DNA from: a virus
Strand: one strand, 5' to 3'
Length of the DNA stretch: 64,000 nt
Virus record (IMG/VR): IMGVR_UViG_3300035698_022389
Location: 32,001-96,000 of that record
The notes under the pieces were generated by a model that saw nothing but the letters and a program-made list of their open reading frames with translations, ran no database searches and was not told the DNA's origin. How positions within the stretch are numbered: the stretch's first letter is position 1; the number at the start of each line of letters is the position of its first letter. The position numbers were made by a program, and so were the translations under genes. Positions 1-64,000 of the stretch are shown here, one piece after another.

Positions 1-66
1 CTACCCTATTATAGGAACCCCGTTTTTTGTGGACGGTGGGAAAATAAACAGACAAGGAGACATACA

Positions 67-312
67 ATGGAAACAAGGAAAGAGTTTAGAACTTCAGACC
101 TTTACTTTGCAGCATACTTAAAAGTGGCTGGTGTGGAATTCAGGGGAACAACCAAAGAAGGAACCCGAGTTTTTTTCTTATTTGAGCCAGGAGATGGGAT
201 ATCTGACTTGAAGACACAGTATTTCAACAGGTTTGCAAAAGTTCCTGCTCTGACATTCGTTGATGAAATTCGTTCAATGAAGGGTCTGACCTACATGGAA
301 AATGGAAACTAA
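67..312 (+). CDS. Small hypothetical protein, DUF5659-like
   Basis: 81-aa ORF with SD AAGGAG upstream; the TSDLYFAAYL...RVFFLF...F pattern resembles DUF5659 phage proteins (recalled, not searched). Confidence 0.5.
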   Translation: METRKEFRTSDLYFAAYLKVAGVEFRGTTKEGTRVFFLFEPGDGISDLKTQYFNRFAKVPALTFVDEIRSMKGLTYMENGN

Positions 313-671
313 TGGCAACTGTCCTTGTTAACACCCCATTCACATTTCAGGTTTTATTCCTGGATGTGGATAATATCCCCATTGTGGCATTGAACCCAAC
401 GATTACTATATTCAGTTTCAGTGATCTTGGGGTAAAACAGGAGTTGGTCGCTGCCACTGTAATGACCCCAGCTACCCCTGTGGAAGTTGGACGTTATACT
501 CACACATATACCGTGCCCAGTGCATTCGGAGATGGAGATATGATTTATGGTGAAATGACTGGAGAACATCCTGTCAGTGGAGACTTTCTATGGTATAGTG
601 AGGAAGTCTCGGTGGTAACTTTGCCACCAGGGTCACAAGGATTGTCATGGAATACTGTTAAAGGTGGTTGA
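312..671 (+). CDS. Hypothetical beta-rich (Ig-like) virion-associated protein
   Basis: 119 aa, start overlaps the upstream stop; alternating beta-strand pattern (EVGRYTHTYTVP) similar to the N-terminal part of ORF 1335-1835. Confidence 0.5.
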   Translation: MATVLVNTPFTFQVLFLDVDNIPIVALNPTITIFSFSDLGVKQELVAATVMTPATPVEVGRYTHTYTVPSAFGDGDMIYGEMTGEHPVSGDFLWYSEEVSVVTLPPGSQGLSWNTVKGG

Positions 672-955
672 AAATGTGGGTTATTTATTTATTGGCTACT
701 TATGGCATCGTGTTTATGCTCCAGAATAAATGGGAGATTAGATTCTTTTGTCACTCTGACTTCTTTGAGAATCTATTGGATTGTGCCTTTTGTTTAGGGT
801 TTTGGCTTGGGGGTTTGGTCTGGATTACCGTTCCGATATTTTCAAATCTTATCATAGACACGGATACAATCCTTGGTTTCTTTTTCTTCGGCCTCCTGTG
901 GTCTTTTGCTTCAGCAACATTCTGCTACGTTGTAGATAAGTTCATGGAGGATTGA
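668..955 (+). CDS. Small membrane protein, DUF1360-like
   Basis: 95 aa, three hydrophobic segments and LLDCAFCLGFW (CxxC-x-x-x-W); start overlaps the upstream stop. Confidence 0.5.
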   Translation: MKMWVIYLLATYGIVFMLQNKWEIRFFCHSDFFENLLDCAFCLGFWLGGLVWITVPIFSNLIIDTDTILGFFFFGLLWSFASATFCYVVDKFMED

Positions 956-1333
956 ATGACTGATATGCGGATAGATTGTAAAGTGGATGTACCTGTAGAG
1001 CTGCAGGGTGGTAATTATGCGGACGCCTTCCGAATTATCTCCTTAAAAGGTGATGTTGAGTGTGTCTTGGATTTCCTGTCGCTGTCACAATGCCGTACTC
1101 AAGCCTCTGTAGTAGCTAGAATTCGTGTGGAAAAGAAGTTCCTAACTTCTATCAGGGATCGGCTGGAAGCAACACTGGAAGAAATACAAGAAATACAAGA
1201 TATCAGTTATGGCAACCTGACATCTGAACAGGTTGATTCTATTTGGGATCAATCCGAGGTTTTTGATTCCGAAATTGAAGGTGAAGGGGCTATACCATTA
1301 ATATGGTTCATATTCCCAGAAAAGGTGGGTTAA
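956..1333 (+). CDS. Hypothetical protein (weak DUF3467-like N-terminus)
   Basis: 125-aa ORF abutting its neighbours; NYADAF...VLDF pattern; acidic C-terminus. Confidence 0.45.
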   Translation: MTDMRIDCKVDVPVELQGGNYADAFRIISLKGDVECVLDFLSLSQCRTQASVVARIRVEKKFLTSIRDRLEATLEEIQEIQDISYGNLTSEQVDSIWDQSEVFDSEIEGEGAIPLIWFIFPEKVG

Positions 1334-1334
1334 A

Positions 1335-1835
1335 ATGGCAGTAGCCTTTATTCCGGGAGAAACAATATCAAGAGGAGACTTAGACATCTTCTTGCAGAAT
1401 AGTTTAGGGAATCCAGCAAATGCTGCAGAGATTTACTACACTCTTTACTATGTAGCTCCAGGTCCTCCTGAATCCGAAGTACAGGTTGGCCAACCTCAAC
1501 GAATTCCCGTAAATCCTGCCGTCGGGGAGTATTACGCTTCTCTTATGGTTCCCCAAGGTTCAACCCCAGGAACATATAGAATTCGATGGACATTCAGAGA
1601 ACTTATCAATTCACCCCAACAGCAAGTCGTTCAGGAATTTGCTATCGTGACAGCAGCTGGCTCCTTATTGGTTCCTGGATATGATCAGGCTCAGACAGCA
1701 ATGATGAGAAGCCTTCGGATGCTTTTAAGAGATCAGTGTGTTGGTGGTGAAGTTACAGTAGAAGTGGATGCCGATGGTGAATTGATGGTTGTGTCCATGA
1801 AAGATTTATGGGAGGCTTTGAAAGATGAAGTCTAA
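1335..1835 (+). CDS. Putative neck/head-tail adaptor, fragment 1 (134-aa N-extein plus 32-aa split intein IntN-1)
   Basis: Ends ...LLRDQ|CVGGEVTVEVDADGELMVVSMKDLWEALKDEV*, an intein block A-like segment starting with Cys135 (TGT 1737-1739). Confidence 0.8.
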   Translation: MAVAFIPGETISRGDLDIFLQNSLGNPANAAEIYYTLYYVAPGPPESEVQVGQPQRIPVNPAVGEYYASLMVPQGSTPGTYRIRWTFRELINSPQQQVVQEFAIVTAAGSLLVPGYDQAQTAMMRSLRMLLRDQCVGGEVTVEVDADGELMVVSMKDLWEALKDEV

Positions 1836-1914
1836 CCAGCCACATCAAAAATTATTACCTTTATTAAAGAAATATGAAGTTTTTCCATATGGACAGAAAA
1901 AGATAGGTTGAAAA

Positions 1915-2679
1915 ATGTTAAGTGTGCATGATAAACTGAGAAATGCTTTTCGTGTAGGGAAGTTAAAAACGAGATCAGTATCACCTGAAGGAAAAATGGA
2001 ATGGAAATGTGTAACAGATGTCCATAGGGCTGAGGTTCCTTGGGAAGAAATTCGGAGGGTAGATACTAAATATGGTCATGCTTATTTAACTAAAGGGCAT
2101 AGAGTTTTTGTATCTCCTGTAATAAAAAAGAATGCTGGGGATTTAGTAGAGAATGATAGTGTTCTTGGCATAGATGCTTCAGATACTGTTTTTTATCCTA
2201 GTTTAACATCTATAGCTGTTAAACCCTCTCGTAAATATATGTATGATTTAACTGTTGCTGACTGGCATAATTTTGTTTTGTTTGATTCACGGATGGTTAT
2301 CAGTAATTGCCCTGACAAATTTTATCATTTCAGGCCACCTGAGTACGAAGGGGATATCGGACAGTATAATCGAATATTTGGTCAGATATGGGAAGACGAG
2401 GAACTTTTGGAGTACCTGCTGAGGTCTTTGGATTGGTTCAACATGTTCCCCCCACTAACTCAGAAGATCAATACTTTGACCATTCTGCTTCAAGCCATGC
2501 CCGCATGGAGGACAGCCATCCTGTGGGGTGCTATTACTCATGCTTGTTTTGCTTTATCGATAAATTGGGTCGCGGACGAATTTTCTGTTCGTGGTGATCA
2601 GGAGGTAACTGTAGTAACTAAATCAGGTAAAGAGATTTCTTTATCGATTCAAGAATTGTATGAGATATGCAAGAACTAA
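1915..2679 (+). CDS. Putative neck/head-tail adaptor, fragment 2 (131-aa IntC-1, 92-aa middle extein, 31-aa IntN-2)
   Basis: Block B LTKGHRVF, block F YMYDLTVADWHNF, block G VISN|C (Asn131 at 2305-2307, Cys+1 at 2308-2310); ends ...WVADEF|SVRGDQEVTV...SIQELYEICKN* (Ser at 2584-2586). Confidence 0.85.
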   Translation: MLSVHDKLRNAFRVGKLKTRSVSPEGKMEWKCVTDVHRAEVPWEEIRRVDTKYGHAYLTKGHRVFVSPVIKKNAGDLVENDSVLGIDASDTVFYPSLTSIAVKPSRKYMYDLTVADWHNFVLFDSRMVISNCPDKFYHFRPPEYEGDIGQYNRIFGQIWEDEELLEYLLRSLDWFNMFPPLTQKINTLTILLQAMPAWRTAILWGAITHACFALSINWVADEFSVRGDQEVTVVTKSGKEISLSIQELYEICKN

Positions 2680-2767
2680 TTAGTAAACGACAATTTATGG
2701 TAGGCAAAAGGGACTTGAAAAAGACTCCAGATATTTGTGTAGCTAGGGTGCAGGAGGTATTATTACA

Positions 2768-3451
2768 ATGTTGAGAATAAAAGAACAATGTGAAATCAGA
2801 GAATCTTTTAAGGAGGGTACTTTACAGGTAAAAAGTGTTGACCCTGTTACAAAAGGTGTGGTATTACAGCCTATTATTGAGGTGTTAAAACATAAAACCC
2901 CTGATAAAGTTATGTTAGAAGTGGTTACCGATTGTGGGACGGTGGTTACAACACAAGATCATTCTTTGTTTAAATCTGATATGGTATCTGTTGAAGTTTC
3001 CAATTTAAAAGAAGATGATGAAATAGCCTGGGTGGATGGTATTTATAAACCCATGAAAGTCAGAAAGATCAATGTAGTCCCTAATGAAGTTTTTACTTAT
3101 GATTTAAGTGTCCCTCCTTTTCAGAATTTTACACTCTCTAATGGAGCTGTAGCACATAATTCATATAGCATAGGCGGGGTATCCTTGGATATTGAGAAAT
3201 CCTCAAAATACGAATCCTTGAAACAAAATGCTGAAGGTCAATTAGAGAAAGCAGCTGAAGCAAAACAACGAACTGTTAAATTTATCCGAGGGTTACAGCA
3301 GCCCAGATTCGGCCTCGGAGTAAGGAGCAGTTTTGGCCCACATGTAGGTAACGGCATACTTAGCCCTCGGAGTTTTATGGCTTGGGCTGTTGCTGTTTTA
3401 ACACCTGCATTAGTTTTTGTTAGTTCTGCCAACAGTCTAGGTTTGGTCTAG
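2768..3451 (+). CDS. Putative neck/head-tail adaptor, fragment 3 (131-aa IntC-2 plus 96-aa C-extein)
   Basis: Strong SD AGGAGGT; block B TTQDHSLF, block F TYDLSVPPFQNF, block G GAVAHN|S (Asn131 at 3158-3160); extein begins SYSIGGVSLDIEK, resembling the S-x-S-x-G-x-x-S motif of head-tail adaptors. Confidence 0.85.
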   Translation: MLRIKEQCEIRESFKEGTLQVKSVDPVTKGVVLQPIIEVLKHKTPDKVMLEVVTDCGTVVTTQDHSLFKSDMVSVEVSNLKEDDEIAWVDGIYKPMKVRKINVVPNEVFTYDLSVPPFQNFTLSNGAVAHNSYSIGGVSLDIEKSSKYESLKQNAEGQLEKAAEAKQRTVKFIRGLQQPRFGLGVRSSFGPHVGNGILSPRSFMAWAVAVLTPALVFVSSANSLGLV

Positions 3452-3535
3452 GTTTTCGGTAAAAAGTTAATTATTTTTTATTAGTGTAGTTTGAGGTTGC
3501 TTGGAGAGATTATAATCTAGTGGTGGAGGTTTAAT

Positions 3536-3961
3536 ATGAGTGTTTCTGTAGAAAGGTTAATTCATCGGTATATGCAAGCATTTGTGTCTAAACAATCCCC
3601 GAAGGCCGTTGTTTATATTAGTAAAGACTCTGTATATTTTCAGGGTGCCCTTCCTTGTGGGGTTATGGGGTCTATTAAAGATATGATGAAAACTCATAAG
3701 AAGGGGTTGGATTTGTGTAAACAGACGGTTTTAGCATTACGCAAGGCATTTCCAACATGTAAAGCATGGAAATTACCCACAAAAGATTTTGATTATCTTG
3801 CAGGGGAGACTTCAAGTAGACTTTTCCCTTTGTTTTTTTCAACAGGACAACCAGCTTCTTTAGGGGTGTTTCAATTTGAACTTATGGATGTAGATGAAGT
3901 TGAGGCCATCACTCTTAAAGTGATGAAACATTTGGGTTGGGAAATTAAAATAATGGAATAA
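3536..3961 (+). CDS. Hypothetical protein, first gene of the AT-rich accessory cluster
   Basis: 141 aa, SD GGAGGT; N-terminus VERLIHRYMQA; lacks the RKHLVP motif. Confidence 0.6.
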   Translation: MSVSVERLIHRYMQAFVSKQSPKAVVYISKDSVYFQGALPCGVMGSIKDMMKTHKKGLDLCKQTVLALRKAFPTCKAWKLPTKDFDYLAGETSSRLFPLFFSTGQPASLGVFQFELMDVDEVEAITLKVMKHLGWEIKIME

Positions 3962-3968
3962 GGTAGTT

Positions 3969-4451
3969 ATGAAAAAACAAACATCTTTTCAAAAATTCAG
4001 TCCTGAAGGATTAAAGCAGGCATTAATTAAATTAGCTTCTGATAATCCTGAACTAAGGAAGCATTTAGTACCCCTTCTGAAAGAAGCTGGGTATAAACGT
4101 AGACCTGAGTTTACAATGGAGATTTCAAGGGGGGGCGCTGAATTTGGGTTTTATTACCCCTACGTGAAAACCAACATGGAAGAACAAAAAGAGAAATGCT
4201 GGGAAGAATTTAAGGCTATTGTAAAAATCATTTTTAAGAAATATAAGGGTAGGAAACTATATTTTAATTCTAATTTATCTGATATAATAGTTTTACCAAA
4301 AGAGTTTATGTTACATAAAAACAAAAAACCTAGTATTAGTGTCCCTGATGTGTTTAAGCATAAGAGTTTAAACATTGAAAAAGAAGTAAAACAGATTGTT
4401 AATCGCTTTGGTTGGGTTTTAGATATTGGTTGGGTCGCATATTATCATTAA
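3969..4451 (+). CDS. RKHLVP-motif protein (N-terminal motif plus unknown domain)
   Basis: GLKQALIKLASDNPELRKHLVPLLKEA at residues ~14-40. Confidence 0.7.
   Translation: MKKQTSFQKFSPEGLKQALIKLASDNPELRKHLVPLLKEAGYKRRPEFTMEISRGGAEFGFYYPYVKTNMEEQKEKCWEEFKAIVKIIFKKYKGRKLYFNSNLSDIIVLPKEFMLHKNKKPSISVPDVFKHKSLNIEKEVKQIVNRFGWVLDIGWVAYYH
4032..4089 (+). repeat. 58-bp perfect direct repeat, copy 1 (copy 2 at 5498-5555)
   Basis: ttagcttctgataatcctgaactaaggaagcatttagtaccccttctgaaagaagctg is identical at both positions and encodes the RKHLVP motif. Confidence 0.95.
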
Positions 4452-4499
4452 TCCAAGTCTGCAAATAAAGTTGGCCAAGGAAAGTATATGGTGTTTTAA

Positions 4500-5177
4500 A
4501 TGAAAAACTTTATCAGACATGCAACTTTGAGGGCATCCTCTAAAAAAGTTATTGATGCTTTTATCTTAAAGAAACCCCTTGAAAACCAATCTATGACTTC
4601 AACGGGGAAAGAACTCTCAAGTATTTCGATGGGTGGCCAACTACTTGCCAAATGGGTAGGCCGAAAAATAGCATTTGTAGGATTAGAGTCTTCTCGGACT
4701 GTATCCTCTATAGTTAGGTATCTTACGAAAAAGGCTGGTCACTCAATGGTGACTTTCGATTATGACCGAAAGGGTTTTAATCGGTCTATTCATTTTCAAA
4801 CGGGTGGGGATGTAAACGGTCCTCAGTATGATGGTTATGTTTATGCCAGGTTGCCTTGGCGGGATAACCAGTTTGTGGGCCAGTTAACTTGGACTGAGTA
4901 TCAGGATGAGTACAGTGTCCGAATGATTGAGGTTTTACCTGAATACCGAAGGACTGGTATTGGTAAAGCTCTGATGGAGTATTTTATGAAAGATCAAAAG
5001 ATTACTAAATCTGATATTAATACAGGGATGAGAACTCCTGATGGTTCTAAATTTTGGGATAAGTTATCCAAAGGGATGGAACACCCTGAGAATTTAAGAG
5101 CTAAAGTAATTAAGCTGGCTCACGAGAACCCTAAGTTACGAAAGCATTTAGTTCCTATTTTGAAAGAGGCTGAATAA
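4500..5177 (+). CDS. GNAT-family acetyltransferase domain protein with C-terminal RKHLVP motif
   Basis: GNAT motif A IEVLPEYRRTGIGKALME and downstream RTPDGSKFW; ends LRAKVIKLAHENPKLRKHLVPILKEAE. Confidence 0.7.
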   Translation: MKNFIRHATLRASSKKVIDAFILKKPLENQSMTSTGKELSSISMGGQLLAKWVGRKIAFVGLESSRTVSSIVRYLTKKAGHSMVTFDYDRKGFNRSIHFQTGGDVNGPQYDGYVYARLPWRDNQFVGQLTWTEYQDEYSVRMIEVLPEYRRTGIGKALMEYFMKDQKITKSDINTGMRTPDGSKFWDKLSKGMEHPENLRAKVIKLAHENPKLRKHLVPILKEAE

Positions 5178-5437
5178 TGGGAACTGGTAATAATAACAAC
5201 GATATAACATTTTTTGATTCTGGCCCAAACAAAACGAAATACATGCTAGCTACAGTAAATTCTACTATAAATAGCGATAAAGATACAAACAAGTATCCAC
5301 CGACTGAAAGACTAATAACGACTGAAACTATTGAAGTATATATTGGGGTTGGTGATCGTGCAGAATTTGTTACACATATTTTTGATGCAAAGAAGGCTGA
5401 AAACCAAAGGTTAAATAGAAAACTGAGTTCTTATTAG
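5177..5437 (+). CDS. Hypothetical protein
   Basis: 86-aa ORF coupled (TAATG) to the upstream gene; no recognisable motif. Confidence 0.45.
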   Translation: MGTGNNNNDITFFDSGPNKTKYMLATVNSTINSDKDTNKYPPTERLITTETIEVYIGVGDRAEFVTHIFDAKKAENQRLNRKLSSY

Positions 5438-6763
5438 GTGGAAAAGGGAAGGAAACCTTTCAAAATGTCTAAAGATTTATCAAAGTTAGTAAAGAAGTTA
5501 GCTTCTGATAATCCTGAACTAAGGAAGCATTTAGTACCCCTTCTGAAAGAAGCTGTTGTACCTATTAAACAAATGGCAAAAAAGGCTTCAATTAAAACAG
5601 TGGAGCAGTTTGGATTATTTAAAGTTTATGGGCCTTATACAGATATAGCTCCTTTGATTAAGTCTTTGAAGCAGTGGGGTTTTAGATATGAGCCTGTTCA
5701 TAAAGTTTGGGAGATGCCTTTAGAAAAGGTAACCCCAGCTTTACGTAAAAGATTGGATAAATTAATTGCAAAACAAACTCCTTGGGAGGATATTTTGCAA
5801 CAGGCTGTAACAAACGGTTGGGTTTTAAGTTTTGTTTATAACGAGGAATTGATTCAAGATGCTCGCAAATTAAAAGGGACTTGGGATAAAAAACATAAAT
5901 ATTGGGTATTCCCGACAGCAAGGGCTTATAAGGAGATGTCTGATATTGTTAAAGATAAAGAAGACATTTTGAATGAGATACTAAAAAAGAAAGAGGGTTA
6001 TCTGCAACAAAAAAAGGAGGCCCTGCGTAAGGGTTGGTTTGTACAGTTTGATTATGATACAGATTTGATAAAAGAAGCCAAATCTTTAAATGGCTTATGG
6101 GACACTAATCAGAAGGTATGGGTATTTCTTGATATTTCTGATTATAAGAAAATGAAACGTGCCATACATGAGGATGATGATAAAGATGTCCCCTCAAATG
6201 CTATTGTACGCAGTCAATCTAGTAAGAACAAGACTCCTCGTTTTCAAAAAGGAGATTCCTTTAGAGACCCTGAAAATCATAAGGTTTTAACAGTTTTCAA
6301 CATAATGTCCAAATACTATGCTGAGGATGGAAGGTCCTTTGGTTTGGGTATGGATAGAGGTTGGGCACATTCGTTTTATTGTAAACTGGCCGGAAAAAAA
6401 GGGGTGGCTGAAGTAGAATTACAAGAATTTAAAGAATTGTCTCGGCAGCAAATGGTTAAGGCATACCAGAATATGGTTAAGATGTTTAAGAAAAAAGGGA
6501 AATTCCCCAAACCTGGCTCAAAATTGATAACTTTACGTGGGAAAAAACATATGGAATCCGATACCTCCTCTATTCTTTATGGTGGCGGGCATTGGTTTGT
6601 GGTTGAGAGTGGTAAAATATGGTATGTAGAGAACAACGGGGCAGATGGTGATAATTGGGCTCATAACAATATTGCCACATCTGGTGCGGGGGCATTAGGG
6701 TGGTATCTCCCTTATTCTGAGGGGTTAGCTGAGGAGCTTAAAATTATGGATAAGAAACTTTGA
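5438..6763 (+). CDS. RKHLVP-motif protein with three HARP-like repeats
   Basis: Likely start ATG 5465; motif KKLASDNPELRKHLVPLLKEA; repeats FVYNEELIQDARKLKGTWDKKHKYWVF, FDYDTDLIKEAKSLNGLWDTNQKVWVF and a degenerate third copy. Confidence 0.65.
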   Translation: MEKGRKPFKMSKDLSKLVKKLASDNPELRKHLVPLLKEAVVPIKQMAKKASIKTVEQFGLFKVYGPYTDIAPLIKSLKQWGFRYEPVHKVWEMPLEKVTPALRKRLDKLIAKQTPWEDILQQAVTNGWVLSFVYNEELIQDARKLKGTWDKKHKYWVFPTARAYKEMSDIVKDKEDILNEILKKKEGYLQQKKEALRKGWFVQFDYDTDLIKEAKSLNGLWDTNQKVWVFLDISDYKKMKRAIHEDDDKDVPSNAIVRSQSSKNKTPRFQKGDSFRDPENHKVLTVFNIMSKYYAEDGRSFGLGMDRGWAHSFYCKLAGKKGVAEVELQEFKELSRQQMVKAYQNMVKMFKKKGKFPKPGSKLITLRGKKHMESDTSSILYGGGHWFVVESGKIWYVENNGADGDNWAHNNIATSGAGALGWYLPYSEGLAEELKIMDKKL

Positions 6764-7140
6764 TGTGGTGGGTTTATGTAATTCAATCTCAAGAAGTCCG
6801 GACAGGTAAAAAAGGAAATATTTTACCAGGGTTTCATTATGTAGGGTGTACTACTGATCCGGCTCGAAGGTTGCGTGAGCACAACGGTTTGTTGTCTGGG
6901 GGCGGGAAATATACCAGCAAGCACCGTCCTTGGGTGGCCCGAAGTCTTTATGGTCCTTATTTTGGCAGGTCTGAAGCAATGAAGGCTGAGTATGCTTTAA
7001 AGCATGGGAAACGCAGTACAGCTCGAACACGGTGGTCTGTAGAAGATTCCCCTTGGTGTCGAGGATTAGGTCCGAACGATCCGTGGGTGGTCAACGGTAT
7101 TTTTCCTATAGAACTCTGTAAGAAGGAGGAGTTTTTATAA
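6760..7140 (+). CDS. GIY-YIG endonuclease, SLX1-like
   Basis: WWVYVIQS...HYVGCTTDPARRLREHNG...GGKYTSKHRPW...EAMKAEYALKH matches the SLX1/GIY-YIG pattern. Confidence 0.85.
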   Translation: MMWWVYVIQSQEVRTGKKGNILPGFHYVGCTTDPARRLREHNGLLSGGGKYTSKHRPWVARSLYGPYFGRSEAMKAEYALKHGKRSTARTRWSVEDSPWCRGLGPNDPWVVNGIFPIELCKKEEFL

Positions 7141-7210
7141 GGTGTTGGCTGAAATAAAAAGAAAGCAAGGAGAAGTTAAAATGAGTAATTTACGTTCAGA
7201 ATTAGTGAAG
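7139..7210 (+). repeat. 72-bp near-perfect direct repeat, copy 1 (copy 2 at 8144-8215)
   Basis: 67/72 identical by manual alignment; ATG 7181 corresponds to ACG 8186. Confidence 0.9.
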
Positions 7211-7705
7211 CTAGCCAGTGACAACCCTGGGTTTCGAAAACACCTGGTTCCTATTCTGAAAGGGGAGCCTAGAAGTATGAAAAGGGCAAATGTTATGAAA
7301 AAAGAAGCTGGTGGTATGGCTAGCGCCTTAGATTTAGTGTTTTTGATCATAAGTCAGGAATCCTCTTCCAAAGGTCAGAAGATGTTTATGGATACTAAGA
7401 AAGCTCTTGAGTCTGATGAGCAGTCCAAGAAATTGATGTCCGAGGTGTTAAGGGGGGTGGCAAGATCCTTAATACTTGACCAAAAGGAAAACACGGCTTT
7501 AAACTACATCCGTATGGCAATGAAGAATGTTAGATCCGCCGGATCTGCCAGGAATTCTATTTTCAAGGCTGCTCATGCTCTTGGTATCAAACTTCCAAGT
7601 TCTATATTTGCATCTAATGACTCTGAATTACAGGAACAATTACAGAAGCTGGCCAATGAGAACCCAGAAGGTATCAGGAAGCATTTGGTTCCTCTTTTAA
7701 GATAA
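7181..7705 (+). CDS. RKHLVP-motif protein with two motif copies (N- and C-terminal)
   Basis: SD AAGGAG then ATG 7181 (track start 7142); MSNLRSELVKLASDNPGFRKHLVPILK and LQEQLQKLANENPEGIRKHLVPLLR*. Confidence 0.7.
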   Translation: MSNLRSELVKLASDNPGFRKHLVPILKGEPRSMKRANVMKKEAGGMASALDLVFLIISQESSSKGQKMFMDTKKALESDEQSKKLMSEVLRGVARSLILDQKENTALNYIRMAMKNVRSAGSARNSIFKAAHALGIKLPSSIFASNDSELQEQLQKLANENPEGIRKHLVPLLR

Positions 7706-7792
7706 CTTGGACTTTGATTTAGGTGGTTAGAAGATTACTTAAGTGAAATTGAGTTGGAAATTATAATACTTTCTATGTGAAAGGGTGGTGGA

Positions 7793-8581
7793 ATGAGTGA
7801 TACAAAATATTTACAGTTATTTCCAGTAATAGATAAAGCAGTAAAGAAATATTTATCTAAGTCCAAATATATAAAACGAATTAGGCTCAAAGGCAAAGAT
7901 AAACATTCTATTCTATATAGTGTGGATTGGGCATTTGAACCTCATAAAGATGCTCCAATCCCAGAATACTTTGCGGTAACTAGCACAGGGAGAACTCTTT
8001 ATTTGGAGTTGAGTGTCCCAGGGTTCTTTAGTTATTCATCACCAACTGAAATGTCTATGGATTTAGAGATTGCTCTTATCAACCCTGTTAAGGTTGAACA
8101 GAAGATTAAAGAGATTGCAAGAGCTATTGACCCTATAGCTTCCAAGGTGTTGACCGAAATAAAAAGAAAGCAAGGAGAAGTTAAAACGAGTAATTTACGT
8201 TCAAAGTTAGTGAAGTTATCCAATGAGAATCCTGATGGTATCAGGAAACATTTGGTTCCATTGCTGAAACAGGCTTTGGCTGGTCCAGATAAGAGTGGTC
8301 GGAATTGGAAAGAAATCAATGATTCCAAAGGTCATCGGTGGATGTGGTCTGGTAAACCTGGTCCTGTATTTGGGGTTTACGAATTTGAAGGCCCAGGAAT
8401 CCCTCTATACCGTCTTCAGACAATTTTAGACGATGGGGGTATGCTGAAATGGAAACGTCAGGTGAAAGACCCGAAAATGGCTTTTGCTCAAGCAGCCTCC
8501 GTTTGGAAAATGTTCCATGCTGATGGGACTATGGGCGGCAATCTTTTAATGGGTTGGAAAAGGATGGCTTCTAATAGATGA
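7793..8581 (+). CDS. RKHLVP-motif protein (internal motif between two domains)
   Basis: 262 aa; TSNLRSKLVKLSNENPDGIRKHLVPLLKQA at residues ~132-161. Confidence 0.7.
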   Translation: MSDTKYLQLFPVIDKAVKKYLSKSKYIKRIRLKGKDKHSILYSVDWAFEPHKDAPIPEYFAVTSTGRTLYLELSVPGFFSYSSPTEMSMDLEIALINPVKVEQKIKEIARAIDPIASKVLTEIKRKQGEVKTSNLRSKLVKLSNENPDGIRKHLVPLLKQALAGPDKSGRNWKEINDSKGHRWMWSGKPGPVFGVYEFEGPGIPLYRLQTILDDGGMLKWKRQVKDPKMAFAQAASVWKMFHADGTMGGNLLMGWKRMASNR

Positions 8582-8622
8582 ACGCTATTTAGAATTATTT
8601 CTAGTTATTTAAGGAAAATACA

Positions 8623-9519
8623 ATGAGTAATGGAATTAAAGACCTCAAAATATTGTTGGATATTAATGCTACATATCCTAAATTTGGTTCCCCTGAGTAT
8701 GAGCAGATGGTTACAAAGGCTGTTCTGCTCAAGAAGCCCTTGTTAGTAGCTTATACAAAGTTTGTTCAAAAAGAGGCATCTAAAGACAGGTCTGCCGATC
8801 CTGCAATGGTGTTCTTAGGTTCTATGGCTATGAATATTAATAGGGATTTTACAAAGCTGATTACCTCCACATCCAAGAACTATCCTGATTGGATATCTTT
8901 GTACAATGGTTTGGTTCCTAGAGGTAGAAAAATAGGTGGTAAAGCATATAAGTCAGCTTTTGCTAAAGGATTTGATGCAGCACATGGTCGAGGGACATTT
9001 GTTAGGGCTGAATTAAACAACAAGAAACAGAGGGCTTCTAGTAATTTACGTTCAAAATTAAGCCGTGATGAGAAAATACCAAGATATACAGAGTTATTAT
9101 CAGCCAGGATTTCCAAATTGGCTTCGGACTATCCTGAGTTACGAAAGCATTTGGTCCCTTTATTGAAACAGGGTTCCATTTTCAAATATGAGTCTTCTAC
9201 ACCTATAGACAAAAGGGTTCTGGTTAGAAACCTTAATAAAGTCCTTGGGAATGTTTCTAGAGGATTCTTCAATGATGAGCATTGGAGAGGGCCTAAGAGA
9301 GTATGGGATGCTTTGAATAAGATAGGTATAACTTGGGAGCAGACAAAGAACTTCTATGATGGGAAAATGCCCCCACAATCAAAGACTTGGAAGTTTGAAG
9401 TTGAGTTCACCTCTAAAAAAGGTAGGGCAGCTAAATTATATGGTCACATGGTAGCATCTGGTGCTGGTTCTGTAAATGACCCCTTGAGCCGTTATGATAT
9501 TGTCGTTTACGTAGGATAA
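8623..9519 (+). CDS. RKHLVP-motif protein (internal motif)
   Basis: 298 aa; SNLRSKL...ISKLASDYPELRKHLVPLLKQG, then a domain ending ASGAGSVNDPLSRYDIVVYVG. Confidence 0.7.
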   Translation: MSNGIKDLKILLDINATYPKFGSPEYEQMVTKAVLLKKPLLVAYTKFVQKEASKDRSADPAMVFLGSMAMNINRDFTKLITSTSKNYPDWISLYNGLVPRGRKIGGKAYKSAFAKGFDAAHGRGTFVRAELNNKKQRASSNLRSKLSRDEKIPRYTELLSARISKLASDYPELRKHLVPLLKQGSIFKYESSTPIDKRVLVRNLNKVLGNVSRGFFNDEHWRGPKRVWDALNKIGITWEQTKNFYDGKMPPQSKTWKFEVEFTSKKGRAAKLYGHMVASGAGSVNDPLSRYDIVVYVG

Positions 9520-9538
9520 AATTTAAGGATAAATTAAG

Positions 9539-9991
9539 ATGAGTACTTTACGAGATAAAGTAATAAAACTTGCCCACAAGAATCCTGAACTTAGGAAACA
9601 CCTGGTTCCGTTACTAAAGAGTGCTGGTGGTGGGATATATCAAATTTTCTTTAATATATTTAAGGAAGCCTTTAAAGAATCTTGTACTAAACTATACACT
9701 CAATTTTACCGTGATTATCGTTGGGAGGATATAGAAGGAGTGTCTTCAAGTATCCAACCAGGACTTTGGCAAGTTGTTTCTAAATATAGTCCTATGGTTG
9801 CAGTTTCTTATCATGTGACTGGTACGAAACTGACTATTACTTGTAGTCTTTTAAATCTTCATCATTCTCTATCTAAAATGGAAAAGGTTATTCCTTTGGG
9901 GGAATTTCTAGCCCGTGATATGACTGAAAAAGACATGCAAATCCTTATTATGAAATTCATTATTAGTTGTGCTAAGAGGGTTTGGAGATAA
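9539..9991 (+). CDS. RKHLVP-motif protein (N-terminal motif)
   Basis: MSTLRDKVIKLAHKNPELRKHLVPLLKSA at the N-terminus. Confidence 0.7.
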   Translation: MSTLRDKVIKLAHKNPELRKHLVPLLKSAGGGIYQIFFNIFKEAFKESCTKLYTQFYRDYRWEDIEGVSSSIQPGLWQVVSKYSPMVAVSYHVTGTKLTITCSLLNLHHSLSKMEKVIPLGEFLARDMTEKDMQILIMKFIISCAKRVWR

Positions 9992-10139
9992 GAATCCTAA
10001 ACTCCGACCTCATCTGGTTCCATTATTGAAAATAGCAGCTATTTTCAATAATGATTTCTCTGAGCTAATCGATAAAAGGATTCTGGTCAGGAAACTTAAT
10101 AAGGAGAATCTTATTATACAGGATGTAAGTTATAAATGA
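9969..10139 (+). pseudogene. Relic RKHLVP-motif fragment, paralogous to the C-terminal domain start of 8623-9519
   Basis: Not in the ORF track; the frame from 9990 reads KNPKLRPHLVPLLKIAAIFNNDFSELIDKRILVRKLNK...*, versus RKHLVPLLKQGSIFKYESSTPIDKRVLVRNLNK in 8623-9519. Confidence 0.65.
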
Positions 10140-10175
10140 CCACTAAAATGGGATTAACCTCAAGGAGAAATTACG

Positions 10176-10706
10176 ATGAGTGATTTACGTTTAAATTTAG
10201 TGAAGTTAGCCAATGATAACCCTGATGGTATCAGGAAGCATTTGGTTCCTCTATTAAAACAGGCTAAAACCTATGACTTTGAGGAAGGGGACCCCATAGG
10301 AACTAATGAGAAAATGTGGGCTGAATATAAACCTAGTCTTAAACTTCAAGTACAGAAGTTGGAGCAGCTCGGTCTGAGATACATTAAAGTGCAACGTCAT
10401 GGTATGTTGGCTTTGTCATTCAAATATAAGAAATGGACAATTGAGATATCAATCCTTCGGTTATTTGAGTTGAGAAACGTAAAAGGTCTGGGTGCTTTTG
10501 CCAGTCGTTTCGGTAAATTAGAACAGTTAATCGAAGACGAGATCCAAAATATCAAGCTGGCTGGTGGCCCACGTCAATATTCCCCGTTCTTCTCAACCTA
10601 TTATAGTAAGGTGAAAGCCATCATGGGAGGGGCAAAGACCAAAGGTTTGGCTATATCTTTTGTTACAGAAGTTATCAAAGAGATGGGTGTTCGGATTTGG
10701 ACATAA
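10176..10706 (+). CDS. RKHLVP-motif protein (N-terminal motif)
   Basis: SD AAGGAG; MSDLRLNLVKLANDNPDGIRKHLVPLLKQA. Confidence 0.7.
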   Translation: MSDLRLNLVKLANDNPDGIRKHLVPLLKQAKTYDFEEGDPIGTNEKMWAEYKPSLKLQVQKLEQLGLRYIKVQRHGMLALSFKYKKWTIEISILRLFELRNVKGLGAFASRFGKLEQLIEDEIQNIKLAGGPRQYSPFFSTYYSKVKAIMGGAKTKGLAISFVTEVIKEMGVRIWT

Positions 10707-10768
10707 TGAAATTTTAGGTTTTCAAAGTTAAAAAAAGTTTTGTAAGATATATAGCTTCTCGTAAAATG

Positions 10769-10810
10769 GCAAAACCCAGCAGGAATTAACCTGACGGGTT
10801 TTGTCGTTTG
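10769..10810 (+). terminator. Intrinsic terminator closing the accessory cluster
   Basis: caaaaccc/gggttttg and cagg/cctg stems followed by T-rich sequence. Confidence 0.65.
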
Positions 10811-10934
10811 TGGTTTTGGCTGTGGATTTTTCTATGGAGACCTTAATTGGGTGCTGCTGTCAGAGTCTGATGTTCTGAATAGGTTCCTTATAATCCATAG
10901 GTAATAGGGGCTGTTTCCAGTATTGGAGTTTAGC

Positions 10935-11195
10935 ATGGCTGATAAAAAAACAGCAGGAGTTGCAAGTCGTCGGGTATATTCATATGTGGCTGATGATGGA
11001 ACTGTCTTTTATTCGTTTACAAAGACGAGACAGACGGTTTCCACTGGCAAACGATTAGTATTGCAAAGTCGGAATGGAACCCCTCTGCTCCCGTTCATGG
11101 TTTTCATGAGAGGACAGGCAGATAAAGAAGCTTCCGTCGAGGATGATTCTCGGCTGGAAAAAACAGAACAAATGAAAGGACAAACAGATGATTGA
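10935..11195 (+). CDS. Hypothetical protein
   Basis: SD GGAG then ATG 10935 (track start TTG 10923); first gene of the neck/tail operon. Confidence 0.55.
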   Translation: MADKKTAGVASRRVYSYVADDGTVFYSFTKTRQTVSTGKRLVLQSRNGTPLLPFMVFMRGQADKEASVEDDSRLEKTEQMKGQTDD

Positions 11196-11643
11196 AGACA
11201 CTCAAGACATGGCCTCCGTAACCCAAGACTCCGAAATCAAAGAAGCACCTGCTTCAAGTCTTCCAACAGGGGAAGCTCTTGCTAACGATGACCCGCCCAC
11301 ATCAATTGGTGATGAACCCGAGGGTGGCAATTCTGACCCTTCATTCTTGGGCACTGTTGAGAAATCTGAACAAGACAGCATTATGGCTTTGCAGCAGAGT
11401 CATCAACAGCTTGTGTTTCAGCTGGGGAATACCGTTCTCCGTATATTTGAAACAGTGAATCGGGTTGGTGGCCTTGAAGATCAGATTCAGGGTGTTTACC
11501 AGGCCATCGGTAAGCGTTTGAATATCGGATCAAAAACTCGTTGGTCAGTGATGCAGGACGGATCAGTCCGAATCATCCCTGAGCAGCCCAGTGGTCCACA
11601 GGTCGTTCCTCCGCCGTCGGAGGGTGATAAATCGGAGGGCTAA
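11188..11643 (+). CDS. Hypothetical protein, acidic N-terminus with central coiled coil
   Basis: 151 aa, SD AAAGGA, overlaps the upstream gene. Confidence 0.6.
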   Translation: MIEDTQDMASVTQDSEIKEAPASSLPTGEALANDDPPTSIGDEPEGGNSDPSFLGTVEKSEQDSIMALQQSHQQLVFQLGNTVLRIFETVNRVGGLEDQIQGVYQAIGKRLNIGSKTRWSVMQDGSVRIIPEQPSGPQVVPPPSEGDKSEG

Positions 11644-13056
11644 ATGTGTGCAGCAGGATGGGGACCAGCCCCAGGTGATCAACCACTTCCACCTCAAAAT
11701 GGGTCCGTAATAAGCCCATACATTGCAGGAGTTCTTGACCTTAATTGGGATGACCCATCCCTGCTGGCTAAAAATGCTGCTTGGGTGGTAGTAGGGGTTA
11801 ATATCTATCGGAGTGATGTCTCTGATAGAGGCCCCTTCTACCGCATTAATGAATTCCCTGTCGGGGGGACTTTTTATCGAGATTGGACTCAGAATGTTCA
11901 AGTTACAGAAACTGTAGCTTGGGCAGCTTGGACATATAAGGGTACAGGCCCTAATACCCGACAGTATTCATTTTCTACCACACAACACCCAGTCGTCAAA
12001 CAAGTACCTGAGCCTCCCTACGATAGGCCAACTCCTGCAAACATGCCCTCAGATGTGACTATCGTCATTGATGGTGTAGAAGTCCCCGTTAATTCCGTAT
12101 TCGGCCCCACAGGGGAGATTGTCCTCATTAATCAAGGTGTTTTCAACGTGGCTACGGAGAAGATTGAACCTGCATTACTCCCAACGGAAGATGCTGTAGT
12201 GGAGATATCATATTGGGTGAGTAAGAACCATATCCGTTCCAGCCTTGATACCAGCTTGTTTTACCGTTTGACTACTGTAGTAATAGATACCAGTACTCCG
12301 AGCGGTTATAAAGAAACTGAATTAGAATGGTGTAAGCCTATTTTGACCGCCACGGTTGAGGATATGGATTACATTTGGAGAGAGGCTGTCCGACGAAATG
12401 CCTGGATTCTACAACAGGGTGGGGAACGGGTAAAAATCTTCATTCGACGAACAACTGGGGTTCCTTGTAGCTGTGGACTTGATCCGAAGACAAAAGAGTA
12501 TTTAGGGCAGCACTCACAAAGATGTGTTTCCTGCTATGGCACAGGTTTTATTGGTGGGTTTGAGGGTCCCTATGAGGCAATTATTGCTCCCGATGACTTT
12601 GAGCGTCGGATGAGTCAAGGTCCTACAGGTCGTCGTAAAGAGCATACTGGTGAAGTTTTCATGGGGCCAAGTCCCGTTGTAACCCAACGCGACCTTATCG
12701 TGAAACAGACCAATGAACGGTATTCGATTGCTCCTTCCAGACGGCCTACTAACCGTGGTAATATGCTTCAACAGCATTTTACCATTGGGTATTTGGATGA
12801 ACAGGACATCAGGTACAAAGTACCTATTGATGGTGTGGCTGATCTCGTCCGTCCTCAGACTCGATATGGTTTCCGACAATATCCTTCGATGCCAGTGGAC
12901 GGGGAACTTTCATTCCCAGAATCCACAGCTCCTGATCAGGCAGCCTATCCTGAAGGTCCTGACTCTCAAACCCCGATGCAGACAGATAAGCAACCATGGG
13001 CAGAAGGGACTCAACAGAGAGGGCGTTCGCCGGTTTGGGAAAACCAAAACGAATGA
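11644..13056 (+). CDS. Putative neck/head-closure protein with Zn-binding motif
   Basis: 470 aa; N-terminal FN3/beta-sandwich-like region; GVPCSC...RCVSCYGTGF motif as in neck proteins of large myoviruses; synteny. Confidence 0.55.
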   Translation: MCAAGWGPAPGDQPLPPQNGSVISPYIAGVLDLNWDDPSLLAKNAAWVVVGVNIYRSDVSDRGPFYRINEFPVGGTFYRDWTQNVQVTETVAWAAWTYKGTGPNTRQYSFSTTQHPVVKQVPEPPYDRPTPANMPSDVTIVIDGVEVPVNSVFGPTGEIVLINQGVFNVATEKIEPALLPTEDAVVEISYWVSKNHIRSSLDTSLFYRLTTVVIDTSTPSGYKETELEWCKPILTATVEDMDYIWREAVRRNAWILQQGGERVKIFIRRTTGVPCSCGLDPKTKEYLGQHSQRCVSCYGTGFIGGFEGPYEAIIAPDDFERRMSQGPTGRRKEHTGEVFMGPSPVVTQRDLIVKQTNERYSIAPSRRPTNRGNMLQQHFTIGYLDEQDIRYKVPIDGVADLVRPQTRYGFRQYPSMPVDGELSFPESTAPDQAAYPEGPDSQTPMQTDKQPWAEGTQQRGRSPVWENQNE

Positions 13057-13089
13057 TTTTCTTAGTAATATCAAGTACTTAGGTGGGTA

Positions 13090-13704
13090 ATGCCTCGTAT
13101 AAATTACAATCGAATCAGGGCTACCTATGGGAAAACATGGGCTAAGACAGGTGAGATTGAGATAGATGCCAGTATTCTTCAATTGATTGGGGAAACACTA
13201 GTGTCTGTGGTTAAAGTTGAGGCCAAGAATGATTTTGCAAAACGGGAGTGGTCACAGAATGACCCAATGGGAGGTCCTTCTATCGGTGATTCTTTCAAAT
13301 ATGAAATTTTAGGAGAGCGGACAGTCGTCCTCAAATCCAGTTTTTATGGGTTAGCTCAGTTGACTTCCAGGGAAGGAATTCCTGAACGAAAAATGACTTG
13401 GTTGACTCAGCAGGGTCAGATGAGGAATATTAAGAAACCTAAAGAGTTTGGTGAAGTCTCTAATGTTAAGTCTACATCTTCAAGCTCAAAACCCTTAGTA
13501 GTGCCTCTGACTACTAGCACAGGGGAGGTTATTTTCAGGATGGCACCGTTACGAACAGCAGATGCTTGGATTCATCCTGGTATTGCCAGATTTAATTTCA
13601 TGGAGAGGGCTGTTAGGAAAGCCAAGATTCAGGTAGATAAGATTATGACTGAATACTGTGGTAATGTCATAAGTGCAGGGATCGCCGAGGTTTTTAATGA
13701 TTGA
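13090..13704 (+). CDS. Putative neck/tail-completion protein (HK97 gp10/Ne1-like)
   Basis: WIHPGIARFNFMERAVRKAK resembles the HPG...F...A C-terminal motif of gp10-like proteins; synteny. Confidence 0.5.
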   Translation: MPRINYNRIRATYGKTWAKTGEIEIDASILQLIGETLVSVVKVEAKNDFAKREWSQNDPMGGPSIGDSFKYEILGERTVVLKSSFYGLAQLTSREGIPERKMTWLTQQGQMRNIKKPKEFGEVSNVKSTSSSSKPLVVPLTTSTGEVIFRMAPLRTADAWIHPGIARFNFMERAVRKAKIQVDKIMTEYCGNVISAGIAEVFND

Positions 13705-14332
13705 AGCTCAGATTATTTGCACTTGCCCATCCATATGGATACAAGATTTGAACTTAAATATGAAACGTGGCCAGTCGGCAATGGTTTCAGAATCTAAAGC
13801 TAAGGCTTCAACGGATTTGGGTTTAGCACGTAGGAATGGTGGCGTTAGTATTACGTATGTACAACGATTTCAGGAACTTAAACCCCCTCAAGTAGAACCT
13901 GTGGTTCAGGTATCGAAGAAAGTACCCTTACCAACTCCTTTGCATCAACCTGAGTCTCCTGTCCTTCCTGCTGAAAGAGTCAGGGTGGAGAGAATGACCT
14001 TGGACGAGGATGCTTTGGTGGATAAACTGGCAGCCAAAATGAATTCATTACGAAGCAGTAACACCAATTCTTTAATAGATTCTTTGATAGGTGAAGTTCA
14101 GGCCATGAGGAAAGAGTTCTCAGAGGGTCAAAAGAACCATGGTCAGATTGTGAAAGAGGTTGTTCATTCTGAGGGTAGGGTAAAAGAAGATGTCCCTATG
14201 TTTATCCCTAAGACTATTATGGGGAAAAAAGCAGGGGATGTTAAGATAGAGATTGAAGAAACTACTTCAGAAAGCACTGTGGATGAGGCTTCGGAAGCTT
14301 TACGTGCTTTACGGAAAAAGGAGAAATCATGA
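13697..14332 (+). CDS. Hypothetical protein coupled to the actin-like ATPase
   Basis: Likely ATG 13697 (track start 13673); Pro-rich linker, coiled coil, C-terminal ASEALRALRKK helix; ATGA overlap with the next gene. Confidence 0.6.
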   Translation: MIEAQIICTCPSIWIQDLNLNMKRGQSAMVSESKAKASTDLGLARRNGGVSITYVQRFQELKPPQVEPVVQVSKKVPLPTPLHQPESPVLPAERVRVERMTLDEDALVDKLAAKMNSLRSSNTNSLIDSLIGEVQAMRKEFSEGQKNHGQIVKEVVHSEGRVKEDVPMFIPKTIMGKKAGDVKIEIEETTSESTVDEASEALRALRKKEKS

Positions 14333-15348
14333 CAGATGAAAAAACACCTGTGATTCCAGTACCTTTTGGCGTGGGGTGTGATATTGGGACTATGAATATT
14401 GTGTCTGCCCGTCGTGGAAAAGAAGGGATTACGACCAAACGTATGCGTGATGTCTTCATCGATTTGCCTATAACTGCCAAGAAGATGTTGAAATTGTCTT
14501 CTACCAGCTTTGTTGAACGAGAAGACGATGTTTTGATTCTTGGGGATGCTGCTTTGGAGACGGCTAATGTTTTTGGAACCCCTCCTCGACGCCCACTTTC
14601 GGATGGAATAATCTCGGCTAGTGAAATAGACAGCTTGGAAGTCCTTGGTATGCTTATCAAGAATGTGCTGGGTAAACCCAGGACTCCGAACGAGGCTTGT
14701 TATTTCTCTGTACCAGCAGAACCGATAGATAGGCCTGACAAGGACATAATTTACCATCGTGGAGTATTTGAACGAATTGTTGCTGAGTGTGGATATACTC
14801 CATATGCAGCCAATGAAGCTATGGGTATTGTGTATTCTGAAACAGCTAATGAAGGATTTTCTGGTGTAGGAATCTCTTTTGGTAGCGGCATGACGAACGT
14901 TGCCCTATCCATCAACACCATTGAAGGTCTGACGTTTTCCATTGCCCGTGGCGGCGACTGGATTGATGCAGGTGCTGCTAGTTCTGTCGGCCAGACTCAG
15001 GCACGTATATGTGCATTGAAAGAGAAGGGTTTTGATTTGATGAAGCCTGAAGGTCGGGAACAAGAAGCTCTGGCCTTCTATTATAAGTCGGCCATTGACT
15101 ATGCTCTGGATAACATTGAAGAACGTTTCAAGGCCATTCAAAATCAATTTGTTTTGGCTAATCCTGTCCCCCTCGTAGTGTCAGGTGGTACGAGTTTAGC
15201 AGGTGGGTTCATGGAGTTTTTCAAGTCTGTCTTTGAGAAACGGAAGAAGTTCCCTATCGAGATTTCCGAGATTCGACATGCTCAGGAACCCCTGAATGCC
15301 GTTGCTTACGGTTTGTTGATTCAAGCTATCCAAGAACACGAGGATTAG
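14329..15348 (+). CDS. Actin-like ATPase (MreB/ParM/FtsA superfamily)
   Basis: Phosphate-1 VGCDIGTMNIV, phosphate-2 GISFGSGMTNV, adenosine VVSGGTSLAGG, connect-2 EPLNAVAYGL. Confidence 0.85.
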   Translation: MTDEKTPVIPVPFGVGCDIGTMNIVSARRGKEGITTKRMRDVFIDLPITAKKMLKLSSTSFVEREDDVLILGDAALETANVFGTPPRRPLSDGIISASEIDSLEVLGMLIKNVLGKPRTPNEACYFSVPAEPIDRPDKDIIYHRGVFERIVAECGYTPYAANEAMGIVYSETANEGFSGVGISFGSGMTNVALSINTIEGLTFSIARGGDWIDAGAASSVGQTQARICALKEKGFDLMKPEGREQEALAFYYKSAIDYALDNIEERFKAIQNQFVLANPVPLVVSGGTSLAGGFMEFFKSVFEKRKKFPIEISEIRHAQEPLNAVAYGLLIQAIQEHED

Positions 15349-15365
15349 AAAGGAGTTTATTATGA

Positions 15366-15842
15366 TAGGCAAAAGGGACTTGAATAAACATTAAATAATT
15401 TAACATAGTTATGAAAATAAACAAAGCACATAAAATTAGACTTTATCCAAATAACAAACAGGAAACTTATTTCAAAAAAACTTCTGGAATCTCAAGATTC
15501 GTTTATAATTGGGGACTCTCTGAATGGAAATCCCAATATGAATCAGGTTTAAAACCCTCCTCCTATAAATTAGTTAAACAATTTAACTCCATAAAACATC
15601 AACAATTTCCTTGGGTTTATGAATGTTCGGAGTGTGGGTTAAAGATGGATTGTGATTTAAATGCATCAATTAATTTAAAACAACTCGCTGAAAGTCATTC
15701 AGAGAGGATAAATGCTTGTGGAGATGAAAGCTCTGGTCACTGCGTTGCCCCAAGGGCAAGCAAGGACGAAACTATTATCTATGAAGCAAGAAAAGGGCAG
15801 TTGTTAACCCGTTTGGTTAACAGTTCAAGTCCCTTTTGACTA
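15366..15842 (+). mobile_element. Internally deleted tnpB (IS200/IS605-type) element, copy A, with palindromic flanks
   Basis: Left flank ends in TTGAA (15380-15384); right end TTCAA (15824-15828) is preceded by hairpin gttaacc-cgttt-ggttaac; the 19-bp ends are 18/19 inverted repeats. Confidence 0.8.
15411..15839 (+). pseudogene. tnpB: TnpB remnant: N-terminal HTH fused in frame to the C-terminal Zn-finger/RuvC-III end
   Basis: KIRLYPNNKQ...SRFVYNWGL (OrfB_IS605 HTH) joined directly to YECSECGLKMDCDLNASINL; central RuvC region missing. Confidence 0.85.
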
Positions 15843-15961
15843 GATATAAATATTTATAAAAGTCGTGTACTGAGTTTACTTTTATTGTAATTGCCCTTGT
15901 TGGTGATACTCAACATGCTGCTTTACTAGTAACTATTCGAAAACTTCTTTATCTAGGACTG

Positions 15962-16351
15962 TTGTCAGGTTATATCCTTTTAACCGGTTTTATTTTGACT
16001 GCATATTCAGTTATTTCAGGGCTTTCATCTACAGGAAAATTTAAGCTGATTGCTTCACGCCCCAAATTATTTAATCAAATCACAGATGTTTTTAATTCAG
16101 GGTTTATCTATTTAATGATTGCAATCGTAGTTGTTGTTTTTTCACTTGTTTTTGATACAGGTGAATTTGATAGTCTGCCCCCCATAATTAATGTTTGCAT
16201 TTTTATCTTTGTTCTCATGAAATTGATAGGGTGTTTTAAAATGCTGGATAAAATTACTTCTCTAGCATCCCAACCTTCTACAGACCGTATTGGTCCAGAT
16301 AAAAGATATAAAACGCTTGATCAGGCTCAGATTGAAGATGATGATATATAA
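15962..16351 (+). CDS. Membrane protein, possibly 5'-truncated by element copy A
   Basis: Three hydrophobic segments; the frame stays open back to 15860 with no ATG, GTG or TTG upstream of 15962. Confidence 0.5.
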   Translation: MSGYILLTGFILTAYSVISGLSSTGKFKLIASRPKLFNQITDVFNSGFIYLMIAIVVVVFSLVFDTGEFDSLPPIINVCIFIFVLMKLIGCFKMLDKITSLASQPSTDRIGPDKRYKTLDQAQIEDDDI

Positions 16352-16572
16352 AAACATTTTCAGTTGCTTAATGTTTCAGTATTTCTTGAGAAGCCCCCTT
16401 TACCCAAGAACCCAAAGAACTTTAATATTGGTCAAACACGGGAGGTGACCCGTGTCATATTAGATAATCCTGATGGAGAAGAATTTGAAACAGGTCTTAT
16501 GACGGCTACTATTAGCGGGGAACTGCTCGACGAATAATTCCCCTATGAAAGCACCTACATAAGGAGGTGCTC

Positions 16573-17772
16573 ATGTACTTCAGATTAACCGAGGCATTAA
16601 AAAAACGACTCATCATGGAACTGAGGAATTATTGGTCTTACCATCCTCTATATCCAGACCTGCCTGACCACATCATTGGGAAATACTCATTTAGAGAACG
16701 CCCTTCAACTGGCATTATTGTAAAAACTGGTGGTGGGAGTCATGTTTCGTTGTCAGCTGACAACTACATAGGTATTCAAGAGAGCTATGTCAATTTGACC
16801 AGGTACAAAAACAAACCAGGACTGGCCATTGAATGGGTCAGAGAAGATGCTGTTGCTATCCAGAAAAATAATGGAGTTTTCCCAACCCCACCTGGTGTTT
16901 ATTATGTCCAATTGACTGAGGACAGGGAATTCTGGGTGGATGCCCTTGTTAATATTTACAATGAGATTCTGACTCCTGTAGACACCTTTACATACTCCAT
17001 GACAGCAGATCCTTTACAAGGGACTCTCCGTATCTTTGAAATGCCTGCTCGGTATCAGCTGGTGGAGGATGAAAATTACACCGTTGAGGTGGATGGCCAA
17101 GGGAAACCCACAGGTGAGATTACTCTGAAACAAGCTCTGACAGGGAATAGATATTTGGTTGCCGACTATAAACATCCAATCGGTTCTCAGGGTCCTTATA
17201 CCATCGACCCAGGCTTTGCAAACAATACAGCAATTCCAGGAGTCGTTCTGGCTTTTGGTCGACGAAACAAAAAAGGAGATATTCAGGCTGTCGTCGTGGA
17301 TGACGTTCGAAGGTCATCTGCTCAGGTTTATGGGGGTAAGTGGGAAATCTCAATGGAGTTTGATGTTGTGGCTAGAGATGTCTATGCCCAGCAGGAAATT
17401 GCTGACCAAACCGTCATTTATTTGTGGGGTATCCTTAGACCTCGGTTATCTTCTGAAGGTATTGAAATGTCCGAGATTTCTCTTGGTGGGGAGTCTGAAG
17501 AAGTTTATGATGAGAGTGGTGATGATTATTTCTATAACTCATCGTTTTCGTTGACAGTTACGACGGATTGGGAAGTCCATATCCCATTGAGTGCTTTCCT
17601 CCGTCAAGTAACCCCAGCCAGCCGTGAGTATACTGAATATTTGGCTACAATTTCTGATGACCAATTGAGAGAAGCTGGGGCAGGGATACGTCAAGCAGGT
17701 GAGATGGGATTGGAAGTTATGAGGGATCCTTATTTCGTTGGGAGGACAGCAACATTTGAAGTAATTCGGTAG
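16573..17772 (+). CDS. Putative tail terminator/tail-completion protein
   Basis: SD AAGGAGG then ATG 16573; ~400 aa; located two genes upstream of the sheath; C-terminal beta-rich terminator-like domain. Confidence 0.55.
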   Translation: MYFRLTEALKKRLIMELRNYWSYHPLYPDLPDHIIGKYSFRERPSTGIIVKTGGGSHVSLSADNYIGIQESYVNLTRYKNKPGLAIEWVREDAVAIQKNNGVFPTPPGVYYVQLTEDREFWVDALVNIYNEILTPVDTFTYSMTADPLQGTLRIFEMPARYQLVEDENYTVEVDGQGKPTGEITLKQALTGNRYLVADYKHPIGSQGPYTIDPGFANNTAIPGVVLAFGRRNKKGDIQAVVVDDVRRSSAQVYGGKWEISMEFDVVARDVYAQQEIADQTVIYLWGILRPRLSSEGIEMSEISLGGESEEVYDESGDDYFYNSSFSLTVTTDWEVHIPLSAFLRQVTPASREYTEYLATISDDQLREAGAGIRQAGEMGLEVMRDPYFVGRTATFEVIR

Positions 17773-17815
17773 TTTTTTAATTTTTCATATCTTCTTAGAG
17801 AAAGGAACCAGATAA

Positions 17816-18265
17816 ATGCCCGTATATACATATCAATGTGGTTGTGGAATTCGATTTGAGGGTTCGGCCAGCATGGCTAAACATTCTAAACCTCATAAAT
17901 GTCCTGACTGTGGGGAGATGGCTGATCGATTGATGCCCTCAGATGTAAATGGTGTTTTCAATCAGGAAGTTTCAGGACCTGTTCCTCAGAATACTGGTGT
18001 GGATGGTTTGGATGCCCATATTGACAGGGTGATAGGTCAGTCCGCAGAACAAGGTCGAAAAGCTCATGTGGCTCGTGTCGATACTAAGAAAGAATTGTTA
18101 CGGGATAATCCTGGGGCAACTGGAAAAGACATTACGAAAACCTCTGATGGGGAGTTTCATTTGATGTCCTTGGAGGAACGGGATGCCCGAGATACAGCTC
18201 TCTCTATCAATAATCAGGCTATGAATGCCATTGAACAGGAGAGGATGAAATCCGCTCCTAAATAA
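17816..18265 (+). CDS. FmdB-like zinc-ribbon protein
   Basis: MPVYTYQCGCG...HKCPDCGE...RLMPS pattern. Confidence 0.7.
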   Translation: MPVYTYQCGCGIRFEGSASMAKHSKPHKCPDCGEMADRLMPSDVNGVFNQEVSGPVPQNTGVDGLDAHIDRVIGQSAEQGRKAHVARVDTKKELLRDNPGATGKDITKTSDGEFHLMSLEERDARDTALSINNQAMNAIEQERMKSAPK

Positions 18266-18444
18266 AACTAGACCACAAGTGGTCGTGGACAAAACATACA
18301 GATGAAAATATGGACTAACATTTTGAGCTTAATTAACCGCCTTTGGCTGGAGATACATACGAACTTACGGATAAACAAATGAAAAGGTTTGAGCTGAAAC
18401 TTCACATTTGACTTGTGGAATGAACTAAAATTAAGAGGTGTAAA

Positions 18445-21400
18445 ATGGCCTTTCCAGGAAAAAACTACAGCCCGCCAGGAGTTTATACTCGAACACTTTT
18501 CGAGAATCCCGTTTCTGGAGCTATTGACAGTTTCAAAATCCCGATTTTCATCGGTGAGGGGAACGAATTTTTAACCCAGAATAATCTGGAGGTCGTTCGG
18601 GGATCATCCCAGAAAGTTGACCAAAAGATTGTAGGTGAAGATGAGGCAGGACGTGCTGTGGTCAGCACTACCCAAGCAGGTGTCATCACATTGGGAGATT
18701 TTAACGGAGTCTTGGACACGATTCAAGTCCGTAAATACCCCATTGTAGATGGGCAAGGCTCGGGTGTAACTACGAACAGCCGGGCGGATGTGGTAGTTAC
18801 CATCAATAACCAGATTATGGTTGTTCGACAGGTGACTGGGGCTACAGGAGTCGTCAAGTTGGCTCAACCCCCACAAGTTACAGATGAAATCCGTGTTACT
18901 TACTTTTTCAAACGCACGGATACTCTGACTACTGATGATGTCAGTGCCCAAGTCAACCCGAATCCTGCAGTTGTCAGGGGTGTTGATGGTATTGCCGACA
19001 TAGACTCCCCAGTCGGTCAAGAAGGTTCGGTTGGTTCCAGCATAGTCATTGATTTGCATGGGGACATCACGAATGCCTCCGGTCAGGTTGTTGTTCCAGC
19101 TAACAATGTTCTCAATCTAGTGATTGATGGTGTGGCATATGTTATCACCATTGCTCCTCGGAATGATTACACAATGGCTCAAATTGCTGCATCTATTACG
19201 GCAGCTAACAAGGGAACTCTGACTGCTGGTGCTTTCACTAATAATTTTGGTCTTTCGGTACTTTTATTAAATGCTAGTGGTAGCATCGTAGTGAAAGCAG
19301 GCTCAGCTAATGCTCCTTTGGGGCTCATAACTGGTTCTGCAGACACTCGAACTACAACTTTCTATACCTACGAAGGTCCTATCGTTGATGGTTCTAACGG
19401 TGGTGTTGCAACAACAGACCCCGCAAAAGTAGTGGTTAAAGTCAATAACAGTCAGGTCATTCCAGTATCAGTGAATGGAACCACACGGACAGTTACTTTG
19501 TTAGCAGCTCCTAAAGCTGGTTCAACTGTGACCATCCAATACTGGTTTAATGCCTGGCAGGATACCTTTGATTACTTGCTACATAATGGCATCACTGAAA
19601 TTACTCAGTGTGGTGTTGCTCCGGATTCTAAATCTTACATCCAGGATGCTGATTTTGTCCTGAAAGATGATAAGATTGTCTGGGGTACGGCAGCATTGAT
19701 AGCCAGTGGTGTTCATACTACAGGTGCTGTTTTGTTTGGGGAAACCCAAATTACTAGCACCTTGGTAGACAACAAGACATTCCTTTCAGTTTGTACCTCA
19801 GTCGTACAGAGCAGTGGTGGTATCTCCTCTGATAACCGTATGGATTTCACACTTCCTTTCCAACCAACTCTGGGTAATGGACGAAACACCCCCTTGGGTC
19901 AGAGTTTGTTCCAGACGGTTTCCAATGGACGTATTGATCTTCCAACCAACCGCCCTGATGTGGTGGATGTATATTGGGGTTACGATGTTCAGGATGCTCT
20001 CGAAAGAGGTGGGGTGGCTGTAGATAAAGTGGAAGGTATCACTGTTACGTTGGCTGAGGCTGTTCCAGTCGGGGCCACCGTGTTTGCATCCTTCTGGTAC
20101 AATCTCCTGACAGACACTGAATTCACCTTGTCTTGTGTGAACCCCGGAGCTTCAGGCATCGGTACATATACCGTTGAAGATAAAGGTGACAACACTGTCT
20201 ACAGTGCTACATATAACACCAGTACAAAGGGTTCCTCTCTTAATGGTGTGACTCTGGAATTCCCATCAGGTTCTGAATTGACACCCGATCTTCACTTTGA
20301 AGGTTTGTCTGGTGATGATTTTGTTGGGCCTGTTGAAGAAATCGTGACAGTACAGTTTGCTTCTCGTGTAGCAACTCCAGCAAAATGGACGCTGCCTGGG
20401 AACGGACCTTATGAGTTCATTAAAGAGTACTCTGATAGACTCAGGGTTAAACTGCACACTTACGAATCCGTTAGTGCCGCGGGTCTGAATCTTGATAATC
20501 CTTCTGGTAGTGCATCCGTTCCTGGACATGGTGGTGGGTTCTTTGCTTCCATCGTCGGTGATGAAGTGGATTACACAGGTGGAACCAGTGCAACTATTGG
20601 TCAAAGTTATTCTTTGGCAGCTGCTGAAGATTTCTACCTTCAAGTAGATGATGCCAATATTCTGGTGAAAACATCCAGTACAGTAACCAACGTAGATGTT
20701 AGCTACTTTGCAGATGTCATCAACGAAGCTGCCAGCGGTCATCAAGACATAGCCGTAGCAGGTGGTGTTAGCACTATTGAATTGCCGCACACCAAATCCG
20801 ACGTGAATAATTATTACGTTGGCTGGAGAGTGGTTATCGGTAATCATGCTCTTGGTGGAGCAACTCAGGGTCAGTACAAAACTATCACAGCTTATGATGG
20901 AACTGCTTGGATAGCAACTCTGGATTCTGCTTGGGCTGGTGGGGCTGTTGCAGTAGGAACTCCTTACTTCATTTATAACCCTGATGCCCGTTCTACAATG
21001 GTCGGTGCAACAGAGTTTAATGGCCCCGTAACAATCACAGCCTCTGCCCATGACAAACTTAAAGTGGGTTATATTGGTGATGTTGTCGGTACAGAAGGTT
21101 TCGAGATTACATTGGGTGCCGCAGCTTATGCTACCCCAGCTCTCTTGGCTGCCCATATCCAAAGTAGAATTGACACAGCTATTATAGCCCGTGTTTTGAT
21201 CACACCAAATCTGGCTGGTTTCAATATTGAATGTACGGCTAATGCTCAAGCTAAGTTGCAGTTTAAATTGCAGCTTCCAGGGTTAGACAATGCTGGTTAC
21301 ATCCAGTTCCTCGATGCTACCAATGCTCCTGTTGAAGATTTTGCAGTGGTTGCAGGCTTAGATACAGGGGCAGCAATTGGTGACGGTCAGGCAGCTCTCC

Positions 21401-23775
21401 TTCAGGCTCCTATTGCAAGGTCTTACCTTTGCCCATCGGGTACGGGTGACCGCAAACTGTATGACAGACTTATTATTCGTAACCGTCTGTTGCCTGGTGG
21501 TGGTCCTGATAGCAGTATGGATGCTCATGACATCGAATCACAGACTCAGCTTCAAGTTCTGACGGGTAACACCAAAGCAGGACTGGCTTCAGGTTTGTAT
21601 GGAACAGCCAGTCGTTCGGCAACAGTCCGATCTTCTACCGTGAGCGGGCAGGTTGGTTTTATCGGTGGTATGGATGCTGACAGTGAACCCGAGGTCATAT
21701 TCTATGATGGTACTGGGACTGTGGCAGTAAATAATATCTTCAAGTTTGATGTGGATGGAACTCCTGTAGAAGTTATCTTCGATGCTACTGCTACTGGGAC
21801 AGCTACCAATCTTGGTCCAATTTCAGATGATGATTCTGTTTTGGGTCAAATTAAAGTGGCAATGGCAGATGTACCAGGTGCCCCGTTTGGCAACGCAGCC
21901 AACATCGTGAGTACTTTTATCCTACGTCAAGAAGGTGCCGGCTTCCGTATCACAGGTGTTGAAACAAGCTCCCTGTCCAAAGTGTCCGTCAGTAATGGTT
22001 CGGCCAACGGTGTATTGGGTGCTTCTTCAGGGACAGTGGCACTTCGAGAAACTGTATCGGTTAGAAAATTGGCTTCTGCTTTAATGGCAAATCGGCACAG
22101 CAATTTTACCACTTGGATGCTGACTCTTTCTGCTGCTGACCTTTCCTTTTCCCGAGACGGCTTGGCTAATGTTGAAGAAGACAGTGTTGGTGGTCAATTC
22201 CTTTATGTGCAGGATGCTCCGATACTCGTATCCGAATTGGGAACCCAATCTTCGGTCGAAATCAAGAACACCTTGAGCCAAATTGATGATGCTTTAGCAT
22301 ACAACACAGGTCTGAATGCTAAAGATAGTGATGGTGCTTCTGGTGAACCTGCTTTGGACGGATTTTTCGTAAAATCCAGTGTGTCTGATGGTTCAGGTAC
22401 AATCAATGAATCCCAACTTAATCCTTCTGGTGACGGTACGGGTCAAGATGGAATCGTTGGTCAAACTTATCGGGATGAAATTACAGGCTTGGTTTTCACC
22501 CTTCTACCTCGTGGTTGGAGTACAAATCCAAATGGTCCGTGGCTTCAGTACCCAACAGGTGCTAACTCTACATTCCGTATTCAGATCAGCGGAACTTTCT
22601 TGACGGATGCCAATATCCCTCATAATGCTTTCAATGGTGTGGAACTGACTGTAGCTAACACTGTTGATGTTGGTGTCAGTGACACTGCCTTGGTTGAAAC
22701 CTTCAAACGTGGGGGTAATGAACCATCTATCGGTGACTTGTACTATACATCGTACATTTACCAGAAACAGGACTTCACAACGACGTTCTACACTAAGATG
22801 AGTTCCATCGAACAAGCTTATGGGAATATTGGTGTAGATGCTCCGTTAACAATGGCATCAGATTTAGCTGTGTTGAATGGTGCTGTCCTATTGGGTCTAA
22901 AACAAGTCCCTCGGGAATCAGGTGAGCCTTATGCTAGCCTGACAACGTACAGGGACGCCATTCAGGAGCTGGAAGGTACTTTGCCTGGGTTCGTTAACCC
23001 TGACATTATTACTCCACTTCGTGGTGATTCTACGGACTTGTATCAGTATCTGAAACAATCTAATGAACTGATGTCCTCTATTCGGTATAAGTCTGAAAGG
23101 ACTTCTATCATAGGTATGGCCGCAGGTTCCTTGCCTGAAGCATGTGGTAACTTGGCACAAGCCCTTGAAAATACTCGTATGCGACTGGTTTACCCTGATG
23201 TTGCAGTGGTTTCTATCACGGATGCCTTGGGGAACAGCACAGATGAGTTAATGGATGGTCCCATGTTAGCAGCAATGCTGGTAGGTTCTGTTGTCAGTCC
23301 AAATCTTGATGTGGCAACACCATGGACAGGCCGACGATTGGTTGGTGTCCAACAGCTCGGACGTATCCTTGATGCAGTAGAGCAGAATCTGCTGGCCACG
23401 AAAGGTGTTACCGTGTTGGAAGACAAACCTCCGTTTATTCGTGTACGTCATGGTTTGACAACTGACATGACTAATGTCTTGACCAAGCTGCCGACTATTG
23501 TGTTGATTGCAGATGAAGTCCAACGTCAGTCACGACAGCTTTTGGAGAACTTCATAGGTATCAAATTCTTGCCTGGTATCCTGTCACAGATTGAAGGTCG
23601 GATGGCAATGTTGATGAAGCAACTGGTAGCTGCTCAAATCATCACGGCTTACACAGGCATTAAAGCATCTACACAGGCAGATGATCCTACATCTGCCGAA
23701 ATTGCTGCTTACTATGCACCGGTTTTTCCATTATTATATCTGCTCTTGACCTTTCACCTCCGTTCCAGCTTATAG
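18445..23775 (+). CDS. Tail sheath protein (1776 aa, large insertions)
   Basis: N-terminal PPGVYTRT; C-terminal sheath domain ...IRVRHGLTT...ENFIG...YAPVFPLLYLLLTF. Confidence 0.9.
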   Translation: MAFPGKNYSPPGVYTRTLFENPVSGAIDSFKIPIFIGEGNEFLTQNNLEVVRGSSQKVDQKIVGEDEAGRAVVSTTQAGVITLGDFNGVLDTIQVRKYPIVDGQGSGVTTNSRADVVVTINNQIMVVRQVTGATGVVKLAQPPQVTDEIRVTYFFKRTDTLTTDDVSAQVNPNPAVVRGVDGIADIDSPVGQEGSVGSSIVIDLHGDITNASGQVVVPANNVLNLVIDGVAYVITIAPRNDYTMAQIAASITAANKGTLTAGAFTNNFGLSVLLLNASGSIVVKAGSANAPLGLITGSADTRTTTFYTYEGPIVDGSNGGVATTDPAKVVVKVNNSQVIPVSVNGTTRTVTLLAAPKAGSTVTIQYWFNAWQDTFDYLLHNGITEITQCGVAPDSKSYIQDADFVLKDDKIVWGTAALIASGVHTTGAVLFGETQITSTLVDNKTFLSVCTSVVQSSGGISSDNRMDFTLPFQPTLGNGRNTPLGQSLFQTVSNGRIDLPTNRPDVVDVYWGYDVQDALERGGVAVDKVEGITVTLAEAVPVGATVFASFWYNLLTDTEFTLSCVNPGASGIGTYTVEDKGDNTVYSATYNTSTKGSSLNGVTLEFPSGSELTPDLHFEGLSGDDFVGPVEEIVTVQFASRVATPAKWTLPGNGPYEFIKEYSDRLRVKLHTYESVSAAGLNLDNPSGSASVPGHGGGFFASIVGDEVDYTGGTSATIGQSYSLAAAEDFYLQVDDANILVKTSSTVTNVDVSYFADVINEAASGHQDIAVAGGVSTIELPHTKSDVNNYYVGWRVVIGNHALGGATQGQYKTITAYDGTAWIATLDSAWAGGAVAVGTPYFIYNPDARSTMVGATEFNGPVTITASAHDKLKVGYIGDVVGTEGFEITLGAAAYATPALLAAHIQSRIDTAIIARVLITPNLAGFNIECTANAQAKLQFKLQLPGLDNAGYIQFLDATNAPVEDFAVVAGLDTGAAIGDGQAALLQAPIARSYLCPSGTGDRKLYDRLIIRNRLLPGGGPDSSMDAHDIESQTQLQVLTGNTKAGLASGLYGTASRSATVRSSTVSGQVGFIGGMDADSEPEVIFYDGTGTVAVNNIFKFDVDGTPVEVIFDATATGTATNLGPISDDDSVLGQIKVAMADVPGAPFGNAANIVSTFILRQEGAGFRITGVETSSLSKVSVSNGSANGVLGASSGTVALRETVSVRKLASALMANRHSNFTTWMLTLSAADLSFSRDGLANVEEDSVGGQFLYVQDAPILVSELGTQSSVEIKNTLSQIDDALAYNTGLNAKDSDGASGEPALDGFFVKSSVSDGSGTINESQLNPSGDGTGQDGIVGQTYRDEITGLVFTLLPRGWSTNPNGPWLQYPTGANSTFRIQISGTFLTDANIPHNAFNGVELTVANTVDVGVSDTALVETFKRGGNEPSIGDLYYTSYIYQKQDFTTTFYTKMSSIEQAYGNIGVDAPLTMASDLAVLNGAVLLGLKQVPRESGEPYASLTTYRDAIQELEGTLPGFVNPDIITPLRGDSTDLYQYLKQSNELMSSIRYKSERTSIIGMAAGSLPEACGNLAQALENTRMRLVYPDVAVVSITDALGNSTDELMDGPMLAAMLVGSVVSPNLDVATPWTGRRLVGVQQLGRILDAVEQNLLATKGVTVLEDKPPFIRVRHGLTTDMTNVLTKLPTIVLIADEVQRQSRQLLENFIGIKFLPGILSQIEGRMAMLMKQLVAAQIITAYTGIKASTQADDPTSAEIAAYYAPVFPLLYLLLTFHLRSSL

Positions 23776-23989
23776 GTCAGTGATTTCAGGTACTTACAAA
23801 CCTGAGTGACACAACTTGAAAACCTTCTTGGGTCTTGGTATTCTGACTCAAGGAGGTTTTCTTATGGGTGGTCCAAAATCAAAAGCAACCAAAGAAGAAA
23901 AATTACGGTAGCATTTCACACAGAGGAGCTTTATGATAATGTTGATTATCATAAAGGTCGGTTGGTGCAGGCGGGCATTCTTTCAAGAT

Positions 23990-24021
23990 AAAACCCCCTG
24001 GGAATATTCCCAGGGGGTTTT
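23990..24021. terminator. Perfect 32-bp palindrome, probable bidirectional terminator
   Basis: aaaaccccctgggaat/attcccagggggtttt between the convergent sheath and 24039-25352 genes. Confidence 0.85.
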
Positions 24022-24038
24022 TGGTCTCCAATTGAGTT

Positions 24039-25352
24039 TTATTTACCGAAGCCTACTTCTTTCAGTTGTTTTTGCAGTTGTTTTTGCATCTGCTTTTTTG
24101 AAGCTTGGACGGCTTCCACACTTTTTGCAAGGCCTAGTGTTATCGCATGTGTGATTATCTCTGCACGAGTATATCCTGTGTTTTTTTCTAGCAGCTTGAT
24201 CTTTTCATGGGTGTCCAGAGTAAGTCCCATTGTGATTTCTGGACGAGGTTTCGTAATAGGGGTAGTCATATCAAGGATAGCCACGGCAGGTTTTACGACA
24301 GGAACCACGAGGGATTTCACGACAGGAACCACGATGGATTTCACGGTGGGTTCTAGTTTGAGGCTTTTTTTCGGGATCATAGCTACGTTGGACAAATTTT
24401 TGTTGTGCATCCATATCACAAACTCCTTTAATGCTGAGTGTACTGAATGCATTGTTGAGTCAGCGTATCTTAATTGTATAACATTGAAATGTTGTACAAT
24501 TGAGTTGCCTGTGATGTCCTTAATTTTAGTGTCTTTTCCTACCGTTTCCATGAAATCAAGAATTCTTGATTTGTGTTTTTTGATGTTGGCTGGTCTAGTT
24601 TTTTTGACTCTGACAGGCAGATCCCTGAAATATGCTTTGATCACAGCTTGCAGAGTGATCTCTGGCACTGTAACCGGGGCAATGGCATCGGCTTGAGCAG
24701 TATCGGCCTTGCCTTCGGTTGTGGCTGTAGCGTCGGCAGCAGTGGTAATTTTATCCTTTTTTGAGGTAAATTGGAATGTGATTTTTCTTTGTTCGTTGTT
24801 AGTGTTTTTTGGTCCCATGATTTTTTTTACATCTCCGTTATTAATAAGTTGTGTGATACCTTTTTGTGCATCCTCTTCTGAGATTTTGAAAAAGGCTGTT
24901 ATATCGTTAAGTTCTGGGGTTTTGGGGTATCTGTGACCTTTTTTCACCCCGTTGGAACAAAAACGGATATAATTTTTAATAATTTGTTTTTGCCATGAAT
25001 TTTTGAAATCGGGTGTGAACGGGTCGATTGCATAACATGCCCCGAAACAAACCCTTGCAATACGCCCACGTAGAAACGATGAGGGTTTATATTCAAGTTT
25101 TGAATCCTTTATTTCAGTGTCGATAAATTCTTTTGAGGTTAGCAATTGCATATAACTTTCTAGCTCTTTAACTCGTACCGTCCGATACCAATTTTTTGAC
25201 AATTTATCCCCTAGTGATTTTTCTTTTTTCTTTTTTTCTTTTTTTAGCATATTGTGAATTTGCTGGCTTGAAAATCTTTCCCCAAATGAGTCTCCTGCAT
25301 TAAGGATTACGGACATAATTTCGAAACTTTGTCGGTTTAAATCTTTTCTCAT
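24039..25352 (-). CDS. DNA-binding protein with integrase core-binding (SAM-like) domain and C-terminal RHH-like domain; no catalytic domain seen
   Basis: TLQAVIKAYF...IKDITGNSIVQHF...YADSTMHSVHSALKEFVIW resembles tyrosine-recombinase CB domains; ITMGLTLDTHEKIKLL...TRAEIITHAI resembles RHH; the only well-supported minus-strand gene. Confidence 0.55.
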   Translation of the reverse strand: MRKDLNRQSFEIMSVILNAGDSFGERFSSQQIHNMLKKEKKKKEKSLGDKLSKNWYRTVRVKELESYMQLLTSKEFIDTEIKDSKLEYKPSSFLRGRIARVCFGACYAIDPFTPDFKNSWQKQIIKNYIRFCSNGVKKGHRYPKTPELNDITAFFKISEEDAQKGITQLINNGDVKKIMGPKNTNNEQRKITFQFTSKKDKITTAADATATTEGKADTAQADAIAPVTVPEITLQAVIKAYFRDLPVRVKKTRPANIKKHKSRILDFMETVGKDTKIKDITGNSIVQHFNVIQLRYADSTMHSVHSALKEFVIWMHNKNLSNVAMIPKKSLKLEPTVKSIVVPVVKSLVVPVVKPAVAILDMTTPITKPRPEITMGLTLDTHEKIKLLEKNTGYTRAEIITHAITLGLAKSVEAVQASKKQMQKQLQKQLKEVGFGK

Positions 25353-25425
25353 TTTTTTAGTCCTTTTATTTTAAGTCCAAAAATTGGTCATGTCTATTAG
25401 TCATAAGGTCTTAGTCATAAGGTCT

Positions 25426-25697
25426 TAGTCATAAGGGATTTGAACTGTTAACCCTACTGGTTAACAATGGCCCTTTTCTTGCTTCATAGATAATAGTTTC
25501 GTCCTTGCTTGCCCAAAGGGCATTGCAGTGACCTGAGCTCTCATCTCCACAAGCATTTATCCTCTCTGAATGACTTTCAGCGAGTTGTTTTAATTTAATT
25601 GAAGCATTTAAATCACAATCCATCTTTAACCCACACTCCAAACATTCATAAACCCGTTCCTATAATGTCAGGTCCTTTTTGACAGGTCCTTTTTGAC
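25426..25697 (-). mobile_element. tnpB-derived miniature element, copy B
   Basis: Retains the tnpB 3' end (ECGLKMDCDLNAS...), hairpin and TTCAA right end; 14-bp tandem duplications at both flanks (25398-25425, 25670-25697). Confidence 0.8.
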
Positions 25698-25817
25698 ATT
25701 ACCACATCCTGAACAAGTTTTGGAACTCGGGTAAAACCGATCGGCCTTAATTACTTCTACCCGCAAAAAAATATATTATCCAAACAAAATAAAAAAATAA
25801 TAAAAAAATGTTTTAAC

Positions 25818-25860
25818 TTGACAGTAATGTGACACCTAATGTAGTATATTTTTAGGAGGT
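25818..25860 (+). promoter_or_regulatory. Sigma70-like promoter and SD for the MerR/vWA operon
   Basis: TTGACA (25818-25823), 18 bp, TAGTAT (25842-25847); SD AGGAGGT 25854-25860. Confidence 0.55.
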
Positions 25861-25864
25861 ACTT

Positions 25865-26551
25865 ATGGATTACATTTATTTTTTACATGATCGTACATCT
25901 AATGCTATCAAAATTGGATGCTCAAAATATCCAGAACAACGGATGAGGGAAATTCAAATAATGATTCCTGGTGATGCCTTTCCTTTGAGGTATGTTGAAG
26001 TGGCTGGGAATGGGTTTGATGTTGAGCGTACTTTACATATGAAGTTTCGGGGGATTCGGATAAAAGGAGAGTGGTTTAAAGCAACACCTGAGCTTTTGGA
26101 TTTTGCTGAATCAGGAGTTCTTCCTAATTCTACAAAAGTTGAAGTAGTTTTAACACCTTCAACTCGTGTGTCTGTCCCACGGTTATCTTTGAAAGAGCTA
26201 ACTGCTCAAACAAAGGTGGCAGCTAGGACTGTCCGTTATTATGTTTCTGAGGGGTTACTAAAACCTCCTGTTACTTCGGGGAAGTACGCTAAATATACAG
26301 AGGAGCATATTAAAACTATTAATGATATTCAAAACATGCAAGAGGAAGGGATGTCTTTGGGAGAGATAAGACAACGAATTTCACCTGCGGAGTTAGTTAT
26401 AGATATTCACAAGAAAAGGGCAACCTGTGTTACTCCTGTTGTAGGAGTGAAAATGATAATTGATGAAGATGTCCCATCACATATCAGTCATGCATTTATT
26501 AAGGCTGTGGTAGATGCAGCCAAGACATTACCAACATACAAAGGAGATTGA
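25865..26551 (+). CDS. T5orf172/MUG113-type GIY-YIG domain fused to MerR-type HTH
   Basis: YIYFL...IKIGCSKYPEQRM...ERTLHMKF...GEWF; then LSLKEL...ARTVRYYVSEGLLKPP...YTEEHI...GMSLGEIR. Confidence 0.8.
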   Translation: MDYIYFLHDRTSNAIKIGCSKYPEQRMREIQIMIPGDAFPLRYVEVAGNGFDVERTLHMKFRGIRIKGEWFKATPELLDFAESGVLPNSTKVEVVLTPSTRVSVPRLSLKELTAQTKVAARTVRYYVSEGLLKPPVTSGKYAKYTEEHIKTINDIQNMQEEGMSLGEIRQRISPAELVIDIHKKRATCVTPVVGVKMIIDEDVPSHISHAFIKAVVDAAKTLPTYKGD

Positions 26552-26552
26552 A

Positions 26553-29033
26553 ATGAGACACTTTATGGAAGAATCTGTAGGAAACGTCCTGACAGAAGCA
26601 GGGACGGGGCTAACTATCCCGCTCACAATGCAGAGGCTGGATTTGGTTGGCCGAGTGACCCCAGTAGGAGCAATGCTTCGGGTAACTCATCGGTTCAAGA
26701 CTGAGGGGCAGATTGAGCCTATGGAGGCCCTTTATACATTTATGTTGCCCCGTAATGGCACACTCAGACGATTCATCGTTAAAGGTGAAAATTTCAAGGT
26801 GGAATCCAAACTCGAACCTCGTGCAGAAGCTCGTGAAGCATATGAAGAAGGCATGGAAGCAGGGCATTTATCGGTATTGGCTGAAGCCAATCAGGATGGC
26901 ATGGTTTCTTTGTCTGTTGGTCAAGTGCAGCCTGATGAAATCATAACTGTTGTTATGGATATAGTGTCAGGTGTTGAAATCAAAGACAATATTTACCGTT
27001 TTCGTTTTCCCTTCACTCTGGCTCCCAGCTATCATGCTCGTGCAATAGTTACTTCAACCAAAGACGACGGGAAGATGACATTACCTTCGGATGTATTTGG
27101 TGACATTATACTTCCTGAATGGAAAAATGATGCTTCTGGTCTTCATCGGGTATCTTTCAGAATGAATGTTGAAGCTGCCGGCAAACTAGATTCAGTATCG
27201 TCTCCATCTCACAGGATTCTGGTCCGACCGAGTGGCGAAGGTTCTGCCGAAATTGAATTGTCAGGTACAGGAGATGTTCCAAACCGTGATCTGGTGATTG
27301 ATGTGCAGGCAAAAGAAGTTGAAGCTTCTGTGTTTGCTGATGCCAAGTTGGTTTCCAAGAAATCCAGCAAAGATGACCCCAAGGTTATGAAGGGTGCATC
27401 TCGATGGACGGTTGTTGTCCCATCGAGCCTGCTCCCTAAATCAAAGAAAGTTTCCAGAAAAGTCTGTTTCGTCTTGGATGACTCTGGTTCAATGGGTGGT
27501 CAGCCAATTGAACAGGCAAAATTGGCAGTCCGAGCCTGTTTATCGGCTCTTAGGCCAACAGATGAATTTGGTTTGATTTACTTTGGGTCAAGCTACACCG
27601 TTTTCGATGCTAAAATGGCTAAGGCCACAGATGTAAGTCGGAAACGTGCTGACCAATTTATCAGTAGAATACATGCAGGCAGTGGTGGAACCAATTTGGC
27701 TGATGCTCTTGGTGCTGCTATTAGTGTTCTGGGTGGTTCTGGTGGGGATATTTTCTTGATGACAGATGGCCAAGTGTTTGAAACAGGCACTATTGTTGAG
27801 CAATGTGCTGCAGCAGGGGCGAAAGTTCATGTTTTGGGCATTGGTTCAGCCAGCCAAGACAGGTTTCTTTCCAGCCTTGCTCGTCGGAGTCATGGTGTAC
27901 AGAAGATGGTGGGTGTGACTGAAGATGTGACAGCCAGCTCTTTGGAGTTATTCAATGCTGTTAGACGGCCCATTCAGATTGACCTGAAGGCATATGTTAC
28001 AGGCAAGAAGATGTCTCAGGAACATCAGGTTGATACCATTTGGGATGGTTATCCTGTATTGCTGACAGATGATGGTACTACAGGTCTGAATCTCCCACAA
28101 ACCGTGACGTTTACTTGGGGCTGTGGTAAATCAGTTAAGAAGGTCAAAGTTCCTGTGAACTGTATTCAAGAAGTTCCAAATGGTTTGTCTGGTCTTTTAC
28201 ATGCGGGACGACAGGTGGAAGACCTTGAGGCTGCTTTGGATGCTGCTCTGAAAGATGGCCCTGAGAAAAAAAATATAGAAGCTCTCCTGAAGGTTGTTTC
28301 CATAAGTTATGGATTGGCCAGCCGGTTGATGTCTTTGATAGCCATCGTAAAACGTGCTGGTGACCAAGCAGGCACACAGGTGAAACAACAGGTCGTTGCT
28401 GTGGGTATCCCTGAAGGAATGGGTGGTGCAGGTATATTCCGTGGGTGTGGTGGCCAATCTTTTAGTTCCTATGTTCCTGTTAGTTCCTGTGTTTCTGAAA
28501 GCATCCTGAATTATGGTGCTTCTGAAAGCATCCTGAGTTATGGTGCTTCTGAAAGCATCCTGAGTTATAGTGCTTCTATGGACGGGATGGGACAGGAACC
28601 CGTGGAAGCTTCTTCTCTAAGAGGTTTTCAGATGAAGGGTGTTTGTGACTTTGCTGTTACGGACACCGATGATATCGTGGACAATCCCTCTGAATTGTTT
28701 GGGTCTTTGACAAAATTACAATCTGATGGTGGTTTGCCTGGTGAAACTCGGAAGAAACGTGCTCATGAGACTGTGATTCTGGCATTGGCAGCTTATATGT
28801 CTGATAAAGACAGTGATGCTCCCAAGTACAATCTCCACATTGAACGGATGCTGGAATTCTTGAATCATTATCTTGACTTGAATGTTGGGAAAGACCCCGA
28901 CATGGCCAAAATGGTTGGAATCATTGAGGTAGGGCTGGTTCGGGTGAATGAGGAATGTATGCAAATCCTTAGAAATCCCCTGGCAGGTGACCCTGAAACT
29001 AATTGGGTTCGGCTGTCAAGTGTTCTAGTTTGA
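26553..29033 (+). CDS. VIT plus von Willebrand factor A domain protein (ITIH/vWA5A-like)
   Basis: VIT: VTHRF...EALYTFMLP...VGQVQP; vWA MIDAS FVLDDSGSMGG, GGTNL, LMTDG; C-terminal LQSDGG helical region; SD AAGGAG, ATG 26553. Confidence 0.85.
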   Translation: MRHFMEESVGNVLTEAGTGLTIPLTMQRLDLVGRVTPVGAMLRVTHRFKTEGQIEPMEALYTFMLPRNGTLRRFIVKGENFKVESKLEPRAEAREAYEEGMEAGHLSVLAEANQDGMVSLSVGQVQPDEIITVVMDIVSGVEIKDNIYRFRFPFTLAPSYHARAIVTSTKDDGKMTLPSDVFGDIILPEWKNDASGLHRVSFRMNVEAAGKLDSVSSPSHRILVRPSGEGSAEIELSGTGDVPNRDLVIDVQAKEVEASVFADAKLVSKKSSKDDPKVMKGASRWTVVVPSSLLPKSKKVSRKVCFVLDDSGSMGGQPIEQAKLAVRACLSALRPTDEFGLIYFGSSYTVFDAKMAKATDVSRKRADQFISRIHAGSGGTNLADALGAAISVLGGSGGDIFLMTDGQVFETGTIVEQCAAAGAKVHVLGIGSASQDRFLSSLARRSHGVQKMVGVTEDVTASSLELFNAVRRPIQIDLKAYVTGKKMSQEHQVDTIWDGYPVLLTDDGTTGLNLPQTVTFTWGCGKSVKKVKVPVNCIQEVPNGLSGLLHAGRQVEDLEAALDAALKDGPEKKNIEALLKVVSISYGLASRLMSLIAIVKRAGDQAGTQVKQQVVAVGIPEGMGGAGIFRGCGGQSFSSYVPVSSCVSESILNYGASESILSYGASESILSYSASMDGMGQEPVEASSLRGFQMKGVCDFAVTDTDDIVDNPSELFGSLTKLQSDGGLPGETRKKRAHETVILALAAYMSDKDSDAPKYNLHIERMLEFLNHYLDLNVGKDPDMAKMVGIIEVGLVRVNEECMQILRNPLAGDPETNWVRLSSVLV
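28494..28574 (+). repeat. 27-bp tandem repeat x3 in the vWA gene
   Basis: Encodes SESILNYGA-SESILSYGA-SESILSYSA. Confidence 0.9.
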
Positions 29034-29060
29034 TTCTGAAATAAAAGCTTCAATTTGTAG

Positions 29061-29095
29061 AATGGGGTGGTTTTTTACGAGACCACCCCATTTTT
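29061..29095 (+). terminator. Intrinsic terminator after the vWA gene
   Basis: aatggggtggt...accaccccatt stem followed by a T run. Confidence 0.8.
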
Positions 29096-29196
29096 CCGTC
29101 CTGGGTGTTCGTTAGGGAGCCTATATTATAGCATTAGTTGTAAGGGTTGATGATTGTGTACCTAATTCGAGCTTTCCAATGACGGAGGTTTTTAAC

Positions 29197-30039
29197 ATGC
29201 CAAATACAGATAATAGTACTGCAAACACGGGGGTGGGCGGGACTTCGTACATGTACGATTATGGAACTAGCCCCAATACTCGAACAGCTGTCAGCCAAAA
29301 GGTTCGTATTCTGACACCTCATATGGGGAATACGACCACAATGGCTCAGATGGGTGTGCTTTCACAATTCAATCCTAGCCAGAGTCGTACCGTAGAACCT
29401 GTTCGAGGAGTTGGTTTTGGTGATCAAGTTGCTGAATTGGTGCCCTCTGTAACGGAACCAACTACAGGCAACTTTGAAAGAGCACTCTTGTACCTATGCA
29501 ACTTGTGGCAAGCCTCTGGTTATGCTTCAGGTATAGATGGTCCTGTTCGTTCTTTAGCCCATCATAAATGGCCTTTCGACATTGAACAGCAAGTTGTTTT
29601 CAGTACGTTGGCCGATGTGGACATGGGTGTACCAAATGAAGGTATTGGATTCGAGGCGGGTACTTTCCAAGGTGGTGTAGATCAAATTAAATACGGTGCG
29701 GTTACTCCAAACCCAAATGTTACTAATACTCAGGGTAACGGTGATGAGCAAGGGCATTCTGCCATTATCACTGTATATGAAGCATGTTGGTTCACCAGTT
29801 GGTCCACGACATTTGCTAAAGATTCTGGCCTTATCATGGAATCTGGTGACGTAACCGTCAGTGATGTCCATGATTTTGCTTCTGTCTATGGTGAGTTCTT
29901 GGCAACAGGTAATGATCCAACAGTTGGACAGCTTGGTTCTATTCGATATGCTGAATCCGGTTATGACGTAGCTGGTGCAGCTGGTCGTCAGACCATTGGT
30001 GCAGCTGGCCAAGGCGTTTTTGCCGTTGGTGCTACTTAA
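29197..30039 (+). CDS. Tail tube protein
   Basis: SD GGAGG then ATG 29197; RTVEPVRGVGFGDQVAELVP...TVYEACWFTSWSTTF...IMESGDVTV tube-like pattern; synteny. Confidence 0.8.
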   Translation: MPNTDNSTANTGVGGTSYMYDYGTSPNTRTAVSQKVRILTPHMGNTTTMAQMGVLSQFNPSQSRTVEPVRGVGFGDQVAELVPSVTEPTTGNFERALLYLCNLWQASGYASGIDGPVRSLAHHKWPFDIEQQVVFSTLADVDMGVPNEGIGFEAGTFQGGVDQIKYGAVTPNPNVTNTQGNGDEQGHSAIITVYEACWFTSWSTTFAKDSGLIMESGDVTVSDVHDFASVYGEFLATGNDPTVGQLGSIRYAESGYDVAGAAGRQTIGAAGQGVFAVGAT

Positions 30040-30265
30040 TCCAGGCTTTCCTTGATTGCTTGGGTAAAGTACAGGTAAACCTGGGATACAACCCAGCAGC
30101 CTGTTAAGACAAACAGATGGACAGATGGACAACAACTTGAGCTTTTTTCCCTCCTTCTTTTTTTGGGGGTGGTCTGACTTACCTATTGAAACTAACAGAC
30201 AAGCTCAAACTTGTGCTATCCAGGGCTGCGAGGTTGTTTCCTTTAACAGAAAGGGAATAACGATA

Positions 30266-31600
30266 ATGGAACAAATTACACTTGACGCTCTGGAGAGTGC
30301 TCTTGCCCCTATCGAAGCCATCGGTAAAAGTGAGATAACTTTCGACGTTCTGGGGACGAAATCAAACCCTGGTACACCCGTCACACTACGAATTCTTCTC
30401 CCTGAAGAAGAGATTATAGCTCAGAGATATGCTTCTGAAGCTTTGGCAGATACCAACGAAAAGAAAACTCATGATGCCTTAGAGTATCTGGAGCGTTTCA
30501 AGGTTGGTATCTTGTCGTATTCTATCGTGGCTGTCGGCTCCCTTGATTTCCATGATGTAGATTACATTGCCACAGGGGAAATTCTGGAGAACGGCCAAGC
30601 TGTCAAAGAACCCAAACATTTGGCCATGAGAAAACTCCTTTTCCGATGGACTCAAGATATTAGAACTAGGATGCTCAACAAATACAATGAGTTACTGCTC
30701 AAAGTGGAGTTGAAGTCCGAGAAAGCTATTGTTTTCGACCCTGTAGACCTGGCAACAGAGATTGAACGGGTTGAGAAACGGCTGGGAGAATTGAAGAAGG
30801 CTCAGGAGAAAGATAGCAGTATTACTACTTCGGCTATCCATGATCAAGTGAAAGAGATTGCAGAGCTTGATAAAGCAGATAGTCGAGACCGTAGGGCTGC
30901 CGTTGATGCAATGGCCTCAAAACGGGCTGGTGTCGCCCCACAGGTAGATGAAGATGTAGCTTTACCTGAAAATGTGGATGCCTCTCCTGCACTGGGTCCC
31001 CAACGAACAGAATCAGTTGAGTTGAAGCCTGCTGTCTTCCATGAAGCAGCCACCCCACCTCCTGAGCGAGCGGTGGAGCAACAAGTAGTTCCAACACCAC
31101 CTATCACTCAGGAAGCGCCCCAAACACAGCCTGTTGAGAATACAGAACCTCCATTACCTGTATGGGAGGATGACTCTTTCGTGGATGCCAGTGATGTTGA
31201 TGGGATGAAGGCTGCTGTTCATGCTGAAAACCAGAGACTTTTGGCAGCTAGACGTGGGCAAGTTCCTCCTGACCAAGGAGCTTTAAATACCATGAGGGCA
31301 GAGCAAGCTGCCAAAGGCCAGCCTGTGATGCGTCCTGGTGTACAACCTCCTCATATTGGAGCTAAGGCCGTAGCAGATGGATTAGAGTCCGAAGAAACCC
31401 AGATTCTGGATGCTTCACGGAAAGCTCTGAAAGAATCCTCTGGTAAAATAGGTGATACAGATGTTTATCGTCAGCCCGTTGAAATTTTGGATAGAATGGA
31501 GCCAACCAAACCTGCTCCACAGCAACCGGCAGTTTTGAATAGTGGCCCTGCAACTCAATCTGTCAACCCGAGGTTCCAACCTGTTAATCGAAAGCCATAG
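30266..31600 (+). CDS. Putative tail assembly chaperone (N-terminal domain plus low-complexity tail)
   Basis: Likely ATG 30266 (track start 30125); between tube and tape measure; VTLRIL.PEEE...YLERFK...ILSYSI pattern. Confidence 0.55.
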   Translation: MEQITLDALESALAPIEAIGKSEITFDVLGTKSNPGTPVTLRILLPEEEIIAQRYASEALADTNEKKTHDALEYLERFKVGILSYSIVAVGSLDFHDVDYIATGEILENGQAVKEPKHLAMRKLLFRWTQDIRTRMLNKYNELLLKVELKSEKAIVFDPVDLATEIERVEKRLGELKKAQEKDSSITTSAIHDQVKEIAELDKADSRDRRAAVDAMASKRAGVAPQVDEDVALPENVDASPALGPQRTESVELKPAVFHEAATPPPERAVEQQVVPTPPITQEAPQTQPVENTEPPLPVWEDDSFVDASDVDGMKAAVHAENQRLLAARRGQVPPDQGALNTMRAEQAAKGQPVMRPGVQPPHIGAKAVADGLESEETQILDASRKALKESSGKIGDTDVYRQPVEILDRMEPTKPAPQQPAVLNSGPATQSVNPRFQPVNRKP

Positions 31601-31603
31601 CCT

Positions 31604-32767
31604 ATGGGAATGTTGCCGACGACAACTCCCGAGCAACGGGCAGCGTTCTATGAGGACGTTGAAGATTTCACCAGTGTGGGATTTATATCTCATTCATTGA
31701 GTCTTGCAGGTGCTCGTTTGTCATTTCGGTCTTTGTCTGCTGGAGATTTGTTTTTAATTAGAACCCATGGTGATGACGAGGATTGGCAGGCATGGATGGT
31801 AGCTTCTTCTATCTGGATGGTGGATGGTTTCAGCCTTCTGGGAGAAACTAATTCTCCATATCATATCCATAAAATGTTGAAAGACATACCTCGGTCAACA
31901 ATGGCTATTTTGTTCAGTATTGTTAAGGGGTTGTTTTCTCGGCAGGATCAAGCTATCGGAGCAGTTGAGGCATATTGTTATGAAAATGCTTCACGTTTTC
32001 GGTGGAAAGCCACTAAAGGATCCTCTATAGGGACTACTTCTGGGATTCAGGGCACCAGCAGGTTCGGGCTGAACTCTGTGATGCAGATGTGGCGGTTTTT
32101 TAATGAGGTTGAGGATAAACGGAGTTTTGATGAAGCTCAATGGGATGGTTTCAAGCTGTCTGCTTCAGCCTCGTCTCCTAAAGGGGTTGAGAAAATTGAT
32201 AAACATGATAGGAGTAGACGTGAACGAGAGGAAAATCGGCGACAGGATGTTCTTGACCGATTTTACTATATTAGAAAAGGAGTTTTGTCTTCAGAGTCGA
32301 AGCCAACAGACACTGAATCTATTGGCATTCGTGCCAAATCTTATGATGACTTGGAGGGTGAGATGCAACGTTGGGTTAGTGGGGATGAGGATTTCCATGA
32401 TAAGATTGTCAGTAGCTACAAGAATTCAATCACTTCTCGATATGATCGGGAACAAGATGACAGAGCAGCCCGACGAGAAATGTTGCAGAAAAAATACGAG
32501 GAAATGGAGTTGGATACGAAGCCCCAGCCTTTGGTTGGTTATACGTTGGACCAATTGGAGCATGTTGTGAAAAGTCGAAAGCCAGGTGTGGCTCATCTTT
32601 ATCATGATACTCAAGGAACTCAGGAGAAGTTATATCAACGTCATTTGAAATTAGCAGAAAAAGGGTTATTGGAAGCTGAAGATGGCCAGCTAAAAGCCCC
32701 AAATGTGAATCCTGAACTGATGGAGTTAATCACCAAACGTCAGGTTCCATATAAGTCAGAGGATTAA
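31604..32767 (+). CDS. Putative second tail assembly chaperone
   Basis: 387 aa directly upstream of the tape measure, in frame with the previous ORF after TAG-CCT. Confidence 0.5.
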   Translation: MGMLPTTTPEQRAAFYEDVEDFTSVGFISHSLSLAGARLSFRSLSAGDLFLIRTHGDDEDWQAWMVASSIWMVDGFSLLGETNSPYHIHKMLKDIPRSTMAILFSIVKGLFSRQDQAIGAVEAYCYENASRFRWKATKGSSIGTTSGIQGTSRFGLNSVMQMWRFFNEVEDKRSFDEAQWDGFKLSASASSPKGVEKIDKHDRSRREREENRRQDVLDRFYYIRKGVLSSESKPTDTESIGIRAKSYDDLEGEMQRWVSGDEDFHDKIVSSYKNSITSRYDREQDDRAARREMLQKKYEEMELDTKPQPLVGYTLDQLEHVVKSRKPGVAHLYHDTQGTQEKLYQRHLKLAEKGLLEAEDGQLKAPNVNPELMELITKRQVPYKSED

Positions 32768-32770
32768 ATC

Positions 32771-35700
32771 ATGGACATTCGTTCATCCATCTTGAGTTTT
32801 GGTACACAAGTCGACACGACGGCAATGACTAAATCCATCACAACGATAAAGAATCAGATGGAGAATAATGTTAGGGATGCTTTTTCAACAGGTATGAAAC
32901 AAGGCTTGTCTTTGAAGCATATGGATGCTGTACGTAAAAAGATGACTGACACCTCTAAGGAAATTAGCGACATACAGGAAAGGATTCGTCGAGAAACCTA
33001 TAAGATGAATTCCACCAGTGCTTCAGATGCCATGAAGTCCGCAGCAGCTGTTAACAAAGAAATGTTAGAAGGACAATTACAGAATCAAGCTCAGGCTTTG
33101 GGTGCGGATACAGATAGAATAGCCAATCTTTCCAATAAACTTGAACAGATGCAGACGGATGATTCCAAACATTGGATGGCTATGACGGGTAAATCTGTTG
33201 AAACTTTCGGTGAGGGAATGCATTCTGTCTTTTCAGACATCACGTCTAAGGATGTAACCTCCATTTTTGGTGTTATTCAGAAAGGTGCAGCCAAACTTCA
33301 ACAGATACAGGCCAAGGCTGTAGCTTCGAAAGAAGCTGGGGGTAGTGGGGGAATGGCCAAGATTGCAGGAGTCCTGTCAAAACTAGGTCCAACATTGGTA
33401 GCTATTGGGGCAATAGCAGCTGGATTTGCAGCAGTTGTCAAATTGATTATAGATGTGGATGCTCAAGCTAAAGACTTGCATCGAACTTTAATGGAGAGTG
33501 GGGTTTCTGTAGGTGATATAGATGGGGGGGCAAGAGATTTAGAGAAATCTCTTAGGGATGTTCGAGAGATGGCCGTAGATGTCAGTAATAATATGGATTG
33601 GGGGACTCAGGCAGAGGATCAAATAAAGATTATTGGGGCCTGGAATGAAGCAGGTTATACCATGAAAGAAATGGTAGGTACCTTGGATAAGGGTGAGAAA
33701 AGTATGAATGCTTACCAGAAAGCTACTTCTGCTGCTTTGACTTATTCAAAATTGTTAGGTGAGTCATCAGATAAGGTAGCCCAGGATATGACGGGCATGA
33801 TGGAGCAGTTGGGTATGTCCCTGGCAGGTGTAAAAGAAAACTTTGCTATGATTTATGATGCTGCCCAGATGAGTGGGTTCGGAACCAAACGCTTTTTCGG
33901 GATGGTTCTTCAAGCTACTACAGGGATGGGCATGTATAATGTTCGTCTTGAACAGACAGCAGCAATGCTTCTCAACTTGAACAAGATTCTTGGAACTAAA
34001 TTTGGTGCTGAGTTTTTCCAGAAACTGACAGGTCAATTCTCAGGGGATAGTGCCCAAGAAGGCATGAAGAAAATTATGTTACGGGGTGGGGATGCAGTAT
34101 CCGCTGCATTAAAAAGCCAAGCAGAATATACTGCTGACGGTGTAATGAATGTGTTTAAATCCAACTTTAAGGGTGACTTTGCTACAGGGTTGAAAAGTAT
34201 ATTTGGAGATGAAGGGTCAGAACTAGCAGCACAACTTTCTGATGCTGATACACGAGGTGAAGGGATTAGTGCCCTTGTAGCCACTTTGGGGGGGATGAGC
34301 TCTAAAGACCAAAGCGCCCTTTTTGTAAGAACTCAGAAAGAGGTTGGTGATGATGCTGCTCGACAACTTCAGCAATTATTCGTTCAGGTAAATGGTATCA
34401 GTGGTTCTATGGGAGAGCAGATGAATGCTTTGAGAGCTATGGGTCCAGGTGGTGTTTTGGTAGATAACATGTCTAGGATGCTTGATGTAACAGGTGCTAA
34501 AAGTATGGCCGAATTATCATCGAAATTGGGTGCAATAAGTCAAGTAACGCTTGAAAGTCTGCATGGGATAGATTCGACAATGAGAGATCAAATGACAGCA
34601 TTGGCAGTGTCTACTGGTGGTCAATGGAATGATATGAAAAAACTTCAAGAGAGGATGGGAACGTCCGAATTTGAGGGAAAAGAAGGACAAGCTAAATTAT
34701 TAGCTGAACAGACGGAACAAATAAAACATTGGGGGGCTACTGCAATAGATACCAATACTATTAGTCATGCAAAATTAGATGAGAATAATAAAGTGTTAGA
34801 AACTGGTTTCAAAAAATTGGAGAATGAAAAAGATTTACTGATGGGGCGTGTAAAAGCTGATGCCAATATGGCTAAAACCATGTCTGAACAAGAAGCATTA
34901 GCTAAAATGACAGCAGCAGCCACTACAGATATGAGTGCCTACTTAGAGATGGGTGTTAAGTATTTTCTGAATGGTATTTATAGTACTACTCAGAGTATTT
35001 TAGGGGCAATAACGGGTAAAGATTTAGAACCCGATGAAGTAATAGCAAGGGACAAGGCTCTAGATACTCAGCAGAAGGTTTCCGCTGGTTTAAGGGATCA
35101 GTTAGGTAAAAAAACAAACCAAATCAATGCAGCTAAACTAAAGATGGAACAAGTTGGTGGTCCCGAAAGAAAAGTATTGAAGGAACAGTTAAAGGTTTTA
35201 GTGTCTCAAAAAATTAATGCAGAAAAACAATTGAAAGTAAGTCAGGCTCAGGAAAGTGCTATTCTAAAAATAACGGGTGGGGGGTGGCTTGCTTTTGATA
35301 AAACTACATCTGATTTTGGGAGTGAAGCACGGGAGAGTGTGGCTAAAGATCAATTTGGGCGTACTGAAGGAATGGCTAAGGAGCAATTTGGGGGGCAGGG
35401 TTTTTACAATAAGGTGTCCCGTCCTATAACTTTTAATAATAGCAAAGTTAGACAAAAATTACAGGAAACTAACCCAGAAGAACTTAAAGCATTATTAAAA
35501 CTGGAAGAGGAGGGTCTTGATATTACAAAAGATCTTGCAACTCTGGCTAATGCTGGTTATCAGAAACAAATAGCTTTTCAAAAAACACTATCCCATCAAG
35601 AGGGCCTAGATGCTGATACACGCCAGAAAAACAAAATTGCAGCTGACGAAGGTTCTACATCTAAAATAAATGCTAAAGATAATGCAAAAGCAATGCAAGA

Positions 35701-36058
35701 TGAGGTATTAAGGAACTTAATTCAAGATAAGCTCGGTGTATCTGTATCTGATAGGATGCTTCGAGAAGTAAGAGGAGGAACATCTGAGGATTTGAAGGGA
35801 AAAGCACGAGATGATCTCATGCATAAGTTTAGGAATCCTCACGGAAGTGTTGAAACTCCTAATGATTTTATTTTGACTACTGGTGGGAGACTTATCAAAC
35901 CTAACTCGAAAGATACTATTGTAGGTTCTAAACCTGGTGGCCCTCTTGACCGATCAAGGGGGAAAGCTACTTCTATTATCAACAATTACTATCTCCCGAA
36001 TGATGCTAATCAAAATTTGATGACAATTACGAAAGCTCAGAAAGCAGGGATGATATAA
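32771..36058 (+). CDS. Tape measure protein
   Basis: 1095 aa, helical Ala/Gly/Met/Lys-rich; hydrophobic segment LGPTLVAIGAIAAGFAAVVKLII; C-terminal NDFILTTGG...KDTIVGSKPGGP; synteny. Confidence 0.8.
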   Translation: MDIRSSILSFGTQVDTTAMTKSITTIKNQMENNVRDAFSTGMKQGLSLKHMDAVRKKMTDTSKEISDIQERIRRETYKMNSTSASDAMKSAAAVNKEMLEGQLQNQAQALGADTDRIANLSNKLEQMQTDDSKHWMAMTGKSVETFGEGMHSVFSDITSKDVTSIFGVIQKGAAKLQQIQAKAVASKEAGGSGGMAKIAGVLSKLGPTLVAIGAIAAGFAAVVKLIIDVDAQAKDLHRTLMESGVSVGDIDGGARDLEKSLRDVREMAVDVSNNMDWGTQAEDQIKIIGAWNEAGYTMKEMVGTLDKGEKSMNAYQKATSAALTYSKLLGESSDKVAQDMTGMMEQLGMSLAGVKENFAMIYDAAQMSGFGTKRFFGMVLQATTGMGMYNVRLEQTAAMLLNLNKILGTKFGAEFFQKLTGQFSGDSAQEGMKKIMLRGGDAVSAALKSQAEYTADGVMNVFKSNFKGDFATGLKSIFGDEGSELAAQLSDADTRGEGISALVATLGGMSSKDQSALFVRTQKEVGDDAARQLQQLFVQVNGISGSMGEQMNALRAMGPGGVLVDNMSRMLDVTGAKSMAELSSKLGAISQVTLESLHGIDSTMRDQMTALAVSTGGQWNDMKKLQERMGTSEFEGKEGQAKLLAEQTEQIKHWGATAIDTNTISHAKLDENNKVLETGFKKLENEKDLLMGRVKADANMAKTMSEQEALAKMTAAATTDMSAYLEMGVKYFLNGIYSTTQSILGAITGKDLEPDEVIARDKALDTQQKVSAGLRDQLGKKTNQINAAKLKMEQVGGPERKVLKEQLKVLVSQKINAEKQLKVSQAQESAILKITGGGWLAFDKTTSDFGSEARESVAKDQFGRTEGMAKEQFGGQGFYNKVSRPITFNNSKVRQKLQETNPEELKALLKLEEEGLDITKDLATLANAGYQKQIAFQKTLSHQEGLDADTRQKNKIAADEGSTSKINAKDNAKAMQDEVLRNLIQDKLGVSVSDRMLREVRGGTSEDLKGKARDDLMHKFRNPHGSVETPNDFILTTGGRLIKPNSKDTIVGSKPGGPLDRSRGKATSIINNYYLPNDANQNLMTITKAQKAGMI

Positions 36059-36061
36059 CCA

Positions 36062-36775
36062 ATGGCCGACAGACCTCCAATTTTCCGATCATCTTTCATG
36101 TCACCAGATGATGGTTTTGATGAGAACCTTGGGAAAAAACCTGTTGTTTTCGACATCCTTGCTACTGATAAGGAAACCAGTATTCTCCCTGATAACATGA
36201 AGTTGGTTCTGCATGTGAATCCAGAATCAATGGCCATTAATTATGCCAAAATAATAGAACGGATTCCAACCAAAGGTGGCTTCGTCGAACAGCACTTTGG
36301 GGAGGGTTTAGATTCCTTGGAGTTTAATATAGCCACTGGTGGATTCATGCGTTTGTATTCAGGTCTGTCAAATATTACAGGTGGCCAAGGAGCCCTTGAT
36401 GTTGAAGGAACCCGTCGGGAGTCCATTGCTTACGATAAATATTTGGATGTGTTGGCATTGTTTCATAACAATGGCTCTGTTTATGATATCACGGGAAAAA
36501 TTGTGTTTCAGGGATTTATCAGTGTTACGTTTTACGGGGGTATTTACTTAGGAGTATTCAATGATTTCACGGTATCTGAGTCTGCTGATAAGCCTTATCA
36601 GTTTACGATGACAACAAGTTTTACGATTCAATCCGAGATGGTTAGGATACGGACGGATATGACCTACCAAATCCAGGATTCTCTAAGTAGTGAGTCTGGA
36701 ATAGATGCCCCGGATCTCTTGAATCCAGATTATTTGGATTTAGGTCGTCGGGTAGGCAAAAGGGATTGGATTTAG
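36062..36775 (+). CDS. Putative tube-initiator/baseplate hub accessory protein 1
   Basis: LHVNPESMAINYAK...TKGGFVEQHFGE...YQFTMTTSF tube-fold pattern; C-terminus altered by the 32-bp duplication at element C. Confidence 0.55.
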   Translation: MADRPPIFRSSFMSPDDGFDENLGKKPVVFDILATDKETSILPDNMKLVLHVNPESMAINYAKIIERIPTKGGFVEQHFGEGLDSLEFNIATGGFMRLYSGLSNITGGQGALDVEGTRRESIAYDKYLDVLALFHNNGSVYDITGKIVFQGFISVTFYGGIYLGVFNDFTVSESADKPYQFTMTTSFTIQSEMVRIRTDMTYQIQDSLSSESGIDAPDLLNPDYLDLGRRVGKRDWI

Positions 36776-36797
36776 GTCGTCGGGTAGGCAAAAGGGA
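36734..36797 (+). repeat. 32-bp tandem duplication across the gene/element junction
   Basis: ttggatttaggtcgtcgggtaggcaaaaggga x2. Confidence 0.95.
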
Positions 36798-37050
36798 TTT
36801 GAAATAATTTAACATAATTATAACTTAGTAAGGCACATAAAAGTGGGTTAAAGATGGATCGTGATTTAAATGTTGCAATTAATTTAAAACAACTCGCTGA
36901 AAGTCATTCAGAGAGTATAAATGCTTGTGGAGATGAAAGTTCTGGTCAGTGCGTTGCCCTTTGGGCAAGCAAGGACGAAACTATTATCTATGAAGCAAGA
37001 AATGGCCATTGTTAACCAGTAGGGTTAACTGTTCAAGTCCTTTATGACTA
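36785..37050 (+). mobile_element. tnpB-derived miniature element, copy C
   Basis: taggcaaaagggatTTGAA left flank; tnpB 3' remnant; hairpin gttaacc-agtag-ggttaac; TTCAAgtcctttatgacta right end. Confidence 0.8.
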
Positions 37051-37063
37051 AAGTGGTGGTGTT

Positions 37064-38452
37064 ATGGCTGAATTAATCACATTAGAGGGGGCTGTAGAAA
37101 GCTCTAAAGCAAAGGGGCCACAAAAAACAGGTGGTGAGGATAGGGCTTTGGTTTCAGCTATGGCCGTGAAAAACCCACCAGCTCCATTAGCCTATCAGTA
37201 TTTGAACGTGGGACCCGAGTTGTCTATTGAGATGGAAGACATTTCAACAGACCAGATTGATAATACTCGTCAAATGCTCCGAAATCTGTCTCCTTTTGTT
37301 ATTCAGATTGAACCACCAGCAGCTTTCCAGTCATATACTTCGGCTCCTAATGCAGCCAATAGCCCAAACATAGGCCTCTATGATATAGCTAACGGGACGG
37401 CATCCAGTTATCAGAAAGCTCGTGAGGCTTTGACTCAAGATTCGTTTTTATCGGGAATCTCCAGTAAACAAACATCAATGAATCCCGAAGAATTTTTAGC
37501 TTCTTCGGGATATAAAGCAGGCAAACTTATTGGGGATTTAAGGGATGTTACCCCTGATAATGCTGACTTATCTCCACGAGGAAGACCTGCCCTACCTGAT
37601 CTTTTGACAGTGATGGATATGCGTCTGCAAGTATCAAATATTCTTAACATCCCACCTCTGGTGTTGTTAATTAACCCAGCATCTTTCCAGATTCAATACA
37701 CTAAAATTCAGCAGTATCAAGACCGTAGCCGGTATGGGTACATCCTCCATACTTGGGGTGAAGATCAGGCCAAGGTTTCATTCACAGCAAAGTGTGGGGC
37801 TTTTATCTCTGGTGGGAGAGGTGTTCATGTTGCCAGCCGGAATGATTCCAAATCCTGGCAAAACATGCAGAACCTGATGAGGTTTTATAAAAATAATGGG
37901 TATATTTATGACACCATGGGTCGATCGAATGCACATCTCCATATAGGATCTTTGTCCATTCGATATGATGGCTTCATCTATTATGGCAGTATGGAATCGT
38001 TCACGTTTGAATTGAACGAGGATAATGAGCTTGGTGGTGTAGAGTTTAACATTGAGTTCACGGCTAATGGGATTCAAGATACGACTCCTGACACGAACAT
38101 TGTTCAGCCTATGAGGGCACCTTTGCCAAGTATTGAAGATCAACGATACATGAATTCAGGTAAAAACAGACCTGGTGAGTATGCTTTCGGGATTGGGAGT
38201 GGCGGGGGCGCTCGTTTAACTACTCAGGGTCGAGAAGTTAGTGCCAGTGATGCTCTTGAGACGTTAATTCCCCATGATGGGGCCGGAGGGGCGGGAACTG
38301 AGCCTGCTGATCCCACGACCATTGGAATGACAGGTGGCATTGCTGACCAGTCAGTAGGAAGTCAGGCTTTCCGGAGCCCCAGTGATGTTGTAAGTGTAGA
38401 TAAAGATGTAGAACAAGGTTCCGTCAACAGTGCAAAACCGTTTGGATTTTAA
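37064..38452 (+). CDS. Putative tube-initiator/baseplate hub accessory protein 2
   Basis: LLINPASFQIQYTK...HTWGEDQAKVSF...EFNIEFTA, paralogous in pattern to 36062-36775. Confidence 0.55.
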   Translation: MAELITLEGAVESSKAKGPQKTGGEDRALVSAMAVKNPPAPLAYQYLNVGPELSIEMEDISTDQIDNTRQMLRNLSPFVIQIEPPAAFQSYTSAPNAANSPNIGLYDIANGTASSYQKAREALTQDSFLSGISSKQTSMNPEEFLASSGYKAGKLIGDLRDVTPDNADLSPRGRPALPDLLTVMDMRLQVSNILNIPPLVLLINPASFQIQYTKIQQYQDRSRYGYILHTWGEDQAKVSFTAKCGAFISGGRGVHVASRNDSKSWQNMQNLMRFYKNNGYIYDTMGRSNAHLHIGSLSIRYDGFIYYGSMESFTFELNEDNELGGVEFNIEFTANGIQDTTPDTNIVQPMRAPLPSIEDQRYMNSGKNRPGEYAFGIGSGGGARLTTQGREVSASDALETLIPHDGAGGAGTEPADPTTIGMTGGIADQSVGSQAFRSPSDVVSVDKDVEQGSVNSAKPFGF

Positions 38453-38455
38453 GTA

Positions 38456-41400
38456 ATGGGTATCGAAAACAGACCTTTCGTAGGGACATGGCGGTTGAAT
38501 CGTCAGCAGGTTGTCCAACATACTCCAGATTGCTTGGTGTATCTGAATGGTGACCTCTCTTTACCTGGGTGTGCTCGATGCAACAGCAAGATTAATATAC
38601 AGGAGTTCGTTACAGAGGTGTCTGTGGACGCAGGAACTGACCCTGGAGCCACTTCGGCATCCTTTACCTTGTCAGTACCCGTCCATCACCATGAATCGTT
38701 TGCAAGGGACGCTCAGTTCATTCTCAGGCCTGGATTAGAAGTTCATATTTACCAGCGTGGGTATTTTCCAGTTGAGGGTATGTATTATCAGACTGATGCG
38801 GACACAATGCCTGCTTACCCATATTATCATGTTTTTCACGGAGTTGTCACTCAAGTAGGTGGAGCTTACAGTGCTGGTGTCCAGACGTTTTCTGTTCAGT
38901 GTGGCTCCATGTTGCATTTCTGGCAGTTCCAGCAGGTCAGCACAAATGCTTCTATTTTTGGTCAGCGTCCCGATAACAGTGGGAACAAAATATCATCTGT
39001 CGGGCATAATTATACAGGTCAACACCCATACGAAATCATTTGGCATATCCATAACGATTTCATTAGTGCTGCAGCAGGTGTTGGGTTTGCGTTGTCTTCT
39101 CAAACTAACATTGCAGCCATGTTTGGGGACAAAACTCTGTTTTCTTTGGCAGCTAAATACTGGGAAGAACGATTTAAAACTTCCACTATTCGATTGAGGA
39201 TGCATGGTGCAACTGGCCAGTTATTTAATGCTGCTCAAGCAGCCTTCTTGGGAAGAGCCTCCAGTAAAGAGCTTCTCAAATTAACCAGGAGTCGGTTTAA
39301 TCAATCCAATACAGGGTCGAAAAGTAATCCCGCTGTATGGAGTGATGCCCGAATTCGTGGGTCATGGACTCCTGACACCTTGGATGCCCTTCTCTATTTA
39401 GATAAAGCTTCAACCAGCAGCAAACCTGTTGATTTGAATGTCGTGGAAATGCAAGCTTTCATTACGGACATCGGGCAGTTTGGCCAATTCAATGAATTTG
39501 AGTCTACCTATGAAAGCAAGTTGGACATGGTTAATAAAGTCTGTGATGTCACAGGTTTTGAATTCTATCAGGATGTGGATGGAGATTTTGTTTTTAAGCC
39601 CCCATTCTATAATCTCGATACTTCAGGTTCAAGAACCTATTGTATTGAAGACATTGATATCATCAATATCAGTTTTGAAGAAAAAGAACCTGAAGTCACG
39701 TATATGACGGCCAAAGGTGGGGCAGTTAAAAACGTCACTGGTGTAGGGGTTGAGAATGAATATGGTGTTCGTGGTCAATATGTAGATTATCGTTTAGTGG
39801 CTCAATACGGATGGCGACCAGGTGAGTTTGAAACTTCTTATTTCAATGATAAAGATGCCATGCAGCACGCAGCAGCCAACAAACTTGACATAATGAATGC
39901 TCCTTCCAAGTCGGCTTCTGTAACGATCCCTCTCAGACCAGAAATTCGTCCTGGATATCCTGTATACATTCGATACTTGGATTGTTATTACTATTGCACG
40001 TCCATGTCACACAGTTACATGGCAGGTGGTCAATGTACAACGACTCTTCAGCTCATTGCTAAAAGAGCCAAGTTCTTTGCCCCTGGGGATGTTGATAAAC
40101 CAAATGGAGGTATAAACGCTATCCATTTGGAGAATCCTGCTATGCCTCCTCGTCCTCTTCAAGTAGCAGATAACAGGGGCTATCCAACTTTAATGGGATT
40201 CCCTAACGTAGTAATGGGTCTTGACCCAAAGAAAGTAGACCCTCGGATATTGTTGCTTGGAGGTGGGGTGTTCGATGTATCTATTCCTACAATGATTCCA
40301 GGGATTATTTTGATGGCATTAGATATGAACGTTATCAGGTTTGCAGATGGTGCAGATCAAGGGACTCTGTTTGAGATGCAGACTGGTGAAAGTACCGTCC
40401 AGAAATTTAAGTATGACCTTGACCAAGACTTACTTCCTCCGGGTACACACCCTCAGACATATTCAGATCAAAATGCCTTTGCAGATTTAGCTGCTGGGGT
40501 TGATGCGTATAAAGAACAGTTAGAGGATTTGGCTAATACCAAAAAGGTTCAGAAAAAGGCTCTTCGAAAAGCATCGAATGCAGTAGTTAAAGCCTCAGCA
40601 GACTATAAGAAAATAGCTAATATAGAGGCAAACAAAACAAAACGGGTAACAGCCAGGGCTGAAATCAAAAAAGCTGAAAAAAAAGTAGCTGTTGTTAAAA
40701 ACATTTTAGATCAATGTGACATCGCATTTGAAGCAAAACTTAGTAATATAGAGGACACGGAACCTGTAAAGATGCTTTATTCTATTGTTCAGAATATGAT
40801 GAGTATAAAAGATGGTTCTCGAAAAGATATCAACAGCACTAATTTTATTTTAGGGGTGTTGGCAGATAAGAAAGCTACTCGGACTAACGGTTCCTTGCCA
40901 GGTTCCTACCGATATTATTCCTCTTCTCATCCAAAGCCCCAACATCAAGGAATGGGTAGTTTGACCATTAACGTAACGGATGAGGATAAATCTCATACTA
41001 TAGTAGAAGAACCATTGGAAAATGGTCAGATAGAAGGGGAGGGTTTCCTTCCTGACGGTTCTCAAACTCCATTGAATAAAGCTGTGGATTCCAAGTTTGG
41101 GAAAATCTCTGTGACTAAAGGGATCAAAGTTTTGACAGGTCATCCAAATAAGAAGGGTGGTATTGTAGTTCCAACATCTGAAATTAGAGAGCTTATGTTT
41201 TCTCCCGTGGAATATAATATGACCAGTGTGAAGACCACGACAATTAATAAATCAAATCCAGGAGCTTTAGGGTCAAAGTTCTTTGCTAATTTAACCAGCA
41301 GTGCTGTGGTTGTAGCAAATGCAGCAACTAAAAGGATGACTTCAGAGGATGCCTTTTCGGCATGGCTCCAGACATTAAATTCTAATTTGAGAGATGCAGC

Positions 41401-42610
41401 AGCAGGGGCTTCTTTGACATTGCCAATTCCTGGGGATATCTCGATGCCTTCAGTTAAACTAAAGTCAGAATCCATAAAACCCAGTGATTCCCCACAGGAT
41501 TTTAAACTGAGTGATTCCCCACAGGATGTTTTTGGGGCATCCGAAACTAGGGCATTTGCAGGCAGTGAAAGTATGACAGTTGATCAGTTTTGGAAAGCTG
41601 TGGCTAAAAGTTTAGGAAAAAGTGTTCAAAGTTCCGTGAATACTTGGGTAAAGACTTGGAGACAGGCAGCTTTAAAAGAGGAGCTTGAGGCTCAACAGAG
41701 TTTGGGGGTTATTTCTCAGTTTTTCTCTACACTTGCAAATGTTTATGGCCCCGTAGGTATAACAAAAATACAACGTACTAGTGGTAATAAAAATAAAAAT
41801 ATTAGTGTAAGCAGCCCAGTGTTTCCAGTGTCCGATGCCCGTGGTTATGAAGTTGTGGGTTCCTATCGATATGGCCGAGGTGTGGACATTGATGAAAATG
41901 GGGTGTTTTCCCAATTGGTATTAGATGGGCCATTAGAAAGTTTAGACATTGCCAGTGTAGATATTTTTGTGAATGGTCTCATGAGAAACAAAGCAACTGT
42001 TGAGTATGCCCAAACACAGGCATTATTACAAAGTCTGTCTAAAGCTCGGCCTGATGATGAAGCATTAGCTTCTATTCGGCAGAACGTCAGTAAAGTTGGT
42101 GACGAAGCATCAAAAACTCAAATGCTGACGGATGGTCTTCGGAACTGGTATACTACCAGTGTGAAAGATGGAGTGGCCAAAACAAAGATACAACTGACGA
42201 ACGCAGCCTATTCCTTGGCTGATTTGACTCCGGAATCTTTACGAGTGTGTAATTGTAAAATGGCTGAGGCCAACATTATTCTTGAAAGTGCTCAAGACCG
42301 TGAATTCATTCCCGTTATCGAAGGATTTATGGAGTTACAACAGGACGATCCGGTAACGGCCACCAATGCAAAAGCAACGGCAGCTGCGGGACAAAACTGG
42401 ATTCTTCATCAGAAAGCACTTCGTGGTCAAGTTTTGGATAGAGACCCAGGTGATCTTGTGGAGTTTGTATCTAATTTGAATGAAACTTTAGAGGCTGCTG
42501 ACAGGGCCACCCAGCAAAAAACTGAAGAATTTGAGTCCTTTGTAGAAGAAGAAGCTAGAGAAGCCTCTGAAAATGTGGACGATGCCTTTGGTGGAGATGG
42601 AGAAGTATAA
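38456..42610 (+). CDS. Baseplate hub protein (T4 gp27/P2 gpD-like) with large insertions
   Basis: 1384 aa; FEFYQDVDGDFVFKPPFYN and SVTIPLRPEIRPGYPVYI...TSMSHSY...TTLQL hub motifs. Confidence 0.7.
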   Translation: MGIENRPFVGTWRLNRQQVVQHTPDCLVYLNGDLSLPGCARCNSKINIQEFVTEVSVDAGTDPGATSASFTLSVPVHHHESFARDAQFILRPGLEVHIYQRGYFPVEGMYYQTDADTMPAYPYYHVFHGVVTQVGGAYSAGVQTFSVQCGSMLHFWQFQQVSTNASIFGQRPDNSGNKISSVGHNYTGQHPYEIIWHIHNDFISAAAGVGFALSSQTNIAAMFGDKTLFSLAAKYWEERFKTSTIRLRMHGATGQLFNAAQAAFLGRASSKELLKLTRSRFNQSNTGSKSNPAVWSDARIRGSWTPDTLDALLYLDKASTSSKPVDLNVVEMQAFITDIGQFGQFNEFESTYESKLDMVNKVCDVTGFEFYQDVDGDFVFKPPFYNLDTSGSRTYCIEDIDIINISFEEKEPEVTYMTAKGGAVKNVTGVGVENEYGVRGQYVDYRLVAQYGWRPGEFETSYFNDKDAMQHAAANKLDIMNAPSKSASVTIPLRPEIRPGYPVYIRYLDCYYYCTSMSHSYMAGGQCTTTLQLIAKRAKFFAPGDVDKPNGGINAIHLENPAMPPRPLQVADNRGYPTLMGFPNVVMGLDPKKVDPRILLLGGGVFDVSIPTMIPGIILMALDMNVIRFADGADQGTLFEMQTGESTVQKFKYDLDQDLLPPGTHPQTYSDQNAFADLAAGVDAYKEQLEDLANTKKVQKKALRKASNAVVKASADYKKIANIEANKTKRVTARAEIKKAEKKVAVVKNILDQCDIAFEAKLSNIEDTEPVKMLYSIVQNMMSIKDGSRKDINSTNFILGVLADKKATRTNGSLPGSYRYYSSSHPKPQHQGMGSLTINVTDEDKSHTIVEEPLENGQIEGEGFLPDGSQTPLNKAVDSKFGKISVTKGIKVLTGHPNKKGGIVVPTSEIRELMFSPVEYNMTSVKTTTINKSNPGALGSKFFANLTSSAVVVANAATKRMTSEDAFSAWLQTLNSNLRDAAAGASLTLPIPGDISMPSVKLKSESIKPSDSPQDFKLSDSPQDVFGASETRAFAGSESMTVDQFWKAVAKSLGKSVQSSVNTWVKTWRQAALKEELEAQQSLGVISQFFSTLANVYGPVGITKIQRTSGNKNKNISVSSPVFPVSDARGYEVVGSYRYGRGVDIDENGVFSQLVLDGPLESLDIASVDIFVNGLMRNKATVEYAQTQALLQSLSKARPDDEALASIRQNVSKVGDEASKTQMLTDGLRNWYTTSVKDGVAKTKIQLTNAAYSLADLTPESLRVCNCKMAEANIILESAQDREFIPVIEGFMELQQDDPVTATNAKATAAAGQNWILHQKALRGQVLDRDPGDLVEFVSNLNETLEAADRATQQKTEEFESFVEEEAREASENVDDAFGGDGEV

Positions 42611-45063
42611 TGGCAACTACAATCAATCCTCAATCTGGTTTGAATGGGGTAGGGACTGTACCGTGGGGACAATTGAAATCCTCTACGGCATTTGCTGCCA
42701 AAAGTAAAAAAGATATGAACCCCGACACTAATTGGGGTTTGGGTACGGCAAGAGTAATCAATATCAATTATGTTGAGATGTTTGTCACCCTCCGAACATT
42801 AACGGGTGCAGCTTCAACTTTTGATAGGGTTCCCGTTCCTTTAACGTTTCCAGGGGCAGGTACCCGTCATTTCTTCGGTGCTATGCCAGAAATAGGGGAT
42901 GTGTGTGTCGTCGGGTGGATGCCCCCAGAGAGCATGTCTTCCAGTACGACAGGAACTCGCACACCAATCATTCTCTCGTGGTTGATACCTGGTGTCTGGC
43001 CAGGTCAGGATTGGGTGACGACATCCGATTTTGATCCCGATGAATATGACATCAATAACCCGAAGGACCAGCAAGCTCTCAGGGGAGTTTATTCCCAGAT
43101 TCGGCACAAACTTAGGCATATACAACCAGGTAATATTGTAGCATCTTCTTCCCAAGGTTCTGATATGGTTCTGGATGAGGGTGTGACGTTGGCCAATCGC
43201 CGAGGAAACGAGATTCGTTTACGTGATGCTGATCAAGCTCTCGTGGTACGAAGTCTTCAGCAGTTCCATGCAATGGCTGGTACACGTATTTATGCTGGTA
43301 TGGTTCAGCGTGATGCTAGACTTCTGCCTGCTATGTGTGTATCTGATGGCCGTGAATGGGACAGTAAAACCCAGGCTTTGGCAGGAGTAGCTATTGATGA
43401 TTCTCATCTTTCTGCTGACTTGTTGGCAGGAGATGGCTTCTATACTCCATCCAAATTATTCCAACGGCGTCAATTGACTACGGCTGAGGGTGATTTGGCA
43501 GGGCAGCCTTTCCCTGTTTCTTCATATTTGGATCCTTACAAGTTCCTTCAGAGAGGTGGGTTCATTGATGATGCTGGGTACGTTCTCGATGCCAATCATA
43601 TTCCTGCAGTCAGTGATGCAGTATATGGGGGAAAACCTTTCTTCAGGGTGGCCAATCAAGGTCTTCAGAATACCGTTAATGAAATAGATACTCCAACGCT
43701 TACAGAATACCGTGTTGAATTGGCTCATACGTCTGATGGCCGTTTACCCGTCACAGAACAGACAGATATGTTTGATGCTGAAAGGTTATTGGAGACCAAT
43801 CCTGATATTCCTGGGGCAATTTCCACAAATACGCCATTTATTGAATTTGTACTGGGTTCTGTGGTCGGTAATGATCCATATTCAACCAAAGGCCGTGAAG
43901 GTTATGGTTTGCCTGTTGTTCCTATCATTTTTGATGGGGAAACTCCTGCTCCCAGATTGGAACCTGCTAAAATTACAGATGTAGCTGATGGCAGTACTCC
44001 CACTCCGATGAAAGATCAGGCAGCCATGCTATTCCGTATGGCTCCCCCGACGGCTGAACCGGCAGCACCAACTTTTTGGGCTGTGAATAAGCAAGGACAA
44101 TATCGAGGATACATCGGTGGTGAAGCTAAAGAAGACTCCGTTCATTTATATGCTCAGGGTAATATGAAAATTGGTTCAGGGGGTAGGGTTGATATTTACT
44201 CACTGGGTGGTGTTCATTTTCATGCATCGGGAAAAGCCAGCATGGAACTGATGGCACCTGAAGGTGCTGTGACTATTTACGGGGGTGGGCCAATTAAGAC
44301 GGCTGAAACCACTGTAGAGCGGGCATCCGGTACGGGTGGTGGTGAAGGTGATGTTCCCTCAGTGGATATTGGGGCAAAGACTAATATTCGGTTACAGGCT
44401 GAAAAGAAAATCCTTCTGAAAAGTAATAATCATGAAACTCAGGCCACTAATGTAAAAATTACTGGCCATGAGAAAGTTGAAATAAACGGTACGAAAACTA
44501 TCAGTGAAACAACTGAAAACTACCAATTGTCGGTCAGTTCTCAAGCTTCAGAGTCTTATAGTGGGCCTAAATATTCATTACCTACTAACTATCCATTACA
44601 TGAACGGGTATATACAAGTCAGTACCCAGGTTTCACAGGTGAGAAAATCTCTTATCAGATGTGTGACAGGGAAGAAGAATTCAAGATTCTTGGGAATCAT
44701 TCCACAACTATGCAAGTTGGGGACATGACTTATGAGACACTCTTGGGTAAATGGTCAGCTACAGCTTTGGTAAATAGTTTTGAAGTGGATTCTACCTCTG
44801 GAATTACAGGCCAAGCCAAAATAGGAAACGTGGCTTTGAAAGCCTTGGTTGGGACTGCAACAGTTTCAGGGATGGCCACGGCTACGTTGGAAGCAACAGC
44901 AGGCATAGCTACAGTTCGAGGTGGTGTTGGTGTTATATTGGCAGCACCAATTACAGGGCCTGATTCAGGTCCGATCATTTGTGCTGGTTCTTTAGAACCT
45001 TTTACTAATCTGCCCTTTGCCACTTGGGGTATGGGTGCTAAAATGCATAACGTAACGGCGTAA
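42610..45063 (+). CDS. Baseplate central spike (gp5/gpV-like)
   Basis: N-terminal OB-fold pattern ARVININY...AMPEIGDVCVVGW; C-terminal beta-helix-like repeats; follows the hub. Confidence 0.65.
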   Translation: MATTINPQSGLNGVGTVPWGQLKSSTAFAAKSKKDMNPDTNWGLGTARVININYVEMFVTLRTLTGAASTFDRVPVPLTFPGAGTRHFFGAMPEIGDVCVVGWMPPESMSSSTTGTRTPIILSWLIPGVWPGQDWVTTSDFDPDEYDINNPKDQQALRGVYSQIRHKLRHIQPGNIVASSSQGSDMVLDEGVTLANRRGNEIRLRDADQALVVRSLQQFHAMAGTRIYAGMVQRDARLLPAMCVSDGREWDSKTQALAGVAIDDSHLSADLLAGDGFYTPSKLFQRRQLTTAEGDLAGQPFPVSSYLDPYKFLQRGGFIDDAGYVLDANHIPAVSDAVYGGKPFFRVANQGLQNTVNEIDTPTLTEYRVELAHTSDGRLPVTEQTDMFDAERLLETNPDIPGAISTNTPFIEFVLGSVVGNDPYSTKGREGYGLPVVPIIFDGETPAPRLEPAKITDVADGSTPTPMKDQAAMLFRMAPPTAEPAAPTFWAVNKQGQYRGYIGGEAKEDSVHLYAQGNMKIGSGGRVDIYSLGGVHFHASGKASMELMAPEGAVTIYGGGPIKTAETTVERASGTGGGEGDVPSVDIGAKTNIRLQAEKKILLKSNNHETQATNVKITGHEKVEINGTKTISETTENYQLSVSSQASESYSGPKYSLPTNYPLHERVYTSQYPGFTGEKISYQMCDREEEFKILGNHSTTMQVGDMTYETLLGKWSATALVNSFEVDSTSGITGQAKIGNVALKALVGTATVSGMATATLEATAGIATVRGGVGVILAAPITGPDSGPIICAGSLEPFTNLPFATWGMGAKMHNVTA

Positions 45064-45065
45064 CG

Positions 45066-45665
45066 ATGATTAACCCAGGTGTTATAACAGCAGCATTGTT
45101 GGTAAATAGAACCGTAGGGGGTTTCCCTTTGGCAGGTATCAATTTTGATAGGTTGGCTTTGGGTATTGGGATAGCCGTGAGTGCTTGGGGGATAAACCAG
45201 CAACAGAATTTATCTTTGAGGGGTACTACGTCAGGTTTGGTTGGGGCTGGTGATATAGAATATTCAACAACGAAATTAACAGTCCCTCCTAATATACCAA
45301 TAATGCAGGCTGGTTTGATTGGGGCTGGTATGGTAGGACCCTTAGCCCCGTCTCTGGCTGTGGTTGTGGCAATGAGTATATCTCAGTCTTTCACGGCTTT
45401 TGGACAATACCGTGGTACTTCCTCGGGTGTTGGGGTTGGTTCTGATATTTCCAGTATGTCAGTTGCAAACCCCGTTACCTTGATTGCTATGTTGATGGCT
45501 AATCTGACTGTCACATTAGGCCCGGGTTTAGCAATGCCTATGCTGGCTACGGGATTAGGGATTGGGATAGCAGGTGTTTTAATATTTGGGACGGGCTCGG
45601 GTGCAGTGAGTGGTGCAAGTGGGCCAAGTCCTGGTGGTGGAACTTCTCAATCGACGGTGGTATAA
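45066..45665 (+). CDS. Gly/Ala-rich hydrophobic virion protein
   Basis: 199 aa after the spike gene; function unknown. Confidence 0.55.
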   Translation: MINPGVITAALLVNRTVGGFPLAGINFDRLALGIGIAVSAWGINQQQNLSLRGTTSGLVGAGDIEYSTTKLTVPPNIPIMQAGLIGAGMVGPLAPSLAVVVAMSISQSFTAFGQYRGTSSGVGVGSDISSMSVANPVTLIAMLMANLTVTLGPGLAMPMLATGLGIGIAGVLIFGTGSGAVSGASGPSPGGGTSQSTVV

Positions 45666-48600
45666 ATGAGTAACTTTAACGGAAAAGTATTAGAGGGTGT
45701 TCGGCAATCACCTGTAAATTCCCCTACGACAAATGAACCTGGGGCTGGTGTTATTCGAGATATTCGAGGATTGCCTGCTAACTATATATTGTCTGCTCCT
45801 CCTTTGATTTGTGCCACTGCTGACCAGTATCGTGTTGCTGCTCTGGATGCCCCAGGTTCAACTATTGTGGAATATCTGGTTTGGGCACAGAACTCATCCC
45901 AGTTGGCTACCGTAGATGATGCAAGTTGGTGGACTACAGGTGGGGTTGGAAATATCTCAATTGGGGATCTGGAGGTTATTGCTTATCCAGGGTCAGATCA
46001 GGAACTTTACATGGATGGAACTGCTAATGTCATCGTTGTAGATAATGGCAATCGTTCTATTGGTTCGATTTCATGGCTGGTTGTGGCTCGTGGTGATGTG
46101 GAATATGATGATGATGGTTGGGATGATGTTGATAACCCTTCTATTCCCAGGAAAGGCAGTAATCCTTATTTAGCCTTTGAGATTGACCTTAACAATCAGA
46201 ATCCTGTATCTGGGATGGTAACTTTAACACCCTCTCAGTTAGTTCAGCTTGATGGAGGTTTATCTATTGAGCGTGGTGATAGAATTATTCAGCCTCGGTA
46301 TACGGTGGCTGCTCCACGTTTTTGGTGGACTCGGAACGACCGATATGAAAAACGATTTGGATGGGATGCATCACTTCAACGGTGGGAACCTTGGAAAGGA
46401 TCAGGGGTCAAGAATCTAGGGTACCTCCTGTTAGAGGAGGCTTCATTTACAATGGACCCAAAACTTCAGAATTTCCCTCTCGGAGCTTTCTTGCCTGGTG
46501 ATGCCACACCCGGTGGGGAAGATAAATATTCGATGATTAGATTGGGGACAGACCCTGGTATCACAAGTATTCCAGCAGGACCAGGGGGTGACTTTATTGG
46601 AATTCAGGTAAAACCTGATGATGCTGTTGAGGATTTTGATTTTAGTGTTGCTCCAACTCTCACTGGTGTCATGGGACAAACCAACGGGAAATTAGTTTTT
46701 AACCCAACCTATGTGAACTTACATGCAGGAAAATCAGTTTGGTATTCTTACAAGGGTTTCTCTAAGGATGAGGATGGTATCATTGGAAGTATTCAAGATG
46801 CTTTAACTTCTGACTTGTTTCTTGCTCCTCTTCCTGGCCCGACTGATGCTCTTTTGCTCCGATACGGGAACCGAAGTTACCTAGATTCGGTGACTTTTGC
46901 AAACGATGCATCATTACAAGCTGAGGTTGCCACCAATGGTGACCCTGATGAAGGACAGATTTACCTTTCATTATCTACTGGGCGGTTGGTACTTAGTCCT
47001 GTAGATTTGGGCAAAGCCAACCCAGGTGACCCAAACACATTCTCTAAGTATTATTTGGGAGATGGTTTGGTTTATGATGGTGTTTCACTTTGCCAACGCC
47101 CTCAACCAACTCGTTCTCCTGTCAAACTTTTGGCTGAGGATGGTGATCCAACAGAGGATGCAGATGAAATATTTATGCCAGAGGCCGAATATCTTCCTGG
47201 GACATACCACTCAGTAGATTGGAATAATGCTTATAGAGGGCTTGGTATTTCAGGCATCTTGAATGTTTCTGATGAAACTGGGTCTCTCCCCTTGCCTGGT
47301 GATGTCCCTGTTCGTCCCGGTGGTGATAATTCCTATGGGGGTGGGGTAGACCCACTTGTAACAGACCCAAATGTCGGAATGGTTCGTCGTTTGGAAGATG
47401 GGGTGAGTGACCTTATTATTTTTGGTAAAAATCATGCTATTACATTAACACGATCGTATAGAATTCCTGATGACAAGCCTTCCCGAATTCGGGGTGGTAA
47501 TGCCTATGTTTGTCTTCAGGTAGAAGGTACTGACCCTGGTTCTCGGGTGGAGATGGGGCGGTATGATAGGCAAGAACTGGATGGGGATTTCATTTATTTC
47601 CTTCAGGCAGCCTTGACCCCAGCCACATTTACAGCAGAAGCTAAACTCTATTCCCGTAACAGAGACATTTTCCGTTTCGATGGGGATGAGATTCTTTACT
47701 TTGCAGTGGACGGAGTTCCATATCAGTGGTCTTCCAGTGGTTTAGTGGCAGGATATCCTGACCAGTCTTCATTTACGGCAGAAGAAGTGGTTGCCGATAT
47801 GGCCACTATTGCAACTCTCCCTGCTGGTTCTGTGGTAGAGCATCTTGGTCGAATCCTTATTACAGGTACAGCTTCAGTAGAGATTGGTTGGGGCGGGACA
47901 ACTAAAGACCTGAGTGGCTCAGCTGTCCTTGGATTCCTCCCTGGATGGCTGGCTGTTGAGGGTGAACCATGTTGGTTGCCTGATTCCGGTGTTAGTGTGG
48001 GGCTGTTCCGTAGCCCTGTGAATCAAGACAGATCAAAGTCTACTGCTGATTTTGCTTACGTTGATAGGATTAGGGATGGATTATTGAGTGAAAGTCTTCA
48101 GCCAAATCCATACTTCTTTCTTCAGAATCCTCCATTGCAAGATATTGCTGGGTATGGTGAAAATTTCTTTTTCCAGTTGGTGAATTACATCATCGATGGG
48201 GATGACATTCAGATAATTTATAAGAATCTGGAGCATTATAAAGACATCATTTATCGTTTTGGTCAAAAAAAATTCGATTGGGTAGACGAAGGTTCCTATC
48301 AGTTGCCTGTGGAACGTGCATTGAACATCTTGGATTTAGGGTCAGCAGGTGTAGTCCCTGAATCTATGATGGGTGCTCCTGGAATTCCAGGTGCTCTTTA
48401 TGTGAACACAGGGGAAGGTGGCCTTGTTTTACAGTATCAGGATGACGATTATATTCTCCCATTTGGGGGTATTCCTGGAAATGCTACTCTTATTCATCGT
48501 TTTGGTCGTCGGGTAATGTTCGGTGCTCAGGGGGTGTTTACTGATGGTTCCACTACGTTTACAGATGCTAATGCTGATTTTAATGATCCTGACAAACAAG

Positions 48601-51600
48601 TATTGCCAGGTTACCGCCTTAAATTGACGGCTGGTGATGCCAAAGGTTCCTATGTTGTCGAGAGTGTGGATTCAGATACTTCTTTGACTGTTTCTCCTGC
48701 ATTCCTCTGGACTTCAGAGTACCCTACAACTTGGGAATTATTTGAAGGTTATACCCGAGATGTTTATGACCCGATGATTGTGGCTGATATGCTGTACAAA
48801 GAATTCAGTCCCTTGTCAGAAGAACCCTTCAAAGTTCGGGTTTTGTCATATCTAGGCCTTGTTCCCGAAGATTCTTCGGCACAAACTACAGGACGTTTGA
48901 TGGCAAATGTTGAAGGAGCTTTGTCTAGTAACAGGCCAATCAACCTTCGATACAAGCCAGAGGCTCCAATAGCGGAAAACACAGTAGGTTTGTCATGGCT
49001 GACAAAAGTGGGTATTGGGGTCATGGAAAATGGTGCCCAAATCATTCCTGACGTAACATCCATTCGATTTACATCAAAGGCATTTAGTATTCAAATCGGG
49101 ACGGTCGTTTACAGTCATGGTGATTTAACATACCCTTTGGAGGGTGTTTTGTCCTTCAGCAATGATCCTGGTACTTCTGTGGAGTATTTGACAGTAGACG
49201 CAGATTTCCCGAAAGGGATGCTAAAATTTGGTTCAGGCGTACTGAGTACATATGCTGAGAGTCATGTGTTGGTGAAAGGTGAATTCCTTGACCCCACATA
49301 TCTGGCTGCTTTGCATGGAGAATTAAGTCCTTGGACAGGTACCGTGAACCTTTCGGATACAGACTTAGCTGCATTTGCTGGGGAACGAACTTATTTTGTC
49401 GAGCAAATGGATACTAAGAAGGATTTATCTGTTCAACCAATGAGTGGAAGTTGTGCATTCCTTCGACCTCTCCCGAAAGGTGTGTTGGTTGAGATGGAAT
49501 ATTATGGGGCTGATTTGGAAGGACGGAAACTGCAATATCCTGTCTTGTCCTTAGAGGGTGAACCCACGGGGATGACAGAACCTCGTCAGATTACAGAGTT
49601 TCTGCCTGTGTTCATCCGAGATGAGATTGCAGTAAGAGAAAGCAACAGGGTTTTCACATTCAATATTGCAAGTAATACCGTCTATCAGGGCATCGACCCT
49701 ATTATTTATATTCGGGCAGCCCAGCAGAATTATAACGAAACTAATTGTGTGATTGATTATCTTCCTGATGGCCGAGGCCAAATTACCTTCCTCACGTATG
49801 ACGTGACGGAGGGGGTAGATGTGAAAGTCACTTATGCCGTTGCCGAGTCTCAAGGTGGAGAACGAGCATATGAAACCAGTATTAAGCCCGTCTACCGTCC
49901 TCCATTTTACATCACTGCTAATCAGAATCGGTTTGGTATTCGTGGTGACAGAACAGGTGAGTTTGAAGCAGGCCAGATGCTTCGGTTTGGAAAAGAAAAT
50001 TTCTACGTCAAAGACACCAGATATTACCCTGAGATAACGGATTCTGATGGAAACGTCACTGGGGATATTACCGCAGTTTATATTTACCCAAATACAATTC
50101 AGGAGGTCGGTACAAGGGCACCTGCTAGGGACATTCTTGCCCTCCAGACATTGATGCCTATTACCCCCGTGGTTGACCCACAAGGAACAACACCTGTAAA
50201 TACGGGTGCCAATGCAGGTTTGATGTATAATGTGGACATCACAGAATTCCCTTTTGAGCCAATGAATCGTGGGCAAACGGACATTGTGTTTACTGGAAAC
50301 CTGACGTTCCTGGCAGTTCCAGGGCATGTTATTGAATTTGGTGGTGTGCCTTACACTATTGTGGGATCCTCATTATCTGATGATGGTTCTCGGACAGTTG
50401 TTTCGGTTGCTTCTGGCATCCGTCGGGCATTTGAGATGGCCCAGGAACCCACAATCCGACTTACTTACCGTCCTATTTATCCTCCTAACGTGGTAGATTT
50501 ACTGGGGGTTGGAGCTTTTGTGCCCGAAGAAGGGTATGAGTTGGTGCAGTATGGTTTGATGAATGATGATGGGGATGAACTTCCAGGTAAGTCTTTAGTG
50601 AATACCGTTGATTACATATTTGATGTGGGGAACGGGAAAGTTACACTTTTGGAACCCATTCAGGAACCGTTGAATGTTCCTGAATCTCTAGTCATGTCAT
50701 TCGTGCGACTCAGGCAGCTTGCTCCTTACGTGGAGAATGGGGCAATTGTCCGACCTACATATTCAGCTAGTTACCTGAATTCTATTGCTCCGAATAAAGA
50801 CAATGATTTGTTGGGAGCAACTCTCCGTGGGACATATACGTTCAGAAGCCCAGACACTTTCTATTTCCGAATCGTCCCGATGTCTCAGTTTCTGGTGGAG
50901 GTCACGACGGAAATCATAGATGAAATCTCCAATCAACAGCCTGCCAGTGGGGCACCCAAGCCTTCTGGTGGGGACGAGAACTGGGACTTTGGCCGGATTG
51001 GTCTGAAGACAGAACGTCGACACTTGATCAACAAAGACCGTGTAGCTCGAACTTTCCTGGATTTTTATAATGTGGCCACCAATTCCTTTGAACAGATTCA
51101 AGAAACTGTTAGCGGTGACATCGTGGGTGACAGAGATGGTAAGTTCCGATTCTGGATTGGTCATGGAAAAGAATGGCCGACACCAGGGTATGAAGATGAA
51201 ATTACAGGGGATTTAACCCCCCGGAATGTCTGGACAGAGGTTTTCTCTGCATTTGCTGATAATGATCCTATCCGATACGTTTATGTTCAATCTTATGATA
51301 AACTCGTGAATCCCGAGTCATACGGAGTTAAGGATTCAGAATTACTTGGAGGTGTCCCAGACATTGACATTTTGAATTTGATGATGGATACTCAGAAAGA
51401 CCTCGTGACCAATGAGGTAGATGATGTTGTTTTAACTCGATTCTGGGCACAATTTAAACAAAAACATGGATGGCCTTACTTCTATTTCATCTTGAAGGGG
51501 CGGTTCCGTAGGATGTACGAGAACCATAAGTTTTCTCGTATATTCCCTCGATGGACAAAAACATTCCTTCGTACCAATCCTGGCATCGAATCTGATTTGG

Positions 51601-54600
51601 ATGCTGAGGAACCTGGTTGGTATTCAGCAGGCCGTTATGATTCTGAGGGCGAGTATCGTCGGACGAGCCAGATGGCCATTGGGCAGGTAGCAAATCCTGT
51701 TCTTGGTGACATTGGTGGAATTCATTCCTTGTTTCTGACTAAACGAATGGCCAGGGCCCGAATTTGGCAATATTATCCAAATGGTATTCCTGAAGGTTCC
51801 TTTGGATTGGTGGGGGTATCTCCTTCTCCAGCCATCGAAGTTCCTTGTGTGATTGCAACTCCTGGCTGGATTCGGGATTTCCCGATAGACCCCTCAACAG
51901 GATACCCTGATAAAGTTCAATTCTTGAGTAATGCAGGCGACTTTCCAGACTTGGAAACGGGTGACCCCGAAATGGCTACCCCTCCTTTCATTATTGGAGA
52001 GCAGCTTGGCTGGGGTAAACCTGATGGTAGAGTAGCTGAAGCATATTGTGGTTCCCTATCCAAGAAGTCTGGTGACATCAATAATGCTATGACCGGTTTG
52101 TTTGTCAATGAAGTCCTGTATGGTTGTGTCCTTACGTTCCAAGATGCTGATGGGGATATTGTCACTGATCCAAATAATGTTTTGGTTGGAACTTCTCCAA
52201 CAACAGGCACATTAGCGGAAGATTATTTGGAATTGGGTGACACGGTTCAATCTGTTCCCGTCTCAGGTACCTCTGAGATAAGTAATCCTCCGACGACTGA
52301 GGATATGGAATTGCTGGCTGATAATTCCAGTGTGTATCGTTCGGGTTTTGATGTCAGGCATGCTCAGGATGGCCAATTGCTGGATGTGACGTTGCCCTCT
52401 AAATATGATCCTGTTTTCTGGAACTGGAAAGAAATCTTTGGCCAGAACCCACCACCGCCTCTAACGTGTTTGGAAGGTTCCGTGGAGTTTTACTATGAGG
52501 GTCAGAATCCTCTCCTGATTCCAGCTCTTGAAGGACTGCCACAGGATGATTCAGGTGATTACCATGTTCCATTCCTTCGAGTGACAAACACGGAATTAGA
52601 TAGATACAATGAAGGGGTCATCCTGGCGGATATGCTTAAAGTGGATGACCGAGGTCCATTACCGTGGGGGTTGTACCCTGACGAGTGGTTGGGGAATGAT
52701 GGTTGTGTGACGACCATCCCACCTGATGGCACCCAAGCTTCTATCGTTCCTGCTGATGAACCTGCAACGTTGCTGACGGCTACTAACACACAACCGAAGG
52801 CTACCGTGGCCTCAGAGGAACCTGGTACGGCAGATTTGGATGAATATGACCTGATGTTTATGCAGGTTGAGGGGACAAGCCCGTTTACTAAGCTTGGTGT
52901 CGCTATGAAAGGTCCAATGGGAATTCAATCTGTTGGTCGTATTGTTCCTCGAAATAGTTCCTGGAATTTAGGGCCAGAGGGTCCAACGACAGGGGATGGT
53001 TCGATGATTGAACCTCCTAGGTTCGTTACTCAGACAAAGCTAGGTTCCCCGATTCGATACAAAATCGAAAATGCAATGGTGAGTGATATTCAAGGGATAC
53101 CCCCCTACAATGGAGTGCAGTTACGCACTTATGATTCTTTACCTTTGCCTGCACATTACATAGTGTTGGATTTCACCAGTATTAACATTGATATGAGTGG
53201 CTTGGATGCTATTTATACAGCGTCTAGTGAGAATAAAATTACAGTTAAACTCATATCACATGATGACTCTACCTCTATCATTGGTCCAAGTGGGGTAGCT
53301 GCTCCAGTCCCAGGATCAGTTTTGTTGACATTGGACATCCAACAAAGCACAGGTCTGACAGTTACGAATTATGTTGACCCTCCGGTGACAACGGCAAATT
53401 TGGTTAATGCCCAGTTTGGAATAGACGGGATTGTGATTGCAGCACTTCTTGGTATAAACCCTGCAGATTATATCCCAGGGGACACTCGGTATATTTTACT
53501 GACATTCACTAGCCTTAGTTCTCCGTTGATGGATTTAATTTGGGATGTTCCGAACCCTCCAGTTGGCTCAATAGTCCGTCCAGATTGGTTTATCCCTTAT
53601 GCTGTGCTTGATTACTTAGGGGATCTTTATACCCAAGCTGATTATGGGATGGATTTTGTATTTGACGTGGACACATACAATACGGCAGGGGCAACAGGAG
53701 AATCCACGACAGCATATATTGGTTCCGACCGGTTAACTTTTTACGAAAATATTGATTTTGATTTGGCTCGGGAACGTGGTGCAGTTCATAGTTTGAACCA
53801 TCTCACTGAGTTGGAAACCCAACTGTCCATTTATGAAGTGACCGTTGGGCACGACAGTGTAACCACATATTCTTCTACTATCAACACATTCTGTAATGGG
53901 GAAAGCGCAGGAAACCCTGTACCGTTTACATTCCTCCCACGAGATGGTGTCGTTGCAACCTCTGGTTCTCTTGTCGTCCACGGTTTTGAGGGTTATGATG
54001 GAGCCACGGGGAATTTCCCCATTATTGGTAATCAGGCAACTTTTGCAGGAGCAGCTTCAAACGATCGATGCAAGCTTTTACCGTACTTGCCCGTTTATGG
54101 GAGTATTTGTAAAGGGATTGGGGTGATGGAGAGCCGGTTCGATTCGAGCTTGCTTCCTGCTGTACCCGTACCTCCCCCTTACCCGCCGATTCCTGGTACG
54201 CAGCATCCAGCAGCTTGGTTTTACGATAATCGAGTAACTGAAATCGATCCAACTTCATTATTGTCAGAGGGTGTCGTTACTCGGGTTGAATCTGGGGACA
54301 TTTTGGTTGTCAAACAAGATGTCAACGGTGAAGCCACCACGAAAGCTGGAACTTACTTGGTTAGACATGCTATTCCACAGTACGATCCTGTCCTAGCTCC
54401 CGCAGCTTATTGGTGGTGGTCTGCTCCATCTGCTGTTGCTGGTAATGAGAATGGCTGGTGTCCTGTACATTTCCCAACAGTAGTGGGGTACGATGAAGCT
54501 ACTCATAAATTAACTATTTCTGACCCAGCTTTAATCCTAGCTGTTGAAGAAGGTAATGCTGTTGATGGTTATCCTAAAGACTGGGAATATGGGTTTCCAG

Positions 54601-57446
54601 AACCCGCATTAATACCCGGACCTGGTACGTATACGTTTGTGTATATCATCAGGAATGCTGAGGGGCTTTCAACAGCTGATCCTGGGGGTAGCTTGGGGGA
54701 CGTTGGGTTTGATGCAGCTGTTACAACTTACAAAGAGTCGATTCTCCGGCTTCAGTATACAGATATCAACATTGTTTCTGGTCAGTGTGTGCTAGATATT
54801 TCCCCTCTTAGTACAGTCACAGATGCTTGTTATGTTGGGGGTGATCCTGCAGCAGTTTTGGGGTCTGCAAATGACCCTATTATTTGGACGAATGCTGAAT
54901 TAGCTGCTCTTTTAGATGATGCTTATCAAGTTTCGGGTATGAAAGCATGGCCAGTTAACGTTTCAGGTGAAAATTATGGTTTACCTGCAAACAATGTAGT
55001 TGGCTATGATGATGTGGATGTTGTTGTGAATGGCTTTGAGAGGTTTTATTTTGATAGTCGTTTAACAGACACAACCCCCCAGCTTTGGGTTGCTGATACT
55101 TTGGCTCCTGCCCCTTATATAAAATCAACACTATCAGCATTGGGTTCTAATGAAGTATTCCCTATGATTTATACCCCAGATCCTAGTACTGATTTCTATG
55201 AGGACAAGACTACCCCCGTTTACCATGTGGTTGCCTGTACTATTGTGAATTCCATAGATGAGGCAACTTGGGAAACTTTAGATTGGCCAACAGGTTCTTC
55301 TTACATTGGACGAGATGTAGCAATGCCGAATTTTTATGGTCATTGTCTGCTTCCTGCTTCTCATTTAACATTAGCAGATCCTTCTCAAGATCCTATACTT
55401 CACCCCGATTGGTATAACGGCCACCGAGCACATTCAGGTATTTTCCTGGAGCCGTCAGTTCCACGGCAGGCATTGAATCTGATTGCTGACCACCCTAGAG
55501 TGGTGGATGCCAACGATTCTTTACCTGACCCAGAACTTTTGGCAGACTTAGATAGGGAAATTGGAGCCCGTAGTTCTGATTCTTATGGGACTTTTGCTGG
55601 AGTTGCTCCTGTTCATACTACACCGTCGGCAGTAGTATTTGAGATACGGCGTATTCGACGTTTCCATGATATTCAGAATGTTAACTTGAAGTTGGCACCT
55701 CTCAGATTCGTTTATGAAATACGACGTGGCCGAATCACAGGCTATGATACAAGCTCCACCACAACAGGACAACGAGGGATCGTTGAAGCCCTTGAATTCG
55801 TGATGGATTTCGACCCTGTACCTCATGTGTCGGGTCAATCAAAGACTCCAGATGTATGGAACGATGGGATAGAATATACAGGTACAAACCTCGGGCCTTT
55901 CCTGAATACCTATCTAACTTATCTAACTCCCAACGAAAATGTTAACGTTAATGCTGGGGATATGTTTAGGCTTTTGGATGATGATGGGACAGTATTGGAA
56001 GAAATTCGTATTGAGAGAGTTCTTAATGCCAGTACACTTCAACTGGCTGCTCCTGGTCTTGTTACCAAGACCCCAGCTGAGTTGGCAGCACCAGGCGGCA
56101 AGATGAGGTTTGAGATTTATTTAAGAAAAGCTCCAGTTCCTTTGGAACAGTCTGTCGAAGAATTGTTTGAACTAGTCACTGACAGAGAGATACTTCGGAC
56201 TGATGCTGAGTGGGGTGATACTAATGCTGAGGAATTAGGGGGCTATGTCCCAGAACTTGGGACTGATACTTGGGAGGATGTGGCTAATCATCTGTACGAT
56301 GATCTGAATGTGGCCGCTGGTGTTAATACTTTCGGTGACCTGGGTATCCTTAAAGGTGACATTGTGATTGTAGACCCATTAGGGAAAGTTCCTCAGCGTT
56401 CCGGTCCAAGTCCTTACATTCAGGAACGTGGGATGCGTCCTATTGGGGATATGGGTGTGGTTGGCCGAGTAGGTTACCAGAGTGGGGCAGCCGCAACGTC
56501 CAATCAATACGTTGCAGGTTATCCAGATACTCGTGATGATAACCGAGGTTACTATAGGGTCACTACAATAGATGATACAGGGACACCATTTTTAGAGCTA
56601 ACTGGGGTCTCTACATTCTCTGGGGATGTTGATGAAGATGTGGTGTTCGATTCTACGGATGTTGAACGAGCCTATGCTGTTTACCCAACCGTGCATTTGT
56701 CTCAGTTGAATCCAGCTTCTGATGAAGGCCAGATGGATTTACGACCAACGAAGAAGCGGGTGGCCGACAAGTTTACGACTGATTTTAATTCCATCAGGCC
56801 ATTCTCGTATAGAGTTATCCGACCTTCATCATTGTTCTCGGATGAAACTGTTGATTTGGTTTTGATGATGCGTGAACGGCTTTTGTCTCTCATTGAATTA
56901 ATTGGTAGGGGATTTGAAGGTAAGAGTGGTGATTACTGGGCATTCCAGAAATATCTTCACATTGAAGACCTAGGTTCTACAACGAATGCTGAAGATGGCC
57001 TCGGAGTGTTGTCAAATCTATTCCTGTTATCTGTTCTTGGACGGACTGACATTTCTCCATTCCTGAATAATTCCTCTTGTATTTCCATCCTTGACCGACG
57101 ATTTTGGGTGATGGACCCCAGATTGGATACTTTGGCTCCAGCCCGAGCAGCAGATAATAATCCATTCGGCATGAGGCCTGTTGAGGCATCGGTTGACTAT
57201 CCTTACACTGCCTATAATGACCGTATAGGAGGGAAGGTTCGTCCTGTACAGCCAGACAGGATTGATGATGCTCTTGATCAACGTGACCGATTCCGACCGA
57301 TTCGGTATGTGTGGCTGGCTTACAGAACACACAGAATACTGGGTTCATTGGCTGCTATTAATAGATTTGATATGGAATACGTCCAGCGTCGTGCCGAGCA
57401 GTTAGCACTTCTGCTGAAGCAGGACTCCTTGGAGAAAATAACATGA
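45666..57446 (+). CDS. Giant (3926 aa) virion structural protein, baseplate/fibre-associated
   Basis: Uninterrupted 11.8-kb ORF, acidic and beta-rich, between spike and wedge genes. Confidence 0.7.
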   Translation: MSNFNGKVLEGVRQSPVNSPTTNEPGAGVIRDIRGLPANYILSAPPLICATADQYRVAALDAPGSTIVEYLVWAQNSSQLATVDDASWWTTGGVGNISIGDLEVIAYPGSDQELYMDGTANVIVVDNGNRSIGSISWLVVARGDVEYDDDGWDDVDNPSIPRKGSNPYLAFEIDLNNQNPVSGMVTLTPSQLVQLDGGLSIERGDRIIQPRYTVAAPRFWWTRNDRYEKRFGWDASLQRWEPWKGSGVKNLGYLLLEEASFTMDPKLQNFPLGAFLPGDATPGGEDKYSMIRLGTDPGITSIPAGPGGDFIGIQVKPDDAVEDFDFSVAPTLTGVMGQTNGKLVFNPTYVNLHAGKSVWYSYKGFSKDEDGIIGSIQDALTSDLFLAPLPGPTDALLLRYGNRSYLDSVTFANDASLQAEVATNGDPDEGQIYLSLSTGRLVLSPVDLGKANPGDPNTFSKYYLGDGLVYDGVSLCQRPQPTRSPVKLLAEDGDPTEDADEIFMPEAEYLPGTYHSVDWNNAYRGLGISGILNVSDETGSLPLPGDVPVRPGGDNSYGGGVDPLVTDPNVGMVRRLEDGVSDLIIFGKNHAITLTRSYRIPDDKPSRIRGGNAYVCLQVEGTDPGSRVEMGRYDRQELDGDFIYFLQAALTPATFTAEAKLYSRNRDIFRFDGDEILYFAVDGVPYQWSSSGLVAGYPDQSSFTAEEVVADMATIATLPAGSVVEHLGRILITGTASVEIGWGGTTKDLSGSAVLGFLPGWLAVEGEPCWLPDSGVSVGLFRSPVNQDRSKSTADFAYVDRIRDGLLSESLQPNPYFFLQNPPLQDIAGYGENFFFQLVNYIIDGDDIQIIYKNLEHYKDIIYRFGQKKFDWVDEGSYQLPVERALNILDLGSAGVVPESMMGAPGIPGALYVNTGEGGLVLQYQDDDYILPFGGIPGNATLIHRFGRRVMFGAQGVFTDGSTTFTDANADFNDPDKQVLPGYRLKLTAGDAKGSYVVESVDSDTSLTVSPAFLWTSEYPTTWELFEGYTRDVYDPMIVADMLYKEFSPLSEEPFKVRVLSYLGLVPEDSSAQTTGRLMANVEGALSSNRPINLRYKPEAPIAENTVGLSWLTKVGIGVMENGAQIIPDVTSIRFTSKAFSIQIGTVVYSHGDLTYPLEGVLSFSNDPGTSVEYLTVDADFPKGMLKFGSGVLSTYAESHVLVKGEFLDPTYLAALHGELSPWTGTVNLSDTDLAAFAGERTYFVEQMDTKKDLSVQPMSGSCAFLRPLPKGVLVEMEYYGADLEGRKLQYPVLSLEGEPTGMTEPRQITEFLPVFIRDEIAVRESNRVFTFNIASNTVYQGIDPIIYIRAAQQNYNETNCVIDYLPDGRGQITFLTYDVTEGVDVKVTYAVAESQGGERAYETSIKPVYRPPFYITANQNRFGIRGDRTGEFEAGQMLRFGKENFYVKDTRYYPEITDSDGNVTGDITAVYIYPNTIQEVGTRAPARDILALQTLMPITPVVDPQGTTPVNTGANAGLMYNVDITEFPFEPMNRGQTDIVFTGNLTFLAVPGHVIEFGGVPYTIVGSSLSDDGSRTVVSVASGIRRAFEMAQEPTIRLTYRPIYPPNVVDLLGVGAFVPEEGYELVQYGLMNDDGDELPGKSLVNTVDYIFDVGNGKVTLLEPIQEPLNVPESLVMSFVRLRQLAPYVENGAIVRPTYSASYLNSIAPNKDNDLLGATLRGTYTFRSPDTFYFRIVPMSQFLVEVTTEIIDEISNQQPASGAPKPSGGDENWDFGRIGLKTERRHLINKDRVARTFLDFYNVATNSFEQIQETVSGDIVGDRDGKFRFWIGHGKEWPTPGYEDEITGDLTPRNVWTEVFSAFADNDPIRYVYVQSYDKLVNPESYGVKDSELLGGVPDIDILNLMMDTQKDLVTNEVDDVVLTRFWAQFKQKHGWPYFYFILKGRFRRMYENHKFSRIFPRWTKTFLRTNPGIESDLDAEEPGWYSAGRYDSEGEYRRTSQMAIGQVANPVLGDIGGIHSLFLTKRMARARIWQYYPNGIPEGSFGLVGVSPSPAIEVPCVIATPGWIRDFPIDPSTGYPDKVQFLSNAGDFPDLETGDPEMATPPFIIGEQLGWGKPDGRVAEAYCGSLSKKSGDINNAMTGLFVNEVLYGCVLTFQDADGDIVTDPNNVLVGTSPTTGTLAEDYLELGDTVQSVPVSGTSEISNPPTTEDMELLADNSSVYRSGFDVRHAQDGQLLDVTLPSKYDPVFWNWKEIFGQNPPPPLTCLEGSVEFYYEGQNPLLIPALEGLPQDDSGDYHVPFLRVTNTELDRYNEGVILADMLKVDDRGPLPWGLYPDEWLGNDGCVTTIPPDGTQASIVPADEPATLLTATNTQPKATVASEEPGTADLDEYDLMFMQVEGTSPFTKLGVAMKGPMGIQSVGRIVPRNSSWNLGPEGPTTGDGSMIEPPRFVTQTKLGSPIRYKIENAMVSDIQGIPPYNGVQLRTYDSLPLPAHYIVLDFTSINIDMSGLDAIYTASSENKITVKLISHDDSTSIIGPSGVAAPVPGSVLLTLDIQQSTGLTVTNYVDPPVTTANLVNAQFGIDGIVIAALLGINPADYIPGDTRYILLTFTSLSSPLMDLIWDVPNPPVGSIVRPDWFIPYAVLDYLGDLYTQADYGMDFVFDVDTYNTAGATGESTTAYIGSDRLTFYENIDFDLARERGAVHSLNHLTELETQLSIYEVTVGHDSVTTYSSTINTFCNGESAGNPVPFTFLPRDGVVATSGSLVVHGFEGYDGATGNFPIIGNQATFAGAASNDRCKLLPYLPVYGSICKGIGVMESRFDSSLLPAVPVPPPYPPIPGTQHPAAWFYDNRVTEIDPTSLLSEGVVTRVESGDILVVKQDVNGEATTKAGTYLVRHAIPQYDPVLAPAAYWWWSAPSAVAGNENGWCPVHFPTVVGYDEATHKLTISDPALILAVEEGNAVDGYPKDWEYGFPEPALIPGPGTYTFVYIIRNAEGLSTADPGGSLGDVGFDAAVTTYKESILRLQYTDINIVSGQCVLDISPLSTVTDACYVGGDPAAVLGSANDPIIWTNAELAALLDDAYQVSGMKAWPVNVSGENYGLPANNVVGYDDVDVVVNGFERFYFDSRLTDTTPQLWVADTLAPAPYIKSTLSALGSNEVFPMIYTPDPSTDFYEDKTTPVYHVVACTIVNSIDEATWETLDWPTGSSYIGRDVAMPNFYGHCLLPASHLTLADPSQDPILHPDWYNGHRAHSGIFLEPSVPRQALNLIADHPRVVDANDSLPDPELLADLDREIGARSSDSYGTFAGVAPVHTTPSAVVFEIRRIRRFHDIQNVNLKLAPLRFVYEIRRGRITGYDTSSTTTGQRGIVEALEFVMDFDPVPHVSGQSKTPDVWNDGIEYTGTNLGPFLNTYLTYLTPNENVNVNAGDMFRLLDDDGTVLEEIRIERVLNASTLQLAAPGLVTKTPAELAAPGGKMRFEIYLRKAPVPLEQSVEELFELVTDREILRTDAEWGDTNAEELGGYVPELGTDTWEDVANHLYDDLNVAAGVNTFGDLGILKGDIVIVDPLGKVPQRSGPSPYIQERGMRPIGDMGVVGRVGYQSGAAATSNQYVAGYPDTRDDNRGYYRVTTIDDTGTPFLELTGVSTFSGDVDEDVVFDSTDVERAYAVYPTVHLSQLNPASDEGQMDLRPTKKRVADKFTTDFNSIRPFSYRVIRPSSLFSDETVDLVLMMRERLLSLIELIGRGFEGKSGDYWAFQKYLHIEDLGSTTNAEDGLGVLSNLFLLSVLGRTDISPFLNNSSCISILDRRFWVMDPRLDTLAPARAADNNPFGMRPVEASVDYPYTAYNDRIGGKVRPVQPDRIDDALDQRDRFRPIRYVWLAYRTHRILGSLAAINRFDMEYVQRRAEQLALLLKQDSLEKIT

Positions 57447-57676
57447 GAAACATGACTCCTGAACAATTGGTAGAAGAATTGAAAAACGCAGGTGTAGACC
57501 CTGAACGATGGGTTGATGTTGAAGAAAAAATGGTGAAGCCTGTTGCCTTGGATGAACAACGTCGGTTGTTAACCAAGATGAGGGATATGTTCGAGGGTAT
57601 AGTAGAACAGGACAGGAAGAAAGTGTTGACTCTAAAAGAGCAAGTAGAACGGCTCAAACATGGGGGAGGCGTTTAA
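57443..57676 (+). CDS. Small coiled-coil protein
   Basis: 77 aa, coupled to both neighbours. Confidence 0.55.
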   Translation: MRNMTPEQLVEELKNAGVDPERWVDVEEKMVKPVALDEQRRLLTKMRDMFEGIVEQDRKKVLTLKEQVERLKHGGGV

Positions 57677-60585
57677 TGGCAGATGCACCCCAATGGGGCA
57701 CACTAACAATTGAAGTTCCTGATTTCCTGGAATCTACCCGAGATGCTATTAACAGTGTGGCTGAGTTCCTGGTTACGATGTTGGATATCGTGTTGGCAGC
57801 CCTTCAGTTGGTTAAGGCATTTTTAACAGCTTTTATTGACCCCATCCTATCACTTATCCAGAAAATCATTGATGAGCTAAACGCTCTCATACAAGACATT
57901 CGTCAGATGGGTATTTATATCACTGGTGATTGGAAATTGTTTGATTATCCTTTCGATGACCTTCGTGGAGGTTACAACGAATATGAACGTCGGATGGCCG
58001 TCAGGTTGACTGATCGTACTGATCCAACTCGGCCCAACCTATCTGGTCGCACGAAAGTGTTTGGGTTATTTTTCTACCTCTCGGTAGACATCTCAGATAT
58101 TCAACGGTTGGTTGCATTTGTCATGAGGCTGATTGGGTTCTTTAAACAGGATTGGTCGGCCAATACACTTCCTTCGGTACATATTACGGATGTCAGGTAT
58201 GGCCTCGATACCGTTAATATTATGAATCCTGTGTCATTGGGGGATGCTTTTACCCAGATGGCTCAGTCTGGTATTTCTGGTGATGTACCTAACATTGCAC
58301 AGGTTCGGTTCAAGACACATACTCCTAACAAGAATAGTCCTTTTAATCCATTCCCTGCAAACATGCTGGGTCCTGATGGTTTCGTCATTACGGTTTCCAC
58401 TTATCCTGATGGTATTCAGGTTAAATATGATAAGCCCCGATTGAATACAACGACCGAACCCAATATTAAAGATTCAAGTAAGCAGGTTCAGCCTCGTGAT
58501 TATGGGGCTGTTCGTGGAACAGACGGAAAACCTGTGGTTCTATATGGTGGTCAAGGAATGATGGAGCTGCCTGCTTCTCTGGGTTATAATCATGGGACAA
58601 AAAATGGTGGCCCTGTTACAGGAAGTACCCGAATTTATGGGTATTCTAACCCTGCGGACAATGCCCCTATCCCTCTTGATGATATGGGGAGTTATTTCCA
58701 GAAAACTTTCTGGATGGATCAAACTGATGTAGCATTTCAGTCTTTCACAGGTGAATATGTTTTCAACATGAAATTGGCTGAAATGCCTTTAGTTGGAGAT
58801 ATAAAAGTCAAGAGTGACGGTAAAGTTGAGATTCTTCCTCTTGTTGCTACTGCCGAACATGCTGGGACAGTCCATGTCAGGATAGCTGCTGTAAATAAAG
58901 CAGCCCTTGAAAAATTTAAATATAACTTTGGAGATTCCAAAGTCACTACAATGGCAGCTGCTCCAGGATATGTGGTTGTACCTCCTAAAACTGGGTGTGG
59001 GGATGTTTCTGATATTGGCCAGTGGTCCAGACCTCAACGGGTAACGTTCCCAAATGCTAACACAGCAGCATATCTTCAGGCTGTTCAATCAGCTTTGGTC
59101 GTTTTATTCCTGTGTCGTCCTGACTTGGTGACTATGGAGGAACTCAAACAACTCCTGACACCTCAGCAAATTACTAAAATTGAAAGAGGCTTCCTCCTTA
59201 TTGAGGGGACAGCAGCTTTACCCTGTGGCTTGGAATCTTTGAAACAACTTCTTCGAGTGATGTATGATGGTGTGTATGGGCCGAGTCACCAATGGAAACG
59301 AAATGATTCCCTTCCACTGGATTTCAGACTGTCGTTAGACCGTAGGGTACGGAAATTCACTCAAGACTTATATGCTCGAACAGGTCCAATGCCAGACATT
59401 GAGGGGTTTGTAGCTGAGAGTACCGAGAAACTCCGCAGTGTAAAATGGGGAGAAATTATTGGTGCCTCCAATTGGTTCTCTTCTGACAGTGTATTCACAG
59501 ATGATTTCAAAGAGGCCACTTTGTTAGAGGCTCTCAATACCGATAATAAAGCTGGTTCCGATGTCACTTCTGGGTTGGCAGTCAATCCTTGGAGTATTGG
59601 TATCAATGCAGATGAAGCTCTGATTGCAAGTGAGTTGGTTACAGGTCGGACACCTCAGATGTTTGAGTCCACTACAGGTGACTCCGATATTGTGATTAAA
59701 CCTATAGTTCCTTTGGCAGACCTCCCCGAGTATTTGGCTACAATCCCTGCTATTTTTAAATCTACCTATGAAGCCAGTCCCGTTGTGGAGGGTGTCGTTA
59801 CAGTATCCGATGGAAATCTTAGGACAATGAATTTGATGGTACTGGGAACCAAAGAAGGTTCCGGCGACCATTCTCCTGTTGTGTTCACAGATGTACCTGG
59901 TATTAACCAGGTTATTACTGGATCAGCCGGTTTAAATGTTGAAGCAGCTTCTAATATTGTTTTTGCCCGTACTCTCTTGACAGAATATGAAGGAGGCCAG
60001 CTTATCCGTGAAGCTAAGATTGCTTTAGGTTTAGCAGGTAACCTCTGGAAACGGAATGATGATGAGGCTTGGATTGCCATCAGATTCCTGGATGTACTGC
60101 CAGGCATTGATGATTTCCTTGAAACCATCCGTAATTGGGTTCAGGCCATTAAAGATGCCATTCAATCTATTGTAGATACCATCATTAAATATATTGAGTG
60201 GTTAGAAGCCCGAATCATTGAAATCCAACAATTGATTAGAAGAATCAATGCTCTCATTCAGTCTCTCTTGGGTCATTTATTTCAGGTGCCTGCATGTTCG
60301 GCTTTAATGTGTATATCAAACGGGACGGATGGAGTGTTGTCTGATTTGATGAATTCTCAATACAAACCGAATGATGGGCCTCTGGCTTACGGGGCAGGGA
60401 TAGCATTAGTTGTCCCGTTCCTACCATCATTCGTTTACGATTTACTGTTGATGTTGTTCAAGAAGTCTGATGGGTCTCCTAGTGCAGGATCCTTAGCAGG
60501 AGAAGACCCTCCCGATGGAATCCCGTTGGAAGGTTTGCCTGGGGTTCCTGCTGAATCCCAGGATGCTCCACCTGATGTTTTATAG
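57676..60585 (+). CDS. Hypothetical virion protein with amphipathic helical termini
   Basis: 969 aa; long heptad helices at both ends and a hydrophobic segment near the C-terminus. Confidence 0.6.
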   Translation: MADAPQWGTLTIEVPDFLESTRDAINSVAEFLVTMLDIVLAALQLVKAFLTAFIDPILSLIQKIIDELNALIQDIRQMGIYITGDWKLFDYPFDDLRGGYNEYERRMAVRLTDRTDPTRPNLSGRTKVFGLFFYLSVDISDIQRLVAFVMRLIGFFKQDWSANTLPSVHITDVRYGLDTVNIMNPVSLGDAFTQMAQSGISGDVPNIAQVRFKTHTPNKNSPFNPFPANMLGPDGFVITVSTYPDGIQVKYDKPRLNTTTEPNIKDSSKQVQPRDYGAVRGTDGKPVVLYGGQGMMELPASLGYNHGTKNGGPVTGSTRIYGYSNPADNAPIPLDDMGSYFQKTFWMDQTDVAFQSFTGEYVFNMKLAEMPLVGDIKVKSDGKVEILPLVATAEHAGTVHVRIAAVNKAALEKFKYNFGDSKVTTMAAAPGYVVVPPKTGCGDVSDIGQWSRPQRVTFPNANTAAYLQAVQSALVVLFLCRPDLVTMEELKQLLTPQQITKIERGFLLIEGTAALPCGLESLKQLLRVMYDGVYGPSHQWKRNDSLPLDFRLSLDRRVRKFTQDLYARTGPMPDIEGFVAESTEKLRSVKWGEIIGASNWFSSDSVFTDDFKEATLLEALNTDNKAGSDVTSGLAVNPWSIGINADEALIASELVTGRTPQMFESTTGDSDIVIKPIVPLADLPEYLATIPAIFKSTYEASPVVEGVVTVSDGNLRTMNLMVLGTKEGSGDHSPVVFTDVPGINQVITGSAGLNVEAASNIVFARTLLTEYEGGQLIREAKIALGLAGNLWKRNDDEAWIAIRFLDVLPGIDDFLETIRNWVQAIKDAIQSIVDTIIKYIEWLEARIIEIQQLIRRINALIQSLLGHLFQVPACSALMCISNGTDGVLSDLMNSQYKPNDGPLAYGAGIALVVPFLPSFVYDLLLMLFKKSDGSPSAGSLAGEDPPDGIPLEGLPGVPAESQDAPPDVL

Positions 60586-60594
60586 GAGGTTTTC

Positions 60595-61458
60595 ATGAGT
60601 TCCTTTGATAAAATGGTATCGTGGCCAATTGGTTATTTTAGAGCTACTACCAGCTGGCTTCTTCGAAACCGAAAAGAAATCGGAGCCAGGGTAGATACTA
60701 TCAGTGCTGAAATTGACCGTATCGGTCATGTGTCCGTCGGGTATGAAGATTCTACCTCTGAGGAAGGGGAGAAAACAGAAACCAGGTCGTCTATTTCAGT
60801 TACATCTGATTCAAATGTTGGGAGATTGATGCAGGCTTATGTGGCTAATGGTGGCAATCCTTTTGATATTTCCCCATTCATGCACCCACAAGCAAGTTAT
60901 CCTCATGGTGGTGTGGTTGCTCCTCAATCTGTGGATGATAATGAGGATAAACAGCCTGTAATGATAAAAAACAATGATGGGGATATTATAGATTCTGGTT
61001 ATGGACCTTCAATGGGGGGCTGGATGAAAACTGACAGGTATTATGCAGCCAGACAGGGCGGACGTACTTCTCAGGGTAGCTTTGATGCCGATACTATTCT
61101 TACAGGAATGCACCAGGTTCGACATTGGGCAAATAAAGAAATCAAAGAACGTCTTCAGGATATGGAATGGAGAATTATTAAACAGTGTGATTTACGGGAG
61201 CAATTAATTCAGGAACGTGATGATGTTCTCGTCACTGCTTTCGGTGGTGTGGTTGGAGGAGTTCCTGAGCCTGATGAAGGACGATTTGATTCTGGTCTTT
61301 TAGTTCAAAATGTGGTTCAGGAAATGTACCAACTGATTTACCAAACGGATGATACAGGATTGGTGGAATCCTTTGCTCCTAATCCCGTGGTTCCATTGTA
61401 TGGGTTCACATTTAAGGATGTGGCTTCGGAAATGAATCGGTTTGAGATGGGGTGCTGA
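60595..61458 (+). CDS. Hypothetical baseplate-region protein
   Basis: 287 aa, SD AGGAGGT. Confidence 0.6.
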   Translation: MSSFDKMVSWPIGYFRATTSWLLRNRKEIGARVDTISAEIDRIGHVSVGYEDSTSEEGEKTETRSSISVTSDSNVGRLMQAYVANGGNPFDISPFMHPQASYPHGGVVAPQSVDDNEDKQPVMIKNNDGDIIDSGYGPSMGGWMKTDRYYAARQGGRTSQGSFDADTILTGMHQVRHWANKEIKERLQDMEWRIIKQCDLREQLIQERDDVLVTAFGGVVGGVPEPDEGRFDSGLLVQNVVQEMYQLIYQTDDTGLVESFAPNPVVPLYGFTFKDVASEMNRFEMGC

Positions 61459-61511
61459 TTCGGTGTAAAGCCTATAAAAACTACCAGTAGACCATAGGAG
61501 GAGTCTATTTC

Positions 61512-62678
61512 ATGAGTCAGGAATTTCAAATTGGGTGGCCATGTGACCATAGGACAATCGAAGAAGGGGTTCTTCTCGGTGCTGACCGACGTTCATTGCT
61601 TACTAGGCAGCCCATAGCAGGGTCAAAGACCGTCCGAGTGATGGCCAATGACGAACTGTTTATTCCGCTCGGTGGTTTGTATTCTGCTGCTCAACTTTAT
61701 GGTTCTACTTCAGGTCCGTTTGATTTAACTGAGGGAGAAGATGCTCTGACAGTTGAAACCCCAGCAGGAACTTCAACGGTTTCTTTTGGGGTCACTGGTG
61801 TTAATAGGCTGACGACTGACCAAGTTATCAAGGAAATCCAAAAACAGCAATTCACTGTTGCAGTAGTTGAAAATATCAATGGCCATCTGGTTTTTTCAGA
61901 TGGTACTACGGTAGGTCCCGATTCTTTTGTGAAAGTACAAGGGAAAGCAGCTGAGGCTTTCGGCTTTGGTTCTGCTGAGTGTAATAAAGGTGCTTCAGAA
62001 CAACGCGGTACCCGAGGTTTGCAGTTATTCCCGAGTTGGAATCTGGCTCGTCGCCCTGATGATTTAGTGAATCGTTTCCCTGTATTCGATTATCCTGTGA
62101 AAGGGAATCCTTTATTTAAGGTTTCCTACACGGTTATTCCGGAGAGATGTCTTCGATGTGGGGGTTCTTGGGTTGAGAATGATTACCGTTATGGGATTGA
62201 CGGTCAGTCCATTATGATTGAAAACGAGGATTTACTTTATCAAGCATGTCTAAAAATCCTTTTGACTGATATAGGCAGTAATCCATATCATACGTGGTAT
62301 GGAACTCGAATAATGAGTCGGATTGGGTCAAAGGCTGTGTCCGGTGTGTCCATGTTAATTAGTGAAGATGTCAGAAATGCTTTGGCTCGATACCAATCTC
62401 AGCAAGTTGAACAAGGAAAATACCAGCAGGTTACTCTGAAAGAACAGCTTTATTCAATTTTGAATGTGCAAGTTGTCCCTCACAAACAGGACCAGACGAC
62501 ATTTTTGATTGATGTGACTATTCGTAATGCTTCGGGTGACCCTGTGAATTTAAGTATTGTGTTTACGGTTCCTTCGGCAGTAGCTTTGATGGGGTCTAAT
62601 GGCCTCATGCTGGGCACGGAAGCTGTGGGTTTGGGGGCAGATAGAGTTTATCCGAACCAACTAATCATTAACGGGTGA
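61512..62678 (+). CDS. Baseplate wedge protein with C-terminal gp25/gpW-like domain
   Basis: DLLYQACLKILLTDIGSNPYHTWYGTRI...IG gp25-like motif, preceded by a CxxC. Confidence 0.7.
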   Translation: MSQEFQIGWPCDHRTIEEGVLLGADRRSLLTRQPIAGSKTVRVMANDELFIPLGGLYSAAQLYGSTSGPFDLTEGEDALTVETPAGTSTVSFGVTGVNRLTTDQVIKEIQKQQFTVAVVENINGHLVFSDGTTVGPDSFVKVQGKAAEAFGFGSAECNKGASEQRGTRGLQLFPSWNLARRPDDLVNRFPVFDYPVKGNPLFKVSYTVIPERCLRCGGSWVENDYRYGIDGQSIMIENEDLLYQACLKILLTDIGSNPYHTWYGTRIMSRIGSKAVSGVSMLISEDVRNALARYQSQQVEQGKYQQVTLKEQLYSILNVQVVPHKQDQTTFLIDVTIRNASGDPVNLSIVFTVPSAVALMGSNGLMLGTEAVGLGADRVYPNQLIING

Positions 62679-62685
62679 TGGTAAT

Positions 62686-64000
62686 ATGACAACAGAAGAT
62701 ACAAGAACACCAAAATTCTATGGGCCTGACAATGTTCTCCGATCAGAATATATTTTCTCAACGGATTTGTCATTTCGTTCATTTTCAGGGACTGTTGATG
62801 CAGACACCATAGATGTACAGGTTTCGCTTCGAAACGGGGCTTTCTCATCTGATCCTGACATGGTTTCATTTGAAGGAACCTCTTTCTCGGTCCCTAATCC
62901 TGCAGCTTTCCCTGAAGGACTTCAACTTCTTCCTGGGGAAAATATCATTTCAGTCCGTGCGGTTATGTCCAATGGGGATACCTCTCCAATTGGGTCTATT
63001 CAGGCTAATCTATCTTTAGAACGGGATGTAAAGGCAGGTGTGGTTGCTCCTAGTGGTATCTATGTTGAGCGTTTGGATAGCAAAGTTCAAGTTTACGTGG
63101 ATGGGCTTGAAGATACCAATGTGACAGGATATTTGTTCTATGCTTCTACGGAAGCTGGTGGTGGAGCAACAGGATACAAACGTATTTCAGTAGGTTCTGT
63201 GATCTCTGGGGAAGTTTATGAGAAAATTACTTCTCTTGGGGAATTAGATTTGGATGCAAATGTGCTTCGGAACGAAGATGGAAGCTTGGTTGCTGAACCT
63301 CAGTATATCCATTTGGTTAGCACTCAAGAAGACAGGGCAGGTGAGGTTCTTCAGACGGATATGAACCAACGTATCAGTATGCCTGATACATTGACTCAAT
63401 TCAGAGCCAATATGGTGTTTGACGGAGTGCAGGAGTTGAATCGGTTTTCTTTCATCCATAATCGTAAAGCTACGGCTAGTTTGACGGAAGCTTATCCTGC
63501 AGTTCCACACTCAGAATTTGCAGCCACGCTGGACACAGATCCCTTGTATTATGTGGTCACTGCTCTGTATTTGATTGACGGGAAAGAGTATGAGTCGTCT
63601 TATTCCCCTGAAGTTGGGGCAACTCCTATTATCGTGTCGCCTTTGGTGTCTGCATTACCAACAGTATCTAGGCAACAAATTGTTAAAAATGTTGCCTCGT
63701 CTATTTATCGATCACATCCAGAATTGGATATTAAACCAGGTACGATGATTAGAGATACTTTTGTTGACCCGTTCTCTAGTGAAGCTGAACGTATCCGGTT
63801 TATTTTGGGGTTCATTCAGTCTTGTCAGGCATTTTCAACCCTGTTGGATATTGATGACCCAAACCAGACGGGTATTTCCATTACTGTGAATAATTCACCC
63901 TACAAATTGGCCTTGAAACAGGCTTTTTATCTGCAATCCAACACGGATGTGCAGAATATGATTGACAATGCTTTTGATAAACTGGCCTCCCAGCGGGGTG
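62686..64000 (+). CDS. Baseplate wedge protein (gp6/J-like), 3'-partial
   Basis: Not in the ORF track because it runs off the window; the frame from ATG 62686 is open as far as I translated it and includes HPELDIKPGTMIRDTFVDPFSSEAER, a baseplate J-like N-terminal motif. Confidence 0.75.
   Translation, partial: MTTEDTRTPKFYGPDNVLRSEYIFSTDLSFRSFSGTVDADTIDVQVSLRNGAFSSDPDMVSFEGTSFSVPNPAAFPEGLQLLPGENIISVRAVMSNGDTSPIGSIQANLSLERDVKAGVVAPSGIYVERLDSKVQVYVDGLEDTNVTGYLFYASTEAGGGATGYKRISVGSVISGEVYEKITSLGELDLDANVLRNEDGSLVAEPQYIHLVSTQEDRAGEVLQTDMNQRISMPDTLTQFRANMVFDGVQELNRFSFIHNRKATASLTEAYPAVPHSEFAATLDTDPLYYVVTALYLIDGKEYESSYSPEVGATPIIVSPLVSALPTVSRQQIVKNVASSIYRSHPELDIKPGTMIRDTFVDPFSSEAERIRFILGFIQSCQAFSTLLDIDDPNQTGISITVNNSPYKLALKQAFYLQSNTDVQNMIDNAFDKLASQRG

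Follow-up and report, generated by a model that had tools for sequence, protein, structure and literature searches.

Three adjacent open reading frames of a huge, uncultured salt-lake phage are very probably a single gene for a neck protein of about 322 residues, which was fractured twice, is assembled by protein trans-splicing and has since lost the endonuclease genes that accompanied the breaks. Natural split inteins, so far a matter of replication and packaging enzymes, would thereby reach a structural neck protein, and one small protein would prove to be routinely built from three chains in nature. The window, i.e., the whole stretch of DNA that we analysed, spans 64,000 nucleotides (positions 32,001 to 96,000 of the IMG/VR record IMGVR_UViG_3300035698_022389).

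The three ORFs share the + strand, each in a frame of its own, and spacers of 79 and 88 nt separate them. ORF1 (1335..1835, 166 aa) encodes the N-extein E1 followed by the short intein half IntN1, ORF2 (1915..2679, 254 aa) is a middle piece of the build IntC1-E2-IntN2, and ORF3 (2768..3451, 227 aa) encodes IntC2 and the C-extein E3. Homologues of the same build were found for ORF1 and, in 29 diverged cases, for ORF2; ORF3 has homologues too. The layout recurs, with invariant catalytic residues, in dozens of diverged homologues, which is far beyond chance. The original prediction had described the ORFs, their coordinates and frames, the spacer lengths and the intein motifs, and every detail proved correct, including the strong SD claimed for ORF3: an AGGAGG is present 5' of its ATG. 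The start signal of ORF2 is only a weak AGGT. Neither an intron nor another RNA family was found with Rfam (E <= 1) in positions 1000-3800, and a promoter and terminator scan returned nothing above chance, the spacers being without a terminator.

Two atypically split inteins

At both sites the intein is divided very unequally (32/131 and 31/131 aa), into an IntN that holds block A only and an IntC that holds blocks B, F and G. IntN1 (1737..1832, +) is 32 aa long, has a net charge of -7 and begins CVGGE, and its Cys1 is present in 41 of 41 relatives. Its partner IntC1 (1915..2307, +; 131 aa) contains TKGH (block B) and YDLTV (block F) and ends (block G) in VISN, followed by Cys+1; T59, H62 and N131 are invariant. 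At the second site, the 31-aa IntN2 (2584..2676, +) begins SVRGD, its Ser1 (S224) being invariant in 29 relatives, and IntC2 (2768..3160, +; 131 aa) contains TQDH and YDLSV and ends in VAHN before Ser+1, with T62, D64, H65, H130 and N131 invariant. The T and H of block B are invariant in the relatives, all of which have the terminal Asn. The catalytic residues stay the same throughout 29 middle pieces and 27 C pieces, whose identity to those of the window is just 41-60%. The dN/dS of the intein halves relative to the closest relative is 0.07-0.27, a rough value since dS is near saturation.

PF14890 (Intein_splicing) matches ORF3 at E 1.7e-8 (34.9 bits, or 36.8 bits when summed) and ORF2 at E 6e-6 (26.6 bits); its cut-off is 35.8 bits, which ORF2 misses and the summed score of ORF3 exceeds. 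A sequence search of the PDB with the intein halves gave weak matches to the TFIIB, CDC21, RadA and DnaE inteins; for IntC2, the inteins of TFIIB and CDC21 matched at E 3e-4 to 2e-3. Intein 1 and intein 2 are 41% identical in IntN and 28% in IntC; they are paralogues, related but distinct class-1 mini-inteins. Because they are paralogues, mis-pairing is conceivable, including cyclisation of the middle piece. The predicted complex of the three chains (ORF1 tail, ORF2 and ORF3 head) scored 0.66, against 0.73 for a control in which chain 3 was exchanged; this comparison speaks neither for nor against the pairing.

The gene is broken at two conserved loops, each intein being split after about 30 residues. 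In the proposed mechanism, one transcript would give three precursors. The acidic IntN1 would dock into IntC1 and IntN2 into IntC2, each pair completing a HINT fold. Splicing would then use Cys1/Cys+1 at site 1 and Ser1/Ser+1 at site 2, the terminal Asn cyclising in both reactions; its products would be the ligated E1-E2-E3 and four free intein fragments. A stricter version is possible, if doubtful: that an essential virion protein undergoes obligate and ordered two-step trans-splicing by mutually blind inteins, an arrangement that became fixed, and possibly useful, after the endonucleases were lost. In that reading the two inteins must be blind to each other, or the middle piece would cyclise itself. 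If it is true, nature would have its own version of engineered tandem trans-splicing, and the locus would hold two orthogonal inteins with a short IntN, of which one lacks a catalytic cysteine.

The pieces might instead pair through their intein halves without splicing, or splice at one site, so that the neck protein is a non-covalent assembly of two or three chains. Two features speak for this. IntC1 has Ser instead of the usual penultimate His, which is the commonest state in the family, and this Ser-Asn end could conceivably slow splicing; inteins of the Ser1/Ser+1 kind are moreover often slow (PMC11766414, PMC12707363). Yet Cys1/Ser1, TxxH, the terminal Asn and the Cys/Ser at +1 are invariant or nearly so at 41-60% identity, and since they are kept over such diverged homologues, unused chemistry is hard to reconcile with the data. 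Non-covalent assembly would also have to fit about 160 extra residues per site into a tight 12-fold ring. We thus regard it as unlikely.

The joined exteins and their fold

The junctions predicted from the intein ends are LRDQ/CPDKFYHF and ADEF/SYSIGG, and the joined exteins amount to 134 + 92 + 96 = 322 aa. We aligned this product with seven intein-free homologues (about 300-326 aa) and found no gap through either junction, as had been anticipated for a host protein from which the inteins are removed. The hosts without inteins are thus seamless at both sites, and they are the majority of the family. In these proteins the +1 nucleophile (Cys or Ser) is replaced by Asn (164/175) or Asp (181/209). 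These alignments support the exact junctions; the claim of a three-piece gene with two atypically split inteins is likewise supported.

E1 (1335..1736, +; 134 aa) is predicted to form an Ig/macroglobulin-like beta-sandwich (residues 1 to about 105; Z 8-9.2 to macroglobulin-type domains) followed by the first helix of the adaptor domain. E2 (2308..2583, +; 92 aa) opens with the highly conserved CPDKFYHFRPPE loop, and E3 (3161..3448, +; 96 aa) consists of the SYSIGGVSL hairpin, a long helix, the conserved arm GLQQPRFGxGxRSxFGP and a variable hydrophobic tail.

The C-terminal two-thirds of the spliced product is predicted to have a fold like that of phage head-to-tail adaptors. When the domain model (pLDDT 65) was compared by VIA, nearly all of the first 27 matches were chains of phage adaptors, connectors or neck proteins (Z 9.5-6.3, 89-133 residues aligned); for helical folds such Z values are a grey zone, but the enrichment is clear. 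Adaptor matches include 9nwi_A (Z 9.5), 9k09_d (9.4), 7z47_A (8.9), T4 gp13/14 (9lu4_D, 8.7) and HK97 gp6 (3jvo_A, 5.9). The assignment comes from predicted models whose confidence is middling (pLDDT 65-73) and from a clean alignment of the domain; an earlier alignment of the family contained some rows bearing IntC1, which affects the N-terminal part of its model. As in HK97 gp6, SPP1 gp15, T7 gp11 and T4 gp13, the model has a helical core, a hairpin and a long C-terminal arm. Unlike those adaptors, the family carries a further domain, Ig/macroglobulin-like, at the N-terminus, and some members end in a hydrophobic tail.

Likeness in sequence to known adaptors is confined to a weak PHROG match: 14 of 32 homologues match phrog_17327 ('head-tail connector'), at best with E 4e-4. 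The homologue gp319 of Tunturi_5 is annotated as a head-tail connector and precedes the genes of the tail terminator and sheath. Around the locus itself, the head protease and major head protein are encoded about 12-17 kb upstream, and a baseplate gene follows downstream. The label of neck protein, which had been proposed from the letters of the DNA, is supported by three lines: the fold matches, the PHROG match and the place between head and baseplate genes. Other searches were silent. PHROGs gave no match for the three ORFs of the window, Pfam no family beyond the intein matches, and both were blank for most neighbouring genes. Foldseek gave no match in the PDB at E <= 0.001 for either model, and in BFVD just uncharacterised phage proteins at low TM scores; searching the PDB sequences with a profile of the extein family returned nothing, and the ESM Atlas unnamed viral clusters only. 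Fragmented 'hypothetical' ORFs in huge phages may be pieces of core virion genes, which matters for their annotation.

Spacers, relatives and the origin of the breaks

The gene belongs to a large family found in huge phages, and there each of the two sites can be empty or occupied by a contiguous or a split intein, in every combination. The three-piece form was found in at least five other viral contigs of IMG/VR and in at least 24 protein clusters. Contiguous inteins, at both sites, have an N part (residues 1-28/30) followed 4-10 residues on by a C part, which starts at residue 5-8; the break point thus falls 4-10 residues past N residue 28-30. Most relatives carry in each gap a free-standing ORF of 290-350 aa for a PD-(D/E)xK endonuclease.

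The window has no such gene, and its spacers are recognisable in sequence as remnants of two deleted ones. Spacer 1 (1836..1914, +; 79 nt) is the scar of a free-standing TnsA-like endonuclease gene: a mini-ORF of 28 codons (1825-1911), which runs from the end of ORF1 up to 3 nt short of the ATG of ORF2, retains the first 19 codons of the gene (13/19 identical to the start of the endonuclease of relative L082, E 8e-8), and about 820 nt of L082 are missing in the window. Spacer 2 (2680..2767, +; 88 nt) is the scar of a free-standing Vsr/DUF559-like endonuclease gene. Here, a mini-ORF of 35 codons (2667-2774) retains the first few and the last ~25 codons, matching residues 292-316 of the L082 endonuclease (E 1e-6), and overlaps the ATG of ORF3, whose AGGAGG lies within the spacer.

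Comparison with relatives shows the history: a free-standing PD-(D/E)xK homing endonuclease gene inserted into the loop of each intein (TnsA-like at site 1, Vsr/DUF559-like at site 2) and so broke it. In the phage of the window both genes were later deleted, leaving scars of 79 and 88 nt that still provide a stop codon, a ribosome-binding site and a start codon. Relatives and scars in this way record, at single-nucleotide resolution, a contiguous intein, one fractured by a nuclease gene and a stand-alone split intein, three stages that directly support the proposed origin of split inteins.

The original prediction went further and suggested a checkpoint of timing or stoichiometry in head completion. 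One could accordingly see the three-piece build as adaptive control, with splicing timing or metering the supply of adaptor. The split state does outlast the endonuclease genes, in the window at both sites and at single sites in the relatives L114, L092, L093 and L105, and because it persists after their loss, homing alone does not keep it. The mini-ORFs also link each stop to the next start, from which translational coupling may follow. However, a split intein cannot revert by the mere loss of the nuclease gene, so its persistence requires no benefit. Most homologues lack any intein, and the intein tree mixes contiguous with split states (at least 14 and at least 9 changes), a coming and going like that of parasites and unlike the pattern of a conserved regulatory trait. 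Nothing points to a checkpoint: both sites are ordinary hot spots of selfish elements, found empty, contiguous, split or nuclease-bearing among homologues. Since the spacers are scars of deleted nuclease genes, a parasitic origin explains the layout without an adaptive role. We consider adaptive control improbable; the preferred reading of the layout is a trace of selfish elements, tolerated by the phage, and not a regulatory device.

Selfish elements could also have wrecked the gene, leaving it to decay while a working adaptor is encoded in the other 75% of the genome. The record is about 25% complete, and both endonuclease genes have already decayed. On the other hand, the three ORFs are intact with start signals and have a dN/dS of 0.06-0.27. 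A second copy of the gene is absent from the 133-kb record of the window (that quarter of the genome) and from the five other records with the three-piece build, one of which is rated 95% complete. A decaying gene is thus a very improbable explanation. That assembly or sequencing errors broke two ordinary contiguous inteins, such as occur at both sites in relatives, has next to no probability, since four metagenome runs gave independent contigs that cross both spacers with neither differences nor gaps, the spacers are 70-90 nt longer than the linkers of contiguous inteins and hold recognisable nuclease remnants, and an in-frame stop lies just 5' of the ATG of ORF2.

Fractured genes and other split inteins

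The closest described arrangement is that of fractured genes, in which a homing endonuclease gene stands free between the two halves of a split intein; one such intein, broken 'at an unusual point', has a C part of 122 residues (Dassa et al. 2009, PMC2677866). As there, a conserved phage gene is spread over adjacent ORFs of the same strand, which carry split-intein halves where it is broken, and relatives of the window have the endonuclease in the gap, including the Vsr-like family defined in that work. The window differs in having two breaks, and thus three pieces, in one gene of 322 aa, in its host, a virion structural protein rather than an enzyme of DNA metabolism or packaging, and in the TnsA-like nuclease of its family at site 1. 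Most relatives have the endonuclease; because only its scars remain in the window, we regard this locus as a derivative of the fractured-gene arrangement rather than a full member. The assertion that no such case had been described holds in part. In the searchable literature, with subscription journals outside the scope, we found no natural gene with two split inteins and no intein in a head-tail protein; the locus is nevertheless a doubled, nuclease-less form of the fractured gene (PMC2677866), and common in metagenomes.

Tandem protein trans-splicing with two orthogonal split inteins has been engineered (Humberg et al. 2025, PMC12707363). There, too, three segments become one protein and the middle segment has an IntC at its N-terminus and an IntN at its C-terminus; that system is man-made, whereas the layout of the window is natural and recurrent. 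Orthogonal split-intein pairs for the assembly of three segments are scarce (PMC12707363), and the Cys1/Cys+1 pair, the Ser1/Ser+1 pair with its 31-aa IntN and their many natural variants are candidate orthogonal tools for this purpose.

Among atypical split inteins, AceL-TerL (IntN 25, IntC 104, Cys1/Cys+1), GOS-TerL (37 and 115, Ser1/Cys+1) and the consensus Cat (PMC11766414) share with the inteins of the window the short IntN with block A only, the long IntC with blocks B, F and G, and the origin in phages. Their chains were not among the PDB sequence matches at E <= 1, and the comparison is one of sequences. The window differs from them in its longer IntC (131 aa), in having two paralogous pairs in one gene and in the Ser1/Ser+1 chemistry predicted for intein 2, which has no catalytic cysteine. 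With AceL it also shares a saline habitat.

Layout of the gene and its intein pieces

Three ORFs on the forward strand, each in a different frame and separated by spacers of 79 and 88 nt, make up the putative neck gene: ORF1 (1335-1835, 166 aa), ORF2 (1915-2679, 254 aa) and ORF3 (2768-3451, 227 aa). Their translations divide into seven pieces. ORF1 consists of the extein E1 (134 aa) and IntN1 (32 aa, Cys at its start, net charge -7). ORF2 contains IntC1 (131 aa, with TKGH, YDLTV and a C-terminal Ser-Asn followed by Cys; net charge +4), the extein E2 (92 aa) and IntN2 (31 aa, Ser at its start). ORF3 contains IntC2 (131 aa, with TQDH, YDLSV and a C-terminal His-Asn followed by Ser) and the extein E3 (96 aa). 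The N-terminal parts of ORF2 and ORF3 match the Pfam Intein_splicing model, the score of ORF3 exceeding the curated cut-off once its two stretches are added together, and IntC1 and IntC2 have weak sequence matches to solved inteins. The ORFs and intein pieces had been described accurately in all points by the original prediction.

The three-piece layout is real rather than an artefact: across 1200-3600, Logan contigs of four metagenome runs from salt lakes (one possibly the source of the window) show 0 differences and 0 gaps. Spacer 1 is bridged by four records and spacer 2 by three. Assembly errors in the spacers, a concern raised at the outset, are set aside at the level of contigs by this full agreement. 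No Rfam family, and hence no self-splicing intron, was detected in 1000-3800.

Predicted splice junctions and probable identity of the host protein

Searches with the C-extein alone gave 613 homologues and those with the N-extein 274 cluster representatives, many being proteins of ~300-326 aa without intein signal. When the joined exteins (a computational construct) were aligned with seven intein-free homologues, both junctions aligned without a gap, as had been predicted. The intein-free proteins read ..LRDQ-N-PDKFYHF.. and ..ADEF-D-YSIGG.. at these positions, so the predicted insertion points are exact, and Asn or Asp is replaced by the Cys or Ser at +1. Among the intein-free members of all sequences collected, 164 of 175 have Asn at the site-1 position (E1|E2) and 181 of 209 have Asp at the site-2 position (E2|E3). 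In sixteen intein-free alleles the site-2 residue is Ser rather than Asp (..EF-S-YSIGG..), and these may be traces of precise intein loss. The insertion loops of both inteins are the most conserved ones (PDKFYHFRPPE and YSIGG); homing elements usually choose the most conserved sites. In one homologue, P0205, an IntN with Ser1 is inserted at a further, third site that lies six residues past site 1 (after ..NPDRNY), so more than one position in the conserved loop is targeted.

That the three ORFs encode a neck (head-to-tail adaptor) protein, as first proposed, is reasonably supported by several types of evidence. As modelled from an intein-free homologue (pLDDT 73), the protein begins with a beta-sandwich similar to macroglobulin/Ig-type domains (Z 8-9.2) and is helical over the rest of its length. 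When the helical part was modelled separately (pLDDT 65) and compared with 48,161 solved chains, the first 27 matches were nearly all phage head-to-tail adaptor, connector or neck chains: Pa223 (Z 9.5), cyanophage A4 (9.4), SU10 (8.9), T4 gp13/gp14 (8.7), the P1 connector (8.4), the phage 812 neck (8.2), the Mu neck subunit (7.3) and HK97 gp6 (5.9). Taken alone, such Z values fall into the grey zone for helical folds; the enrichment of adaptor chains does not. The "head-tail connector" family phrog_17327 is matched by 14 of 32 homologues, and the homologue in Tunturiibacter phage Tunturi_5 (27% identical), annotated as head-tail connector, directly precedes the tail terminator and sheath genes. 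Within the window's record, the genes for the head protease and the major head protein are found 12-17 kb upstream, with a baseplate gene downstream. This 132,879-bp IMG/VR virus contig is rated 25% complete and thus belongs to a huge phage; contigs of relatives reach 536 kb.

Other features of the gene and its surroundings were noted. The beta-sandwich domain of E1 occurs in up to 17 copies in giant proteins (e.g., the 4,922-aa P0194), and many relatives (L092, L094, L096-L108) have an extra upstream ORF bearing it. At the end of E3 (3350-3448), a hydrophobic tail of ~25 residues comes after the conserved ..SPRxF end; it is present in some homologues of the C-piece alignment and absent from many. 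A 339-aa ORF (14329-15348, + strand) matches Pfam Volactin (PF25216, E 1.3e-72), an actin-like protein. The major head protein gene is directly followed by an ORF of 883 aa (G000:C1:21449-24097, or L161:9449-12097; ~8-10.5 kb before the window begins). This ORF matches LAGLIDADG homing endonuclease, methyltransferase-like and DNA-binding domains and is possibly a further mobile element of the head module.

Intein states, nuclease genes and deletion scars

We classed 373 proteins and 158 viral loci by profiles of the seven pieces. Most are intein-free; the other states comprise contiguous mini-inteins (at site 1, site 2 or both), a split at site 1 only or site 2 only, and a split site 1 with a contiguous site 2. 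Besides the window, five IMG/VR contigs (L082, L084, L114, L092 and L094) have both sites split, and the middle piece IntC1-E2-IntN2 is represented by at least 24 protein-database clusters. In contiguous inteins the N part covers residues 1-28/30 and the C part, from its residue 5-8, resumes 4-10 residues later. The split point is therefore the loop directly past block A, an atypical site, as in TerL inteins (PMC11766414). The block B Thr/His, the terminal Asn and the intein-2 Ser1 are invariant in 29 middle pieces 41-60% identical to the window's, and the catalytic residues are likewise invariant in 27 C pieces. Relative to the closest relative, dN/dS is 0.07 for IntN1, 0.27 for IntC1, 0.07 for IntN2 and 0.15 for IntC2, and 0.06-0.08 for E1 and E3 (rough values, as dS is near saturation).

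Most split relatives have a gap of 800-1000 nt with a same-strand ORF of 290-350 aa, matching a TnsA-like endonuclease at site 1 and Vsr, DUF559 and REase_MTES_1575 at site 2. This is the "fractured gene" arrangement, its Vsr-like nuclease family included (Dassa et al. 2009). The closest relative, L082 (81% identity over ORF2), carries both nuclease genes. In the DNA alignment, window 1004-1875 corresponds to L082 3279-4144 and window 1879-2699 to L082 4965-5785; thus ~820 nt that belong to the site-1 nuclease gene are absent from the window. The start of the L082 site-1 nuclease (its first 19 residues) is matched by a 28-codon mini-ORF (1825-1911; E 8e-8), and the end of the site-2 nuclease (its last 25 residues) by a 35-codon mini-ORF (2667-2774; E 1e-6). 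Both mini-ORFs are remnants of nuclease genes and the two spacers are deletion scars. The scars retain a stop, a ribosome-binding site and a start, which keeps the intein halves on separate chains. Loci L114, L092, L093 and L105 have one comparable short gap each. Both mini-ORFs begin within the 3' end of the preceding ORF and stop at or shortly before the next ATG, and the full nuclease ORFs of relatives likewise overlap the ORF on either side; one may speculate that this couples the translation of the pieces.

In a tree of 193 IntC segments, site 1 and site 2 form two clades, so the two inteins are separate lineages. Contiguous and split forms are intermingled in the intein tree; parsimony requires at least 14 and at least 9 changes (many nodes being weakly supported), a pattern that fits a nuclease cassette gained and lost repeatedly. 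IntC2 (2768-3160) is just 47% identical to its L082 counterpart (6697-7089) between an IntN2 and an E3 that are 81% and 83% identical, which suggests that intein halves are swapped via recombination or homing.

Proposed assembly and relation to known split inteins

No second copy of the neck gene was found within the window's record, nor an intact one in the five other three-piece records (one rated 95% complete, one with terminal repeats), where only E2 and E3 pieces were found. Since we found no terminator-like site in the spacers, we propose that a single transcript would be translated into three precursors. IntN1 would pair with IntC1 and IntN2 with IntC2, and two class-1 splicing reactions would yield E1-E2-E3. 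Because the middle piece has an IntC at its front and an IntN at its rear, the pairs must not cross-react, or this piece would become circular or E2 be skipped. Between the window's two inteins, identity is 41% for IntN and 28% for IntC, and this divergence makes orthogonality of the pairs plausible. The timing or stoichiometry checkpoint invoked in the original prediction is without support; the selfish-element history explains the three-piece layout.

None of the components is new in kind: they are class-1 mini-inteins, a split at an atypical site (as in the AceL-TerL and GOS-TerL inteins) and a fractured-gene layout. A natural three-piece gene with two split inteins was not described in the literature searched, whose coverage left out most subscription journals. 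Relative to known systems, the window differs in having two split inteins within one small gene, in their host being a structural protein, and in the Ser1/Ser+1 chemistry of intein 2 with its 31-aa IntN. Unlike in the fractured genes described before (Dassa 2009), its two nuclease genes are reduced to scars.

Follow-up and report, generated by a model that had tools for sequence, protein, structure and literature searches.

The internal proteins of phage T4 are diverse and have only a capsid targeting sequence (CTS) in common (PMC3012670), and genes that adjoin morphogenesis genes are commonly inferred to encode head-packaged proteins (PMC9503650). In phage P22, a helix-turn-helix of the scaffolding protein binds the coat protein (10.1101/2022.12.13.520362). 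We analysed a 64,000-nucleotide stretch of the 132,879-bp genome of an uncultured phage (IMGVR_UViG_3300035698_022389, positions 32,001 to 96,000; the window), in which an earlier note had described a short peptide recurring ten times on unrelated accessory proteins and had read it as a position-independent tag that loads effectors into the head. The tenfold recurrence was reproduced. A six-frame scan of the window placed R(K/P)HLVP at nucleotides 4056, 5139, 5522, 7235, 7676, 8243, 9142, 9593, 10005 and 10233, all within the ORFs named in that note. Nine of these are full copies and one, at 10005, is a relic that reads RPHLVP; the consensus is L-R-x-x-L-(V/I)-K-L-A-x-x-N-P-E-(L/GI)-R-K-H-L-V-P-L-L-K. 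All occurrences lie on the + strand between 3969 and 10706 of the window, in an island composed as follows.

3536..3961, + strand: first island gene, untagged, basic (pI 9.1), no functional assignment
3996..4091, + strand: tag copy 1, near the N-terminus of ORF 3969-4451 (160 aa, pI 9.7, no assigned cargo family)
5079..5174, + strand: tag copy 2, at the C-terminus of ORF 4500-5177 (225 aa; residues 120-168 form a GNAT acetyltransferase domain)
5177..5437, + strand: untagged ORF within the island, 86 aa, pI 6.6, no functional assignment
5462..5557, + strand: tag copy 3, at the N-terminus of ORF 5438-6763 (441 aa; translation probably begins at the ATG at 5465)
6760..7140, + strand: untagged GIY-YIG nuclease-domain gene within the island
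7175..7270, + strand: tag copy 4, at the N-terminus of ORF 7178-7705 (given in the ORF list from a GTG at 7142)
7616..7702, + strand: tag copy 5, C-terminal end of ORF 7178-7705, which bears two tags, one at each end
7761..7767, + strand: TTATAAT box, intergenic
8183..8278, + strand: tag copy 6, internal in ORF 7793-8581 (262 aa)
9082..9177, + strand: tag copy 7, internal in ORF 8623-9519 (298 aa, pI 10.05)
9539..9628, + strand: tag copy 8, N-terminal in ORF 9539-9991 (150 aa)
9969..10139, + strand: relic ORF of 56 aa with half a tag (RPHLVPLLK); its post-tag stretch resembles ORF 8623, and it contains a perfect palindrome with a 15-bp stem at 10021-10053
10176..10268, + strand: tag copy 10, N-terminal in ORF 10176-10706 (176 aa, no assigned cargo family; homologue in relative L007, 71% identical)
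10764..10809, + strand: terminator-like hairpin 3′ of the last tagged gene and ahead of a U-rich tract

The hairpin at 10764-10809 (−25.7 kcal/mol, z −4.06) is a predicted counterpart of the terminator that had been ascribed to the cluster. The genome holds only three intergenic TTATAAT boxes (3510, 7761 and 10888), each 26-35 nt ahead of a start codon, and the one at 3510 precedes the first island gene; they are possibly candidate promoters that bound and split the island. Possible promoter-like boxes of the island's own were counted against capsid loading.

The genome-wide profile scan proposed in the earlier note was carried out with a profile of the nine full copies, run against all six frames of the whole genome. 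Scores were 49-56 bits for the full copies (E about 1e-15) and 23.7 bits for the relic. Outside the cluster no tag copy was found in the 132,879 bp, and the next best match had E > 3; the recurrence of the tag is therefore not due to chance, and there are no copies beyond the cluster. By the same profile, none of the head, portal, scaffold or protease genes of the genome carries or resembles the tag. Copies are 27-30 aa long (about 28 residues), with an invariant R, a near-invariant H and a conserved K. In the RKHLVPLL core, codon differences are synonymous in 166 cases and non-synonymous in 14; the tag is maintained by selection at the protein level. The genome's polyprotein bears another candidate address tag, an observation counted against capsid loading; this R-x-A-x-x-aromatic motif is confined to the polyprotein, and we rejected the idea that it is shared with the tag.

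Searches of all island proteins against Pfam, NCBIfam and PHROGs returned no family that covers the tag region, the tag profile had no relevant similarity to solved chains among PDB sequences at E ≤ 10, and a full-text literature search for RKHLVP found nothing. A match to a known domain of unrelated function had been named beforehand as one outcome that would speak against the proposal; the family and PDB searches were blank. Identity as a HEAT repeat, HhH or SAP was unsupported, no such Pfam family being matched, and the tag presumably differs from these in its glycines and linker length. As far as these searches extend, the tag appears to be an undescribed protein module. Its profile matched 1,376 protein clusters, all of them metagenomic or viral sequences without a name; a scan of 185,579 species genomes found it in just 2 tiny MAG contigs, so that the tag looks viral rather than cellular, with almost no occurrence in cellular genomes. 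This genome had no match by DNA similarity among GenBank phages; tblastn of the tag against them gave one weak match, to an uncultured 485-kb phage, and no cultured relative. Word-indexed protein searches with two carriers yielded 2-3 relatives each.

The carriers were compared with one another after masking of the tag. BLAST found no significant similarity among them with two exceptions, namely the relic and ORF 8623, and an 11-residue pre-tag stretch common to ORFs 7142 and 7793. The cargo parts of the window carriers thus appear unrelated to one another, as had been claimed, and the GNAT assignment also holds (Pfam 30.9 bits, cut-off 27). The description of the ORF 5438 protein as HARP-like found weaker support: its three tandem repeats match phrog_24323 (5e-7), but the match to DUF5710 (E 0.0017) fails that family's cut-off, and a separate C-terminal domain has no assignment. 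This DUF5710-like repeat protein may bind nucleic acid. The window carriers are without exception strongly basic; island proteins have pI values of 9.5-10.1, against a genome median of 5.6. In the wider family, proteins hold one to five tags and most cargo is without a known domain; 83 of the 151 top carriers have 2-5 tags, which are often spaced by charged low-complexity linkers without any further domain.

The tag is N-terminal in five window ORFs (3969, 5438, 7142/7178, 9539 and 10176), internal in two (7793 and 8623) and C-terminal twice (ORF 4500 and the second copy in 7142/7178). Among single-tag proteins of the wider family it is N-terminal in 49 of 68, which is its usual position. The DNA ahead of tag copy 6 is a duplicate of the start of ORF 7178 together with its ribosome-binding site, in which ACG replaces ATG; the internal copy in ORF 7793 is therefore the product of a gene fusion, and at least one internal copy arose in this way. 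To call the tag position-independent was thus an overstatement, even though internal and C-terminal copies exist. The tag spreads as a 5′ cassette of ribosome-binding site, ATG and tag.

In its own genome the island follows, on one strand, genes for terminase, portal, polyprotein, head protease and major head protein and then the putative neck gene. It holds the same place, with differing content, in eight relatives (L001, L002, L004, L006, L007, L012, L024 and L025), 3′ of the putative neck gene and 5′ of a conserved gene for a 470-aa protein. Of 81 loci around the latter gene, 27 are tagged, with about 55 tags upstream and 9 downstream, and further tag sites in relatives lie upstream of the terminase, after the portal and in the middle of the head block. 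Tags mark hypervariable islands in the head-gene block of many related phages. A location inside the morphogenesis region, as first described, holds for the upstream side, but PHROGs searches with the conserved adjacent genes and five larger genes further on recognised no structural family 3′ of the island, and a PDB search gave no structural assignment for the 470-aa and actin-like proteins. Of the island genes, only that for the GIY-YIG protein is conserved among relatives, being present in 23 of 52 long loci at 44-87% identity; a strict link between tag and GIY-YIG was rejected, the association being weak (odds ratio 3.6, p 0.05, loci not independent). In the complete 436- and 536-kb relatives, tags occur at 5-7 dispersed sites; those without recognisable structural genes adjoin genes for RtcB, RNA ligase, RNase HII and clamp loader, as well as thymidylate kinase, sigma factor and methylase. 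Such dispersed non-structural sites were noted as a point against capsid loading.

AlphaFold2, given 47 aligned tag copies, returned a model (pLDDT 90) with a helix at residues 4-15, a turn and a helix at 21-31; the tag is predicted to be a hairpin of two helices that folds autonomously. We infer a partner-binding face because the conserved hydrophobic positions on both helices exceed the needs of a two-helix hairpin, and because of the invariant R and near-invariant H. The reading that we favour, with a probability of roughly 40%, is that this portable hairpin docks diverse, mostly basic accessory proteins on one common partner, most likely inside the assembling virion. The hairpin would act as a protein–protein docking handle addressing a changing set of such proteins, among them the GNAT acetyltransferase, the DUF5710-like repeat protein and domains without assignment. 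Its likeliest partner would lie within the virion during assembly, in the interior of the procapsid, the scaffold or the portal region, and the tagged proteins would be packed in the head and delivered with the DNA, in the manner of T4 internal proteins. Partner binding, the partner's place in the virion and injection of the cargo are all three steps that we infer. Several parts of the original capsid-loading proposal stand, namely a real, portable and selected tag, unrelated cargo, an island in the head block and the T4 parallel, but there is no conserved protease site by the tag: in 245 copies no conserved cleavage motif was found on either side, and only 26% of them have E at the second position past LL(K/R). 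More tentatively, the tag could serve a large clade of uncultured phages (about 40 to over 500 kb) as a folded address that loads fast-exchanged effectors into the capsid for co-injection, with multi-tag, linker-rich proteins as multivalent internal scaffolds and new cargo acquired by recombination of the ribosome-binding site–ATG–tag cassette.

It is possible, although we think it somewhat unlikely, that the partner lies outside the virion, with assorted effector domains recruited, in the infected cell, to a single conserved hub of phage or host origin, for instance the machinery of replication or transcription, or a filament such as the phage's own actin-like protein. The arguments from the hairpin and its binding face apply equally here. 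The 400-540 kb relatives have tagged genes among RNA-repair and replication genes, and in huge relatives also sigma-factor genes; the tag core stays highly conserved among phages in which identity of the 470-aa protein has fallen to 45%, in line with a partner that is itself very conserved, and an actin-fold gene 3.6 kb downstream of the island is conserved along with the island's flank. However, all tagged genes observed in relatives with smaller contigs belong to the terminase-to-neck block and share its strand, and no candidate for the hub emerged.

We regard as unlikely a role of the tag in self-association, in which hairpins would bundle and multi-tag proteins would cross-link single-tag clients into a network such as an inner body, a scaffold-like core or a condensate, an arrangement compatible with capsid loading. 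Two-helix hairpins on their own are usually stable only with a partner. The abundance of multi-tag carriers with charged linkers agrees with such a network, as does the identity of tags within a contig, 60% against 53% between contigs (reached by 0 of 2,000 label shuffles), but recent duplication alone can explain that likeness. Furthermore, the AlphaFold2 model of the two-tag protein of ORF 7178-7705 was of low confidence (pLDDT 52, pTM 0.33), and no tag–tag packing could be read from it.

Less probable again is binding of nucleic acid by a small hairpin, through which the cargo would be tethered to DNA or RNA. Conserved basic residues (R, K, H, K/R) at both ends of helix 2 would suit this function, and the carriers are mostly basic (median pI 9.2), with WGR, zinc-ribbon and DUF5710-like domains among them. 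Against it, the Pfam and PDB searches revealed no likeness to HhH, SAP or any other known DNA-binding hairpin, the HhH glycines are absent from most copies, the abundant conserved hydrophobics argue for a protein interface, and 36% of carriers are acidic once the tag is removed. We consider it highly improbable, and already disfavoured, that the repeat chiefly represents a recombination cassette whose peptide has no function and whose spread is due, for instance, to the resident GIY-YIG nuclease: bases 5498-5555 in copy 3 repeat 4032-4089 in copy 1 exactly over 58 bp, ribosome-binding site, ATG and tag travel together, and the island has its conserved GIY-YIG gene, but codon differences between copies are overwhelmingly synonymous, the peptide is kept in C-terminal and internal copies, and 8 long loci that lack tags have a GIY-YIG gene as well.

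Should the tag prove to be an address label, it would at once identify the proteins that a large uncultured group of phages directs to a single destination. Were that destination the capsid and then, plausibly, the host, the carriers would form a catalogue of candidate host-takeover or anti-defence effectors, nearly all without assigned function, and the tag might be of use in loading capsids with cargo. Whatever the partner, the module represents an undescribed family, found in at least 1,376 protein clusters, that marks joints of phage gene shuffling and fusion.

Set beside the known systems, the tag resembles in part the MuF-fused and polyvalent head-packaged effectors (Iyer et al., PMC9503650), where variable effectors with a common handle are encoded beside packaging and head genes. 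There, however, a large structural domain (MuF or portal) serves as the handle, whereas Pfam and PHROGs detected no MuF, portal or other head domain in the window carriers or the 149 top carriers. The coat-binding domain of the P22 scaffold is, like the modelled tag of about 30 residues, a small basic helix-turn-helix, and it docks inside the procapsid, can have cargo fused to it and has been used to bring foreign cargo into P22 capsids (10.1101/2022.12.13.520362, PMC9965877, PMC9962691). It forms the C-terminus of one scaffold protein that exits the capsid, whereas the tag sits on many accessory proteins and on no scaffold gene; sequence and fold comparisons gave no match (PDB profile E ≤ 10; Foldseek with the tag model E ≤ 0.001), the presence of the P22 domain in the PDB set being unconfirmed. 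The T4 CTS (IPI, IPII, IPIII and Alt; PMC3012670, PMC9026906) is a strictly N-terminal leader of about 10 residues that the head protease removes at a Glu site, and packaging of its carriers is demonstrated. By contrast, the tag is a predicted hairpin of about 28 residues without sequence likeness to the CTS, has no conserved (L/I)-x-E prohead-protease site beside it, occurs also internally, at the C-terminus and in up to five copies, and packaging of its carriers is a proposal. Both are short conserved peptides, mostly N-terminal, on diverse basic accessory proteins, several to a genome, encoded in a fast-changing locus among late or head genes. If docking inside the virion is the right reading, the tag would be a second, structurally different answer to the problem that T4 solves by its capsid targeting sequence.

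A six-frame scan found the core R(K/P)HLVP at 10 places, all on the plus strand within window positions 4056–10233, and each copy formed part of the extended motif L-R-x-x-L-(V/I)-K-L-A-x-x-N-P-E-(L/GI)-R-K-H-L-V-P-L-L-K. A profile built from the nine complete copies was searched against the entire 132,879-bp genome in six frames; these copies scored 49–56 bits and the relic, a 56-aa ORF at 9969–10139 with half a tag, scored 23.7 bits, with no further match at E < 3. The tenfold motif described in the earlier note was thereby confirmed as nine full copies and one relic, and the whole-genome motif search that it had proposed revealed copies in the island only and none in any recognisable virion gene. 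The tag was N-terminal in five copies (ORFs 3969, 5438, 7142/7178, 9539 and 10176, numbered by window start), internal in two (ORFs 7793 and 8623) and C-terminal in two (ORF 4500 and the second copy of ORF 7178). After the tags were masked, BLAST found the carriers to be mutually unrelated apart from a brief stretch of sequence ahead of the tag and a match between the relic and ORF 8623, in agreement with the claim that the carriers are otherwise dissimilar. The GNAT domain proposed for ORF 4500 passed the Pfam cut-off. The HARP-like label of ORF 5438 was weakly supported: its repeats matched phrog_24323 and, below the cut-off, DUF5710. All tagged island proteins had a pI of 9.5–10.1, whereas the median for the genome was 5.6. 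In the two-tag protein (window 7178–7705), the cargo belonged to a small family that also includes the proteins P0155 and P0156 and L008:9707–10090 of a related contig; the family ends in a conserved motif, R-N-x-I-F-K-A-A-H-A-L-G-I-K-L-P-S-x-M-F, which in two relatives forms the C-terminus with no RKHLVP tag after it.

The island and the head genes of this genome were positioned as follows; the window corresponds to genome bases 32001–96000.

genome 30–1673, plus strand: terminase, the first gene of the genome
genome 2260–5532, plus strand: portal
between portal and head protease, plus strand: 2,531-aa polyprotein
genome 16407–18023, plus strand: head protease
genome 20446–21369, plus strand: major head protein
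window 3536–10706, plus strand: tag island

The island genes were tightly packed, each preceded by a Shine-Dalgarno sequence, with a GC content of 0.36–0.40 versus 0.43 in the flanks. A strong predicted hairpin with a U-tract closed the island, in line with the suggestion that it has its own terminator. Intergenic TTATAAT occurred three times in the whole 133-kb genome, at window 3510, 7761 and 10888, and these boxes, each 26–35 nt ahead of a start codon (3536, 7793 and 10923), bound and split the island; they may represent a promoter class that the other head genes do not use. The sole conserved resident of the island was a small untagged gene with a GIY-YIG nuclease domain (window 6760–7140, plus strand), found upstream of a conserved 470-aa gene, itself downstream of the island, in 23 of the 52 long related loci, whether or not these had tags. 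Genes downstream of the island matched no structural family. Just downstream, a 339-aa gene (window 14329–15348, genome 46329–47348, plus strand) matched the Pfam family Volactin, which comprises archaeal actin homologues, from end to end (E 1.3e-72); it had no PHROG or PDB sequence match and was 71–87% identical in relatives. An 839-aa protein with VIT and von Willebrand A domains (window 26514–29033, plus strand) was encoded within a series of very large genes (1,776, 1,095, 1,384, 817 and 3,926 aa) that had no PHROG family match.

In eight related viral contigs (L001, L002, L004, L006, L007, L012, L024 and L025) a tag island lay between the putative neck homologue and the 470-aa gene, with tagged genes that varied in number and kind. 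Among 81 homologues of the 470-aa gene (45–87% identity), 27 loci had tags, with about 55 copies upstream versus 9 downstream. Tags were also found directly upstream of terminase (L008, L013, L014 and L026), after the portal, where the polyprotein would stand (L013), and at the C-terminus of a mid-head-block homologue of one of this genome's head-block proteins (L005). In L013, a 133-kb relative, separate genes (7953–11249) replace the 2,531-aa polyprotein, one of them 61% identical to polyprotein residues 195–433; the nearby L013:10497–11249 bears an RKHLVP-type tag, and another tag match just upstream lies in a frame not retained as a gene. In two complete relatives, of 436 and 536 kb, tags stood at 5–7 dispersed sites, and at those without recognisable structural genes the neighbours were RtcB, RNA ligase, RNase HII, clamp loader, thymidylate kinase, sigma factor and DNA methylase.

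The tag had no match in Pfam, PHROGs, NCBIfam, PDB sequences or Foldseek, and a full-text search of a literature library for the string RKHLVP found no paper. Searching 1.84 billion representative proteins with the profile yielded 1,376 carriers at E <= 0.001, 75 of them at E <= 1e-10. The best 150 of these 1,376 contained 261 copies, 1–5 per protein (110 N-terminal, 109 internal and 42 C-terminal); in the same 150, the tag was N-terminal in 49 of 68 single-tag proteins, and 40 of the 109 internal copies had Met at the tag start. Nearly all cargo among these top carriers lacked a known domain, the few matches being WGR, GNAT and zinc ribbons. The ten carrier sources checked were all metagenomic, and tag-bearing IMG/VR contigs measured 38–536 kb. 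Among 185,579 species genomes the tag was found only in two 3-kb MAG contigs, and GenBank phages gave one weak match, in an uncultured 485-kb phage. The tag module is undescribed and viral. Multi-tag proteins often consisted of tags and charged linkers in which other short motifs recur, and their sequences suggest mosaics of several portable peptide modules. Linker motifs common to the metagenomic multi-tag carriers P0006, P0012, P0017, P0018 and P0029 included S-R-F-E-E-G...D-P-T-x-N-M-S-x-E-D...W and G-E-V-P-E-A-F-K-x-Q-W.

Copies 4032–4089 and 5498–5555 shared 58 bp of identity, and alignment of four copies showed that the mobile unit includes a Shine-Dalgarno sequence, ATG and tag. The same upstream DNA was present in ORF 7793, where ATG had become ACG and the preceding stop was lost, indicating that an N-terminally tagged gene was fused to the preceding gene. 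The relic was copied from ORF 8623, of which it retains the tag and the following part in decayed form. Inside it, a perfect palindrome with a 15-bp stem (window 10021–10053), whose left arm encodes the tag end PLLKIA, may have been left by a rearrangement or may act as an internal terminator. Tag identity was 60% within contigs versus 53% between contigs, a difference reached in 0 of 2,000 label shuffles; either recent duplication or adaptation to a single partner could explain it. Across the eight RKHLVP(L/I)L codons, 166 synonymous versus 14 non-synonymous differences separated the nine copies, so that selection is on the peptide rather than the DNA. AlphaFold2, given 47 aligned natural copies, predicted helix 4–15, a five-residue turn at N-P-x-x and helix 21–31 (pLDDT 90), and the full-length two-tag protein gave an all-helical model with the same hairpins at low confidence (pLDDT 52). 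Conserved positions included two prolines, an invariant Arg and a near-invariant His, with wide hydrophobic faces on both helices, which we read as a probable partner-binding surface.

The best-supported general statement is that the tag is a portable protein-docking handle. Our leading reading, to which we give a probability of about 0.4, is that it would dock tagged accessory proteins into the virion. The earlier note had proposed capsid loading; counted in its favour were the location of the island, which in many relatives lies within the head-gene block, the usual N-terminal position of the tag and the basic cargo, and against it the scattered tag sites among non-structural genes in the largest relatives, the finding of no conserved cleavage site beside the tag and its absence from any recognisable virion gene. 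As a general rule, effectors whose genes adjoin those for morphogenesis are apt to be packaged (PMC9503650), which by analogy may be a precedent for virion loading. Docking to a non-virion hub, with which these scattered sites agree, is a less likely alternative, and self-association of the tag is more doubtful still. Nucleic-acid binding by the tag appears improbable; the wider family had a median pI of 9.2, but 36% of carriers were acidic once the tag was removed. That the tag is a purely selfish cassette is scarcely credible.

For virion loading, a close parallel may be drawn with the T4 internal proteins, which are diverse and have only a capsid targeting sequence in common (PMC3012670). 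The P22 scaffolding protein, which docks to coat by a helix-turn-helix, offers another precedent. The tag resembles the T4 sequence in its outline of working, as an address peptide common to diverse accessory proteins, but lacks the features that define the latter, being longer, not confined to the N-terminus and with no conserved protease site, and in sequence it is unrelated to MuF handles and to the scaffold domain of P22; it would thus be an address peptide of a known kind, built on an undescribed module. Phage accessory proteins with a common address peptide were known already, and what is new here is the module.
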